A stretch of 64,000 nucleotides of DNA from Botryllus schlosseri (lineage: Eukaryota). Positions 1 through 64,000 of the stretch are shown in pieces. A program made the position numbers and the translations under genes. The notes beneath the pieces were generated by a model. That model saw only the letters and a program-made list of their open reading frames with translations. It was not told the origin of the DNA and searched no databases. The stretch's first letter is position 1; each line of letters begins with the position of its first letter. The stretch covers positions 25,484,001-25,548,000 of the forward strand of contig CM119371.1 in NCBI GenBank assembly GCA_051294905.1, written 5' to 3'.

Positions 1-49
1 CAGACTGGAAGTCACGAAATAACATCATGTAACGAAGTCATATCAACGG

Positions 50-720
50 TTTCGCCCGCCCGAAGATGTTTAATCATTATTTACGGGCCCTCCCGTTTTC
101 AAGACACTTAACTCAGCTCTACCGGTAAATCTAATAACGTGAGTAGAGAGGACAATAAATTGATAGCATATTATATATGCAATCGCCGATCTGATGGACC
201 GATTTTATCATAAATTATCGAAAATCTTCGCGCGTGGCGCTGACTCACAATACAGTACCGGTAATTTCGTGACAAACGCGAACAACGTGATGGGGTGGGT
301 CGTTTTATCACCCTATGGAAGCCCAAGACCCACGTTTTTGGGGACCTGACGAGGTGCTGTTTCGTTCCTGCCAACGGGTATACGCCCGAAGATGTTTAAT
401 TATTATTGAGTCGTCCTACCTTTTCAAACACACCTCACTCAGCTCTGCCGGCAAATCTGATTACGTGTGCAGAGAGAAGATAAAAATTGATAACAATGTA
501 TGCAATTCCCGATCATACTGACCGATGAAAGCATGAACTCTAGAATTTTTGCGCGCTTCGCGCGCTTAGGCGACAAAAGCTGATCCACTAAAGAAACTCC
601 CAATGAACATGATGATTAGTGGTAAACAGGGGTAAACAGTGTATCGCTGGAGGGGGGTCTGGGGGGCCCAAGACCAAAGTTTTTTGGGGGGCTGACGAAG
701 TGCTGTTACGGCCCTACACA
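50..720. repeat. Dispersed repeat module (internal part of a non-autonomous DNA transposon), two adjacent copies
   Basis: cgaagatgtttaat...ctcagctct...aaatct..acgtg..agagag occurs at ~60-150 and ~385-480. It recurs at ~10155-10450 with the same cgcgcttcgcgcg and ggggg..tggggg motifs, and partly at ~7420 and (reverse) ~8290-8430. Confidence 0.6.
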
Positions 721-1241
721 CAATAGGAAACTTAATCCAGTATTACGCGATTCACGAACGAATCGCAATAGCGCGTAATAAAGGCATATTACTAATAATT
801 ATATCCTCTCGCACCCCATGTAATCGAATTTATTGCTATAGACTTAGCTCAAGGTAAAACTTAGCAATTTGTAGACATAAGTTTGTAAAGGAAACATTAC
901 ACTGGTCAAAAAAATGAAAAAAATATTTGTGGCAGAATATCTGAGAGCCGTTTCAGGGGCTTTTGAGATTGCTGATTACCAATATCACATTAGTTTTGCC
1001 AGATTGGCTCTTGTTCGGGATATATTTATACCCCTAAAAAAGCCCAAAATTACTGTATCTACCCCATTTTACTTGATAGGAAGAAAATCGTACTTTTTAT
1101 TCTAATTTTTTACTGCGCATAAAGAGATAGTTGACTATGAAGAACCCTCATGTCGTTCTCAGTCATTCTATCAATAAAAACATGACCTGGTGCGAAATAT
1201 TTGTTTGTCAGCGAGAAAAGTGAAGGAAGCTAAAAGACGAA

Positions 1242-1880
1242 TTGCTACAACAGCTAAGCCTAAACCCTACGCAAGCAAGGTTTAACGAGATAACCATAGA
1301 GCTCCCAAAGCGTCCAGCAACGCATCTTCTTGTCAAAGGCATAGCATTTGAAACTAAAAAGGACACGGCAGTTAAACAACTGAACGAATATGGATTCGGA
1401 ACGGTTGTCAATCAGACAAGAGTATTTTACAAGAATACTAACTATTACAACGGCGTCACTAACATCTGGATGGAGGATTTCAGTAAAGAAGATATGCCAG
1501 AAAGTATGATTATTATTGGTGTGAGATGCTGGATCAAGACTGCTGTAGATGCATATCAAAAGCGATGCTACCACTGTAAGGTGGTGGGTCATATGGTCAG
1601 AGATTGCCAAGCCGACAAATTGGAATGCGCGAAGTGCGGCGGGCCTGGCCATGGCGCAGAAACATGCAAAGCAAAACGTAGCAAAAGACAAAGCGAACAC
1701 GAGACTGGAATCGAAAAGGCTGGGGGAGTCAATGATCAAATCGCAGATAAACTTGTGAGAGAAAACTCAAACGAACCCCATGCTGGTGAGAGAATAACCG
1801 ACGAAACGAACGAATCGACGAAAATAATACCAGAGAAACCAGTTGACCTGAATATGAGTCAGAATGAGGACACGAACTGA
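1242..1880 (+). pseudogene. L1/Tx1 ORF1 (gag-like, zinc knuckles), truncated and interrupted
   Basis: CYHCKVVGHMVRDC and CAKCGGPGHGAETC are CX2CX4HX4C knuckles. A low-complexity acidic/basic tail continues past the stop up to ORF2. Confidence 0.8.
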
Positions 1881-2256
1881 AATCAAACAGCGCCGAATAG
1901 CCCGGTGATGACGAAATCTTACACGTCACCGGACGCTGCATTCGAGAATGAAGACACAACACAAGAACAGTCCGTACATCCTCTGGTCAACGAGGAAAAA
2001 CACGAATCAGGCAAATAAAAAAAAACACAGACGGCCCAAATAGCGCTCAATAAAAGACCGCCTAATGCCATCAAAGGACCAAAATCGAGCGCCAGCTGTG
2101 ATAGGGCGGCGAAACAACAAAACGGAAACAGAGTAACGACCAGAAACACCACAAGCAACCAAGAAATACTAACAAAACCGAATATAAATGGGATTAAAAA
2201 AGACAACACGAAACAGAAGACAGCCAGAATCCCGCAAGACCCCCAAAACAGAATCA

Positions 2257-5200
2257 ATGGCGAACCTATTGAAGCTAGCATCGATTAACGTAAATGGATT
2301 ATCAAACAGACTACAGGATTTGGAACAATATATACAGACTTCGAATTTGGATATATTATTGATTCAGGAAACGCATAAGATCGATAATGTGGATATACGT
2401 AACTGGGCAGCCGATATAGGATTTATTATCTACTTCAACACAAAGAACGAAGTGAGACAATATTCTGGCACTGCGATAATGATCAAATAACATCACGAAG
2501 GTAAAATTTTTCGTCACTACAGCATGATAGAAAACCGTGCACGATGCCTCTGCATTCAAATTGAAAAATGCCCAATAGCTATAATAAATATTTATACCCC
2601 ACCCCGTCTGGACAATCCGCAGATGCGAGAAAGTTACGTGATGATTTCCTAATCCAACTCGAATCAGAAATCCATGAACTTGAAGTCTCGGTTATAATGG
2701 GTGGTGACTTCAACCTAATTATTGACCAAAAAGACACTCGAATTAAACAAAAACTCCATGTTAGAAGCACCGAGAGACACTTTGAAAAGCTAACTAACGA
2801 CGCGGAACTGATTGACGTGTTTAGGAGTAAACATCCTCTTGCCGAAGTATTCACTTACGTCACTGGAAAAAACGCGAGGAGACTAGATCGTTTCTACGCA
2901 ACTCGTGAACTCATGGGCCCTGTTCAGAATGCAGGACATGAAAATAACCTTGTGGCTGACCACATAAGTCCGACAATAACACTTGCAATTGAGCCAGGCA
3001 CTCTATGGAGAAGAAAAAATTGGAAGTGTAATAATGACCTTTTGCGAGATGAAGTGTACCGAGATATAATATCTAATCTCATAAGCTTTGAAGAAAATAA
3101 TATTCAACACTGCCACGGAATTCAACAATGGTGGGACAGACTAAAAGATAGAATTGTCAACGTAAGCAAGAGATATGAAATAGACAAATATAAAATGTGT
3201 GGCTCCCAGATAACGTATCAGAGGGCAAAGGGAAAATTGCGCATGTTTACCAAAATTGACCATTGCGAAGGTGAACCTAACACGATGAGACAATTTTGGC
3301 AAGAATTGAAGACCAGAAGGCGCAAGACCGAGCTTAAAGAACTCCAGCTCAGAGATGGAACGGTAACGACTGACCGTAATATTATTGCTAAACAGATTGA
3401 ACAATTTTACGCAGAATTGTGGACCCGACACGACGGCATTAATTCGTACGATCAAGACGAATATCTATCATCTTATCAGCACGACCGCATGCACGGGAGA
3501 GACAATGAACAAACATCGGTAATACAATCTAGCGAAATATTACAAATACTGAAAGCAATGAACAGGGAAAGGTCACCGGGTTTCGACGGCCTAACAGTGG
3601 AATTCTACCTTGCTACGTGGCAAAACATTGGTTCGAGATTAGCAGAAATCATAAACAACGCGCTAATATACGGAAACATACCGCATAGCTGGAAACGCGC
3701 TAAAATTATTCTGATTCACAAAGAAAAGGACAAAAAGGATTTAGCGAACTGGCAACCCATTTCGCTGCTAAACACGGACTACAAAATAATGGCGTAAATT
3801 CTCAACAACAGACTGGTTGAGGAAATTTCGAGCAACATCAACATGACACAGAAAGCGGGAATTCCCGGGAGACAAATGGACGTGATACACAACAATTTGA
3901 GTGCAATTGTTAATTATCATCAAGAAAAACCTTTAGAAGGTTATATAATGACCATAGACGCAAGGAAAGCCTTTGATAAGGTGGACAACCAAATGCTCTT
4001 CAAAGTGCTTGACAAACTGCCCGTCACGTGAGAAACTCTAAAAGTGATCAAAGCCACATATGATAATCCTATTGCGACCCTCGAGGTCAACGGCCTCCAA
4101 GCAGCCAATGTAAATTGTACAAGGGGCATTAGACAACGATGTCCTTAGAGTATGACGCTATACGCGATTAGCGCAGACCCGCTAGCCCACAAGTCATGCA
4201 CTAACGACAACATCAAAGGTATCCGAATCGGCGGGATAGAGCATAAATTAGACCAATTTGCTGATGACGTCACACTGTATCTAAGAACAACTGACTCTAT
4301 TACCACAGTCCTTAACGTATATCAAAGCTTGCATAGAGTGACAGGTCAGGATATCAACACAGACAAGACGGAAATCCTACCGCTGAACGAAAAATCACGT
4401 ATCAGACTGCAAAAAACTGCGCACGCACATATGCTGAAGCCAGTAATTAAGATACTGGGCTTATACCACGGAGAAAGCGAACTGAAAATGAACTTCCACA
4501 GACTCTGGCAAGGAGTCGAGAAAAGCGTAAGACATATTAAATCAAATCGGCTTTCTTGGATTGGTAAAATAACGGCGATTAAGGCATACATAATTAGCAA
4601 AATAACTTTTACATATGCTAACAAGCAAATTCCAGGCGACAAGCTCAAGCAACTCGAACGCCTCGTCTTCGGCCTACTGTGGAGTCCTGAGAAACTCGAG
4701 CAAAAAAGCAGAATGCAACTGATCAGACCTAAGCCAGAAGGAGGAATTGATATGCCAGATATCGAATCTGCAACACAAGCAAAGAGAGCAAAAAGACTAC
4801 AACAACTGAGTCGACTCGAGAACCCGATTGATATCTGCCATGCAGAAGCGATGTACAATCTGACAACGAAGGTGGGCGATATAAATTGCAATTTATACAA
4901 CAACCTCTACCCTCACAGAAATACATTGACGGAGGAATGGAAGAAGGAAAAGGAAATCTTCAACGTAATTAAAAGCCAATCACAAGATATACAAGAACTA
5001 AGCCAGAAAGAAATGTACCAGATCCTTGTTTAAAAAAAAACGCAACAAGGAGGAAGCCGCATGGCGGACTGGAAAGAGATATGGCTATACCAACCCAATA
5101 TCAAATATCACATTGACAACAAGAAACGTGAGATTTCGTATCGCATTAACACTGAGAGCTACTTTACAGGCTCCAGAAAAACCAACGCAGGCTGGGTACG

Positions 5201-5541
5201 AAGAAATGACGCCTACTTGAAAAACAAATGCAAATTTTGCCAACACGCCGAAGATACTCTGCGTCACACCTTCGCCGAATGTTCAACTTACAAAAAACTG
5301 TTCTCTCTTTGTAATACAGGATCTCGAGAACGACCTGCAAACGACTATTGACGCTACACCCGACGAGATCATAAGCTACGTCTACGACGGACCGCAAGCT
5401 CCGACTATAATACAAGCTTTTATGAACGTGAAAACCCTTGTGTGGAAATGGAAAAGTGCACTCGACATACAAAATGAATTCGCCCAAAATATTGACGAAC
5501 GCATCTACGATATAAGAAGTAAAATATACCGAATAATTTAA
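2257..5541 (+). pseudogene. L1/Tx1 ORF2 (endonuclease-reverse transcriptase) with several stops and frameshifts
   Basis: APE motifs MANLLKLASINVNG...LLIQETH, MGGDFN and RLDRFY; RT motifs SPGFDGL, WQPISLLNTDYK, DARKAFDKV and QFADD; C-terminal CKFC...HTFAEC. The frame is split over ORF-track pieces with stops at 2490, 3797, 4031 and 5033. Confidence 0.9.
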
Positions 5542-7916
5542 GCGAGTCCATTAAACGCTTGTGCGATAAATCGTATTGTATTTATCGACCCACAAAGCCC
5601 AACCAATCCACCTGCAACCTTTCCCAACCCCCCAAACCTCCCATCCCATCCCTCTTTACCCCACCCCTAAACCACTAAACCCTCCCCCGACCTACCCTAT
5701 CCACACACCCCTACCCTAATCCTACCCCACCCACTACCACTCCACCAAATTTATATGAAAAACACACGCAAACGAGCGCCAAGTACTGTCGGCTCCTACT
5801 ACGACCGCGACCACGAATCGACATCGACTGCTGCGATGAGATGAGCCGAGCGACTACGACCGCCAACTTACGACGGCGCCTACTACGACCTCGAATACAA
5901 ATCCGACTTCGACAACGGCTGAGACGAGATGACCTGATGAATGATGATGGGGAAAGATTTTCTTTATGAAATTTTGATATTTTATGTACATATTTAAATA
6001 AACATCTCTAAAACGGTCATACCAAAAACTCGAAAATTGGTATCCGGCTGATACTATCCGCAGCTATCCTGCTGGGCGGTCAGCAATAACGGATAGCATG
6101 GAGGAGACAAAAAAACGGTGGCGCAGACTAGATGACCTCACCGTCGTATCGCAACTCCGTCGTCAAAGCATCTCGATGGTACAGGCGAAAAAGAATATCT
6201 ATCTCTCTCTCTCAAAAAAGCAGTTTGTCAAGCCTAAAAATTGTACTTTTGCACAACGGAAATGCATATTGTCCTGTATCGATTGGTCATTCTACCAAGA
6301 TAGAAGAGGCGTGTAAAAAGCTATATATTGTTTTTCCCTATAGTGTCCCTATCAAACGAGAAGGCTAAATCTGGTATCTTGGAAAGATTTCGGATTCGAA
6401 TACATATGCAATATTCTAATTTCATATTAGGAAGGAGTTCACTGCATGGAATTTATCCTAAGATGTAGTGAATAGAACTGTTTAGATTATCATGATCACA
6501 AAGCACCCAACTACAAACAGTTAATCCGAAAATTCTTATCTCCATATTGAAAACGAGTAAAAAACAGGAGCATAAAAGTTCATTTCCTGTTCAGTCATCT
6601 TGATATATTTCCTGATTATCTTGTTGATTAGCAAGGGGAGAGATTCCACTAAGACATCAAAACAACAATGAAATATATTAGGGCAGATGAGACGAACATA
6701 TTATGGCAGATCATTGCTGGAATCTTCCGAGAGACTACAGTAAATTGCTTACGGCGAAAATCGTACAAAAAACAATTGTGCCTTGAAATAAATGAATAAT
6801 ATTATATTCCAACTGAATATTTCACAATTACAATAGGTGGTTGACGTAAAACTGATTGAATTACTGCCAAGTTATTTGAATATCTAGGTAAATACTTATA
6901 TACAATGTTCCCTCTAAGCTGCGCACGTGCGCAAATGCGCAGTGTTGAAACGGTCTCTGCGCACAGAAAATCTAAGCTGCGCACAAAAAATCTGAAGTGA
7001 TGACTTTTTTTAAATCTTTGCGCACTGTTCTCCAAGGTACCGCGCAAGCGCGCAGACTCGTGAAAAATTAGAGGGGACATTGCCAAGGGCAGATAGTGTT
7101 CTCGCTGAAGTCTGAAACCGACGTACATTGCGCACTGTGAAGAAATGATAATTTGCAATGACGTGGGCCTCACGAAAGAGATTTTTCTTTTAGTATGGTC
7201 TCGTACGCGTCAGCGATACTGATATCATTTCAATAGCGCAGTCTTTTTCTGGGAATGGCGAAATAACATGGTTTAACAAAGTTATAAATATAACAACAAT
7301 GGACTAACTTGAAGGTAATCTGCGAGAAACTAACGAATAGTATTCTTCGCGTGGCGTGGACATTGCATAAGAATTACTGTACAATTACATGCCGTGAATT
7401 GCCGAAGTCATCACTTCCATCAGGCAAATCTGATCACGTGTGATGAGATAAGATAACATGCAAAATATGCAAGTACAAGCACTGGTATTTTTGAAAAAAT
7501 CCATCACCTTGCAAACGTTTATTGGCATATCCTTCAACTGCGCACTGTGGGGCGTTGAATTAAATCAGCTTTTCAGCAGCACGAATTTTGATTTTATTCG
7601 AATCGTTTGAACGGGAATGTTCTGTCGATAAGGTCATACGCTAATATTGTTCATGCTTCGGTCAGACTTGAATATTCGTATCAATATAAATTACTGTATG
7701 TCTTGATAGTAATTAGTGTATTGCCGGTATTAATAAGATGTCACATCAGTGTTTGAACGCGGTAGGCCTACATCGATCGCATGTATTGATTTGAAGTGCG
7801 TTTTCGTGCCAGTCGTGTGTGTATATCTACTAGTAATCTATATGTCACCATGTATGTACACGGATTTATTGTGGCGTCACATATGGTTGCACGAAATTAC
7901 GATTAGCCGTCTATAG

Positions 7917-9555
7917 CAGTGGTTCTCAACCTTTTTCACTTCGCGGACCGGTAAAATTTCAAAAGATATTCGGCGGACCGGGGGACCTTAAAAATTCAAA
8001 TTAACCCAAGATGTAATGCATGCAAATGCAGCCGTTTCTCTGCAAGTATGGTGCTAGAGCAGGAGTGGCCAACCGTTTTGCTCTTCACGGCCGCATCTCG
8101 ATTACTATGGATTCCCGGACATAGTCGTAATGAACTAACTGGACGCGAAAGACCAGTGTTAAACTGTGCATGTCCATTTCCGACGAACTCTGGACTTATC
8201 AACTTTTTCATATCGTCTTGATATACGCACCGAATTCGCTACATAGTGGTCATATCAGAAATACTCACTGGGAGCGATCATGATCGTGCGAAGCGCGAAA
8301 AATTCTTTACGCGTCACGAATGAATTTCGTCATTAATATTCGTAGTTTCACATATTACCCCTAAATATTTATCCTTTCTCAGCCAGTGCGATCAGATTCA
8401 TCGGTAGAGTTGATGAGGGAGTGTTTTCGAAAATTTAGGGCAAATAATAAATGATGATGCATCTTCGGGTGGCCCAATTGTTATTATAGTCACTTTGATG
8501 GGTGATGTTATTTCTTGACCTCCCATCAGGATTGTCGGTATCGTGGAAAGATATTGGAATCTCCCAACCGCACCAGAAACAAATTACTTTTGCAACGATC
8601 GCACGATTCCAAGTTGGTAATTCTATATCGGGTGCATCATTTTCCTCCGCTCTTCGCATCTGTAGTGTGGGGCTCGGATTGCAAAGGGCGCTATACGACT
8701 ATATAAAAAATCGAAAATGAAGTCGCATTGAATCGTGCACAGCGCGAAGAAAATTTCAAGATTAATGAAAATATATCAAAAATTCGGCAGTCTATCCGTA
8801 ATTTCAATTTTCAAGTCGACGGCCGCCAACAAATACTAGTTGAAATAAGTGTCTACGGCCACACAAATTTCCTTTTACGGCGGCAGGGTGGCCACCCCTG
8901 TACTAGAGAGTGACATTTTGAGGGTTTTGTTCGTAATGGAATATGTTTGTGATGGTATTCATGTGATTCCACTTTAGTGTCTGCTGAGTCGAGGTAAAAT
9001 TAACCTGTCCAAATAAACATAGGCTAATTTAGCTCCGAAGGCCGTGGATTAACCGACCACGGCAGCTCGAATAATATTCTTCTCTTCGACAATATCCAGA
9101 GATGGAGCGGTTTGGAGTAGGACCAGGCACCTTGTCGAGCTATCTTGCTCAAATCCCACTACTACCAGACGTAGCCTACTACGAGTACAAGGCGCCGCAC
9201 GAAAACACCTGACAACAGCGATACCTGGCCATCCACAAAACTAATAAATCGAAAACGAATGATTGCACGAATTGCGCGGTTTAGCGAGTCAGGTCTTACT
9301 TGACGAGTCGCTCGTATGTCCTCACCAGAGACAGCGTGATTTTTAAATCAAATAGAACATGTTTCCGAGCCTAATCTTACCTCACGTAGTTCTGCAGCAG
9401 TTTAAAATTTGACGTTATATTTATTTTACCAATGGACAAACCTTCAAAATCTTGCATTATAAAATTAGGTATAAAATCCTAGTATTCCTCGCAGACCGGC
9501 AGTAAAGTCGTCGCGGACCGGCACAGGTCCGCGGACCGGCGGTTGAGAACCACTG
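7917..9555. mobile_element. hAT MITE (CAGTGGTTCTCAACC termini)
   Basis: TIRs at both ends; perfect 8-bp TSD GTCTATAG (7909-7916 / 9556-9563). Confidence 0.92.
8060..8900. mobile_element. hAT MITE nested in 7917-9555
   Basis: CAGGAGTGGCCAACC...GGTGGCCACCCCTG; TSD TGCTAGAG/TACTAGAG (7/8). Related to 26505-27030. Confidence 0.85.
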
Positions 9556-9615
9556 GTCTATAGTACTTGCGGTTACAAGCGTCCATTTGTGTGGCAACAA
9601 CTGTTTTGGCTAGCT

Positions 9616-9936
9616 CAGTGGTTCCCAACCTTTTTCGACTCATCGCCCCTTTTCAAGCTCAGCGCCGATAATCGCCCCCCAGATTTTGCGAACCGAAAAA
9701 TCGGTATACAATCTGTAATCATCGGCGGGTTGACTAAAAAAAAGGTCAACTTTTCAACTTTTCGGCTCGTTGTCGAATTTTACACTTTTGCAACTAAATT
9801 TCCGTGGTTTGACTAAAAAAAATGTCATTCCGACGACTTGACTACAATATAGCCTTTATAACGCGTCATCGCCCCCTTCGTAATTTTCGCCCCCCTAGGC
9901 AGCCAAATCGCCCCCTGGGGGCGTTGGGAACCACTG
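9616..9936. mobile_element. hAT MITE (CAGTGGTTCCCAAC termini)
   Basis: Perfect TSD GGCTAGCT. A second family copy lies in reverse orientation at 45793-46116. Confidence 0.92.
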
Positions 9937-11706
9937 GGCTAGCTGCTTGACTGTGTGGCCACTGGCCAACGTTGCGTGAATACTCACTAATTCTGCTTGT
10001 CACTAGTGTTTATACTGATCGCTTTTAATGATCACAAAACGAATGGGTAGTTTGTTATGCTCATCCCTTCACCAAGCCAAATTAACAAAGAAGTGCGAGC
10101 CGTTTTCAATTGAATGGTTGTCGGACCATGTGAAAACGGAAGACATAAGTAGGTACGCCCGAAGACCTTTAATTACTATTTAGGAGTCCTATACCTTTTC
10201 CGACACACCTGACTCGATCAGCTCAACCGGTAAATCTGATTACGTGAGCAGAGAGAGCATAAAAATTACTTGCAATATACCGACGCAATCATGAATTATA
10301 TAAATTTTTCGCGCTTCGCGCGTTCAGGCGTCACACCTACCCAACGGACTCCAAATGTAGATGATAAGCAGCGGCCAAAATACACAACCCAAGGGGGGGC
10401 TGGGGGCGAAGCCCCCCGGAAGTTTGATATATCGCCCTATGGGGGGCCTGGTTGCGCACTGTTGTCCAAGGGCCTGCGCAGTGAGTTGGCGTGTTGGCGC
10501 GGACTCGTGAAAAATTAGAGGGACATTCCTTATGTACATGACTGGAGTGTGCTTATGAACATGTACATGGTATCGGTGAAAGTCAATACCTGTGATAAAT
10601 CTAATACCACTAAATATAGTTCTGTTACTTTATTTGGATTTAAACGAGTCTTCTATGTGTAAAAATAACGAGTAGATTGAATTTTTAAACTTTATAGTAC
10701 GACTGAGCCGATTTTCTATCCAGCCACTAGAGCGAAAATGAGATATTTTAGTAAAAATAGCCCCTTGAGTTATCTTCATAACAAGAGGCCATTTAAAAAA
10801 AACAAGGTCGTATTCGAAATCAGTGCCCTTCAGAACCCCCACAACCACTCTTACTTTGTCTACCTAAAAATATGTTTTGACCAGTGTTATCATTTCAACT
10901 ATAACATGCAATTTCAATTGGTAGGTGAAACTGTATTATATAATCATACCAAAGACTTGAATAATAATCCACTTACCGAAAACATGCCTAGGACCGATTC
11001 TTTCCTTGCTCTGCGGAGTAGTATATCCTGAACGCAAATGAAAGGAATCGGCCGGATAATTGTTATTTGTATAAAAAAAAAATCCGTGCTAATGATACAT
11101 GTATCAAAAACAAACGGCGAAATTGGGCATTTCGCCTATTTTCACCAGAGCGTAGGTTGCCAATTTGTTAATAACAGTTGAAGATATGACTTTACTCCCA
11201 TTTCAATGTGCTAACACTAATCAAATGTGGGAATTTTATTGTTAGGGATGGTGAGAACCTCTGAATGGTTCGAGTTCGTGCGAACGCGAACCATTTTGAA
11301 AGGTTCTGTGTGAGCCCGAACGTGAACCTCATGACGTTAGGTGACGTCATATTGCTAATTCCAACCCTATATTTCAGTGAAGTGAGAGCCTATATTAATG
11401 TACACAATACCTAGCGACGAGTAGGGCCACATAATGCCACAATACATAACGTTTTAAACGTCGCCAAATGTATCAACTGGGCAATCAAATGATATAATAA
11501 TCCCATAAAATCAATATCTTCCGTCGCCTTGCCAACAATTTCGACGAGCACTTGCAAGGGAATATAAGCTTACGCCTTAATGGTCTAGGCCAGACCGGAC
11601 AATGTATTTGGCGTCTGAGTAGTGCTGTGTTGCTATTTTGCAGACATCGATGAATTCTTTATATAAATTTCATTGATTGGTTGAATACGTATCATTCACT
11701 GACTAC

Positions 11707-12440
11707 AGTAGTATATAAGAACTAGAGCAGAGGCGGACCAATCAAATCGCAGCATTTGATCACGTGACAATTTTGAATTTCAAATCAAACAGAGAAAAAG
11801 CGCGCGAAAGAGTTATGTCAATACCACTTATATGCGGGACAATGGGTGACAATAACGGGTGCGTGAGGAGAACGAAGCGTGACAGAATAATGGGGGGCGG
11901 TGTGTGCTAGCGACCGTTATGGTATTGCACAATGGGTAATACCCTAGTCTGAACCTAGCGATATTGCACCATACACAGCCTTGATCACGTGACAAGTTTG
12001 CAATGACGCGCGTCTGAATTTACTTGATGATAATGGGAATCTCTCACGTGTGTCAAAATGTATGATTTGTTTGAATTTTAAGGTAATGACGCAGGCGAGA
12101 GCGCTACGTCCAATCAATCGCCTCGGCTCTTAATTAAACAAACGCGTCGCCCACCTGCCGCCGCCCGCCCGTCGCGCTTCATTGAAAAGTAACGTTTATT
12201 GCGTCTTTAGCGCTTCCATGAGAGGACAATGGGTGACAATAGATGAAATGATATGACGTATATAAGAGTATGTTTTCAGGCGCTCCAATCTACGATGGGT
12301 GACAATAGGTGTCAACAATTGACGCGCATCCGAAGAGGTGAAATGTCATTCACGGCAATGTACGTACAATTTACAATGATGCGGGGAATCTGTCACATGT
12401 GTCAAAATGTATGATTTGTTTGAATTTTGAGGTAATGACG
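11707..12440 (+). repeat. Left terminal inverted repeat (~740 bp)
   Basis: Near-identical reverse complement of 24600-25353; internal repeats of AATGGGTGACAATA, CACGTG and TGACGC. Confidence 0.92.
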
Positions 12441-12816
12441 CAGGCGAGAGCGCCAATTCCAATCCATCGCGTCACCTGGTAAAATTTCGTGATATCGTGC
12501 ATTGCCTTTACAAATATGCTATGTCCTTTAAATTGCTATTTATACTTGTAATTACAATAGATGAAAAGATATGACGTATATAAGAGTATGTTTTCATGCG
12601 CTTCAATCTACAATGGGTGACAATAGGTGTCAACACTTGACGCGCGTCCGAAGAGGTGAAATGTCATTCACGGTAATGTATGTACAATTTACTTAATGAT
12701 GCTGGGAATCTCTCACGTGTGTCAAAATGTATGAGTTGTTTGAATTTTGAGGTAATGACGCAAGCGAGAGCGCTAAGTCCAACCAATCGCGTCACCTATT
12801 ATTAAAACAAACGCAT

Positions 12817-13300
12817 CTAATTATTATTTATAAATAATTTGAAGACGGACCGCCCATCGCGCGTAAGATACTTTAGATCAGACATGGAAAAATCCCCAAC
12901 AACAACAACATATACTGAAGATAACACTCGGAAGAGAGAGAGGAAAAGAGGGTGAATGCTCTTGAGGTATATTCTACCCCTGGCTTATTCCGAGTGAAAT
13001 AAGTTTGTATTACGTTAACGGAATCTATGTTCGAAAAGTTTAACTAATTATTATTTATAAATAATTTGAAGACGGACCGCCCACCGCGCGTAAAATACTT
13101 TAGATTAGACATGAAAAAAAAACCAACAACAACAACATATACTAAAGATAACACTCGGAAGAGAGAGAGAGGAAAAGAGGGTGAATGCTTTTGAGGTATA
13201 TCCTACATCTGGCCTATTCCGAGTGAAACAAGTTTGTATTACGTTAACGGAATCTATTTTCGAAAGTTTAACTAATTGTAATTTATAAATAATTTGAAGA
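12817..13300 (+). repeat. ~227-bp tandem duplication
   Basis: ctaattattatttataaataatttgaagacggaccgccc at 12817 and 13044, with the start of a third copy near 13272. Confidence 0.85.
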
Positions 13301-14678
13301 CAAACTGTTTTTGATATTGCAAAATTTTGTGATATCATGTGTTGCTTCTACAAATATGCGATGTCTTTTAAATTGTTGCGAATTAGATGAAGATACATTA
13401 AACTCGTTGTATAATGCTCTCCAAAATCATGAGGTGAACCATTTGGTCTACATCTGTTCCGTTTTATAACAGCTGATGTAATCGGTAACATAGTGTGTGC
13501 TAGTTTTAATCATACTCAAGCATGGCATGTCATTTACCGATCGAATTTATCATCAATAAAGTATTCTTGATCACGTTTACTGATTATATATCTGTGCTTA
13601 TGAGGAAGAGGGTTTCCATCGCTCATTCATTCATTCTAATGGTAGTTCCCGCAGTTTCTCCATTATCCTATTGACGTTTATTAGCATATACCACTTTCGA
13701 GATCACGTACCGAAATTGACAAAATTGTTCGGTCGTTAACAATTATTTCTATGACTAATTTTATTACAACCTTATGGTGGTTTTCAGTCTCTAAAATGGT
13801 TCTATGCCAATTCCGAGAAGAACATTACCGAGAATTTCAGTATAGAGAATGGACACCTGAATGAAGGAGACAAGAAAACTTTATGGAAACAATTGCATTC
13901 GTCCTGTAAAACGTTATTTTCGGAATAAATATGTATCTACACATGATAATTTAGTGTTCTTATTCATTCACTTTATAATGCTTGTCGTGATCGCCATGGA
14001 CCGATAAGAAAGTAGGTAGGTACATAGGACAATAACTCAACGCAGGTTGAAGTCAATTTGCTCACTTGAATGCATAGATGTTTAGAATCTTCGAGAAATT
14101 ATTCCCTCAAATAGTAACAGCATATCCAGAATTTAGATTTGTGTCATAAACACAGTATTTAATCTTGTGGGGTTGATTTTACCGGTTGGGTTGCTGTAAT
14201 TTATATGACGACAGTGAGGAGTAAGTACGAATTTAGACTGCTTTTTAGTGTTTAGCCAAAACTAGGCCTTGAACACTTAGTGTTTACGCATTCGGAAAAC
14301 GCTACTTATTGTACTTGAGTAAAACGTCCTATATCATGATAGTGAAAGTACTTTTTCAATGGTCTTGATGAAAGGTAGGAGTTCAATCAAAATTCTACAA
14401 TGCATTTTCGTGATGCTGAATGAATCATCACGACGATAACATAGCAAAATAAATCAATTGATTTATGAAGTAGCACTATGGGATATTACCGTTATAAAAA
14501 ATTACCTTTCGACATGACTTATTCCGTTGTCAGAAATTGTAGTGTCAATATATTTCCAATGTTTGGTACTGCTACGCGTATTTACTCATATCATGCCTAC
14601 AAGCATTCTACGCATTTTATCTTATGTCGATGGGCTTCGTATCATTACGGATATGCAGGGCATATAGTATTGTGAATC

Positions 14679-17019
14679 TATTAGTCCAAATTTCCCACTT
14701 AGGTGAAGCAGCGCATGACTTCTGGTTATAAACAGTTAATAACATCCGGACATGCGTAATTGATATGTAAAATACTATTTACCACACGTGAAACTCAATT
14801 CCCTTCTAAAGTTATCTAAGTTATTAAATGTCACCCAACCTCAGCACTACGTCTGTCGCGGACGAGGTCGCGTCGTATAATACCACTAGAAATCCATCTA
14901 GTTTGGTTGTCTAGAGGTATATTTGTACATACTTTTATTTTCAAACGCTGATAGAAAATATTATTTGTATAGTGTGTGGAACTGGATTCATTTTCATAGT
15001 TATAATCCGATATGATATAAAAGTAATACCAGTCACAAAACATCTGATATTAGAAACGGTCGTCATAGCACATTGTCTCAATTGAAAATAATATAGTTGT
15101 AGATTTTGAAAATTCAGTAGTTCTGATCCTAGCTCTAGTTGAGCATTCGAAAAAATACTAGCTGTCGGAAAACTAGAAAACACATGTCGTCGTTTTTCGT
15201 GACTCGAGATACCGCCGTTCCGTTAAATGACGTCCGGGCAGTCGATTCTAGTCAGAGTCATCAGCGGTATAGCGGTCGGGTGGGTTTATTTGGGGTTGGA
15301 ATATCTCCTATTTCAAACTCGAAATCCCTTACTTTCGAAATGTAGATTCTATATCTGATATTTACGATATAATAAAAGTTAAGGTGTTGCGTAAGAGAAT
15401 GAAATCCATTTGAGTACGGTTCTTAACCTTTAATGACTTCGGAACCGCTGCTACAGAGGTGAAATTAAATTTTCTGAGAATGAGAAGCAAGAAATGAGTT
15501 CGCACTGTTTGTACTGTTATTATGCGATGTATTAATTTCCAATAATTTCTAAATTGAAAGCACTGGATTACGTCGGTAACACAAGCTTTTGAGTGGATGT
15601 GTCATTATTAGCCAATTAGAAAGTTGGGGTTGATGATCAAGAAAGGAGTGAGTAGTTCAATAAGTCCTGCATGTCTCTGAATTGAGTGAGTTATTATCAA
15701 TTCGAAGAGCTAATAAAATTTATTAGTCCAAATTTCCCACTTAAGTGAAGCACCGCATGACTTCTAGCTATAAACAGTTAATAACATTCGGACATGCGTA
15801 ATTGATATGTAAAATACTATTTAGCACACGTGAAACTCAATTCCCTTCTAAATTTATCTAAGTTATCAAATTTCACCCAACCTCAGCACTACGTCTGTCG
15901 CGGACGAGGTCGTGTCGTATAATACCACTAGAAATCCATCTAGTTTGGTTGTCTAGAGGTACATTTGTACATACTTTTATTTTCAAACGCTGATAGAAAA
16001 TATTATTTGTACAGTGTGTGAAACTGGATTCATTTTCATAGTTATAATCCGATATGATGAAAAAGTAATACCAGTCACAAAACATCTGATATTAGAAACA
16101 ATCGTCATAGCACATTGTCTCAATTGAAAATAATATAGTTGTAGATTTTGAAAATTCAGTAGTTCTGATCCGAGTTCTAGTTGCTCATTCGAAAAAATAC
16201 TAGCTGTCGGAAAACTGGAAAACACATGTTGCCGTTTTTCGTGAATCGAGATACCGCCGTTCCGTTAAATGACGTCCGGGCAGTCGATTCTAGTAAGAGT
16301 CATCAGCGGTATAGCCGTCGGGTGGGTTTATTTGTGGTTGGAATATCTCCTATTTCAAACTCGAAATCCCTTACTTTCGAAATGTAGATTCTATATCTGA
16401 TATTTACAATATAATAAAAGTTAAGGTGTTGCGTAAGAGAATGAAATCCATTTGAGTACGGTTCTTAACCTTTATTGACTTCGGAACCGCTGCTACAGAG
16501 GTGAAATTAAATTTTCTGAGAATGAGAAGCAAGAAAAGAGTTCGCACTGTTAGTACTGTTATTATGCGATGTATTAATTTCCAATAAGTTTTAAATTGAA
16601 AGCACTGGATTACGTCGGTAACACAAGCTTTTGAGTGGATGTGTCATTATTAGCCAATTAGAAAGTTGGGGTTGATGATCAAGAAATGAGTAGGACATGC
16701 GTAATTGATATGTAAAATACTATTTAGCACACGTGAAACTCAATTCCCTTCTAAATTTATCTATGTTATTAAATGTCACCCAACCTCAGCACTACGTCTG
16801 TCGCGGACGAGGTCATGTCGTACAATACCACTAGAAATCCATATAGCTTGGTTGTCTAGAGGTACCTTTGTACATACTATTATTTGCAAACACTGATAGA
16901 AAATATTATTTGTAGTGTGTGAAACTGGATTCATTTTTCATAGTTATAATCCGATATGATGAAAAAGTAATACCAGTCGCAAAACATCTGATATTAGAAA
17001 CAATCGTCATAGCACATTG
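14679..17019 (+). repeat. 1042-bp tandem repeat (two copies plus a partial third)
   Basis: tattagtccaaatttcccactt at 14679 and 15721; duplicated short ORFs in the track are offset by 1042; partial copy at 16693-17019. Confidence 0.92.
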
Positions 17020-17173
17020 AACAAATTTCACCGCCGCTGAGGTTTATTATCTCGGTTTGTTGGAACTACAATTGAACAGCGGCTGTAAGCTACCAGTAAA
17101 ACAAGAGTTATTGCTATCCTCACAGGAGCTATTACACGATCTGCATGGAAATTCGTTTGATATCCATGTTTAT

Positions 17174-17846
17174 TAGGGCTCTTCAAAAATGACTTTTTTT
17201 CTTCTCAAATCATACTGGTTACTTGATATTATTGTTAGGTTACCAAATTCAAGCCTTCACACCAAATTTGGTTCAATTCCAACCAGTAGCCGCATTGCTA
17301 CAGGAGAAGAAAGTTTTTATTTATTATACAGAAAGAAGTAGCAAAAAATTTGAAAATTTATTGTTCACCCCTTGAAAGTGTTAAGTTGTCTATAGAAACG
17401 ATGTTCACCAAATTTGGTTCAATTCCAATCAGCGGAAGCGGAGATATTGCAGTGGAAAAATTTGGATTATGAATAAAATTTTATTTACGGTGAGCAGTTG
17501 TCTGATTTTTATTATAGTGGTACCCACCGTAAATACTATTTTATTCAAATCCAAATTTTTCGATGGTAATAGCTCCGCTCCCACTGGTTGTATTGAACCA
17601 AATTTGGTGAACATCGTTTCTATAGACAGCCTAACACTTCCATGGGGTGAACAGAAAATTTTCAAATTTTATTTTGCTATTTCTTTTTATATATTAAATA
17701 GAAACTTTTTTCTCCTGTAGCAATGCGGCTACTGGTTGGAATTGAATCAAATTTGGTGTGTAGGCATAAATTAGGTAACCTAACAATAATATCAAGCGGC
17801 CAGTACGATTTGAGAAGAATAAAAAGTCATTTTTTGAAGACCCCTA
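17174..17846. mobile_element. Foldback-like hAT MITE (TAGGG termini) inside the Polinton-like element
   Basis: Whole element is nearly palindromic; TSD ATGTTTAT/ATGTATAT (7/8). Related to 38751-39257. Confidence 0.85.
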
Positions 17847-18699
17847 ATGTATATACACCTCTATGCCTCTGTATTTGTTAGTGGCGATTGTGATTGGACT
17901 CTCCGATGCGACGGTTAATAACATCGACAATGAGGTAGTGGGCAAACTTTATTGTCAAGGCAATCTTATAAAATTACCCTCCGCCTGAAGTTTAAATGAG
18001 ATCTCAGCAGGTCAGTTATGTGGTAACAGAGGTAATAGCTGACAATTGAAAACCTCACACGGAATCAGAGAAAGTTTTATTCCTGCCTGCGATAAAATTG
18101 TAAAAAAAAAATGTTTGCTAAGAATTGAAAACGATCCCCATGTCAAATGATACCAATCGTAGACGTATTTGCGTCATGTCCGCAGAGATAAAAGAAAACT
18201 TAATTTCTTCTTTGAAGCAGAGAAAAGCCTAGTTGAGTGCTCCGGAAAGGTAGAAGTACTTCGTCATTGAGAACCTATGTAAGACTGTGGTTGCTGCTGT
18301 GCGCATTCTGGTAGTTAGCCTTTGGCGTAAGCCAAAATAGTTCAGAACCACTGTGCTAGTGTGCCGCGAACTATTTTTCATTTTCAAAGTGTTCCGCGAG
18401 GTCAAAGAGGTTGAGAACCACTGCTGTAATTTATATGACGACAGTGAGGAGTAGCTACGAATTTAGACTACCTTTTTAGTGTTTAGCCAAAACTAGACCT
18501 GAAGCACCTACTGTTTACGCATTCGGAAATCGCTACTTGTTGTACTTGAGTAAAATCTCCCATGCCATGATAGTAAAAGTACTTTTTCAATGGTCTCGAT
18601 GAAAGGGAGGAGTTCAATCAAAATTCTACAATGCATTTTCGTGATGATGAATGAATTATCACGACGATGACAGAGCAAAATAAATCAATGATATTAAAG

Positions 18700-19308
18700 T
18701 TATAAAATTAGCCTCGACAAATGCATATCCGAATGGTGTTGGAAGTTACTCCTATCGACAATTTTCTTTCCGCAAATGGCACATTTATATAGGAGAGCGC
18801 TATGCCTATCGATGTGTCGTTTATAGGCATCCTTTCCCATATATTCTTTCTCACAAATTTCGCATGCAATCTTTTCCATGTCGCCATGTAACTTCATATG
18901 TCGTGTCGAGGACCATTTCCATGAAAATGCTTTACCACAAATTTCGCATTCACACTCTTCCACCCTGATATGGACATTCATATGACGAGTCAATAAACCC
19001 TTCCATCGGAATGCTCTTTCACAGATTTCGCATGCAATCTTTTCCATTTCGCCATGTAACTTCATATGTCGTGTCAAGGACCATTTCCATGAAAATGCTT
19101 TACCACAAATTTCGCATTCACACTCTTCAACCCTGATATGGACATTCATATGACGAGCCAATAAACCTTTCCATCGGAATGCTCTATCACAGATTTAACA
19201 CTTATGCTTCAGCCCCGAATGTAAATTGGAATTATTGATGTAGTAAATCTTCGGACAAAAGTATCTTCCCCAATCAGCTGGATGAGTCAACTTACTCTGT
19301 GTACCCAT
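18700..19308 (-). pseudogene. Intronless six-finger C2H2 zinc-finger gene with one in-frame stop
   Basis: ATG at 19308 reads MGTQSKL...KHKC*ICDRAFRWKGLLARHMNVH. TAA at 19195-19197 sits where fingers 2-5 have E in CEIC. Five more CX2C-X12-HX3H fingers run to the stop at 18700. Fingers 1-2 and 3-4 are a 168-bp duplication. Confidence 0.85.
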
Positions 19309-19350
19309 AAGAATCCTCCGGTTACTTCTTAAAAAAGTAAAATCTAGAGA

Positions 19351-22300
19351 AACGGTTGAGTTTAGTATGCAGTGCTTTGACGTGACTGTGAAGTACTGAA
19401 TTAACTACAAACAATCGACTCGAAGAGTTACATCATATGCGCACATTACAAAATTTACTTCAGTACTCCTGAAAGTAGAATTACTTTGTTCCTGATTATA
19501 TTTGTGTGGTTCGATGATATGAAAATCTATCAACGATTTCGACAAATATTACAATCCATTGTCTGCAACTAGAACTACTTGACTAAGTCGCAACTATAAC
19601 TATAACTAAAATTACTCACTTTCTAAAATACCCAACTAGAACTAGAACTTGAATTAGAACTTGAAATCCTAACCTTTTTAAACTCGATTGAACTAGAATT
19701 AAAACTAGAACTACTCACTAATTACAAAAGAGGATCGATATTATTTTGGTACATCAACTCTAGCTGCTCGGACGTCATTCAACAGAACAGCAGTATCTTG
19801 AGTCACGAAAAACGACGGCACGTGTATTTTAGTTGTTCGAAAACTAATTTTTTTTCGAATGTGCATCTAGAACTAGGACCAGAAATACTCATTTTTCAAA
19901 ATTCGCAACCAGAGCTATAGAAGAGGCTGAAAAAAACGTTAGTTGATCATTTTATCACTTAAACAAGTGAATTTATCATATATTTCCTTTACTTGCAGTA
20001 ACGGAATGCACTTTATTTCTCGTGGATTTTACAGGAGTTCTTGTGTCCTATTTCTATTACTACTTCGATTTTCTAGAACAAAGCGACACTGATATAGTGG
20101 TTAAAATTAATAGAAACTAATACCGACTTTTGATTAAAATCTTTTTGCGATATATGATCCGTCAGCTCGTTTCGAACTTGGAAGTTTACGTAAATTTCTG
20201 CACCCCTTTATCCGACATAGTCAATGCGTTGATGGTGTGATATCATATTGACGGACAATGGCTTCATAACTCATGGGGAATTTCGCTTATTGAGGATGAT
20301 CAGCTGATAACACAAACGCTGAAAATTCACTAGTATGAAAATTTATGAGTGATCACTAGCAATAAGTATAGGTTTAAGCTTCGAGATCACACGAAACACA
20401 TTTTGTATCCTGATTTTATTAGCTCTTCGAATTGATAATAACTCACTCAATTCAGAGACATGTAGGACTTATTGAACTACTCACTCATTTCTTGATCATC
20501 AACCCCAACTATCTAATTGGATAATAATGACACATCCACTCAAAAGCTTGTGTTATCGACGTAATCCAGTGCTTTCAATTTAGAAATTAATGGAAATTAA
20601 TGCATCGCATAATAACAGAACAAACAGTGCGAACTCATTTGTTGCTTCTCATTCTCAGAAAATTTAATTTCACCTCTGTAGCAGCGGTTCCGAAGTCATT
20701 AAAGGTTACGAACCGTTCTCAAATCGATTTCATTCTCCTAGGCAACACCGTAACTTTTATTATATCGTAAATATCAGATATAGAATCTATATTTCGAAAG
20801 TAAGGGATTTCGAGTTTGAAATAGGAGATATTCCAACCCCAAATAAACCCACCCGAAGGCTAAACCGCTGATGACTCTGACTAGAATCGACTGCCCGGAC
20901 ATCATTTAACGGAACGGCGGTATCTCGATTCACGAAAAACGGCGACATGTGTTTTCTAGTTTTCCCACAGCTAGTATTTTTTCGAATGCGCAACTAGAAC
21001 TAGGATCAGAACTACTGAATTTTCAAAATCTGCAACTATAATATATTCAATTGAGACAATGTGATATGACGATTGTTTCTAATATCAGATGTTTTGCAAC
21101 TAATATTACTTTTTCTTCATATCGGATTATAACTATGAAAATGAATCCAGTTTCACACACTACAAATAATATTTTCTATCAGCGTTTGAAAATAATAGTA
21201 TGTACAAATGTACCTCTAGACAACCAAGCTAATATGGATTTCTAGTGGTATTATACGACATGACCTCGTCCGCGACAGACGTATTGCTGAGGTTGGGTGA
21301 AATTTAATAACTTAGATAACTTTAGTAGGGAATTGAGTTTCACGTGTGGTAAATAGTATTTTACATATTAACTACGCATTTCCGAATGTTATTAACTGTT
21401 TATAACCAGAAGTCATGCGGTGCTGCACTTAAGTGGGAAATTTGGACTAATAAATTCACAATGCTATATGCCCTGCATATCCGTAATGATACGAAGCCCA
21501 TCGACATAAGATAAAATGCGTAGAATGCTTGTAGGCATGATATGAGTAAATACGCGTTGCAGCACCAAACATTGGAAATATATTGACAAACAATTTCTGA
21601 GAACGGAAAATGTCATGTCGAAGGGTAATTTTTATAACGGTATTATGCCATAGTGCTACTTCATAAATTCAATGATTTATTTTGCTATGTCATCGTCGTG
21701 ATAATTCATTCAGCATCACGAAAATGCATTGTAGAATTTTGATTGAACTCCTACCTTTCATCAAGACCATTGAAAAAGTACTTTCACTATCATGATATAG
21801 GACATTTTACTCGAGTGCAATAAGTAGCGATTTCCGAATGCGTAAACAATAAGTGTTCCAGGCCTAGTTTTGGCTAAACACTAAAAAGCAGTCTAAATTC
21901 GTAGTTACTCCTCACTGCCGTCATATAAAACGGTTGAGTTTAGTATGCAGTTCTTTGACGTGACTGTCAAGTACTGAATAAACTACAAACAATCGACTCG
22001 AAGAGTTACAACATATGCACACATTACAAAATTTAGTCCAATACTCCTGAAAGTAGAAGTACTTTGTTACTGATTAGATTTGTATGGTTCGATGATATGA
22101 AAATCTATCAACGATTTCGACAAATATTACAATCCATTGTCCGCAACTAGAACTACTTAACTAAGTCGCAACTATAACTATAACTAAAACTAATCACTTT
22201 CTAAAATACCCAACTAGAACTAGAACTTGAATTAGAACTTGAAATCCTGACTTTTTAAACTCGACTAAACTAGAATTAAACCTAGAACTACTCACTAATT

Positions 22301-24506
22301 ACATAAAAGGATCGATATTATTTTGGTACATCAACTCTAGCTTCTCGGACATCATTTAACAGAACAGCAGTATCTTGAGTCACGAAAAAACGACGACACG
22401 TGTATTTTAGTTGTTCGACAACTAATATTTTTTCGAATGTGCAACTGGAACTAGGACCGGAACTACTCACTTTTCAAAATTCGCAACCAAAACTGTAGAA
22501 GTGGTCGAAAAAAACCGTTAGTTGATCATTTTTATCACTTAAATAAGTGAATTTATCATATATTTCCTTTACTTGCGGTAACGGAATGCACTTTATTTCT
22601 CGTGGATTTCACAGGAGTTCTTTTGTCCTATTTCTATTACTATTTCGATTTTCTAGAACAAAGCGACATTGATAGTGGTTAAATTAATAGAAACTAATAC
22701 CGACTTTTGATTAAAATCTCTTTGCGATATATGATCCATCAGCTCGTTTCGAACTTGGAAGTTTACGTAAATTTCTGCACCCCTTTATCCGACATAGTCA
22801 ATGCGTTGGTGGTATGATATCATACTGACGGACAATAGTTTCATAACTCATGGGGAATTTCGCTTATTGAGGATGATCAGCTGATAACACAAACGCGGAA
22901 AATTTACTAGTATGAAAATTTATGAGTAATCACTAGCAATAAGTATGGGTTTAAGCTTCGAGATCACACGAAACACATTTGTATCCTGATTTTATTAGCT
23001 CTTCGAACTGATAATAACTCACTCAATTCAGAGACATGCAGGACTTGTTGAAGTACTCACTCATTTCTTGATCATCAACCCCAACTTTCTAATTGGCTAA
23101 TAATGACACATCCACTCAAAAGCTTGTGTTACCGACGTAATCCAGTGCTTTCAATTTAAAAATTATTGGAAATTAATACATCGCATAATAACAGTACAAA
23201 CAGTGCGAACTCATTTCTTGCTTCTCATTCTCAGAAAATTTAATTTCACCTCTGTAGCAGCGGTTCCGAAGTCATTAAAGGTTAAGAACCGTACTCAAAT
23301 GGATTTCATTCTCTTACGCAACACCTTAACTTTTATTATATCGTAAATATCAGATATAGAATCTACATTTCGAAAGTAAGGGATTTCGAGTTTGAAATAG
23401 GAGATATTCCAACCACAAATAAATCCACCCGACGGCTATACCGCTGATGACTCTTACTAGAATCGACTGCCCGGACGTCATTTAACAGAACGGCGGTATC
23501 TCGATTCACGAAAAACGGCAACATGTGTTTTCCAGTTTTCCGACAGCTAGTATTTTTTCGAATGAGCAACTAGAACTAGGATCAGAACTACTGAATTTTC
23601 AAAATCTACAACTATATTATTTTCAATTGAGACAATGTGCTATGACGATTGTTTCTAATATCAGATGTTTTGTGACTGGTATTACTTTTTCATCATATCG
23701 GATTATAACTATGAAAATGAATCCAGTTTCACACACTGTACAAATAATATTTTCTATCAGCGTTTGAAAATAAAAGTATGTACAAATGTACCTCTAGACA
23801 ACCAAACTAGATGGATTTCTAGTGGTATTATACGACACGACCTCGTCCGCGACAGACGTAGTGCTGAGGTTGGGTGACATTTAATAACATAGAATACTTT
23901 AGTAGGGAATTGAGTTTCACGTGTGGTAAATAGTATTTTAAATATCAATTACGCATGTCCGAATGTTATTAACTGTTTATAACCAGAAGTCATGCGCTGC
24001 TTCACCTAAGTGGGAAATTTGGACTAATAGATTCACAATACTATATGCCCTGCATATCAGTAATGATACGAAGCCCATCGACATAAGATAAAATGCGTAG
24101 AATGCTTGTAGGCATGATATGAGTAAATACGCGTAGCAGCATCAAACATTGGAAATATATTGACACTACAATTTCTGACAACGGAAAAAGTCATGTCGAA
24201 AGGTAATTTTTTATAACGGTTATATCCCATAGTGCTACTTCATAAATCAATTGATTTATTTTGCTATGTTATCGTCGTGATAATTCATTCACCATCACGA
24301 AAATGCATTGTAGAATTTTGATTGAACTACCTTTCATCAAGACCATTGAAAAAATACTTTCACTATCATGATATAGGACGTTTTACTCAAGTACAATAAG
24401 TAGCGTTTTCCGAATGCGTAAACAGTAAGTGTTCAAGGTCTAGTTTTGGCTAAACACTGAAAAGCAGTCTAAATTCGTACTTACTCCTCACTGTCGTCAT
24501 ATAAAT
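19351..24506 (+). repeat. 2578-bp direct tandem duplication
   Basis: aacggttgagtttagtatgcag at 19351 and 21929, colinear to the end of each unit. The distal ~1.6 kb of the unit is the reverse complement of 14108-15718. Confidence 0.92.
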
Positions 24507-24599
24507 TACAGCAATCCAACCGGTAAAATCAACCCCAATAGATGAAATACTGTGTTTATGGCACAAATCTAAATTCTGGATATGCTGTTACTATTTGAC

Positions 24600-25353
24600 G
24601 TCATTATCTCAAAATTCAAACAAATCATACATTTTGACACATGTGACAGATTCCCCGCATCATTGTAAATTGTACATACATTACCGTGAATGACATTTCA
24701 CCTCTTCGGACGCGCGTCAATTGTTGACACCTATTGTCACCCATTATAGATTGGAGCGCCTGAAAACATACTCTTATATACGTCATATCATTTCATCTAT
24801 TGTCACCCATTGTCCTCTCATGGAAGCGCTAGAGACGCAATAAACGTTACTTTTCAATGAAGCGCGACGGGCGGGCGGCGGCGGGCGGCGGCGGGCGGGC
24901 GGCGGCGGGCGAGCGACGCGTTTGTTTAATTAAGAGCATAGGCGATTGATTGGACGTAGCGCTCTCGCCTGCGTCATTACCTTAAAATTCAAACAAATCA
25001 TACTTTTTGACACACGTGAGAGATTCCCACTATCACCAAGTAAATTCAGACGCGCGTCATTGCAAACTTGTCACGTGATCAAGGCTGAGTATGGTGCAAT
25101 ATCGCTAGGTTCAGACTAGGGTATTACCCATTGTGCAATACCATAAAGGTCGCTAGCACACACAGCCCATTATGCTGTCACGCTTCGTTCTCCTCACGCA
25201 CCCGTTATTGTCACCCATTGTCCCGCATATAAGTGGTATTGACATAACTCTTTCGCGCGCTTTTTCTCTGTTTGATTTGAAATTCAAAATTGTCACGTGA
25301 TCAAATGCTGCGATTTGATTGGGCTGCCTCTGCTTTAGCTCCCATATACTACT
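24600..25353 (-). repeat. Right terminal inverted repeat
   Basis: Mirror of 11707-12440; carries a longer GGCGGGCGGC tract at ~24870-24910. Confidence 0.92.
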
Positions 25354-26389
25354 GAAGACATACATGTAGAGTAAGTCGCTCTAGATCAGGGGTGGGCAAA
25401 CTTTTCAGCTCGCAGGCCGCATTCAACATCTGAATCCATTCGCGGGCCGCATTAGGGTATAATCGAAATTATAAGTGAAGACGCAAACTTTTGTTTGATT
25501 TTATAGTAACTATGGAGACGTGGAAATAATACATATTTAAGGACTAAAACAATACAACCATTGATTTGATGATAACGCACATGCGTCAGAAACATTAACG
25601 AGATTTTATGACCTGGCCATCTTCAATTAATTCGTCAAAATTAGGAATGGAAGTAGGTTGTGCCGATTCTTGGGACAAGATGGAAATTTGAATATGTGAG
25701 AAGCGATCAGCTCACATATGTGCTGATTCTGAGTTTGGTCAAGCTTCAGACCGCCCAACGCTGACATCATCATAACCAGCATGATTCATTTAAATACGTT
25801 TTAACAAATGAGTTCTTAACATTGTTTTGTGGGGACGACATCAACATAATTTACTGTTGTCTCAAAACTTTTTAATAATTCGGTTGATTTATTTCAGACC
25901 GCACACATTTCATGTGATACAATGGGCCTACCATCAGTATGTTCCGATTCGAGTGATGTTTCAAATTGCTGCAACGAATTCATTACAATAATGTCATATT
26001 GTGACAAGTAATTCGTCTTGCGTTACCTCCGACATCGAAACAGAAATACCTTTCAGTTAATTCGTTACTGATAGCAAAGAATTCAACTTCAACTTTTCGC
26101 TTTTTGTATTCGCTTTTTGTATTGATTTAGACAACCCATTATAAACAAATTGAGGACCGAGTTACAAACAATTTGCTCCTAACTGCGCATAAAGAGAACG
26201 AATCACGCACGCACGAAATGATTTTCCCAAATACAGCACTGAAAGTTGGCGTTCGAACCCTATATCACAATTGCTATCCGAACTAATTATTTCCATTTTG
26301 CGTTTCTCAGATGTTCAGGAACTGGTCGGGCTACTCCGCCAACCATAAATTCAAAATATAAAATATTATGATTATAATTTAATCTATAT

Positions 26390-27755
26390 CAGTGGTTCTC
26401 AACATTTTTTGACACGCGCCCCCCTTGGAGATGGTCAAAAAAATCGCGCCCCCCTGACCCCCCTTGCATTTATCGTCATGTCAAAAAGAGCACATCATCT
26501 AATACAGCGGTGGGCAACGTTTTTGATAATCATGGCCGCATTTCGATTGCTTATGTAGCGTAAGGCTGCATTCCAGGGCATAGCCGCAATGAACGATCTG
26601 GACGCAAAATTCCTATGGTAAACTGTCCATATCCATTCCCAGTGAACTCCGGACTATTCTACTTTTCACAATGCCCTATTGTACGCACCGAAATCGCGAG
26701 TGGCAATGTTATGAATAGTTGCCGGGTGGTGCATATTGTCGCGCGGAGCGCGAAAATTTTTCAGGGCCGCGAACGAATTGTTATTTCTTGTCAATTCCCA
26801 TTCCGGCTCAGATTAAGGAGGGCGCTACTGCATTAAAATCGAAAAATTAAGTCTTGTTGAATTGCGCGGATGGCGAAGAAAAATTTCAAGATAAATTAAA
26901 ATTTCTCGAAAATGCGGGAGTGAATTCGTAATTGCAATTTGCATGTCTACGGCCGTCAACTCATACTAATTGAATTAGGCGTCGACGGCCACTCAAATTC
27001 CCTTCTACGGCCGCAGGCTGCCCACCCCTGATCTAATAGTATACATAAGGTATATCTTACGCCAATTTTGAATCTGCATTCCAGTTGTTGAGTCTTTTAC
27101 ATTGCTGACAAATTTCTCCAAACATGTTTGAAAATAACAAAAAACATTGAACAAGACACCCATTAATTAATTTCAAGGTAGGTCACCCTGAGACTAATCC
27201 TGATGCTGGTAGTGAGTACAGAGAGCAAGGCGTCGTTCTGTCCTGCCAGGCTGAATTTGATCATTTTTGGAAATTAATTAAATTGTGTAGATTTATAGTC
27301 TAATTGAGGGCGAAACCGGGCAACCTATGTTGCATCCAAGTCTGTCTTAGGCAGTGCAGTTCACAAGCTACTAACAAGAGCTGCCCAGAGCGACAAGCTT
27401 TAGGCTACTGTCAAAGCTATGAAGCAATGAATGACTTACACGTGGGAATTGCTCTGTATATATCCGAAGAATTTCAAAAATTTGCTCAAATGAAGTTGAA
27501 ATCAGACTATACTCCGTTGAGCGCGGTTGCTAGAGTTTGTATTTTGCAAGCTTTCTCGAATATGGAATAACTTTCATCTTCATTAATCGTCTTCTCATAA
27601 TGGATGTGATACACATGTTCAGACACGTACAATTTATACTGACTTTGTCAATTTCTCGCGCCCCCCCTATACTGACTTCGTCAATTTCTCGCGCCCCCCC
27701 TGAGAGCCTCCTACGCCCCCCAAGGGGGGCGCGCCCCCCAGGTTGAGAACCCCTG
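26390..27755. mobile_element. hAT MITE (middle of triple nest)
   Basis: CAGTGGTTCTCAAC...GTTGAGAACCCCTG; perfect TSD ATCTATAT. Related to 47483-50791. Confidence 0.92.
26505..27030. mobile_element. hAT MITE (inner of triple nest)
   Basis: CAGCGGTGGGCA...TGCCCACCCCTG; perfect TSD ATCTAATA. Confidence 0.92.
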
Positions 27756-28449
27756 ATCTATATCATGATAAAGTATCGTTTAACAAAGTGTCTCTATAAT
27801 CTATAGTAATTAGATTTGTACTGCGCATTTTGTCAAAATGTCGAATACATTTCTCGATGCCTTCGCGGGCCGCACAAAATGCCGTAACGGGCCGTAGTGT
27901 GCCCACCCCTGCTCTAGGTGTTGTGTGATTGCGGGTCAAGCTCACAGCAGACAGTCACTAAATATTCGAGCAAAATTTTGTAACAAAGCAAGTAAAATTT
28001 TTGAGATTGTAAATGTGCATGCTCATTGCTCACTTAGGGTTGATTTTTTTATGCTGCCAGCGCCGTGCATGTAGTGGCTCGCAGTTGAAAGGCAATAAAT
28101 TACAACTAAAGATGGTATCATGAAGTGAAAATTATCATATATGAAAAAGATTCACAGTGCAGAACCTACCAAGGCTCGTTTGGGAACGTGAACCTCTAAA
28201 TTTCTGAGGTTCACACACAGAACGCGAATGTAAACCTCACGTTCACACCATACCCAATATGTATCCCATACGAGTGGAGTGCATTCTGTTTTCGTGAAAA
28301 TGTATATAAACAAAAGAATCTACTATACCTCTGGGGCTATATCTTGGTGATTGGCCTATTTACCTCGTTTTAAAGTATTAGAATGAGTAATTTGTCAACA
28401 CATACGATAAGGACATACCATAGCCACGGGAGAAACCAAGAGGCGGTGT

Positions 28450-28721
28450 GGCGAGATAGCGGAGTGGTATAATCCGCGGCTGCAACACCAATGGGTGCGC
28501 GTTCGAGTCCGACCGAGGTCGACTTCCGAATTCCGATACTTAAGTGTTGGAGGTTTACCTAGGCTCCTCCTCGCCACCTCATCCGCGTCAGCGGTGTCTT
28601 ACAAAAAGCCTAGAGGTGTGCCGTGCTATAAGTCGGCAGTTATGGAAAATAAGAAGAATATCGGACTGGTGTAAATTACCATAGTAGTCGACAAAACACC
28701 ATGAATACCCCAAAATCAAAC
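28450..28721 (+). mobile_element. tRNA-derived SINE
   Basis: A box TAGCGGAGTGG, B box GTTCGAGTCC, AAAC-type tail; ~17-bp TSD aaaccaagaggcggtgt (28433-28449) / aaaccaagaggccgttt (28722-28738). Confidence 0.85.
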
Positions 28722-29125
28722 AAACCAAGAGGCCGTTTATCAGATTACTTCCTTATCGAGTCTTAGAAATCAATGTGTAGCATCTCACAAGATTTAAATT
28801 AGGGCAAAGCTCATTGGTGACTGTGCGATTGCGGGAAACCCAGGTTTGAATTATTTCAGATCTTCCACATCTTTGATATTTGAGACAACCTGGCTGTATC
28901 GGAGCTTGAGACTGGCGACCCTGAGCGCAAAAATCGTCACGCGGTATACTACAGCCAACGGTCATTTGCGCATATTAAGATGTCCATCGATGTCATTTCA
29001 ATGTCATTTTCTTAGCTACAGCCTTGAGTTATTGCCAATTTCTAAGTACCGTATTCACCATTGTTAGGCCGGAAATGATCGTGAACTGCGGTACCGTGAT
29101 TAATTTATCAAGTTTATTGTTGAAC

Positions 29126-29712
29126 CACAGTGTCCTATATGGTGTCGACACAGGCAAATCTCACGTCTCCGTGAAATAGTATCACGTCACAATTTCCATT
29201 TGGCTACAGGAAATTTGACGGTCATTTTTGACCGGCTTGCCGAGCATTAAATTTGGTAAAACGGGTATCAATCAAAAGCTGACTCTGCACTAATTACGAA
29301 AATATAAATTTTATTCCGCTCTTGGCCCTGGAACTCCCACGATCAGCGTCGAATTTTTTATTGTTATCGAGATTGCCATTGGGACGCAGCAATGCTGAAC
29401 AATGCTGTCTGGCTCTTTTTCTCTTGAGCTACTCTCTCGTTTCGCCAGACAGCGTCCAATGCCAATCTCCATAACAATGGGAAATTCGAGGCTGATTGTG
29501 GGAGTTCCAGGGCCACGAGCGGAATAAAATTTATATTTTCGTAATTAGTGCAGAGTCAGCTTTCGATTGATACCCGTTTTACCAAATTTAATGCTCGGCA
29601 AGCCGGTCAGAAATGACCGTCAAATTGCCTGTAGCCAAATAGAAATTGTGACGTGATACAATTTCACTGAGGCGTGAGATTTGCCTGTGTCGACACCATA
29701 TAGGACACTATG
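29126..29712. mobile_element. Foldback element, probably P-superfamily non-autonomous
   Basis: ~590-bp near-perfect palindrome CACAGTGTCCTATATGG...CCATATAGGACACTATG; 7-bp TSD GTTGAAC. Confidence 0.85.
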
Positions 29713-31593
29713 GTTGAACACAATGATTTGTCATTGAATAATGACCATGTCTCATTGTTGCGGGTAGAAAGTATATGTGAACTAGATTCCGGACTTCAAT
29801 TGCAAAGTTCTAACCCTGTGGTGCAACCCTCTCCTAAATTTTACACAAGTAAACGATAAGGTAAGAAACAACTCGAAAACTATACCAGTATTGTTTTAAC
29901 GTGATAGAATGCACCATTTTAAAATCAGGGTTGAAGCTCTCCAGAAAAATCGCAATATTCAAAGGGTCGAACAGCCGCATGCGGGGCCGAGCATTAGTTT
30001 AACCAATGCTCACCCCTGTGAGAGATGATGCACGAACTCCTTCTGTGGCATAAACTAGGTCGGCGTATTTTGATAAAATTCTACTCCAGGGTACACAAAT
30101 GAGAGTTTGAGAGTTTGACTTACGGAAATGCAGCTTTTTTAATTCATTGGGGTGATGTCAAATCTCCAAGAACAAGTTAAAGTTCGCTGCGTGTGTTTCA
30201 GTAGAGCCCGCGCTTACACGCAGCCCGAATCACTCTATACTAAATATGTTCGGTCAATTAAATATACCGATCTCACCTTTACCGCAATGCCTTTCATTTT
30301 CAGCGTAGTTGCAGTCTAAACTGTAAATAAATCGGTGGTGTCTAATGATTCTGTGAATTCATATGTATCAATGAGATTATACGTGATGATACACGTGACA
30401 TATCGACAATTGGCTGTCTTATACTGACTGAGCTGACTTTACGAGGAAATTACTAATTAGCTGCGTCAGGCCTGCGATTCTAGTGTTCTTGGCTCATGTG
30501 TCTCAAGCCATTCGGGTCTTCCGATTTCGCCAACCGCCATTATTTAATAACACCTTCCATTTAAACTCCGCAGGGTCACGGCTATAGAACCGGAGCCGAG
30601 ACAAGCAGTCGTAGACCCGGATATCCGTGTATTTTTAACATATTCAACAGAGTAGGAATATGAACTGGAGCCAAAGCTCGGCGTGAATTTTGAATGGATC
30701 TGAAGTCCGGGCTAGAGTCAGAAATGTCTGCAGCCTCAATGTACTTAATAAGATGCCATGCTACAATACTATTGGATGAATCCATATACTTTAACAGCAA
30801 CCCTTCATGAAGATATGAATTCTGGAATTTGACAGCTAAGCAATCACAGCTGCGACCAAGTCTACAAACTAGTGACTGAACCATGTATACTAGACGTCAA
30901 GCGACCATTAATATTGAACAGTGGTATAAATGATCTCCGGAACTGGAGATGGTGCGATTCAACATGTGCGACTGTACGATAGGGACGATATGTCTACCTA
31001 GGTTACCATTTGATGTTTTGCTTTTTTGGTAGTTGTCAAAGGTCGTTTCACATTTACATAAATTCGGCATTAAATTTGTGAGTTATGAGCGATCAATTTT
31101 CAATGAATGTTCTCCGTGCCCTATGTCGGCGGCTCAGAAATAACAGATTTATCACCAATACGGTGTAAAATCATTAATGAAACACCATTAATACCGCAAA
31201 ATGACGAACGAGGACAGATATGCTTCATAAAAGACAACATATACGTACAGTTGATATTTTGGAACGGTTTTGATTGCGAATCTCCATTTTTAACAATTAT
31301 AACCGAAATGAAAGGCTATCTATGCAACACCCAAGGACGTGCGATATTTCCACTCCCATTAGGAATGAAGTCACCAGTCTTCAAGAACATTATACACTAA
31401 CGCGATCAGTGAGCTATTGAACATGATTTGGAAGTTACACGAATGCTTCAGCTCACGGCATATACCGAATGATAGTGCTTTGGTGTATACAGACTAGCAT
31501 TGACATCGGATTTCGGCATATTACGGATGAATTAAAAGTTTCTCATGACTGGTAATCTGACTATATAACAGTATTTCGAGATAACTTGCTTAC

Positions 31594-31678
31594 TTTTTAT
31601 CGCACACTTGATTTCGATCGACTTCAATTTGCTTTGAATCGTTCGATTTCTTGCAGTGAAGAAAGCGACTTTCTCCGT
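31594..31678 (-). CDS. LDLa-repeat protein, exon 8 of those traced
   Basis: tag|AC...AA|gtaagc; (D)GESRFLHCKKSNDSKQIEVDRNQVCDK; phase 1 to 2, in frame with the previous exon. Confidence 0.75.
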
Positions 31679-31753
31679 CTATCATTTTTATATATATTCG
31701 GGTAATAAAAGGGACTAGTTCGTTCCACGCTTAAGGGGTAACTAATTACTTAC

Positions 31754-31912
31754 CCCATTCATGTCTTTCACATATTTCGGGACGCTCAATCGATTGACAA
31801 AGGCATTCGTCAGTCAAATTCGGGCAATCAAACGATCCGTCACACAACCTGGTTGTGGGGATGATTATATTGGGATGTCCAATGCAACGGAAGCATGCCG
31901 CGTCAAGATGAT
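31754..31912 (-). CDS. LDLa-repeat protein, exon 7
   Basis: aag|AT...G|gtaagt; (D)HLDAACFRCIGHPNIIIPTTRLCDGSFDCPNLTDECLCQSIERPEICERHEW. Confidence 0.88.
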
Positions 31913-32552
31913 CTTAGAATATCATATTAAATTAGAAGTTCGAATAGAAAACAGATAAGCGCGATATATATTTGTGTCCGTCTTGTATAATGGTACTTAA
32001 ACTGGAGGACCCGTCTCCTGCGGAAAGCCTTCTTAGATTTTCGAGGCATACTTTGCCGAAATCTAAGTTTTCAAAAACGGCAGAAAGCAATCTACCAATT
32101 GTATTTAACGTCCCAATTACAGATAGGTGGTCAAAATAGTTAAGAAAGCTAAACGATTACAAGTAGAAGTAGCGACTGACAATCTTACACAAATACTAGA
32201 AGTATACGCCATTTCGAAGTAGCTAAAAACTACATCAATCAGTAGTATAATTTGCTGTCTTTGCGACTACTCAAATAAGTTGAAACTTATTCTCTGAAAC
32301 TCTGAGTAACGATCTGTTGTCGTGTACCACCCTTTTCGGCTCCTCGGGTGTAAATACACACATGCCACCACATTTACATCATATAGCCAAGTCTTAGCGT
32401 GTAATTCATCCATTGACCAGCATTTGATTGACAACCCCCCTCGCGCCCTGAACTATTCTGACGATATGTTTTGAGTACTATCCAAGAGTATATTTACATT
32501 CCATTTAACGGTTTTTGGATCCAAATTTATCAAACTAAACAATTCAGTCCTT

Positions 32553-32856
32553 GGGAAGCGAGTGGCGCAGTTGGTTAAACACTGCAGCCACGACATCGAT
32601 GGTTCGATCCTCGGCTCTGCCATGTTTCTATGTGTCGGAGGTTTATCTGGGCTCCTCATCGCCGATCCCGCTGTAAATACAGCGCCTCGAAAAGCCCAGA
32701 AGAAGAGAGAGCCGAACTCAGGAAAGATGGCAGCTAAAGACCAGAAAAACGAAGCAAGAACGCAAAAGACCTTGTATTAATGCAATTCATGTGCTGGGCG
32801 CAAATAACCATATAGGCGATAAGCGCTAATGTTGTGAATAAAACAAACAAACAAAC
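32553..32856 (+). mobile_element. tRNA-derived SINE
   Basis: A box TGGCGCAGTTGG, B box GGTTCGATCC, central segment shared with the SINE at 28450, (AAAC)n tail, imperfect TSD around cagtcctt/cagttctt. Confidence 0.82.
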
Positions 32857-33064
32857 TCAGTTCTTTTTCGCAAAAAAGGAATATTTGTATATTCCTCAGC
32901 TTCCCACTAGCAGCCGTCGCTTAGATGCTGCCCCTCAGGCGCGCACGACTTTTTCAAGTTGCTTGTTGCTAGCATCTACGCTGCATTGTTTCGATAGTTG
33001 AATTACCGTTCATGCTATTTAAAAATGCTCATTATTATGTAACTCTGTTCTTTATCCTTTATCG

Positions 33065-33932
33065 CAGTGGTTCTCGACCTTTTTGTCTTCGTGGACCCCT
33101 TTTGGACCGCCACGGACCCCCGTGGTCCCCGTGGACCCCCGCAGGTTTTCGTTCAAAATTAGCTCAATTATCGTGCAACCGTCATCTGTCCCGCGCAAAT
33201 ATTGATTCTAGGTTTGTGATAAACAGCCACAAAATGACTTTTCTTGAAAATAACATCAAACTATTTGTAGAAATTCTGTAGATTTTTATTATTTCGAAAC
33301 GAATTTTGCAGCTGTATTTGTTGTCTTGAAAATCCGTGTCTTCGATTGGATATGAACAAGTGCCGAAAATCCATTTCCAAAAAGATATGTTGGTGGCGAA
33401 TGTAAGATTAATGCATAACGCTTTCGACGACAGCTTTCGGTGTGTGTCTTTAATGAACATATCACGTTCCACCTAGTCATTTCTATCTAGCATTTCATCT
33501 TGAAGTTAATTAGTGGTTTTATCATAAGATAAAATGGATTGCATGGGGAGGTTTCAATTTCTTTATTGGTACAGATTTAGAAAAGAAAAATCAGGAATTT
33601 ATATTTCAAACGACTGTGTACTAATTTGCTGTGACTGACAACTCCAAATCCAAATACAGCATTTCATTTTTCAACAAACCCCAACAAAACATCTCTAAAC
33701 AGCAATATGTTTGCATCGGCAGGCTATTGGTAATTTAACAAGTAAAATGAGTTCGCGCAGTCGGATAATTCATCTCAGACGACCACATTAATGATGCGAG
33801 TCCTAAAGTTTTAGAAATTATGAAGGGCAACTGTCTCGTGCTTTTCCTAATTAAAGAATAATGAAAATTAGGTAATCAATCACTTTGCCAATTTAGAGGT
33901 TTCGTGGAGCCCATGCAGGTTGAGAACCGATG
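33065..33932. mobile_element. hAT MITE, older
   Basis: CAGTGGTTCTCGACC...GGTTGAGAACCGATG; TSD CTTTATCG/ATATATCG (6/8). Confidence 0.7.
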
Positions 33933-35114
33933 ATATATCGTGTAGGTTGCTCTTGATAAGAGACATGCGAAACGGTCCTATGGTCAATAAAAATATGAAT
34001 GTACTGGTAAGTGTTAAAAACTGTGTCCATGTTCCGTAAAACCAATCAGTTATTATACACACTTTTTGCTTGGAGTGCAGTGTCTCCTTTTAGAAATAAG
34101 GCTACATTGCGCCACCCCTCGTATAAAAAGGCCCCTAGTTGATCGCCGACGATATGAGCGATACAGATAAATTGTATAAGATACTACACTAAAGCTCGGT
34201 GCGATTAGGAGATATACTGAAATATTGTGGATCACTAATTTCAAACCAGTTGCTGGACTTGATATTTACTGTGATTAAACCCTCACATGGGCGAATTTAT
34301 GCGAAAGTGCAAACATGAATCACGCAACCGTTATATAAAATATAATGACGGGGACTTCATGAAAACAGATTAATATTCCATTTAAGTCTCGCGCGAAGCA
34401 TGACGAAATTGTGTACCCTCCGCTAAAACATGGAGCGAGGTTGTCATCAAATCAATTTTGTTCATAATACATCGACCAACCGCATACATTATCGCTTGGG
34501 ATCGCACTATGGGGAATTTACTATTAGATTGTCATATCGATGGTATACATGTTGTAAATAAAAATTACTCCTAAATTGCGCTGCCTATGCATAGTAAAGC
34601 CACCAATTATCAGCCATAACCATGATTGAGCCGTTGAATAGCACTATATTAATATAATGGTATAGTGACCTGATATAAATTACGACATAAGTTTAATGAA
34701 GAGAATTTAATGGCGATGGAACTCCGTAAAAATTCATGTATAATATATTTAATTAGGAACCACCGTAATATCAAGCTATCATTTAGATTAAGGAAATCAT
34801 TAGTGAGAACCAAGATAGGGAGAAGAACAAATATTGCTCCCTTCGACTTTTTTCAAAGGTAACTGCTTCCGAGCCAAATAAAGATATTGAAAGGAGGTAG
34901 GCCAGTCTTGAGATGATTCGGCTGCATAACGGATCATGACTTCTTGTTTAATGCCAACGGACATAGAGGTTCTACATGATATTCTGCACGGCAGATTCAC
35001 TATTTACTGCTCGACAATTTTATCGCATAGCATACCTATTTCACCTATCATTTATAAATAAATGAAAGCAGATATGTCGTTATAAAAAAACATGAATTAT
35101 GCATTATTTGTTAC

Positions 35115-35150
35115 CTTCGTCTTTCTCTCCACATAAGCATTCGTCTATTC
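35115..35150 (-). CDS. LDLa-repeat protein, exon 6 (36-bp microexon)
   Basis: cttcacag|GA...G|gtaac; (G)IDECLCGEKDE completes the LDLa repeat begun in exon 5 (ICDGAPICSE-G-IDEC). Confidence 0.8.
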
Positions 35151-36899
35151 CTGTGAAGATGAAACATGACTTGATAATCTGTCCAGCACTTTTCAACCTG
35201 TGGGATGGTACGCACTTGTGCGGATAAAGAAATGCAGTGCGGATAACAAACGTAGTGCCGATGAGCGCGGATAAACATCGTTTAAATATTTTACTTTTGC
35301 TGACCTGGAGTTATTTAAATAAACCTAATAGGAAATGAAAGTTAGGTTTATTCCAAAATGTTGTTGCTGCGACGCATTTGTATAGGCTTGTCTCATTTAC
35401 GAAATACCACTTATCGTATCTTTTACAGTAACTTTGTCTAGCACCAGCCATCGTGAATTAATATTTACGAATTAATAATATCACACAACCAATAACGTGA
35501 CTCGGAAACGGGTGTAGCGACATGCGGGAACATGAAGTAAAATTGACTTTCTCGTGTCATTCTTTCAACAATCATCATATTAATTTCGTAATAACGATTC
35601 GAATGACACGACGTATGAACATAGCCCTAATTACCATCATTACACACTGACATTTGTAACAATTACTGCAATGCAAATTTTATTTTTTCCTAAACGACTC
35701 GAAGTATGTGTCTCGACCAATGTTTTGATTTGGGTATGAGTTGAGGTCACAGTAATAACGAAACATAATGGAAGTTCAATTCTAAATCTGTCGTAGCGGT
35801 GACCTCTATAATAATTCATGCTTCGATTAACTGGTTAAATAAAAACATATCTCAATACTAAATATCATCACTATCTCTGAGCACCTGAGCAGGCAGTGTT
35901 GGGTGGCTTAATACTGTAAATTGTGGTCTCGTCGTTTTCATAATATCATCCTATTTTCAAATAAACAACAAGATTGCAATGGAATAAAATAGATAGGAAG
36001 GTATCAATCGACTTGGAGTAGTCTTTCATAAGTTTCAGATGATTGATACACAAGCTGAAAATAAAGGGAGGACCATGATATAAACATTTGCTAACAATCA
36101 AGTCTTAACTCAAGTTGCTGAAAGCTGGTGATGTAACTCATACCCATTGGTTCTCAACCTTTTTAGTTTGCGGGGCCGGTGAAATTTAAAAACAAACGTT
36201 ACGCGCCGGTGAGCCTGCAAAATCATAATCAAATTACTTAGGACATATGTTTGCAACTTCAAATGAGACATCAGAAATCACAACCTAATTAGAAATCTGC
36301 TCCCTCAGATTGAGTAGTGAATATTACGCCCAATATTAATACGGGTAACTGTAGCGATTAGTAGGTCGCGTGGAAAATGGAAACACAATAGAAAATATTT
36401 CGTATGTATTACACGTGCTGTACGTGATTCTATAGAAGTTTCTGTAATACGAAGGTATGTTAGAGATCCCTGACATAATATTGATTCTTCGATTGCTTTC
36501 GAAGAAACTGTGATTTTGCTAGAGCCATAATGTCGAATGTTTAGGAATTGTACTGCATATTCTACAAATTTCCTCATTAGACAATCAAATGGTATTGTCA
36601 CCTGCCGGCAACAGAGACATCAGTTAATAGGTAGGGCCTATGTAGTATTTGTTCAATTTCTTGCGAAAATAAAATTTATTCGCGCTAGGCGCGATCTCCC
36701 GTGGTTAGCTGGGTCGTATCCGAGGTCATTGTGTTGGGTACAATAGCGAATAAACGGAACACGCAGTCAAGTCGTTATTACAATATGGCTTCAATCATGA
36801 TGATATGCCGACCTTACGTAATTATGTTTGGATTCAGGATAGTATTCCACTCACAGGGGTTTCGCAGGAGAGGACGGAATGAGACCGTTGGGATATTTT

Positions 36900-37330
36900 A
36901 GACAGACAGATTCTTTATTCGTACGATGATTGTTCACACAAATATGTAAAAAAGACAAACACAGCGATATGACCACATCAAGATGTGTAGTCTTCAAGTC
37001 AGCTGTAGTCAAGGCGTAACGTTAGAACATTTAAATCATGCAACTGTCGGTCAGTAACACTTCAACAAAGGATTAAACAAACGCAAACTCAAAACAGTGG
37101 TAGTAGAAAAAAAACTGTGACACTAGTTTAGAATAAATACCAGATTTTACTCTCAGGTCTCAATATGTAGAAATGAGCTGAGACTTAAAATTCCGACAGA
37201 ATGATGCAAATGACAAACCTCTGTGCTCTATTGATAAGGAGTTCCAAATCCTTGGACCAACAAAAGTTAAGGATCTCTGGCACACACTAGCGGCTAAATT
37301 CTGTATAAAGATATTTCCAGTGCAGGGGTG
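36900..37330 (-). mobile_element. 3' fragment of a CR1/L2-group LINE
   Basis: C-terminus QRSLTFVGPRIWNSL...FKSQL resembles the end of ORF 53629-55938; 3' UTR with AATAAA and a TCTG tail. Confidence 0.75.
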
Positions 37331-37627
37331 TGCGGGATTATGAGACACAGGAATTTCAAAGTCAACTCAAAACAGATCGGCTGGGATGAAACCTTTGCCA
37401 GAAATGACCGTCGTTGGTTTCCCAGATCATGTCAATTCAAAATCTCAGCAACTTGTGTGCCAAACTTGTTCAGACGTGACTTAAATGTCGTTGTAAGCAA
37501 GACATCTCACCAACCGCTTATCAGAAGCTGGCCAACGATACGGTTTCACCAGTGGTTCACTAAATCGTTCGGTATTGGGTCTCGAGATGATTTCTGCGTT
37601 GATTTATACAGCTTATAGAGGCGTAAC

Positions 37628-37773
37628 CTTCACTACATATCGGTGCTCCGTCACAGATGTATTTCTTTGGCAATCTGCATCTTCCAACGCCATAGAATTC
37701 GGAATATTCACCAAAGCACGCTCGATAACCCATTTCCATATCTGAGGATGCCGGTATTTCGTCGCTCCCGTCG
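37628..37773 (-). CDS. LDLa-repeat protein, exon 5
   Basis: aag|C...G|gttacg (weak splice sites); (S)DGSDEIPASSDMEMGYRACFGEYSEFYGVGRCRLPKKYICDGAPICSE; phase 2 to 1. Confidence 0.8.
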
Positions 37774-38750
37774 CTTCAAATATTTATTTCGATTAAATAC
37801 CATGTGGTCAAAACGGACACAGGGGATTTTCCTCCGTACAGGTAGCCTATACACCATGCAGGCTTGTCTTGGCACATTCATAATCACCCGGAATCGACCG
37901 AAACCTCCGACAAACATGTCGAATGCAGTGGCGGCTCGCCCTACAGGGCTACTGGGGCATTATCCGGCCTAATATTCTATTCAATAACAATGATGTACAA
38001 TTTATAGACGCTCAGCAATCAATATATACCAGAATCACCGTGAAAATCGCATTCTTTTGTGCTTTCGCTTGTAAATGCCCATATGTAGCGAAGTCTGTAC
38101 GAAAATCGAATTATCTTCTGTGTTTTCGGTTTGTAAATGCCTAGCCAGGGCTTGCCCGGTAGCGCTCATAAAAAGCTTTCACAGTCTGTTCTCTCGAAGC
38201 CACTTCAATAAAGATACGGTGAATAACTGTCCTATTCGTCAAATTACCGAGCAACCGGGGCCACTTGGCGAGTCGCCCTGCCAATGTGATGTAACAATGG
38301 TATATATACCTGAACACTGTAACCGTTCTATGCATTGAGTCGACCTTTGCTGGTATAAGTCGATTTTGACGGTGTTTCGCAACATGATAATTCTTAAAAC
38401 TTGATCTGTTACGTCTTGATGGTGGTATTTAACACTGCTCCAAGTTTCAGGGTTGCTACTTAACGTTTAGGGTAGTAATTTCGCATCCAAAGTTGACTGT
38501 GTACTGATATGTCATGTATCGCAAACAGATTTTACTAACAGCGGGTATTGGTCTCTAGAGATTTTGGTTGAATTATCCGCCGAAATGCGTGTTTTTGCCC
38601 GCTTTATTGTTGTCCGTGTCTTTAAGGCTTCTTGGGTAGGCTTAGGCTATTTACATTGTTGCAATGTTGCATTGTTTAGTTTTCATAGATTTAACCCGGT
38701 TCGATCAAGTAAATTCGCCTACGCGTATAGCGTCAGTGACAAATAAGCAT

Positions 38751-39257
38751 TAGGGCTGCTCAAAAATAACTTTTATTTTTTGGATTCCAGCAATTCACTT
38801 ATTAAATTATCAGGTTACCCTAAAAAACGCTGCACACCAAATTCGATTCAATTCTAACAAGTATAGGACTCCGCAGATCCAATTAAAATTTTTAATTTAT
38901 TGGAAATATTTTAAAACAATTTCAAATTTTTCTGCCAACCCCATGAAATTGTTGAGCTGTCTTCAAAGACGATGCAAACAAATTTGACTCAATTCCGGCC
39001 AGTAGAAGCGGAGTTATGTGAGTTTTTCGTTGATAATTCTCGGCTTATTCATCGCTCAACAATGTGATGGGGTTGGCGGGAAAATTTGATTTTTTTTTCA
39101 ATTTTACCTAATAAATTGAAAATTTTAATTGGATCTGCGGAGTCCTATACTAGTTAGAATCGAACCAAATTTGGTGTGCAGCAGTTTTAGGGTAACCTGA
39201 CAATTTAATAAGTGAATGGCTGGAATCCGGAAAAAGAGATGTTTTTGAACAGCCCTA
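38751..39257. mobile_element. Foldback-like hAT MITE (TAGGG termini)
   Basis: Long internal palindrome; perfect TSD ATAAGCAT (38743-38750 / 39258-39265). Confidence 0.92.
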
Positions 39258-40643
39258 ATAAGCATTCTTTGTATTAGTTCGTATGTTACATCGACATTAA
39301 ATGAATAATAGCTATGACCGCGGAATCATATTGTAATTCACAATTATCGTATGCTTAGATAGGCTACTCGTGCTTTGGCTGAAATTTCACCCTGACTACC
39401 ATACTGTTACCGATATATCTCAAGTGTGTGGCAAAAATACGGTACATTGTGAAGTTGCCAAGAAATTGGTATATAATTTATTTCATGCCACGTCAAAGGC
39501 ACAATTGTACAATGTACTTGTGCAAGGACGACGATACGTACGCTACATAGCCTACGTACATTAACAAAAATAACTCGGGCCTATTCCGGAAGGCATCAGA
39601 GTATAACCACAGTCATGCAGGTTTACGGTATTTAGAACTGGGAATACTGGAATAACCTAAATTTCAGTCAAAATTTACGTAAGTAATACGCAATAGCCTA
39701 CCCCATGGGCGTAACAAGACTTTAAAATAGAAGGGGCACAAGGTTACGTCACGGAACAATCATTGAATCGGGCGAAAGGAGCCTAAATAGGGGCAAAGTT
39801 TCCCAAACAAAAAATCTCAAGGGGCGGCAGCATTTCTCTGCACCTTCCTGATTACTTTCATATCCATAATATTATGTTATTCAATATTTGGTAGATTTTT
39901 GAATTGCTCAGTAAGCCAGCCTAACAAGCAATTGGCATACAGCTTTCGGATCGTATCGATGGTTCGATCCGTCAAGATGAATCTAGTACGGCAAGACTTT
40001 TTTCAGCTTCTGATGACATCTGTCGAATAATTTGAAATACGTAAGCCTTGTTAACCATGCCTAACGTCTATATACAAACTGTGTGTGACCACCATGAAGT
40101 CACATTTTCACGTCTGAATACATTATTGTGACGTCATTTAGACAATTAAAATCGCATGCACGCCTTGCCCCATTACCCGATATTGTCACGAGCCGCCACT
40201 GGTCGAATCTATCATAAATTACAGTGATTATGATGAAATATCATGCCTTTCGGTCAGCGCATTCAATATTACATCACTATACACAGCATGCAATGTCATT
40301 CGACCCCCCAACCCCCATGACAATCCAATGAGTGGTATTATTGATGATATTCATGTACAGGTACATAAATATTTGCTAATGCTCCCTATCCTTGCAGCTC
40401 CTAGTTTCGATCAATTTACAAATCAGACTACCTTGAAGTTGACAGCATGTCACAATATATAGAAAAGAACTATTGATGATGAATTTTTAGTATTCAATAA
40501 ATCATTGTGGATGTATCATACGACTTCTTTACTCCGCACATGCTGGTCATGTTGCTAGAGTGAAGAAATGGTGGAAGCGGTGACGAAACCAGATGAATTT
40601 CTTTTGAATCCATTTCTCGGATGCATGAATATGTCGTAAGTAC

Positions 40644-40737
40644 CTGCAGTCTGTGAATCCGTTGCAAAAATCACTTGCTGGATAACATTTTTGTCCGTCG
40701 AGGCATTCTAACTCCGTTTCCAAACAAGTCAAGTTAA
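40644..40737 (-). CDS. LDLa-repeat protein, exon 4
   Basis: ttttctag|TT...AG|gtactt; (V)NLTCLETELECLDGQKCYPASDFCNGFTDC; phase 1 to 2. Confidence 0.88.
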
Positions 40738-41402
40738 CTAGAAAATTAATATTGTTTCGTTATTTGTTCTTAACGAATTATTCATGATTATCCGATGGTC
40801 CTGCTTTACAGTCCGAAATAGCTATTCCTTTGCTACATTTTTTTCATTTCCAGTGAGCAGAGCATGTGTAATAGGACTTTGTAAGCACTTTACCATCAGG
40901 AACTTTGTTACGCATTAATAAAAGTAATTGATATTGAATACTATTCATATATATCTAACTTGGTCCGTGTTCAGAAAGAGCAAGCGAATCAATAGCACGC
41001 ACAAATAGTACATGTCACTGTTGAACATGTCAGTTCAAATGGGTTGGTAGGGTTGTAATAGGGTTAGAGTTTGGATTGAGATTAAAAGTTCACAAACATA
41101 TTTGAATATTATTGATATTCTGTCAATTTCGAAGTCATAGTTTTTGTTCATACCTTCCAGCTTACATTAAATCTGAGCTGGGCGAGATTGGCCAGCTGGG
41201 GTTTATCAGTTTGTGGTTGGGGTCCACGTAACAACGCTCCGGGCCGCATGCACCCGGTACCGGCTTCAACACATTCAGCTGAGCAAGATTGGCCAGAATG
41301 CTGTTTTTGCTAAATGCAATATGCTGCGAGCAAAATTGCAGTGTTTTTTGTTTAATTCGGAACCATCCAAGAGCGATAATTATGGGTGGTCAGTGACTAG
41401 GT

Positions 41403-42011
41403 CAGTGGTTCTCAGCCTGTCTTAAGCCGTGGAACACTCACGGTAATCTGCGAGCCGTGGAGGATGACCAAATCTCAGCTGAATCATAAAAAACAAAAAT
41501 ATACCAAACTTTTTCACAAGTCTTATTTGATACATGACTATAGATTACTGAGGCGTAAAATGACCTGTGCATCCACGGGGTGTTAACTGAACAACACCAT
41601 TGAAATTAAATTTTCACACAATACGAAAACATGATGATGACTATTTGTTGCAAATACGCATGACTTCTGATGTTCCTAATCAAATTCCGGGTCAGACATG
41701 CGAAGCTTCGCCTTGGAAAATGCCATGGTATTTTTCGGTAGAGACACAAAAGCGTGATTTTAACTGCTTAATTACAAATGAGTGTAAAAATATTGGAGAT
41801 AGAATTGTTGTTCCAGCAGGTCGGGGTCCACACAACGTAGCACTGTCACAATTCGACTGCCGATCGGCCCTAATTACCCGTGATGGCCAAGACGAGCGTA
41901 TCATCACAAATCATATATTGTAGTTGAGTTTGTCTATTAACTTCCAGGGAACGCCTGACATTGTCTGAAGAAACCCCTAGTGTTCCATGGAACACCGGTT
42001 TATAACCACTG
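41403..42011. mobile_element. hAT MITE, diverged
   Basis: CAGTGGTTCTCAGCC...GGTTTATAACCACTG; TSD matches at only 5/8 (GACTAGGT/ACCTAGTT). Confidence 0.6.
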
Positions 42012-42718
42012 ACCTAGTTACTATGGGAGGGACACTCTAGTAGGTTTTGCCTAGTACAACTTGTGGGACTATGCTACCACTTCTACAGCGTTCAAACAAA
42101 ACTTCTTGATATTTTCCTATAGTTAGTAAAATGTAGTTTAGGATAAATGTGCATCAGTGTATGAGTGGAATTGTTGTAACAAATAGCAAGTTTAATCGTG
42201 GCAACTGAATTGAACCACGAAAATTGCAGCTAATGGTAGTGTCATCAGACGTTGACCACGAATATTTACTCTTCAACTTCGAATGTGGCCACCTCCCAGT
42301 AATCGAAATGTGTGACTTCCGTCGACCGAATCTAATTCCTAAAAGATTTACTTAAGTACTGATGGAATCACCATTTTCTGTCACCACTTGAAGAAGTTTT
42401 TGGATGTCTGCGGAATCGCTAGCTCTACTGATAACTGGGTAGAAAGTCACAGTGTCATTTGTGTGTTTTCTTTTGAGTTTCAACTCTGAATAGCTTGTCC
42501 ACTTCTGGATAGAACCCGTGTGCTTTAGACGCTGATGGTATATCAGTGCAGAGGATACTTGAATGAATCCGTCTTTCAAATCAGACTCTTAATATATTCC
42601 GCATATTATTGGTTATTGTCTTGAAACAAATAACGGTGCTTATAAGTCACAGTTTGTTAGAATTTAGAATTTTATATATCATGTACTAACAATGTATAAA
42701 TGCACCGTCCATGCTTAC

Positions 42719-42849
42719 CGTTTCTACATAAAAATTCCCGCACTGGTTCCAGCTCTAGCGGAAGATTGCAAAGCTTGGATATATACGTTGCTCTTCTGCA
42801 TAATATACCATCATCCTCATACGAAGCATATATCTCGTCAGATCCGTCT
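42719..42849 (-). CDS. LDLa-repeat protein, exon 3
   Basis: ttttcag|A...G|gtaagc; (R)DGSDEIYASYEDDGILCRRATYISKLCNLPLELEPVREFLCRN; phase 2 to 1. Confidence 0.88.
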
Positions 42850-45792
42850 CTGAAAAACATCCGCGGGTCGGATCAAGCTTGCGACGGGATATTCAGCGGC
42901 ACCCAGACAGTTTCCGGTGTTACATGATAATGCGACCATCTGTCACTGTCTGTCACAGTCCCCGCTCGATTTTAGTGACTGTAGTTTATTATTTAGTTCT
43001 TTTTTTCTTTGTGTTGTGCGTCACTGAAATAATCTAAACTTTACAACAGGATAAAGATAACAATGACACTACTTGTTCGGTTCGGGTCAACATACATTGG
43101 CTAGGAAACATTTTCCACCATGAACATATACAAAACAAAGCTTTGTTGTCATCTGGCTGATGTTCACATTCAGTTCTAACTGAGGGTTTGTACGTTCGTC
43201 ATGCAGCTAGAGTTCAAAGATCTTGTAGAAAACAATGATCGACCGTTGGTCGCTAAGCTTTAAAATTGAAGCTTACATTGAATACAATTTATTCCATGTG
43301 TAGATAGGTGGATGAATACTTGAATAATGTATAAAGTCAGGATTCCAGGCCGCCGAGAACTTCGTTTTCTCATATCAGGCGCACCGACTGGAGAAGTTGC
43401 CAAGGACACGACGGGAAATGATTTGTCGGATGCCACTCCGATCATGTTTCATACGAGGAACACTTCGGCGCCAGATCGATGTAACCGACTATGGCTAGCT
43501 TTTTCATCGCTAGGCTAATCCCGGCACGGACGCCTTGCAGGAAGAAATGGCGATATCATCTGAGTACTTGCAATATTGAAGAAGAGATATACTAGGTGGC
43601 CTCATGACAGACACATGAATTGGAGTCCAACCTAATTGCTCTTGTATCTATGCCCAATAACAGAGACGAAGCGAAGGACTAACTTATAGGACTCCTAAAT
43701 TTGAATTCAAGGGCATATAAGTATATCTACTCACCCCTTACCCCTTCGCGATATAAGTGACTTGCGTATTCTGTTCAACTGTACATTAACTCCGAACGAA
43801 TAAATGTAAGTTGCAATATAAAATTATTATTATTTAATCATCATCAAAAACCTATGATTCGAAGACAATGTAAAATGGTATTGAAGTAGGCCTATTTATC
43901 AGGGTCTAATCCGACATCGAGAAGATTTGCAGTGGCCCACAAAAATAAATTGCCCTGGTAATTGATTTTGAATTTACTAGGCCAATCAATACTGGTGTAG
44001 CCTTACCACAAAAGTTGAAATGTTGGTGACTAAAATATCATTTCCTACGCATTTGCGTATCCAGGGGCCAGCCACAATTTCTTAGACTTTTGTAAATGAC
44101 CATAGAGTCGAATGTTTCCTGGCAGATTTATTTGACTTTAAATTTTCTTATAACTTCCCGCGATTACACCTATGCAATATACACGCAACTTAGATAACGA
44201 AATTACTACACTATAATCATTTGAGCGATAACTGTGAAATTTGACAGTGTTGCTTACCGTGAGAGATGGCGAGATTTCGCATGGAATAACCAGATTAGAT
44301 ATTCTAACTCTGTCCGAAGTGTGGTGTCAAGTTTGTAACTCAGGACGAAAATATTTATTATTGAAGGCGAGTGTATATTGAGGTCTGCGCTGATATGAGA
44401 TCCAGTCTACCTACGGAACAGATTTTACGCAAACGCCGGCGTTGCTCTATATCGACTGTCCTAGAACAGATGCATATTTATTTCTATTGAGAAGTAACAC
44501 GCACTTCAGGATTCATGTTGAGCTGTTAGCAAGCAGTCTCCATTCATCTGGTTGTCTATAATAGACAATGCAAAAGAAGCCCTTTATCTCTTAGCAATGA
44601 TTCAAAAGAAAAACAGTTCAGGAACAACTTTCCTCGATTCCGATAAAATGCGAAAGTATATGGAAACTGGAGAAGAAGAACTAGCATGAGAAGTACAAGT
44701 GGAGATCAATGACGATATATTCTTTCAATTTATCATGATAAGTATCCTGTTTCTTTTCTTATTTTAAAACAAGCTTAAAGGGCCATATATTTAGGTCATG
44801 TACCAGAGTGAACAATTCGTTTCTACATAATACACCAACAATAGAAGGTTCATTGTTTGCAAACTTTTACGATTTACGAAATAGCAGTGTGCTGTCACAA
44901 AATGCATTGCCGATTATGTCTACAGGACAGATGTATAAAGATAGATAATGTGAGGAACTAAATTTGGTACGGGGCTATAAATCACAATCTTTAAACGAAA
45001 AAGTCGTATATAAAAATGATACCTGGTACTGAGTTAAAAAAGTTGCGTCCACGTTTAAATTTATGGGTCGAAAAGAGGTCCTGATCGAAAGAAGACAGAG
45101 AACAACTGGATTCAAGTTCACCGAAAAATTATAGTTATTCTGTTCTACAACAACCCAGGTTTCATCATTGAAGATGATTTCAAAAGCAATATTTCATCTG
45201 TTACTGTTGCACGCTGACCGTAATGTCTCCAACGATAGCCAAAATACATACCGAAAAAATCTGTTGTGATAGTTCTGAGCACAGAATCGGATTCAGCGAA
45301 TTCTTAAATTAGCATATATATATCAATCATTAAAACTTTTGGCCCAAATTTTTTCCCGAAATATGTGGACCAGTGTAATATCCCAACATGTAATGGAATC
45401 ACAAGATACAGGAGACATGACCGAATGCCATTCATGGTCTTCTTGAAATGGTGGGGGGTTCCGTTATCGTAGCTCGATGTCCAGGACAATGTCAAAGTAG
45501 TAAACAACATTACTATTCGGTAGCAGATAGCCGTGAAATACTAGCAGATTTTCAATATCTGTATGCCCATTATGTAATGCATCTTTTGACACAGCTTGTT
45601 TTTCTTACACTCAACGCAGTTTAGTACAATGTGTCAAACTTTCTGTAATCGTTGCAGCTGTCCGGTATAATGAAATCTGTCATGTCTTGATGCTGAACAG
45701 TTGGAGATTGAAATTGTAACACTGTAAAATGACCTCCACTTCACGAAAACTTTTGGTGCCTTGTTGATATGGAAAAGTACAGTGGTCTACAC

Positions 45793-46116
45793 CAGTGGTT
45801 CCCAACGTGGGCGATATCGCCCCCCAGGGGACGATTTGACAGTCTAGGGGGCGAAAATGGACAAAGGGGGAGACTGGGGGGCGATAGGGGGGCGATGACG
45901 CGTCAAAACGGCTGACCTTTTTTTGCCAACCCACGGAAATTTAGTTACAAAAGTGTGTCAAATTAGAAGTCGAGCCGAAAATTTGACCTTTTTTTTAGTC
46001 AACCCGCCGGTGATTACAGTTTGTATGCCCGATTTTCGTTACACAAATTTAGAGGGCGATGATCGGTGTCGACCTTGAAAAGGGGGCTATGGGTCGAAAA
46101 AGGTTGGGAGCCACTG
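45793..46116. mobile_element. hAT MITE (same family as 9616-9936)
   Basis: TIRs and perfect TSD GTCTACAC. Confidence 0.92.
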
Positions 46117-47482
46117 GTCTACACTGAAAAAAATCTGGTAGATTTACTGGGAAATTTCTGTAAATTTTGCAACGAATTACCAGTCGCAGCCAATAACTGT
46201 GAATAGCTTGTAATTTTACATTTTGATATGTAATATTACCTTAATTTAGCTGTAAAATCAAGTTACCAGAATTTCTTTCGCAAAATTACTGGCAGTTACT
46301 CGTTCCTGCAGTTTATCAGGCTATTGGCAAAATTGATTAGCTTGAAAATCGCTGCGGCCAATGTTATACATGGAACTGAATGTTACTGATTTAATATTTG
46401 TGGTGATTTGACCTGATTCAACCACGTTCAAGAGACTGGGGTCTATCATACGGAAATTGTTGCCCCTAGTACCAATTTCAGTAAAGTACATACTAGAGGG
46501 TAAAAGAAACAGCTGACAATAGTACCTAATGTGGTACACCATAGCCACTATATTATATTATAAGGGTATGACTATACGGCCGGTCTCGTTGGTTACCACG
46601 GATAGGACTGATACGTTAAAATATCAGTTTAGGATGTATAATATTGTCGGGGAAACTAGAAACGCTCAGTTGACCATCTGTTAATGGCGGACATGGCGAT
46701 CTGTCATAGGTTACAGTAGGTTAGGGTTACGCGTTACTGCTTTTTCTGAGTTTCGTAGTAAACAACCAACGCACAACTGTGACATCACAAGCAGCGTCTG
46801 GTTTAGTTAGTACAGTAAGTAGTGAGCATCACGTGGAATATATATCAATTTATACGAGATTAGATGGAAAAGAAAGGGACTATATGTAATGATTAATGTT
46901 TCCGTAAGAAAAAATACGACCTACATCAAACATTATAACGTGGCCAGTAAATATTATTGGTGGCATGTCAGCGGATGGATACCACTCATTTTGAAATCGT
47001 TCGAGTGTCGTATCGTCGGCTGGCCATTATTGAGATTTGAGCAAAGGGTGGAGCGCCAATATGGAATCGGTGTCTCGCTAAACTTACCGGGATTCCAACC
47101 CGGGTGGAGCGAAGCTTGTTTTGCTTGAAGAAAGTGGATCGTTGAAGATTCCTAGGAATGCTGAATGGGATACGCATCGTAAAAGGTACAGTACTGCATT
47201 GTATTTGTTACCGTGAATATCTACGACTGTGCACACCACCGGGATGACTTTGATTTCATTATTGAAATATTTCATTCACCGCATTCTCTGTTCTATTTTG
47301 GGATATTAGTCGACATACATAGTGACCTGTGACACCACATACTCTGCCACAGAGGAGTTGAAACTGTTGGCTTGTTAATGTAATTTTCGGGCCATAGCAT
47401 AGAGATGTTTCCATCCACTGCTGGATTTGTTTGGCACACATGCCACCTCAAATGAGGAACCTTTTGCTTCAATACATTAGAT

Positions 47483-50400
47483 CAGTGGTTCTCAACCTGC
47501 GGGGCGCGAGAAATTGACTAAGTCTGTCTGAATAGGCCTTTTGCAGGACTTCGATCACGTGACTAGATACGCATAGCAACCACAAATTGGTTAGCAAGCT
47601 ACTTTGTCGCGCACCTACTTCAGTGCTAAATATCGCATAGAGTACCGTTGATTTCTGGTTGTAAACGTTTCGGAAATTTGTTGTAGAAGTCATCAGAGAT
47701 TCACGTATGCTAGATGTCAATCCTGTACAAAGCACATAGAATGATATCGTCAGAATTACGCAGAAATCCATTGGTAACGTAGTCGTATTACGGTACTCGA
47801 CTCTGATCATATGTACTTAAATTTATGCATTTGAAGTAAAGCGATTGGTTTATATTCTGGTAAGAGTATTTGTTAGTTCAAGCAGTACTATTTGTATGTT
47901 GTGGAGCCTGATTTTGGATGGAAGATATGACTGAAGCAGCCGGGACCCGCAAGGATCAGGATATACTGTCTGCTGGTTTGGGTGCTGGCATGCTGCTATA
48001 AAACAAATGTCGCTGAACACATCGGAAGTATCTTTTGGGAGAACCTGCCATCAAGACTAAGCAAAGCAGTGCACTTTATTGTTGCGTTGTACAATGCCGA
48101 TTTTATAAGCACTACTTCGCAACTGCGATTGAAGTGGATTTGGAAAATTACACGCGATTTTGATAAATAGTTTATGTCACATATGTGCGCTATTCAGCGA
48201 ACTAAGGGAAGTAACTATCAAATAACTCTTAGAGCAGCTCAAACGCAGTGACAAGATCGGTCATCCTATACCCAGAGGTGGTCAACGTGGTCATTGTTGG
48301 GAACCGAGTAAAAGTAATGCCTTAATTTATACTCCAGTACAAGTAGCACTAATTACTTCCAGGGCATGTCCAAAGTACTTCAAGTGGAAGTAGAAATTAA
48401 TTTCTGAAAAGTAGTCAAGAAATTCGTTACATGAAGTAGATTTGGTTGAGGGTTACTTAGTTTTAGAAATTGATGCCATGTGACAACTGTAAACATTGTA
48501 TGTTGCATCTTCCTGATCAACGCGAAAGGTGATGACACCAGAAATAGGTGCAATTTTCAAAAATTATTTTAGTTATCGTGGTACTGGGGCTATTTTGCCC
48601 AGTTGTTATGACAACCTCACGCTTGAAGGGGATGCAATCATGCGCCAAAGCTACTTTCTAGTTGACAAAATCATAAACCTAACAAAAAAGTACTACCTAA
48701 AAAGTGTCAAGTAGAAGTGGAAGTAGCCTAAACTCATAATGACGCTAGTACTCGGGTAAAATAGTACTTCGTTGCTGACCCCCTCTGTGTATTGGTTCAA
48801 CCAACTCAGAAACATCCTCTAAAGACGAGTAACATTGTTTCTTTTGCATTGACTCCGTAATATTCTGAACTTATGATATTATTTGATTCATTGAATTTAC
48901 AAATAAACTTGCAAAGAAGTGCAATTTAATAATTTTTGTGCATTCGATACCCAGAGCATAAGAAATAATTGAAGAAAAATGCATGTTAACCTTATCAAGT
49001 TCAATAACTGCCGAGACTCTTATGCCTATGTATTTTCCTCTATCTCCATAGCCACTTGTCTTGACATATTCATAGCATCCACGGGAGAGCGCTTGTCTTG
49101 CTGTACACAAATGAAATATCATTTTCAAAGCAGACATCAACATCGGGAAAGAATTTCAGGACAGCTAGTCAGTGGTCAGATCTTCTGCTGACATTTTCTG
49201 TTGGCATGAAACCACGCTGTCTTCTAACGCATGACCGAATTTTATGTGGTGATAGTAATTGGCTCCGGGCTGAATTCTTGGCGAGGGCATCATCAATTTC
49301 TTAGTTGCCTATGTTCGGCTCTCTTGGGATAATCCATCAGATCATTAATTCGTATACATGTGGTATAGCCATGTCTTGAAACTCAAGATATTTGCACTGT
49401 GCCATAGAGTGAAGTAATCCAATCCAGGCAATCAATCAAGTAATCCAGGCCTCGGGACAGTTTGTTGCACCCTCAATTGGAGTTGATGATCATTTTTCTT
49501 CGGGTAGTGGCACTTGGCAGCATGACAGAATGATCAATAACTTGTAATATAGGTGTAGAGGTCTAAATATTTTGAATTGTTTAACTGAGAAGCCATACAA
49601 TAGCATAGGATGTTTAATATATATATGGTATGTAGCACATTGCATGAATTCAAAACACATCAACGTACTGACACTGGCAGTCATTGTCCCTAGGCTTAAA
49701 AATAGCAGTATCCTATATATGTATTGCAATCGATATCAATCATCAAAATGCTGCAATGATTACGGTACCAACTACCACTACAATACAACTATAGTATAGT
49801 ATACTATCCACACCTAACTTAATGCTGCAATAAATATCACGCAGTCAATGTCCTGCAATGTCGAATTTTGTGTCATAAAATCATAGTTGACTACCAAATA
49901 ACGGCTACACTGTCGATCATTTTGACGCAAGGAGTTTACATAGATCATGAATCAAAGACATCCAACATATTTGAATCCCTGTGCATTTCCATGACACTTG
50001 CGTTTTATATAAAACGTTTACAGCCCGAAAACGATAATATACTGTATCCGAAGTACGGCTACGTTAACGACGGATTTCTGCGTAATTCTGACGATATCAT
50101 TCTATGTGCTTTGTACAGGATTGACATCTAGCATAGGTAAATCTCTGATGACTTCTACAACAAATTTCCGAAACGTTTACAACCAGAAATCAACAGTACA
50201 CTATGCGATATTTAGCACTGAAGCAGGTGCGCGAGAAAGTAGCTTATTGCTACCCAATTTGTTGTTGCTATGCGTATCTAGTCACGTGATCGAAGTCCCG
50301 CAAAAGGCCTATCTGACTAAACACGTGTTTCACAACCATTTTCAGAAGACGATTGTTAAAGAAGAAAGTTATTTCGTATTCAAGAAAGCTCGCCAAATTC

Positions 50401-50791
50401 AAACTCCAGCTGTCGCACTCAACTTCATTTGAGCAAATTTTTGATATTCTTTGAAGATTTAGAGTAATTCCGACGTGTAAGTCATTCATTACTTCATAGA
50501 TTTGGCAGTAGCCTAAAGCTCAGTGCGCCGGGTAGCTGTTGGTAATAGCTGGCGAACTGCACTGCTTAAGACAGACTTATATGCAATATAGTTTGCTATG
50601 CGGCGGCTATGCCCTGGAATGCAGCCTTAGGCTACCTAAGTAAATTGAAATGTGACCGTGATTAGCAAAAAGGTTGCCTATCTCTGTATTAGATGATGTG
50701 CTCTTTTTGACGTGACGATAAGTGTAGGGGGGCGCAAACTTTTTGGCCACCGCCGAGGGTGGTGCATTTCCAAAAAGGTTAAGAACCGCTG
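47483..50791. mobile_element. hAT MITE carrying a 2.8-kb insertion
   Basis: CAGTGGTTCTCAACC...GGTTAAGAACCGCTG; perfect TSD CATTAGAT. Its own sequence matches parts of 26390-27755 in reverse. Confidence 0.9.
47532..50312. mobile_element. Non-autonomous DNA transposon with ~270-bp TIRs and a 4-bp TSD (superfamily uncertain, possibly Academ-like)
   Basis: ATAGGCCTTTTGC...GCAAAAGGCCTAT; 47532-47800 mirrors 50045-50312; flanked by CTGA on both sides. Confidence 0.8.
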
Positions 50792-51529
50792 CATTAGATA
50801 AAGTAAGTCATGAATCTCTGCTATATCATGTAAAAGGCGGAGCCGTCATCACACAATGTACGAGTACCGGTACTTCAAAAATTGTTATATTTTTGTTAGC
50901 ATATTTGTCTTAGTAGTTATTGTCATGTCTAGGTTAGGAACTTTGCTTAACATAGCGACTTACTTTTTTTTTAGTGGAACTGCAAGATACTAGTCATACA
51001 GAAGTAATAAAGACGGGAAAAAGAAACAATTGGAAGTTTATCCGGTGGTGGAATTAATTCACCTTTTCTTGGGACCACTTGTGCTATATTTGCATTCCTC
51101 CTAAAGAAGAATTAGACCCCCAGCAGCAATACTTTTTCATCGTGAATCATGAATGAATATACAGTTGTCCCAATGTCGTTTTTAGAGCGTGAAGAAACTT
51201 TTGCGGTATTTTGGCATCGCGTTGCTTTGGGATAGGTATGGATGTACGTTAATTTAGAAGCTGGCATGTAATCTGATTTACAAAGGACAGCAAGTAGGGT
51301 TGTAGGTACTAGGTAGGCGGTAAAATCACAGTCTCGCTCGTAAATGTACAGGAGAGAATGTAGATTGAATGTACCAGAGGTGACTGTAACATTACAGTCT
51401 GGCGTGTAAAGCTAGATGACCAGACGGGTGTAAGTTGAGTCACATTGAGTGACGGTAATGTTATATTACTGCCAAGTGGCTGGCCACCCTGCTTCCAGAC
51501 ATTTCGCGGTAAATTTGTTTTGTGTGTAT

Positions 51530-51707
51530 ATGCGCAGCAGCTATGAAGGTTGCAAGCGTGTTTGGTTTAACTTATCGTTGTGAATTAGCATTTACGAACA
51601 TGAACTTCATCATCAACAAGCACGGAACACGCCTCACTAATCTACATCTGGAACACTCACTCAGAGTTGCAGTGTCAAGTTACATACCAGAGTACAACGC
51701 ACTAGTT
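51530..51707 (+). pseudogene. hAT transposase C-terminal dimerisation-domain remnant
   Basis: SVFGLTYRCELAFTNMNFIINKHGTRLTNLHLEHSLRV matches the Buster/Charlie-type FGSTYxCExxFS..K..R.RLT..HL...LR pattern; interrupted by the MITE at 51708. Confidence 0.78.
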
Positions 51708-53232
51708 CAGGGGCGGGCAACATTCGGCCCGCAAAGAGATTTTGACCGGCCCGCAGAGAGTTTCTACCGTGAAAGTTAAATTCTTATCTGAAAGTACAAT
51801 AGGATGTTATATTCATTTCGAAATGAACCCGAATATTTTCGGCTGACACTCGTCAGGGGTAATCGTCAGCAGCCAGCAGGGAATTGGAAAGAACATTGTA
51901 TATCATCATCATCAGTGTATAATGTATATATGTGTGTCCAATAAATCAAAAAATTCGGTGTCCTGAACATAAAATATATACGGAACCTCAAAATTGCAAA
52001 TTTATGTATTAGTTCCTCTGCGGCCACTGCCCCGAAAACTTCAATGACTTCTTTACCTCGATCGTTATCAAAAGTGCATAAGTACAACACCCGCGCGTCC
52101 ACGTTGTCCAACTATAATCTAGTCGACTAAAAAGATCATCGCTTTATCAAATATGCCGGACCTGAAGTGTGGAACAATATCTCGCCGACTATCCGACAGT
52201 CGTCAAGCATGTCCACATTCAAGTCGAAATAAAAGCAATTTCTGCTGAATGAATTCTAGTCAGTCCTCACCATTTACCGGACCACGACCTCACATATCGA
52301 TTTCGCCTTCCGTCACTTGCCACCTGATTTTATCGCCTGCCACTTCATATATCTTCTTTTAGTTTAATTCAGTGTGCATGCCTCCTATTTACATCACCTA
52401 GGCATTGCCCAGTGGGAGTCTGATCTTAAGACTACTCTTAGTCGTTTCAGCATCTTCCTATCATCCATTGTATTGCAGTCTTGTGATGTTTTGAAGTGAT
52501 GAAATTTTATGAATAAATTTGAACTTGAAATGTTCTTAAAATGGTACATTGAACGCTCTCTTATTTGAGATTACATTCCAAGCAGGTGACATCATATTTT
52601 GTGATAAGATTGTTGATATACAATGTTCTTTCCAATTCTCTACTAGTTGCTGACGATTACCTCTGACGAGTGTCAACCGAAAATATCCGGGTACATTTCA
52701 ATATGAATATACCATTCAATTGTTTATTGAAGTTCTGTACCTCCAAGAAGTTCTTTAATCTGAAAGTATTGACAAATTTTATGCGTCACAGAATGAATCC
52801 AAGTTTGCCAACCAGGGAAAGATGGACAATTGGACATGAAACTACTTGCTCTGTTCGGGTCTCAAGTGTATATATATTTTCGACCGTGAACATTACCGAG
52901 ACAAGGCCACGTTCCAATATAACTGATGTTAACGTACAGTCTTTACTAAGGGTTTCTGCATACAACATGCCGCCAGCGTCCAAAGAACTTGTTGACAACT
53001 CTGACCGGGTACAGATGTCCGATTGACTTCAACAGCTACTGTTAATAAATTCAATAAATAAGCTACTGTTTTGGTGTCTATGCTTTAAACTTAATGTTCA
53101 CATTAAATACGATTTATTCCTTATATATAGGTGGATAAATACGCGAATAATGTATATATTCTGTAATCCGGCATGCCAAGTGCTTCATTTTCCCATAGCC
53201 AGCCCGCCGACCGGAGAAGTTACCCGCCCCTG
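51708..53232. mobile_element. hAT MITE containing a LINE fragment
   Basis: CAGGGGCGGGCAAC...GTTACCCGCCCCTG; TSD CACTAGTT/CACTTGTT (7/8). Confidence 0.85.
51945..52530 (+). mobile_element. 3' fragment of a CR1/L2-group LINE
   Basis: Decayed PENFNDFF...HKYNTR...IKYAGPEVWNNI...STFKSK, then a 3' UTR with AATAAA and a TTGAAC-type tail. Confidence 0.72.
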
Positions 53233-53342
53233 CACTTGTTGATAATGTGTAATGCCAGGCTTTCCAGGGACTGATATAAAAACAGATAACGTAATGTCCG
53301 TTCTGAAGTGTGTCAGGATTTATTTTCAAATTTGAGTTGACT

Positions 53343-64000: not shown

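Follow-up and report, generated by a model that had tools for sequence, protein, structure and literature searches.

The segment at positions 11707-25353 of the window (a stretch of 64,000 nucleotides from contig CM119371.1 of Botryllus schlosseri) is probably a non-autonomous, gene-less derivative of a local Polinton/Maverick lineage that is now a relic. Its ends are homologous to the ends of resident autonomous elements with Polinton genes between them, its two ends flank one and the same insertion site, marked by a 6-bp footprint, searches with tblastn and Pfam found no Polinton genes in it, and its only other full copy arose by passive duplication. The first-pass annotation had read this DNA as a Polinton-ended element without virus-like genes, mobilised in trans, kept near full length by internal duplication and carrying a zinc-finger cargo. 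The Polinton-type ends, the lack of genes and the single insertion were upheld; repeated mobilisation in trans, length through duplication and the cargo were not.

Architecture and insertion site

The features of the element and its flanks, in the order in which they occur in the window, are as follows.

11243..11706, + strand: copy of interspersed repeat A, the insertion target
11701-11706: left copy of the target-site duplication (TSD), GACTAC, the last 6 bases of the left repeat A piece
11707-25353: the element, 13,647 bp, start AGTAGTATAT, finish ATATACTACT
11707..12440, + strand: left terminal inverted repeat (TIR), opening (AGT)2 ATAT; 93.3% to the right TIR
11707-11854: segment of the left TIR homologous to autonomous Polinton TIRs (in some relatives to ~12004)
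12441..14106, + strand: left-arm-only stretch, without right-arm counterpart
12441-13375: subterminal tandem repeats, units of ~320 and ~227 bp, partly common to the solo end on C9
13376-14103: fragment of a long TIR of an unrelated family, X (72-77% identity)
14107..17019, + strand: left inner arm, of which 14107-15719 mirrors 22989-24598 (96.9%, inverted)
14675-15649, 15717-16691 and 16693-17019: ~1 kb unit in the left inner arm, 2.3 tandem copies (96.3% and 93-95%, direct)
17172..17848, no strand assigned: nested palindromic MITE-like repeat of ~680 bp, an inverted self-match
18700..19194, - strand: C2H2 zinc-finger ORF, 164 codons stop-to-stop, without initiator Met
19350..24505, + strand: two tandem units of 2.58 kb (19350-21929 and 21928-24505), 94% alike
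near 20500-21040: nested repeat of ~540 bp, inside the region of the 2.58-kb units
22989..24598, - strand: right inner arm, joining the right TIR and mirroring 14107-15719
24599..25353, - strand: right TIR, closing ATAT(ACT)2
25354..25359, + strand: degenerate right TSD copy, GAAGAC, six extra bases (4/6 against GACTAC)
25360..25369, + strand: tail of repeat A, ATACATGTAG, resuming exactly at the left-flank break
25379..26110, + strand: unrelated interspersed repeat B of the right flank

The terminal letters read were AGTAGTATATAAG from 11707 and CCCATATACTACT up to 25353, and both the (AGT)2 ... (ACT)2 end motif and the terminal inverted repeats are present. The TIRs of ~740 bp, the termini, the length of 13.6 kb and the C2H2 gene as the only one, all reported in the first-pass annotation, were reproduced, with TIRs of 734 and 755 bp (11707-12440 against 25353-24599, 758 aligned columns). 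The inverted symmetry goes far deeper than 740 bp: 14107-15719 and 24598-22989 are 96.9% identical over 1,613 columns, and inverted self-matches of at least 100 bp take up 66% of the bases of the element. Direct self-matches, mostly tandem, involve 69% of the bases. Each of the 2.58-kb units holds ~1.06 kb without a mirror partner, together with a copy of the left inner arm in mirror orientation. Several components are repeats found elsewhere in the genome: family X occurs as inverted pairs 5-9 kb apart, the MITE-like repeat has 5,090 candidates (85-89% identity, with matches on both strands) and the ~540-bp repeat has 1,261 (70-75% identity).

Long inverted arms with subrepeats are a feature of foldback transposons. 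Foldback (FB-type) elements are non-coding and have long inverted arms and subterminal tandem repeats around a loop, and the element resembles them in its arms, its subterminal tandem repeats and its loop. The resemblance is architectural only; unlike Foldback elements, it shares its termini and first 150-300 bp with the local Polintons, and the footprint is 6 bp.

Repeat A (2,483 candidates in the genome, 87-88% identity) runs uninterrupted, with ...CTGACTAC followed directly by CTACATGTAG, at about 1,220 other places in the genome (0 in the control). In the window it is broken by the element plus exactly 6 bases. Because the flanks fit together as one repeat A copy that is longer by exactly 6 bases, both ends stem from one insertion, and the concern that they might be independent insertions can be set aside. 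Repeat B on the right has 1,517 candidates in the genome, whose matches begin at query base 23-34. The duplication itself is imperfect. The hexamers GACTAC and GAAGAC agree at 4/6 positions, as first reported, and the right side of the paralog described below reads GAGGTC (3/6); the two paralogs differ at 3/7 bases around the right TSD despite flanks that are ~95% alike. The long-range structure is that of one assembly, and the DNA contigs compared with it were short (the longest among those listed 478 bp) and perhaps from the same sample.

Kinship of the ends with resident Polintons

Barreat and Katzourakis 2021 (PMC8097293) describe Polintons as elements 12.7-24.6 kb in size that have an (AGT)2//(ACT)2 motif, TIRs between 46 and 1,447 bp long and 6-bp TSDs. 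Set against that description, the element has the identical end motif, TIRs and a 6-bp target footprint. When the TIR was used as a query, 33 ends were found in the genome, 24 of them forming 12 convergent pairs 17-30 kb apart. The expected linkage of the TIR to Polinton genes was found: the gene for the protein-primed polymerase, pPolB, lies inside 11/12 pairs (10 at 93-100% identity, the 11th on C2). Perfect 6-bp TSDs flank 8/9 of the autonomous pairs examined.

The genes of the 19-kb elements among these pairs are those of Polintons. Their 1,288-aa ORF was identified as pPolB from 814 homologs, with PF03175 in 96/120 among those listed and agreement from the Atlas. Other ORFs encode an rve plus Chromo integrase and, probably, a double-jelly-roll capsid protein (Pfam E 0.03; Atlas); one has a weak adenain-like protease match (E 0.039), and 10 ORFs are common to 4/4 copies read.

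The first 150-300 bp of the element are homologous to these elements bearing pPolB, the rve-chromo integrase and the probable capsid gene, with 78-90% identity to the ends of the 12 pairs. Identity to the autonomous ends is 84-90% over the first 148 bp and 76-82% over bases 135-298, and the first 11 bases of both element ends are identical to 28 other ends in the genome. The closest relative is the end of a 22-kb pair on C5, whose pPolB has one in-frame stop and which has no matching TSD (2/6). Apart from this C5 pair, the paralog and the C9 solo end, no further ends of the same subtype were found in the genome. Another Maverick-type right end reads (ACT)3 and differs from the element in its subterminal sequence; genome searches with the TIR and the interior of the element found no match there. 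Judged on these alignments, the ends are truly of Polinton type and homologous to those of local autonomous Polintons, as the first-pass annotation had proposed from the termini.

Alignment of 29 ends, the gene-less ones included, showed positions 1-12 and ~34-149 to be invariant or nearly so, and the element thus shares, through blocks conserved in 29/29 aligned ends, cis-type ends with elements that encode the machinery. In addition, the window holds 7 copies of the 13-mer ATGGGTGACAATA, where chance alone predicts 0.12; all of them lie in the arms and in mirror orientation.

The kinship is confined to the ends. Beyond their first ~300 bp the arms matched none of the autonomous elements read, so that Polinton descent of the interior is putative. 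The arms also differ in extent: the autonomous copy on C10 has arms of 181 bp, whereas those of the element are 0.74 kb, and effectively 1.7-2.4 kb.

Gene content and other copies

Of the stop-to-stop ORFs with 80 aa or more, nine overlap 11000-26000, the longest being the zinc-finger ORF of 164 aa (zf-C2H2, Pfam E 1.3e-24), which is the sole recognisable ORF of the element. None of the other 57 ORFs of at least 55 aa in the element matched Pfam at E <= 0.01. A tblastn search of 11707-25353 with all ORFs of at least 100 aa of one 19-kb Polinton, pPolB (P0001) included, returned only a spurious frame over the TIR, and by tblastn and Pfam integrase (rve), capsid, packaging ATPase and protease genes are absent from the segment. 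These results bear out the earlier statement that there are no virus-like genes. Searches for tRNA genes and Rfam families in the element also found none. Compared with Polintons, therefore, the element is without polymerase, integrase, capsid, ATPase and protease, and its interior is unrelated.

All Polintons encode pDNAP and RVE integrase by the definition given in PMC5499653, and under that wording the element is not a Polinton. A precedent for loss of genes comes from butterflies, where Polinton-related insertions with TIRs of ~2 kb are described as still mobile after loss of polB (Pannagram preprint, 10.1101/2025.02.07.637071). Like those derivatives, the element is flanked by Polinton TIRs and has no polymerase. 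Unlike them as characterised in that preprint (other Polinton genes kept, polymorphic, many copies), it has neither any Polinton gene nor a sign of recent movement.

The central loop contains the zinc-finger ORF, a fragment of 4-6 fingers for which any function is only putative. A 168-bp tandem duplication (18851-19196) has added two fingers to it, and compared with the paralog it has lost 2,083 bp in a deletion with a breakpoint at 18719, by which the last finger in the window copy is cut. The ORF of the paralog has 145 codons, its last finger is cut by a stop, and it too is without a start codon. All zinc ligands are retained in the part shared by the two, which differ by 5 synonymous and 5 non-synonymous codons in 104. 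No parent gene was found: the best match outside the two paralogs has 42-44% identity, a generic C2H2 similarity among hundreds of C2H2 ORFs. RNA reads from three runs under the same species label, compared with the element, gave 0, 3 (partial, on repeats) and 0 matches and were uninformative on transcription.

The sole other full copy is 10.7 kb long and lies 260 kb away. Since it sits at the orthologous position in a segmental duplication of at least 45 kb, with window 7765-52857 collinear with its region at 95-99%, it is a passive paralog. In overall architecture it matches the element, with 95-97% identity, while its inner structure is simpler, with arms of ~1.7 kb; indels of +2.58, +1.9 and -2.08 kb separate the two. 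On its left flank, 5.3 kb of other sequence replaces window 11594-11706. A truncated solo end (L007) at C9:25157064 has the terminal 148 bp and subterminal repeats in common with the element, the latter not present in autonomous elements, and from these similarities it is taken as a second independent locus of the lineage. A search for independent insertions with their own TSDs found none, and the lineage consists of one locus, its paralog and this solo end.

These copies bear directly on two of the original claims. Repeated mobilisation in trans loses its footing, as the only other full copy is the segmental-duplication paralog. The idea that internal duplication kept the element near full length likewise finds no support: the paralog is 10.7 kb, and the autonomous elements are ~19 kb, not 13.6 kb. 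The tandem units are 94-96% alike and hence about as old as the segmental duplication, so that either they arose in the chromosome or the order of events is indeterminable.

Origin of the element and its significance

We consider the following course of events the probable one. A derivative would have retained the putatively cis-acting ends of the lineage, namely the (AGT)2 terminus, the ~115-bp conserved subterminal block and the repeated 13-mer, around unrelated and largely mirror-symmetric DNA. It entered a copy of interspersed repeat A in a single event and as one unit, through a Polinton-type rve integrase presumably supplied in trans, which would have left the 6-bp target duplication that is now degenerate. 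We infer the action in trans, as one full-element integration is documented, plus one solo end. It predates the 19-kb Polintons now present: the arms of the element are 93% alike, compared with 99.4% in a 19-kb copy. Thereafter the element would have behaved as ordinary chromosomal DNA, taking up the MITE and repeat fragments, gaining tandem duplications and losing 2.1 kb, and it was later copied passively with its flanks through the segmental duplication of at least 45 kb.

A special case of this course, which would explain the deep mirror symmetry, is an integrated copy-back (snap-back) defective Polinton virus genome. Here the polymerase would have switched template during protein-primed strand-displacement replication, the arms would be one viral end mirrored around a short loop, and the product would have entered the chromosome as a full genome does. 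Large inverted duplications can occur in defective adenovirus genomes, although our literature search on such duplications found no paper. The 66% of bases in inverted self-matches, the continuous right arm of 2.36 kb (22989-25353) and the ~1.7-kb arms of the simpler paralog are consistent with this reading. However, past ~300 bp the arms show no match to either end of the autonomous elements read, and duplication of one viral end is thus putative; 1.67 kb of the left arm is missing from the right, and ~1.06 kb per right-hand unit is unmirrored. Ordinary recombination or gene conversion can also yield long TIRs, and the inner arms, 97-98% alike against 93% for the outer TIRs, point to later conversion in the chromosome. 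We regard the copy-back origin as unlikely, and its fuller form, a fossil satellite-like genome made by extrachromosomal template switching and then inserted by the integrase of a helper, as rather unlikely.

It is quite improbable that a once-autonomous Polinton inserted complete and then, at this site, lost all its genes to deletions and replacement by other DNA. Ends of Polinton type with a 6-bp footprint would suit any Polinton insertion, and the indels between the paralogs show that large post-insertion changes are real. Nonetheless, there is no protein-level trace of the 10 Polinton ORFs even though the arms are only ~7% diverged, so that the genes would have to have vanished wholly, with over 10 kb of unrelated DNA, mirror-symmetric in structure, in their place. 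In addition, the C9 solo end has the same private subterminal repeats, and the arm structure of the gene-less lineage therefore predates at least one other insertion.

The suggestion of a functional 'Pack-Polinton', which captured a host zinc-finger gene and spread or expressed it, is very doubtful. Pack-MULE and Helitron gene captures are nearly always fragments, according to a review (PMC6431247). The element is like Pack-MULEs and gene-fragment Helitrons, so described, in being a non-autonomous DNA element with a host-type gene fragment, and unlike them in its different transposition machinery, the lack of a parent gene and the lack of independent capture-bearing copies. The ORF is open in both paralogs with its shared zinc ligands kept, and the balance of synonymous and non-synonymous differences is compatible with mild constraint; ten codon differences are, however, too few for a selection test, both copies lack a start codon and end in a truncated finger, no match other than the paralog exceeds 44% identity, and the two carriers are one duplicated locus. 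Hardly credible is an artefact, either unrelated solo ends facing each other by chance or a repeat mis-assembly: the hexamers do differ at 2/6 positions and the structure is that of one assembly, but the flanks join as one repeat A copy, the paralog 260 kb away repeats the architecture, and the repeated units are 3-6% diverged and so do not stem from identical reads that were collapsed or duplicated.

Catalogues of Polintons usually rest on genes, and derivatives that keep only the ends are therefore invisible to gene-based searches and barely described. The locus shows that such a derivative can be traced to autonomous relatives, that an interspersed repeat can serve as the "empty site" that proves a single insertion, and that a second copy may be a passive duplicate and not the product of transposition. 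A single old relic tells little, alone, of ongoing mobilisation or gene transport. The ~150 bp of end sequence that gene-less and autonomous elements have kept in common, among them the repeated 13-mer, are candidate sites at which the integrase or the replication proteins would bind. If the copy-back reading were true, Polintons in this genome would shed genomes of the defective-interfering type into the germ line, possibly under a constraint on size.

Boundaries, gene content and internal anatomy

The element spans window positions 11707 (AGTAGTATAT...) to 25353 (...ATATACTACT), a length of 13,647 bp, and its outer inverted repeat pairs 11707-12440 with 25353-24599 at 93.3% identity. The hexamers beside it, GACTAC and GAAGAC, match at 4 of 6 positions. 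Its sole open reading frame (ORF) with a recognizable domain is a C2H2 zinc-finger frame of 164 codons at 18700-19194 on the reverse strand (Pfam E 1.3e-24). The remaining ORFs of 55 aa or more, 57 in all, had no Pfam match, tblastn with the ORFs of a ~19-kb Polinton of the same genome found no remnant in the element, and searches of it for tRNA genes and Rfam families found none. Re-measurement thus reproduced the first-pass annotation's description of the termini, the ~740-bp terminal inverted repeats (TIRs), the length, the C2H2-only coding content and the imperfect hexamers.

Self-comparison showed that the inverted symmetry extends far past 740 bp: inverted self-matches cover 66% of the bases of the element, and direct self-matches 69%. 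The parts are as follows.

11707-12440 and 14107-15719: left mirror of the right arm, split by 1.67 kb
12441-14106: the 1.67-kb interruption of the left mirror, comprising subterminal tandem repeats and a 0.73-kb TIR fragment of an unrelated long-TIR family (family X)
14675-17019: left tandem unit of ~1 kb, 2.3 copies
17020-19350: centre, with a 680-bp palindromic MITE and the zinc-finger ORF (reverse strand)
19350-24505: right tandem unit of 2.58 kb, 2 copies
22989-25353: right arm, unbroken

The inner arms are 97-98% alike, versus 93% for the outer TIRs. Family X was ruled out as the origin of the inner arms, as its match is confined to 13376-14103. Elsewhere in the genome family X (stretches L046, L047 and L048) occurs on many contigs as inverted pairs 5-9 kb apart, which share two segments with 13376-14103 at 72-77% identity, and one such pair lies 6.5 kb from a Polinton on contig C10. 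The MITE-like repeat (17172-17848) matches both strands at 85-89% identity in thousands of places (5,090 candidates). The DNA run X1 may derive from the very sample that was assembled and consists of short contigs, of which the longest listed piece measures 478 bp. In this run, single contigs at a depth of 5-10 omit 328, 79 and 260 bases at window 17879-18208, 19611-19691 and 20747-21008, respectively; these skips could be alleles, the second copy of the element or other repeat copies.

Relationship of the ends to autonomous Polintons

Using the TIR of the element as a query against its own genome (495 Mb), we found 33 matching ends. The element and a single paralog account for four of them and a solo end on contig C9 for one; a further 24 make up 12 convergent pairs with spacings of 17-30 kb, and four are unpaired. 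The first 11 bases were identical in all 29 ends read, except that the C9 end departs at its first base, and perfectly matching target-site duplications (TSDs) of 6 bp flanked eight of the nine pairs with both flanks available. Ten of the 12 pairs enclose polymerase genes of 93-100% identity and an eleventh a frameshifted one; such genes also adjoin two of the four unpaired ends. Among vertebrate Mavericks, the end type with the (AGT)2//(ACT)2 motif and 6-bp duplications is the most frequent (PMC8097293). The link between the TIR and Polinton genes, on which the first-pass interpretation depended, therefore exists: pPolB is found inside 11 of the 12 pairs of TIR-like ends genome-wide. A hAT-like reading (CAG...CTG ends, 8-bp TSD) was rejected, because the flanks share no 8-bp match and the ends can be aligned with those of Polintons base for base.

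Identity between the element and the Polintons is 84-90% in the first 148 bp and 76-82% at bases 135-298; inward of base 298 no homology to autonomous Polintons was found. Alignment of the 29 ends showed positions 1-12 and ~34-149 to be invariant or nearly so and positions 13-33 to be variable. The window has seven copies of a 13-mer of the conserved block (ATGGGTGACAATA) versus 0.12 expected by chance, and all of them sit in the arms in mirror orientation. The C10 Polinton has a TIR of 181 bp with 99.4% identity.

Beyond the element and its paralog, the genome search located ends of this subtype in two places only. The first is a 22-kb element on contig C5 (C5:28064198-28086266), its closest autonomous relative, which lacks a matching TSD and whose pPolB, judged from coordinates, has 93% identity and one in-frame stop. 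The second, the solo end at C9:25157064, stops after ~1.6 kb but carries the private subterminal repeats of the element's left arm, indicating that the gene-less lineage inserted at least twice. The genome search with the TIR gave no evidence for amplification of this lineage.

Four of the ~19-kb Polintons were read (on C10, C13, C2, and C1 at 7.9 Mb) and all had the same ten ORFs. Neither Pfam nor PHROGs matched the 1,288-aa product (P0001) to a polymerase, and a PDB sequence search was unhelpful; its identity as the polymerase is based on its 814 homologs, 96 of 120 listed carrying PF03175 (protein-primed family B polymerase), and on agreement from the Atlas. The integrase has rve and chromo domains. 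The 431-aa ORF is probably a double-jelly-roll capsid protein, a lead that comes from a Pfam match below the cut-off (E 0.03) and from clusters of the Atlas with that domain in 14-24% of their members. The 179-aa ORF weakly matched an adenain-like viral protease (E 0.039), and PDB sequence searches with the ORFs of 270, 307 and 536 aa gave no matches.

Two further ORFs were present in all four copies (L031, L033, L038 and L040) and are 98-99% conserved among them: a ubiquitin-conjugating E2 (UQ_con, E 5.5e-47; L031:1540-2058, forward strand) and a caspase-domain ORF (Peptidase_C14, E 1.4e-12; L031:2750-3523, reverse strand). Both resemble cargo of host type, related to cell death or ubiquitin. 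Residues 297-319 of P0001 (L032:361-4227, reverse strand) match a single C2H2 finger below the Pfam cut-off (E 0.026), and residues ~790-872 an endonuclease-like insert (phrog_13076, E 0.003); PF00096 also occurs in many of its homologs. Genome-wide there are at least three clades of Polinton polymerase, with 93-100%, 67% and 62% identity to P0001 among 36 scored of 357 candidates, and the frame is open for ~1,290-1,310 codons in most of the copies listed.

Insertion site, duplicated segment and zinc-finger ORF

To its left the element is flanked by one copy of an interspersed repeat, which we term repeat A. In the two intact copies read, ...CTGACTAC is directly joined to CTACATGTAG, and this uninterrupted junction was found at 1,220 genomic places with up to two mismatches (reversed control, 0). 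The order in the window is repeat A to ...CTGACTAC, the element, GAAGAC, and then repeat A again from ATACATGTAG. The six extra bases at the single break of one repeat A copy are what Polinton-type integration would leave. Because there are exactly six and the break is in a single copy, the two ends belong to one insertion, and their being independent, a possibility raised in the first-pass annotation, is ruled out. The target duplicate is degenerate, however, in both the window (4/6) and the paralog (GAGGTC, 3/6). At the right junction the paralogs differ at three of seven bases (window 25354-25360 and L004:2260-2266), changes that cluster in a flank otherwise ~95% identical.

Genome-wide the only other full copy is the paralog, which measures 10,702 bp and lies 260 kb away at C1:25755017-25765718. 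Its surroundings and window 7765-52857 run collinearly at 95-99% identity, and both copies have the same right junction. The paralog is therefore not an independent transposition; duplication of a segment of at least 45 kb took place with the element already present. The first-pass annotation had asked whether other gene-less, zinc-finger-bearing copies exist; the only second full copy is this product of duplication. The duplication partner, on the same contig, is G000:C1:25744279-25795810, with 95-97% identity near the element and 98-99% from ~30,900 rightwards, two levels that suggest two ages or gene conversion.

Immediately left of the paralog, window 11594-11706 is replaced by 5.3 kb of different sequence (G000:C1:25749676-25755016; L042, L035). 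We consider this a later rearrangement, since it is the window's flank that completes repeat A. Within the replacing sequence lies a further repeat A copy, inverted and at 77% identity. Relative to the paralog, the window copy differs in length by +2,578 bases in the right tandem unit, +1,945 in the left tandem units, +331 in the subterminal unit, +168 for two zinc fingers and -2,083 for a deletion. The tandem units are 94-96% alike and the two paralogs 95-97%; as these values are about equal, either the tandem or the segmental duplication may have come first.

The zinc-finger ORF has no start codon in either paralog. In the paralog the frame (145 codons) continues into the beginning of another finger, which a stop codon truncates, and in the window the 2,083-bp deletion removed the start of that finger and the 168-bp tandem duplication added two fingers. 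Across the hundreds of C2H2 ORFs in the rest of the genome, its best match reaches 42-44% identity. The paralogs differ by five synonymous and five non-synonymous changes in 104 codons, too few to judge selection. No RNA data set was listed as matching window 17850-19350, and RNA reads on window 17850-21900 numbered 0, 3 (partial, on repeats) and 0 in 6-13% of each of three runs labelled as this species, a sampling that speaks neither for nor against transcription. The ORF is best described as a gene fragment in the loop, and the earlier designation as cargo is not upheld, given the missing start codon, the truncated finger and the distant closest match. Of 150 genomic matches listed for this ORF, ~130 are on contig C1, and many occupy uninterrupted reading frames of 300-1,000 codons; the contig seems to contain large zinc-finger gene clusters.

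Origin of the element

Polintons by definition encode a polymerase and an integrase, as stated in PMC5499653. An apparent absence of non-autonomous copies is noted for a lizard in PMC3014272, and polB-less derivatives that are still mobile are reported in butterflies (10.1101/2025.02.07.637071). The literature consulted also included PMC6431247, PMC4028283 and 10.1101/2024.01.15.575659. The phrase-searched literature, which did not extend to the 2006 founding paper or Repbase, did not yield any account of an element with Polinton ends and no genes at all.

A bolder reading, suggested by the deep mirror symmetry, would make the element an integrated copy-back defective genome. However, the arms beyond 300 bp are common to no autonomous relative, and the inner arms are more alike than the outer TIRs, which suggests later conversion of the arms. 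A literature search for copy-back genomes of protein-primed replicons found nothing.

The best-supported reading is that the element is a non-autonomous Polinton derivative. Based on the identity between its arms (93% versus 99.4%), it is older than the present autonomous copies. It would have kept the cis ends of a Polinton, integrated a single time with help in trans and, after that integration, probably evolved as passive chromosomal DNA.
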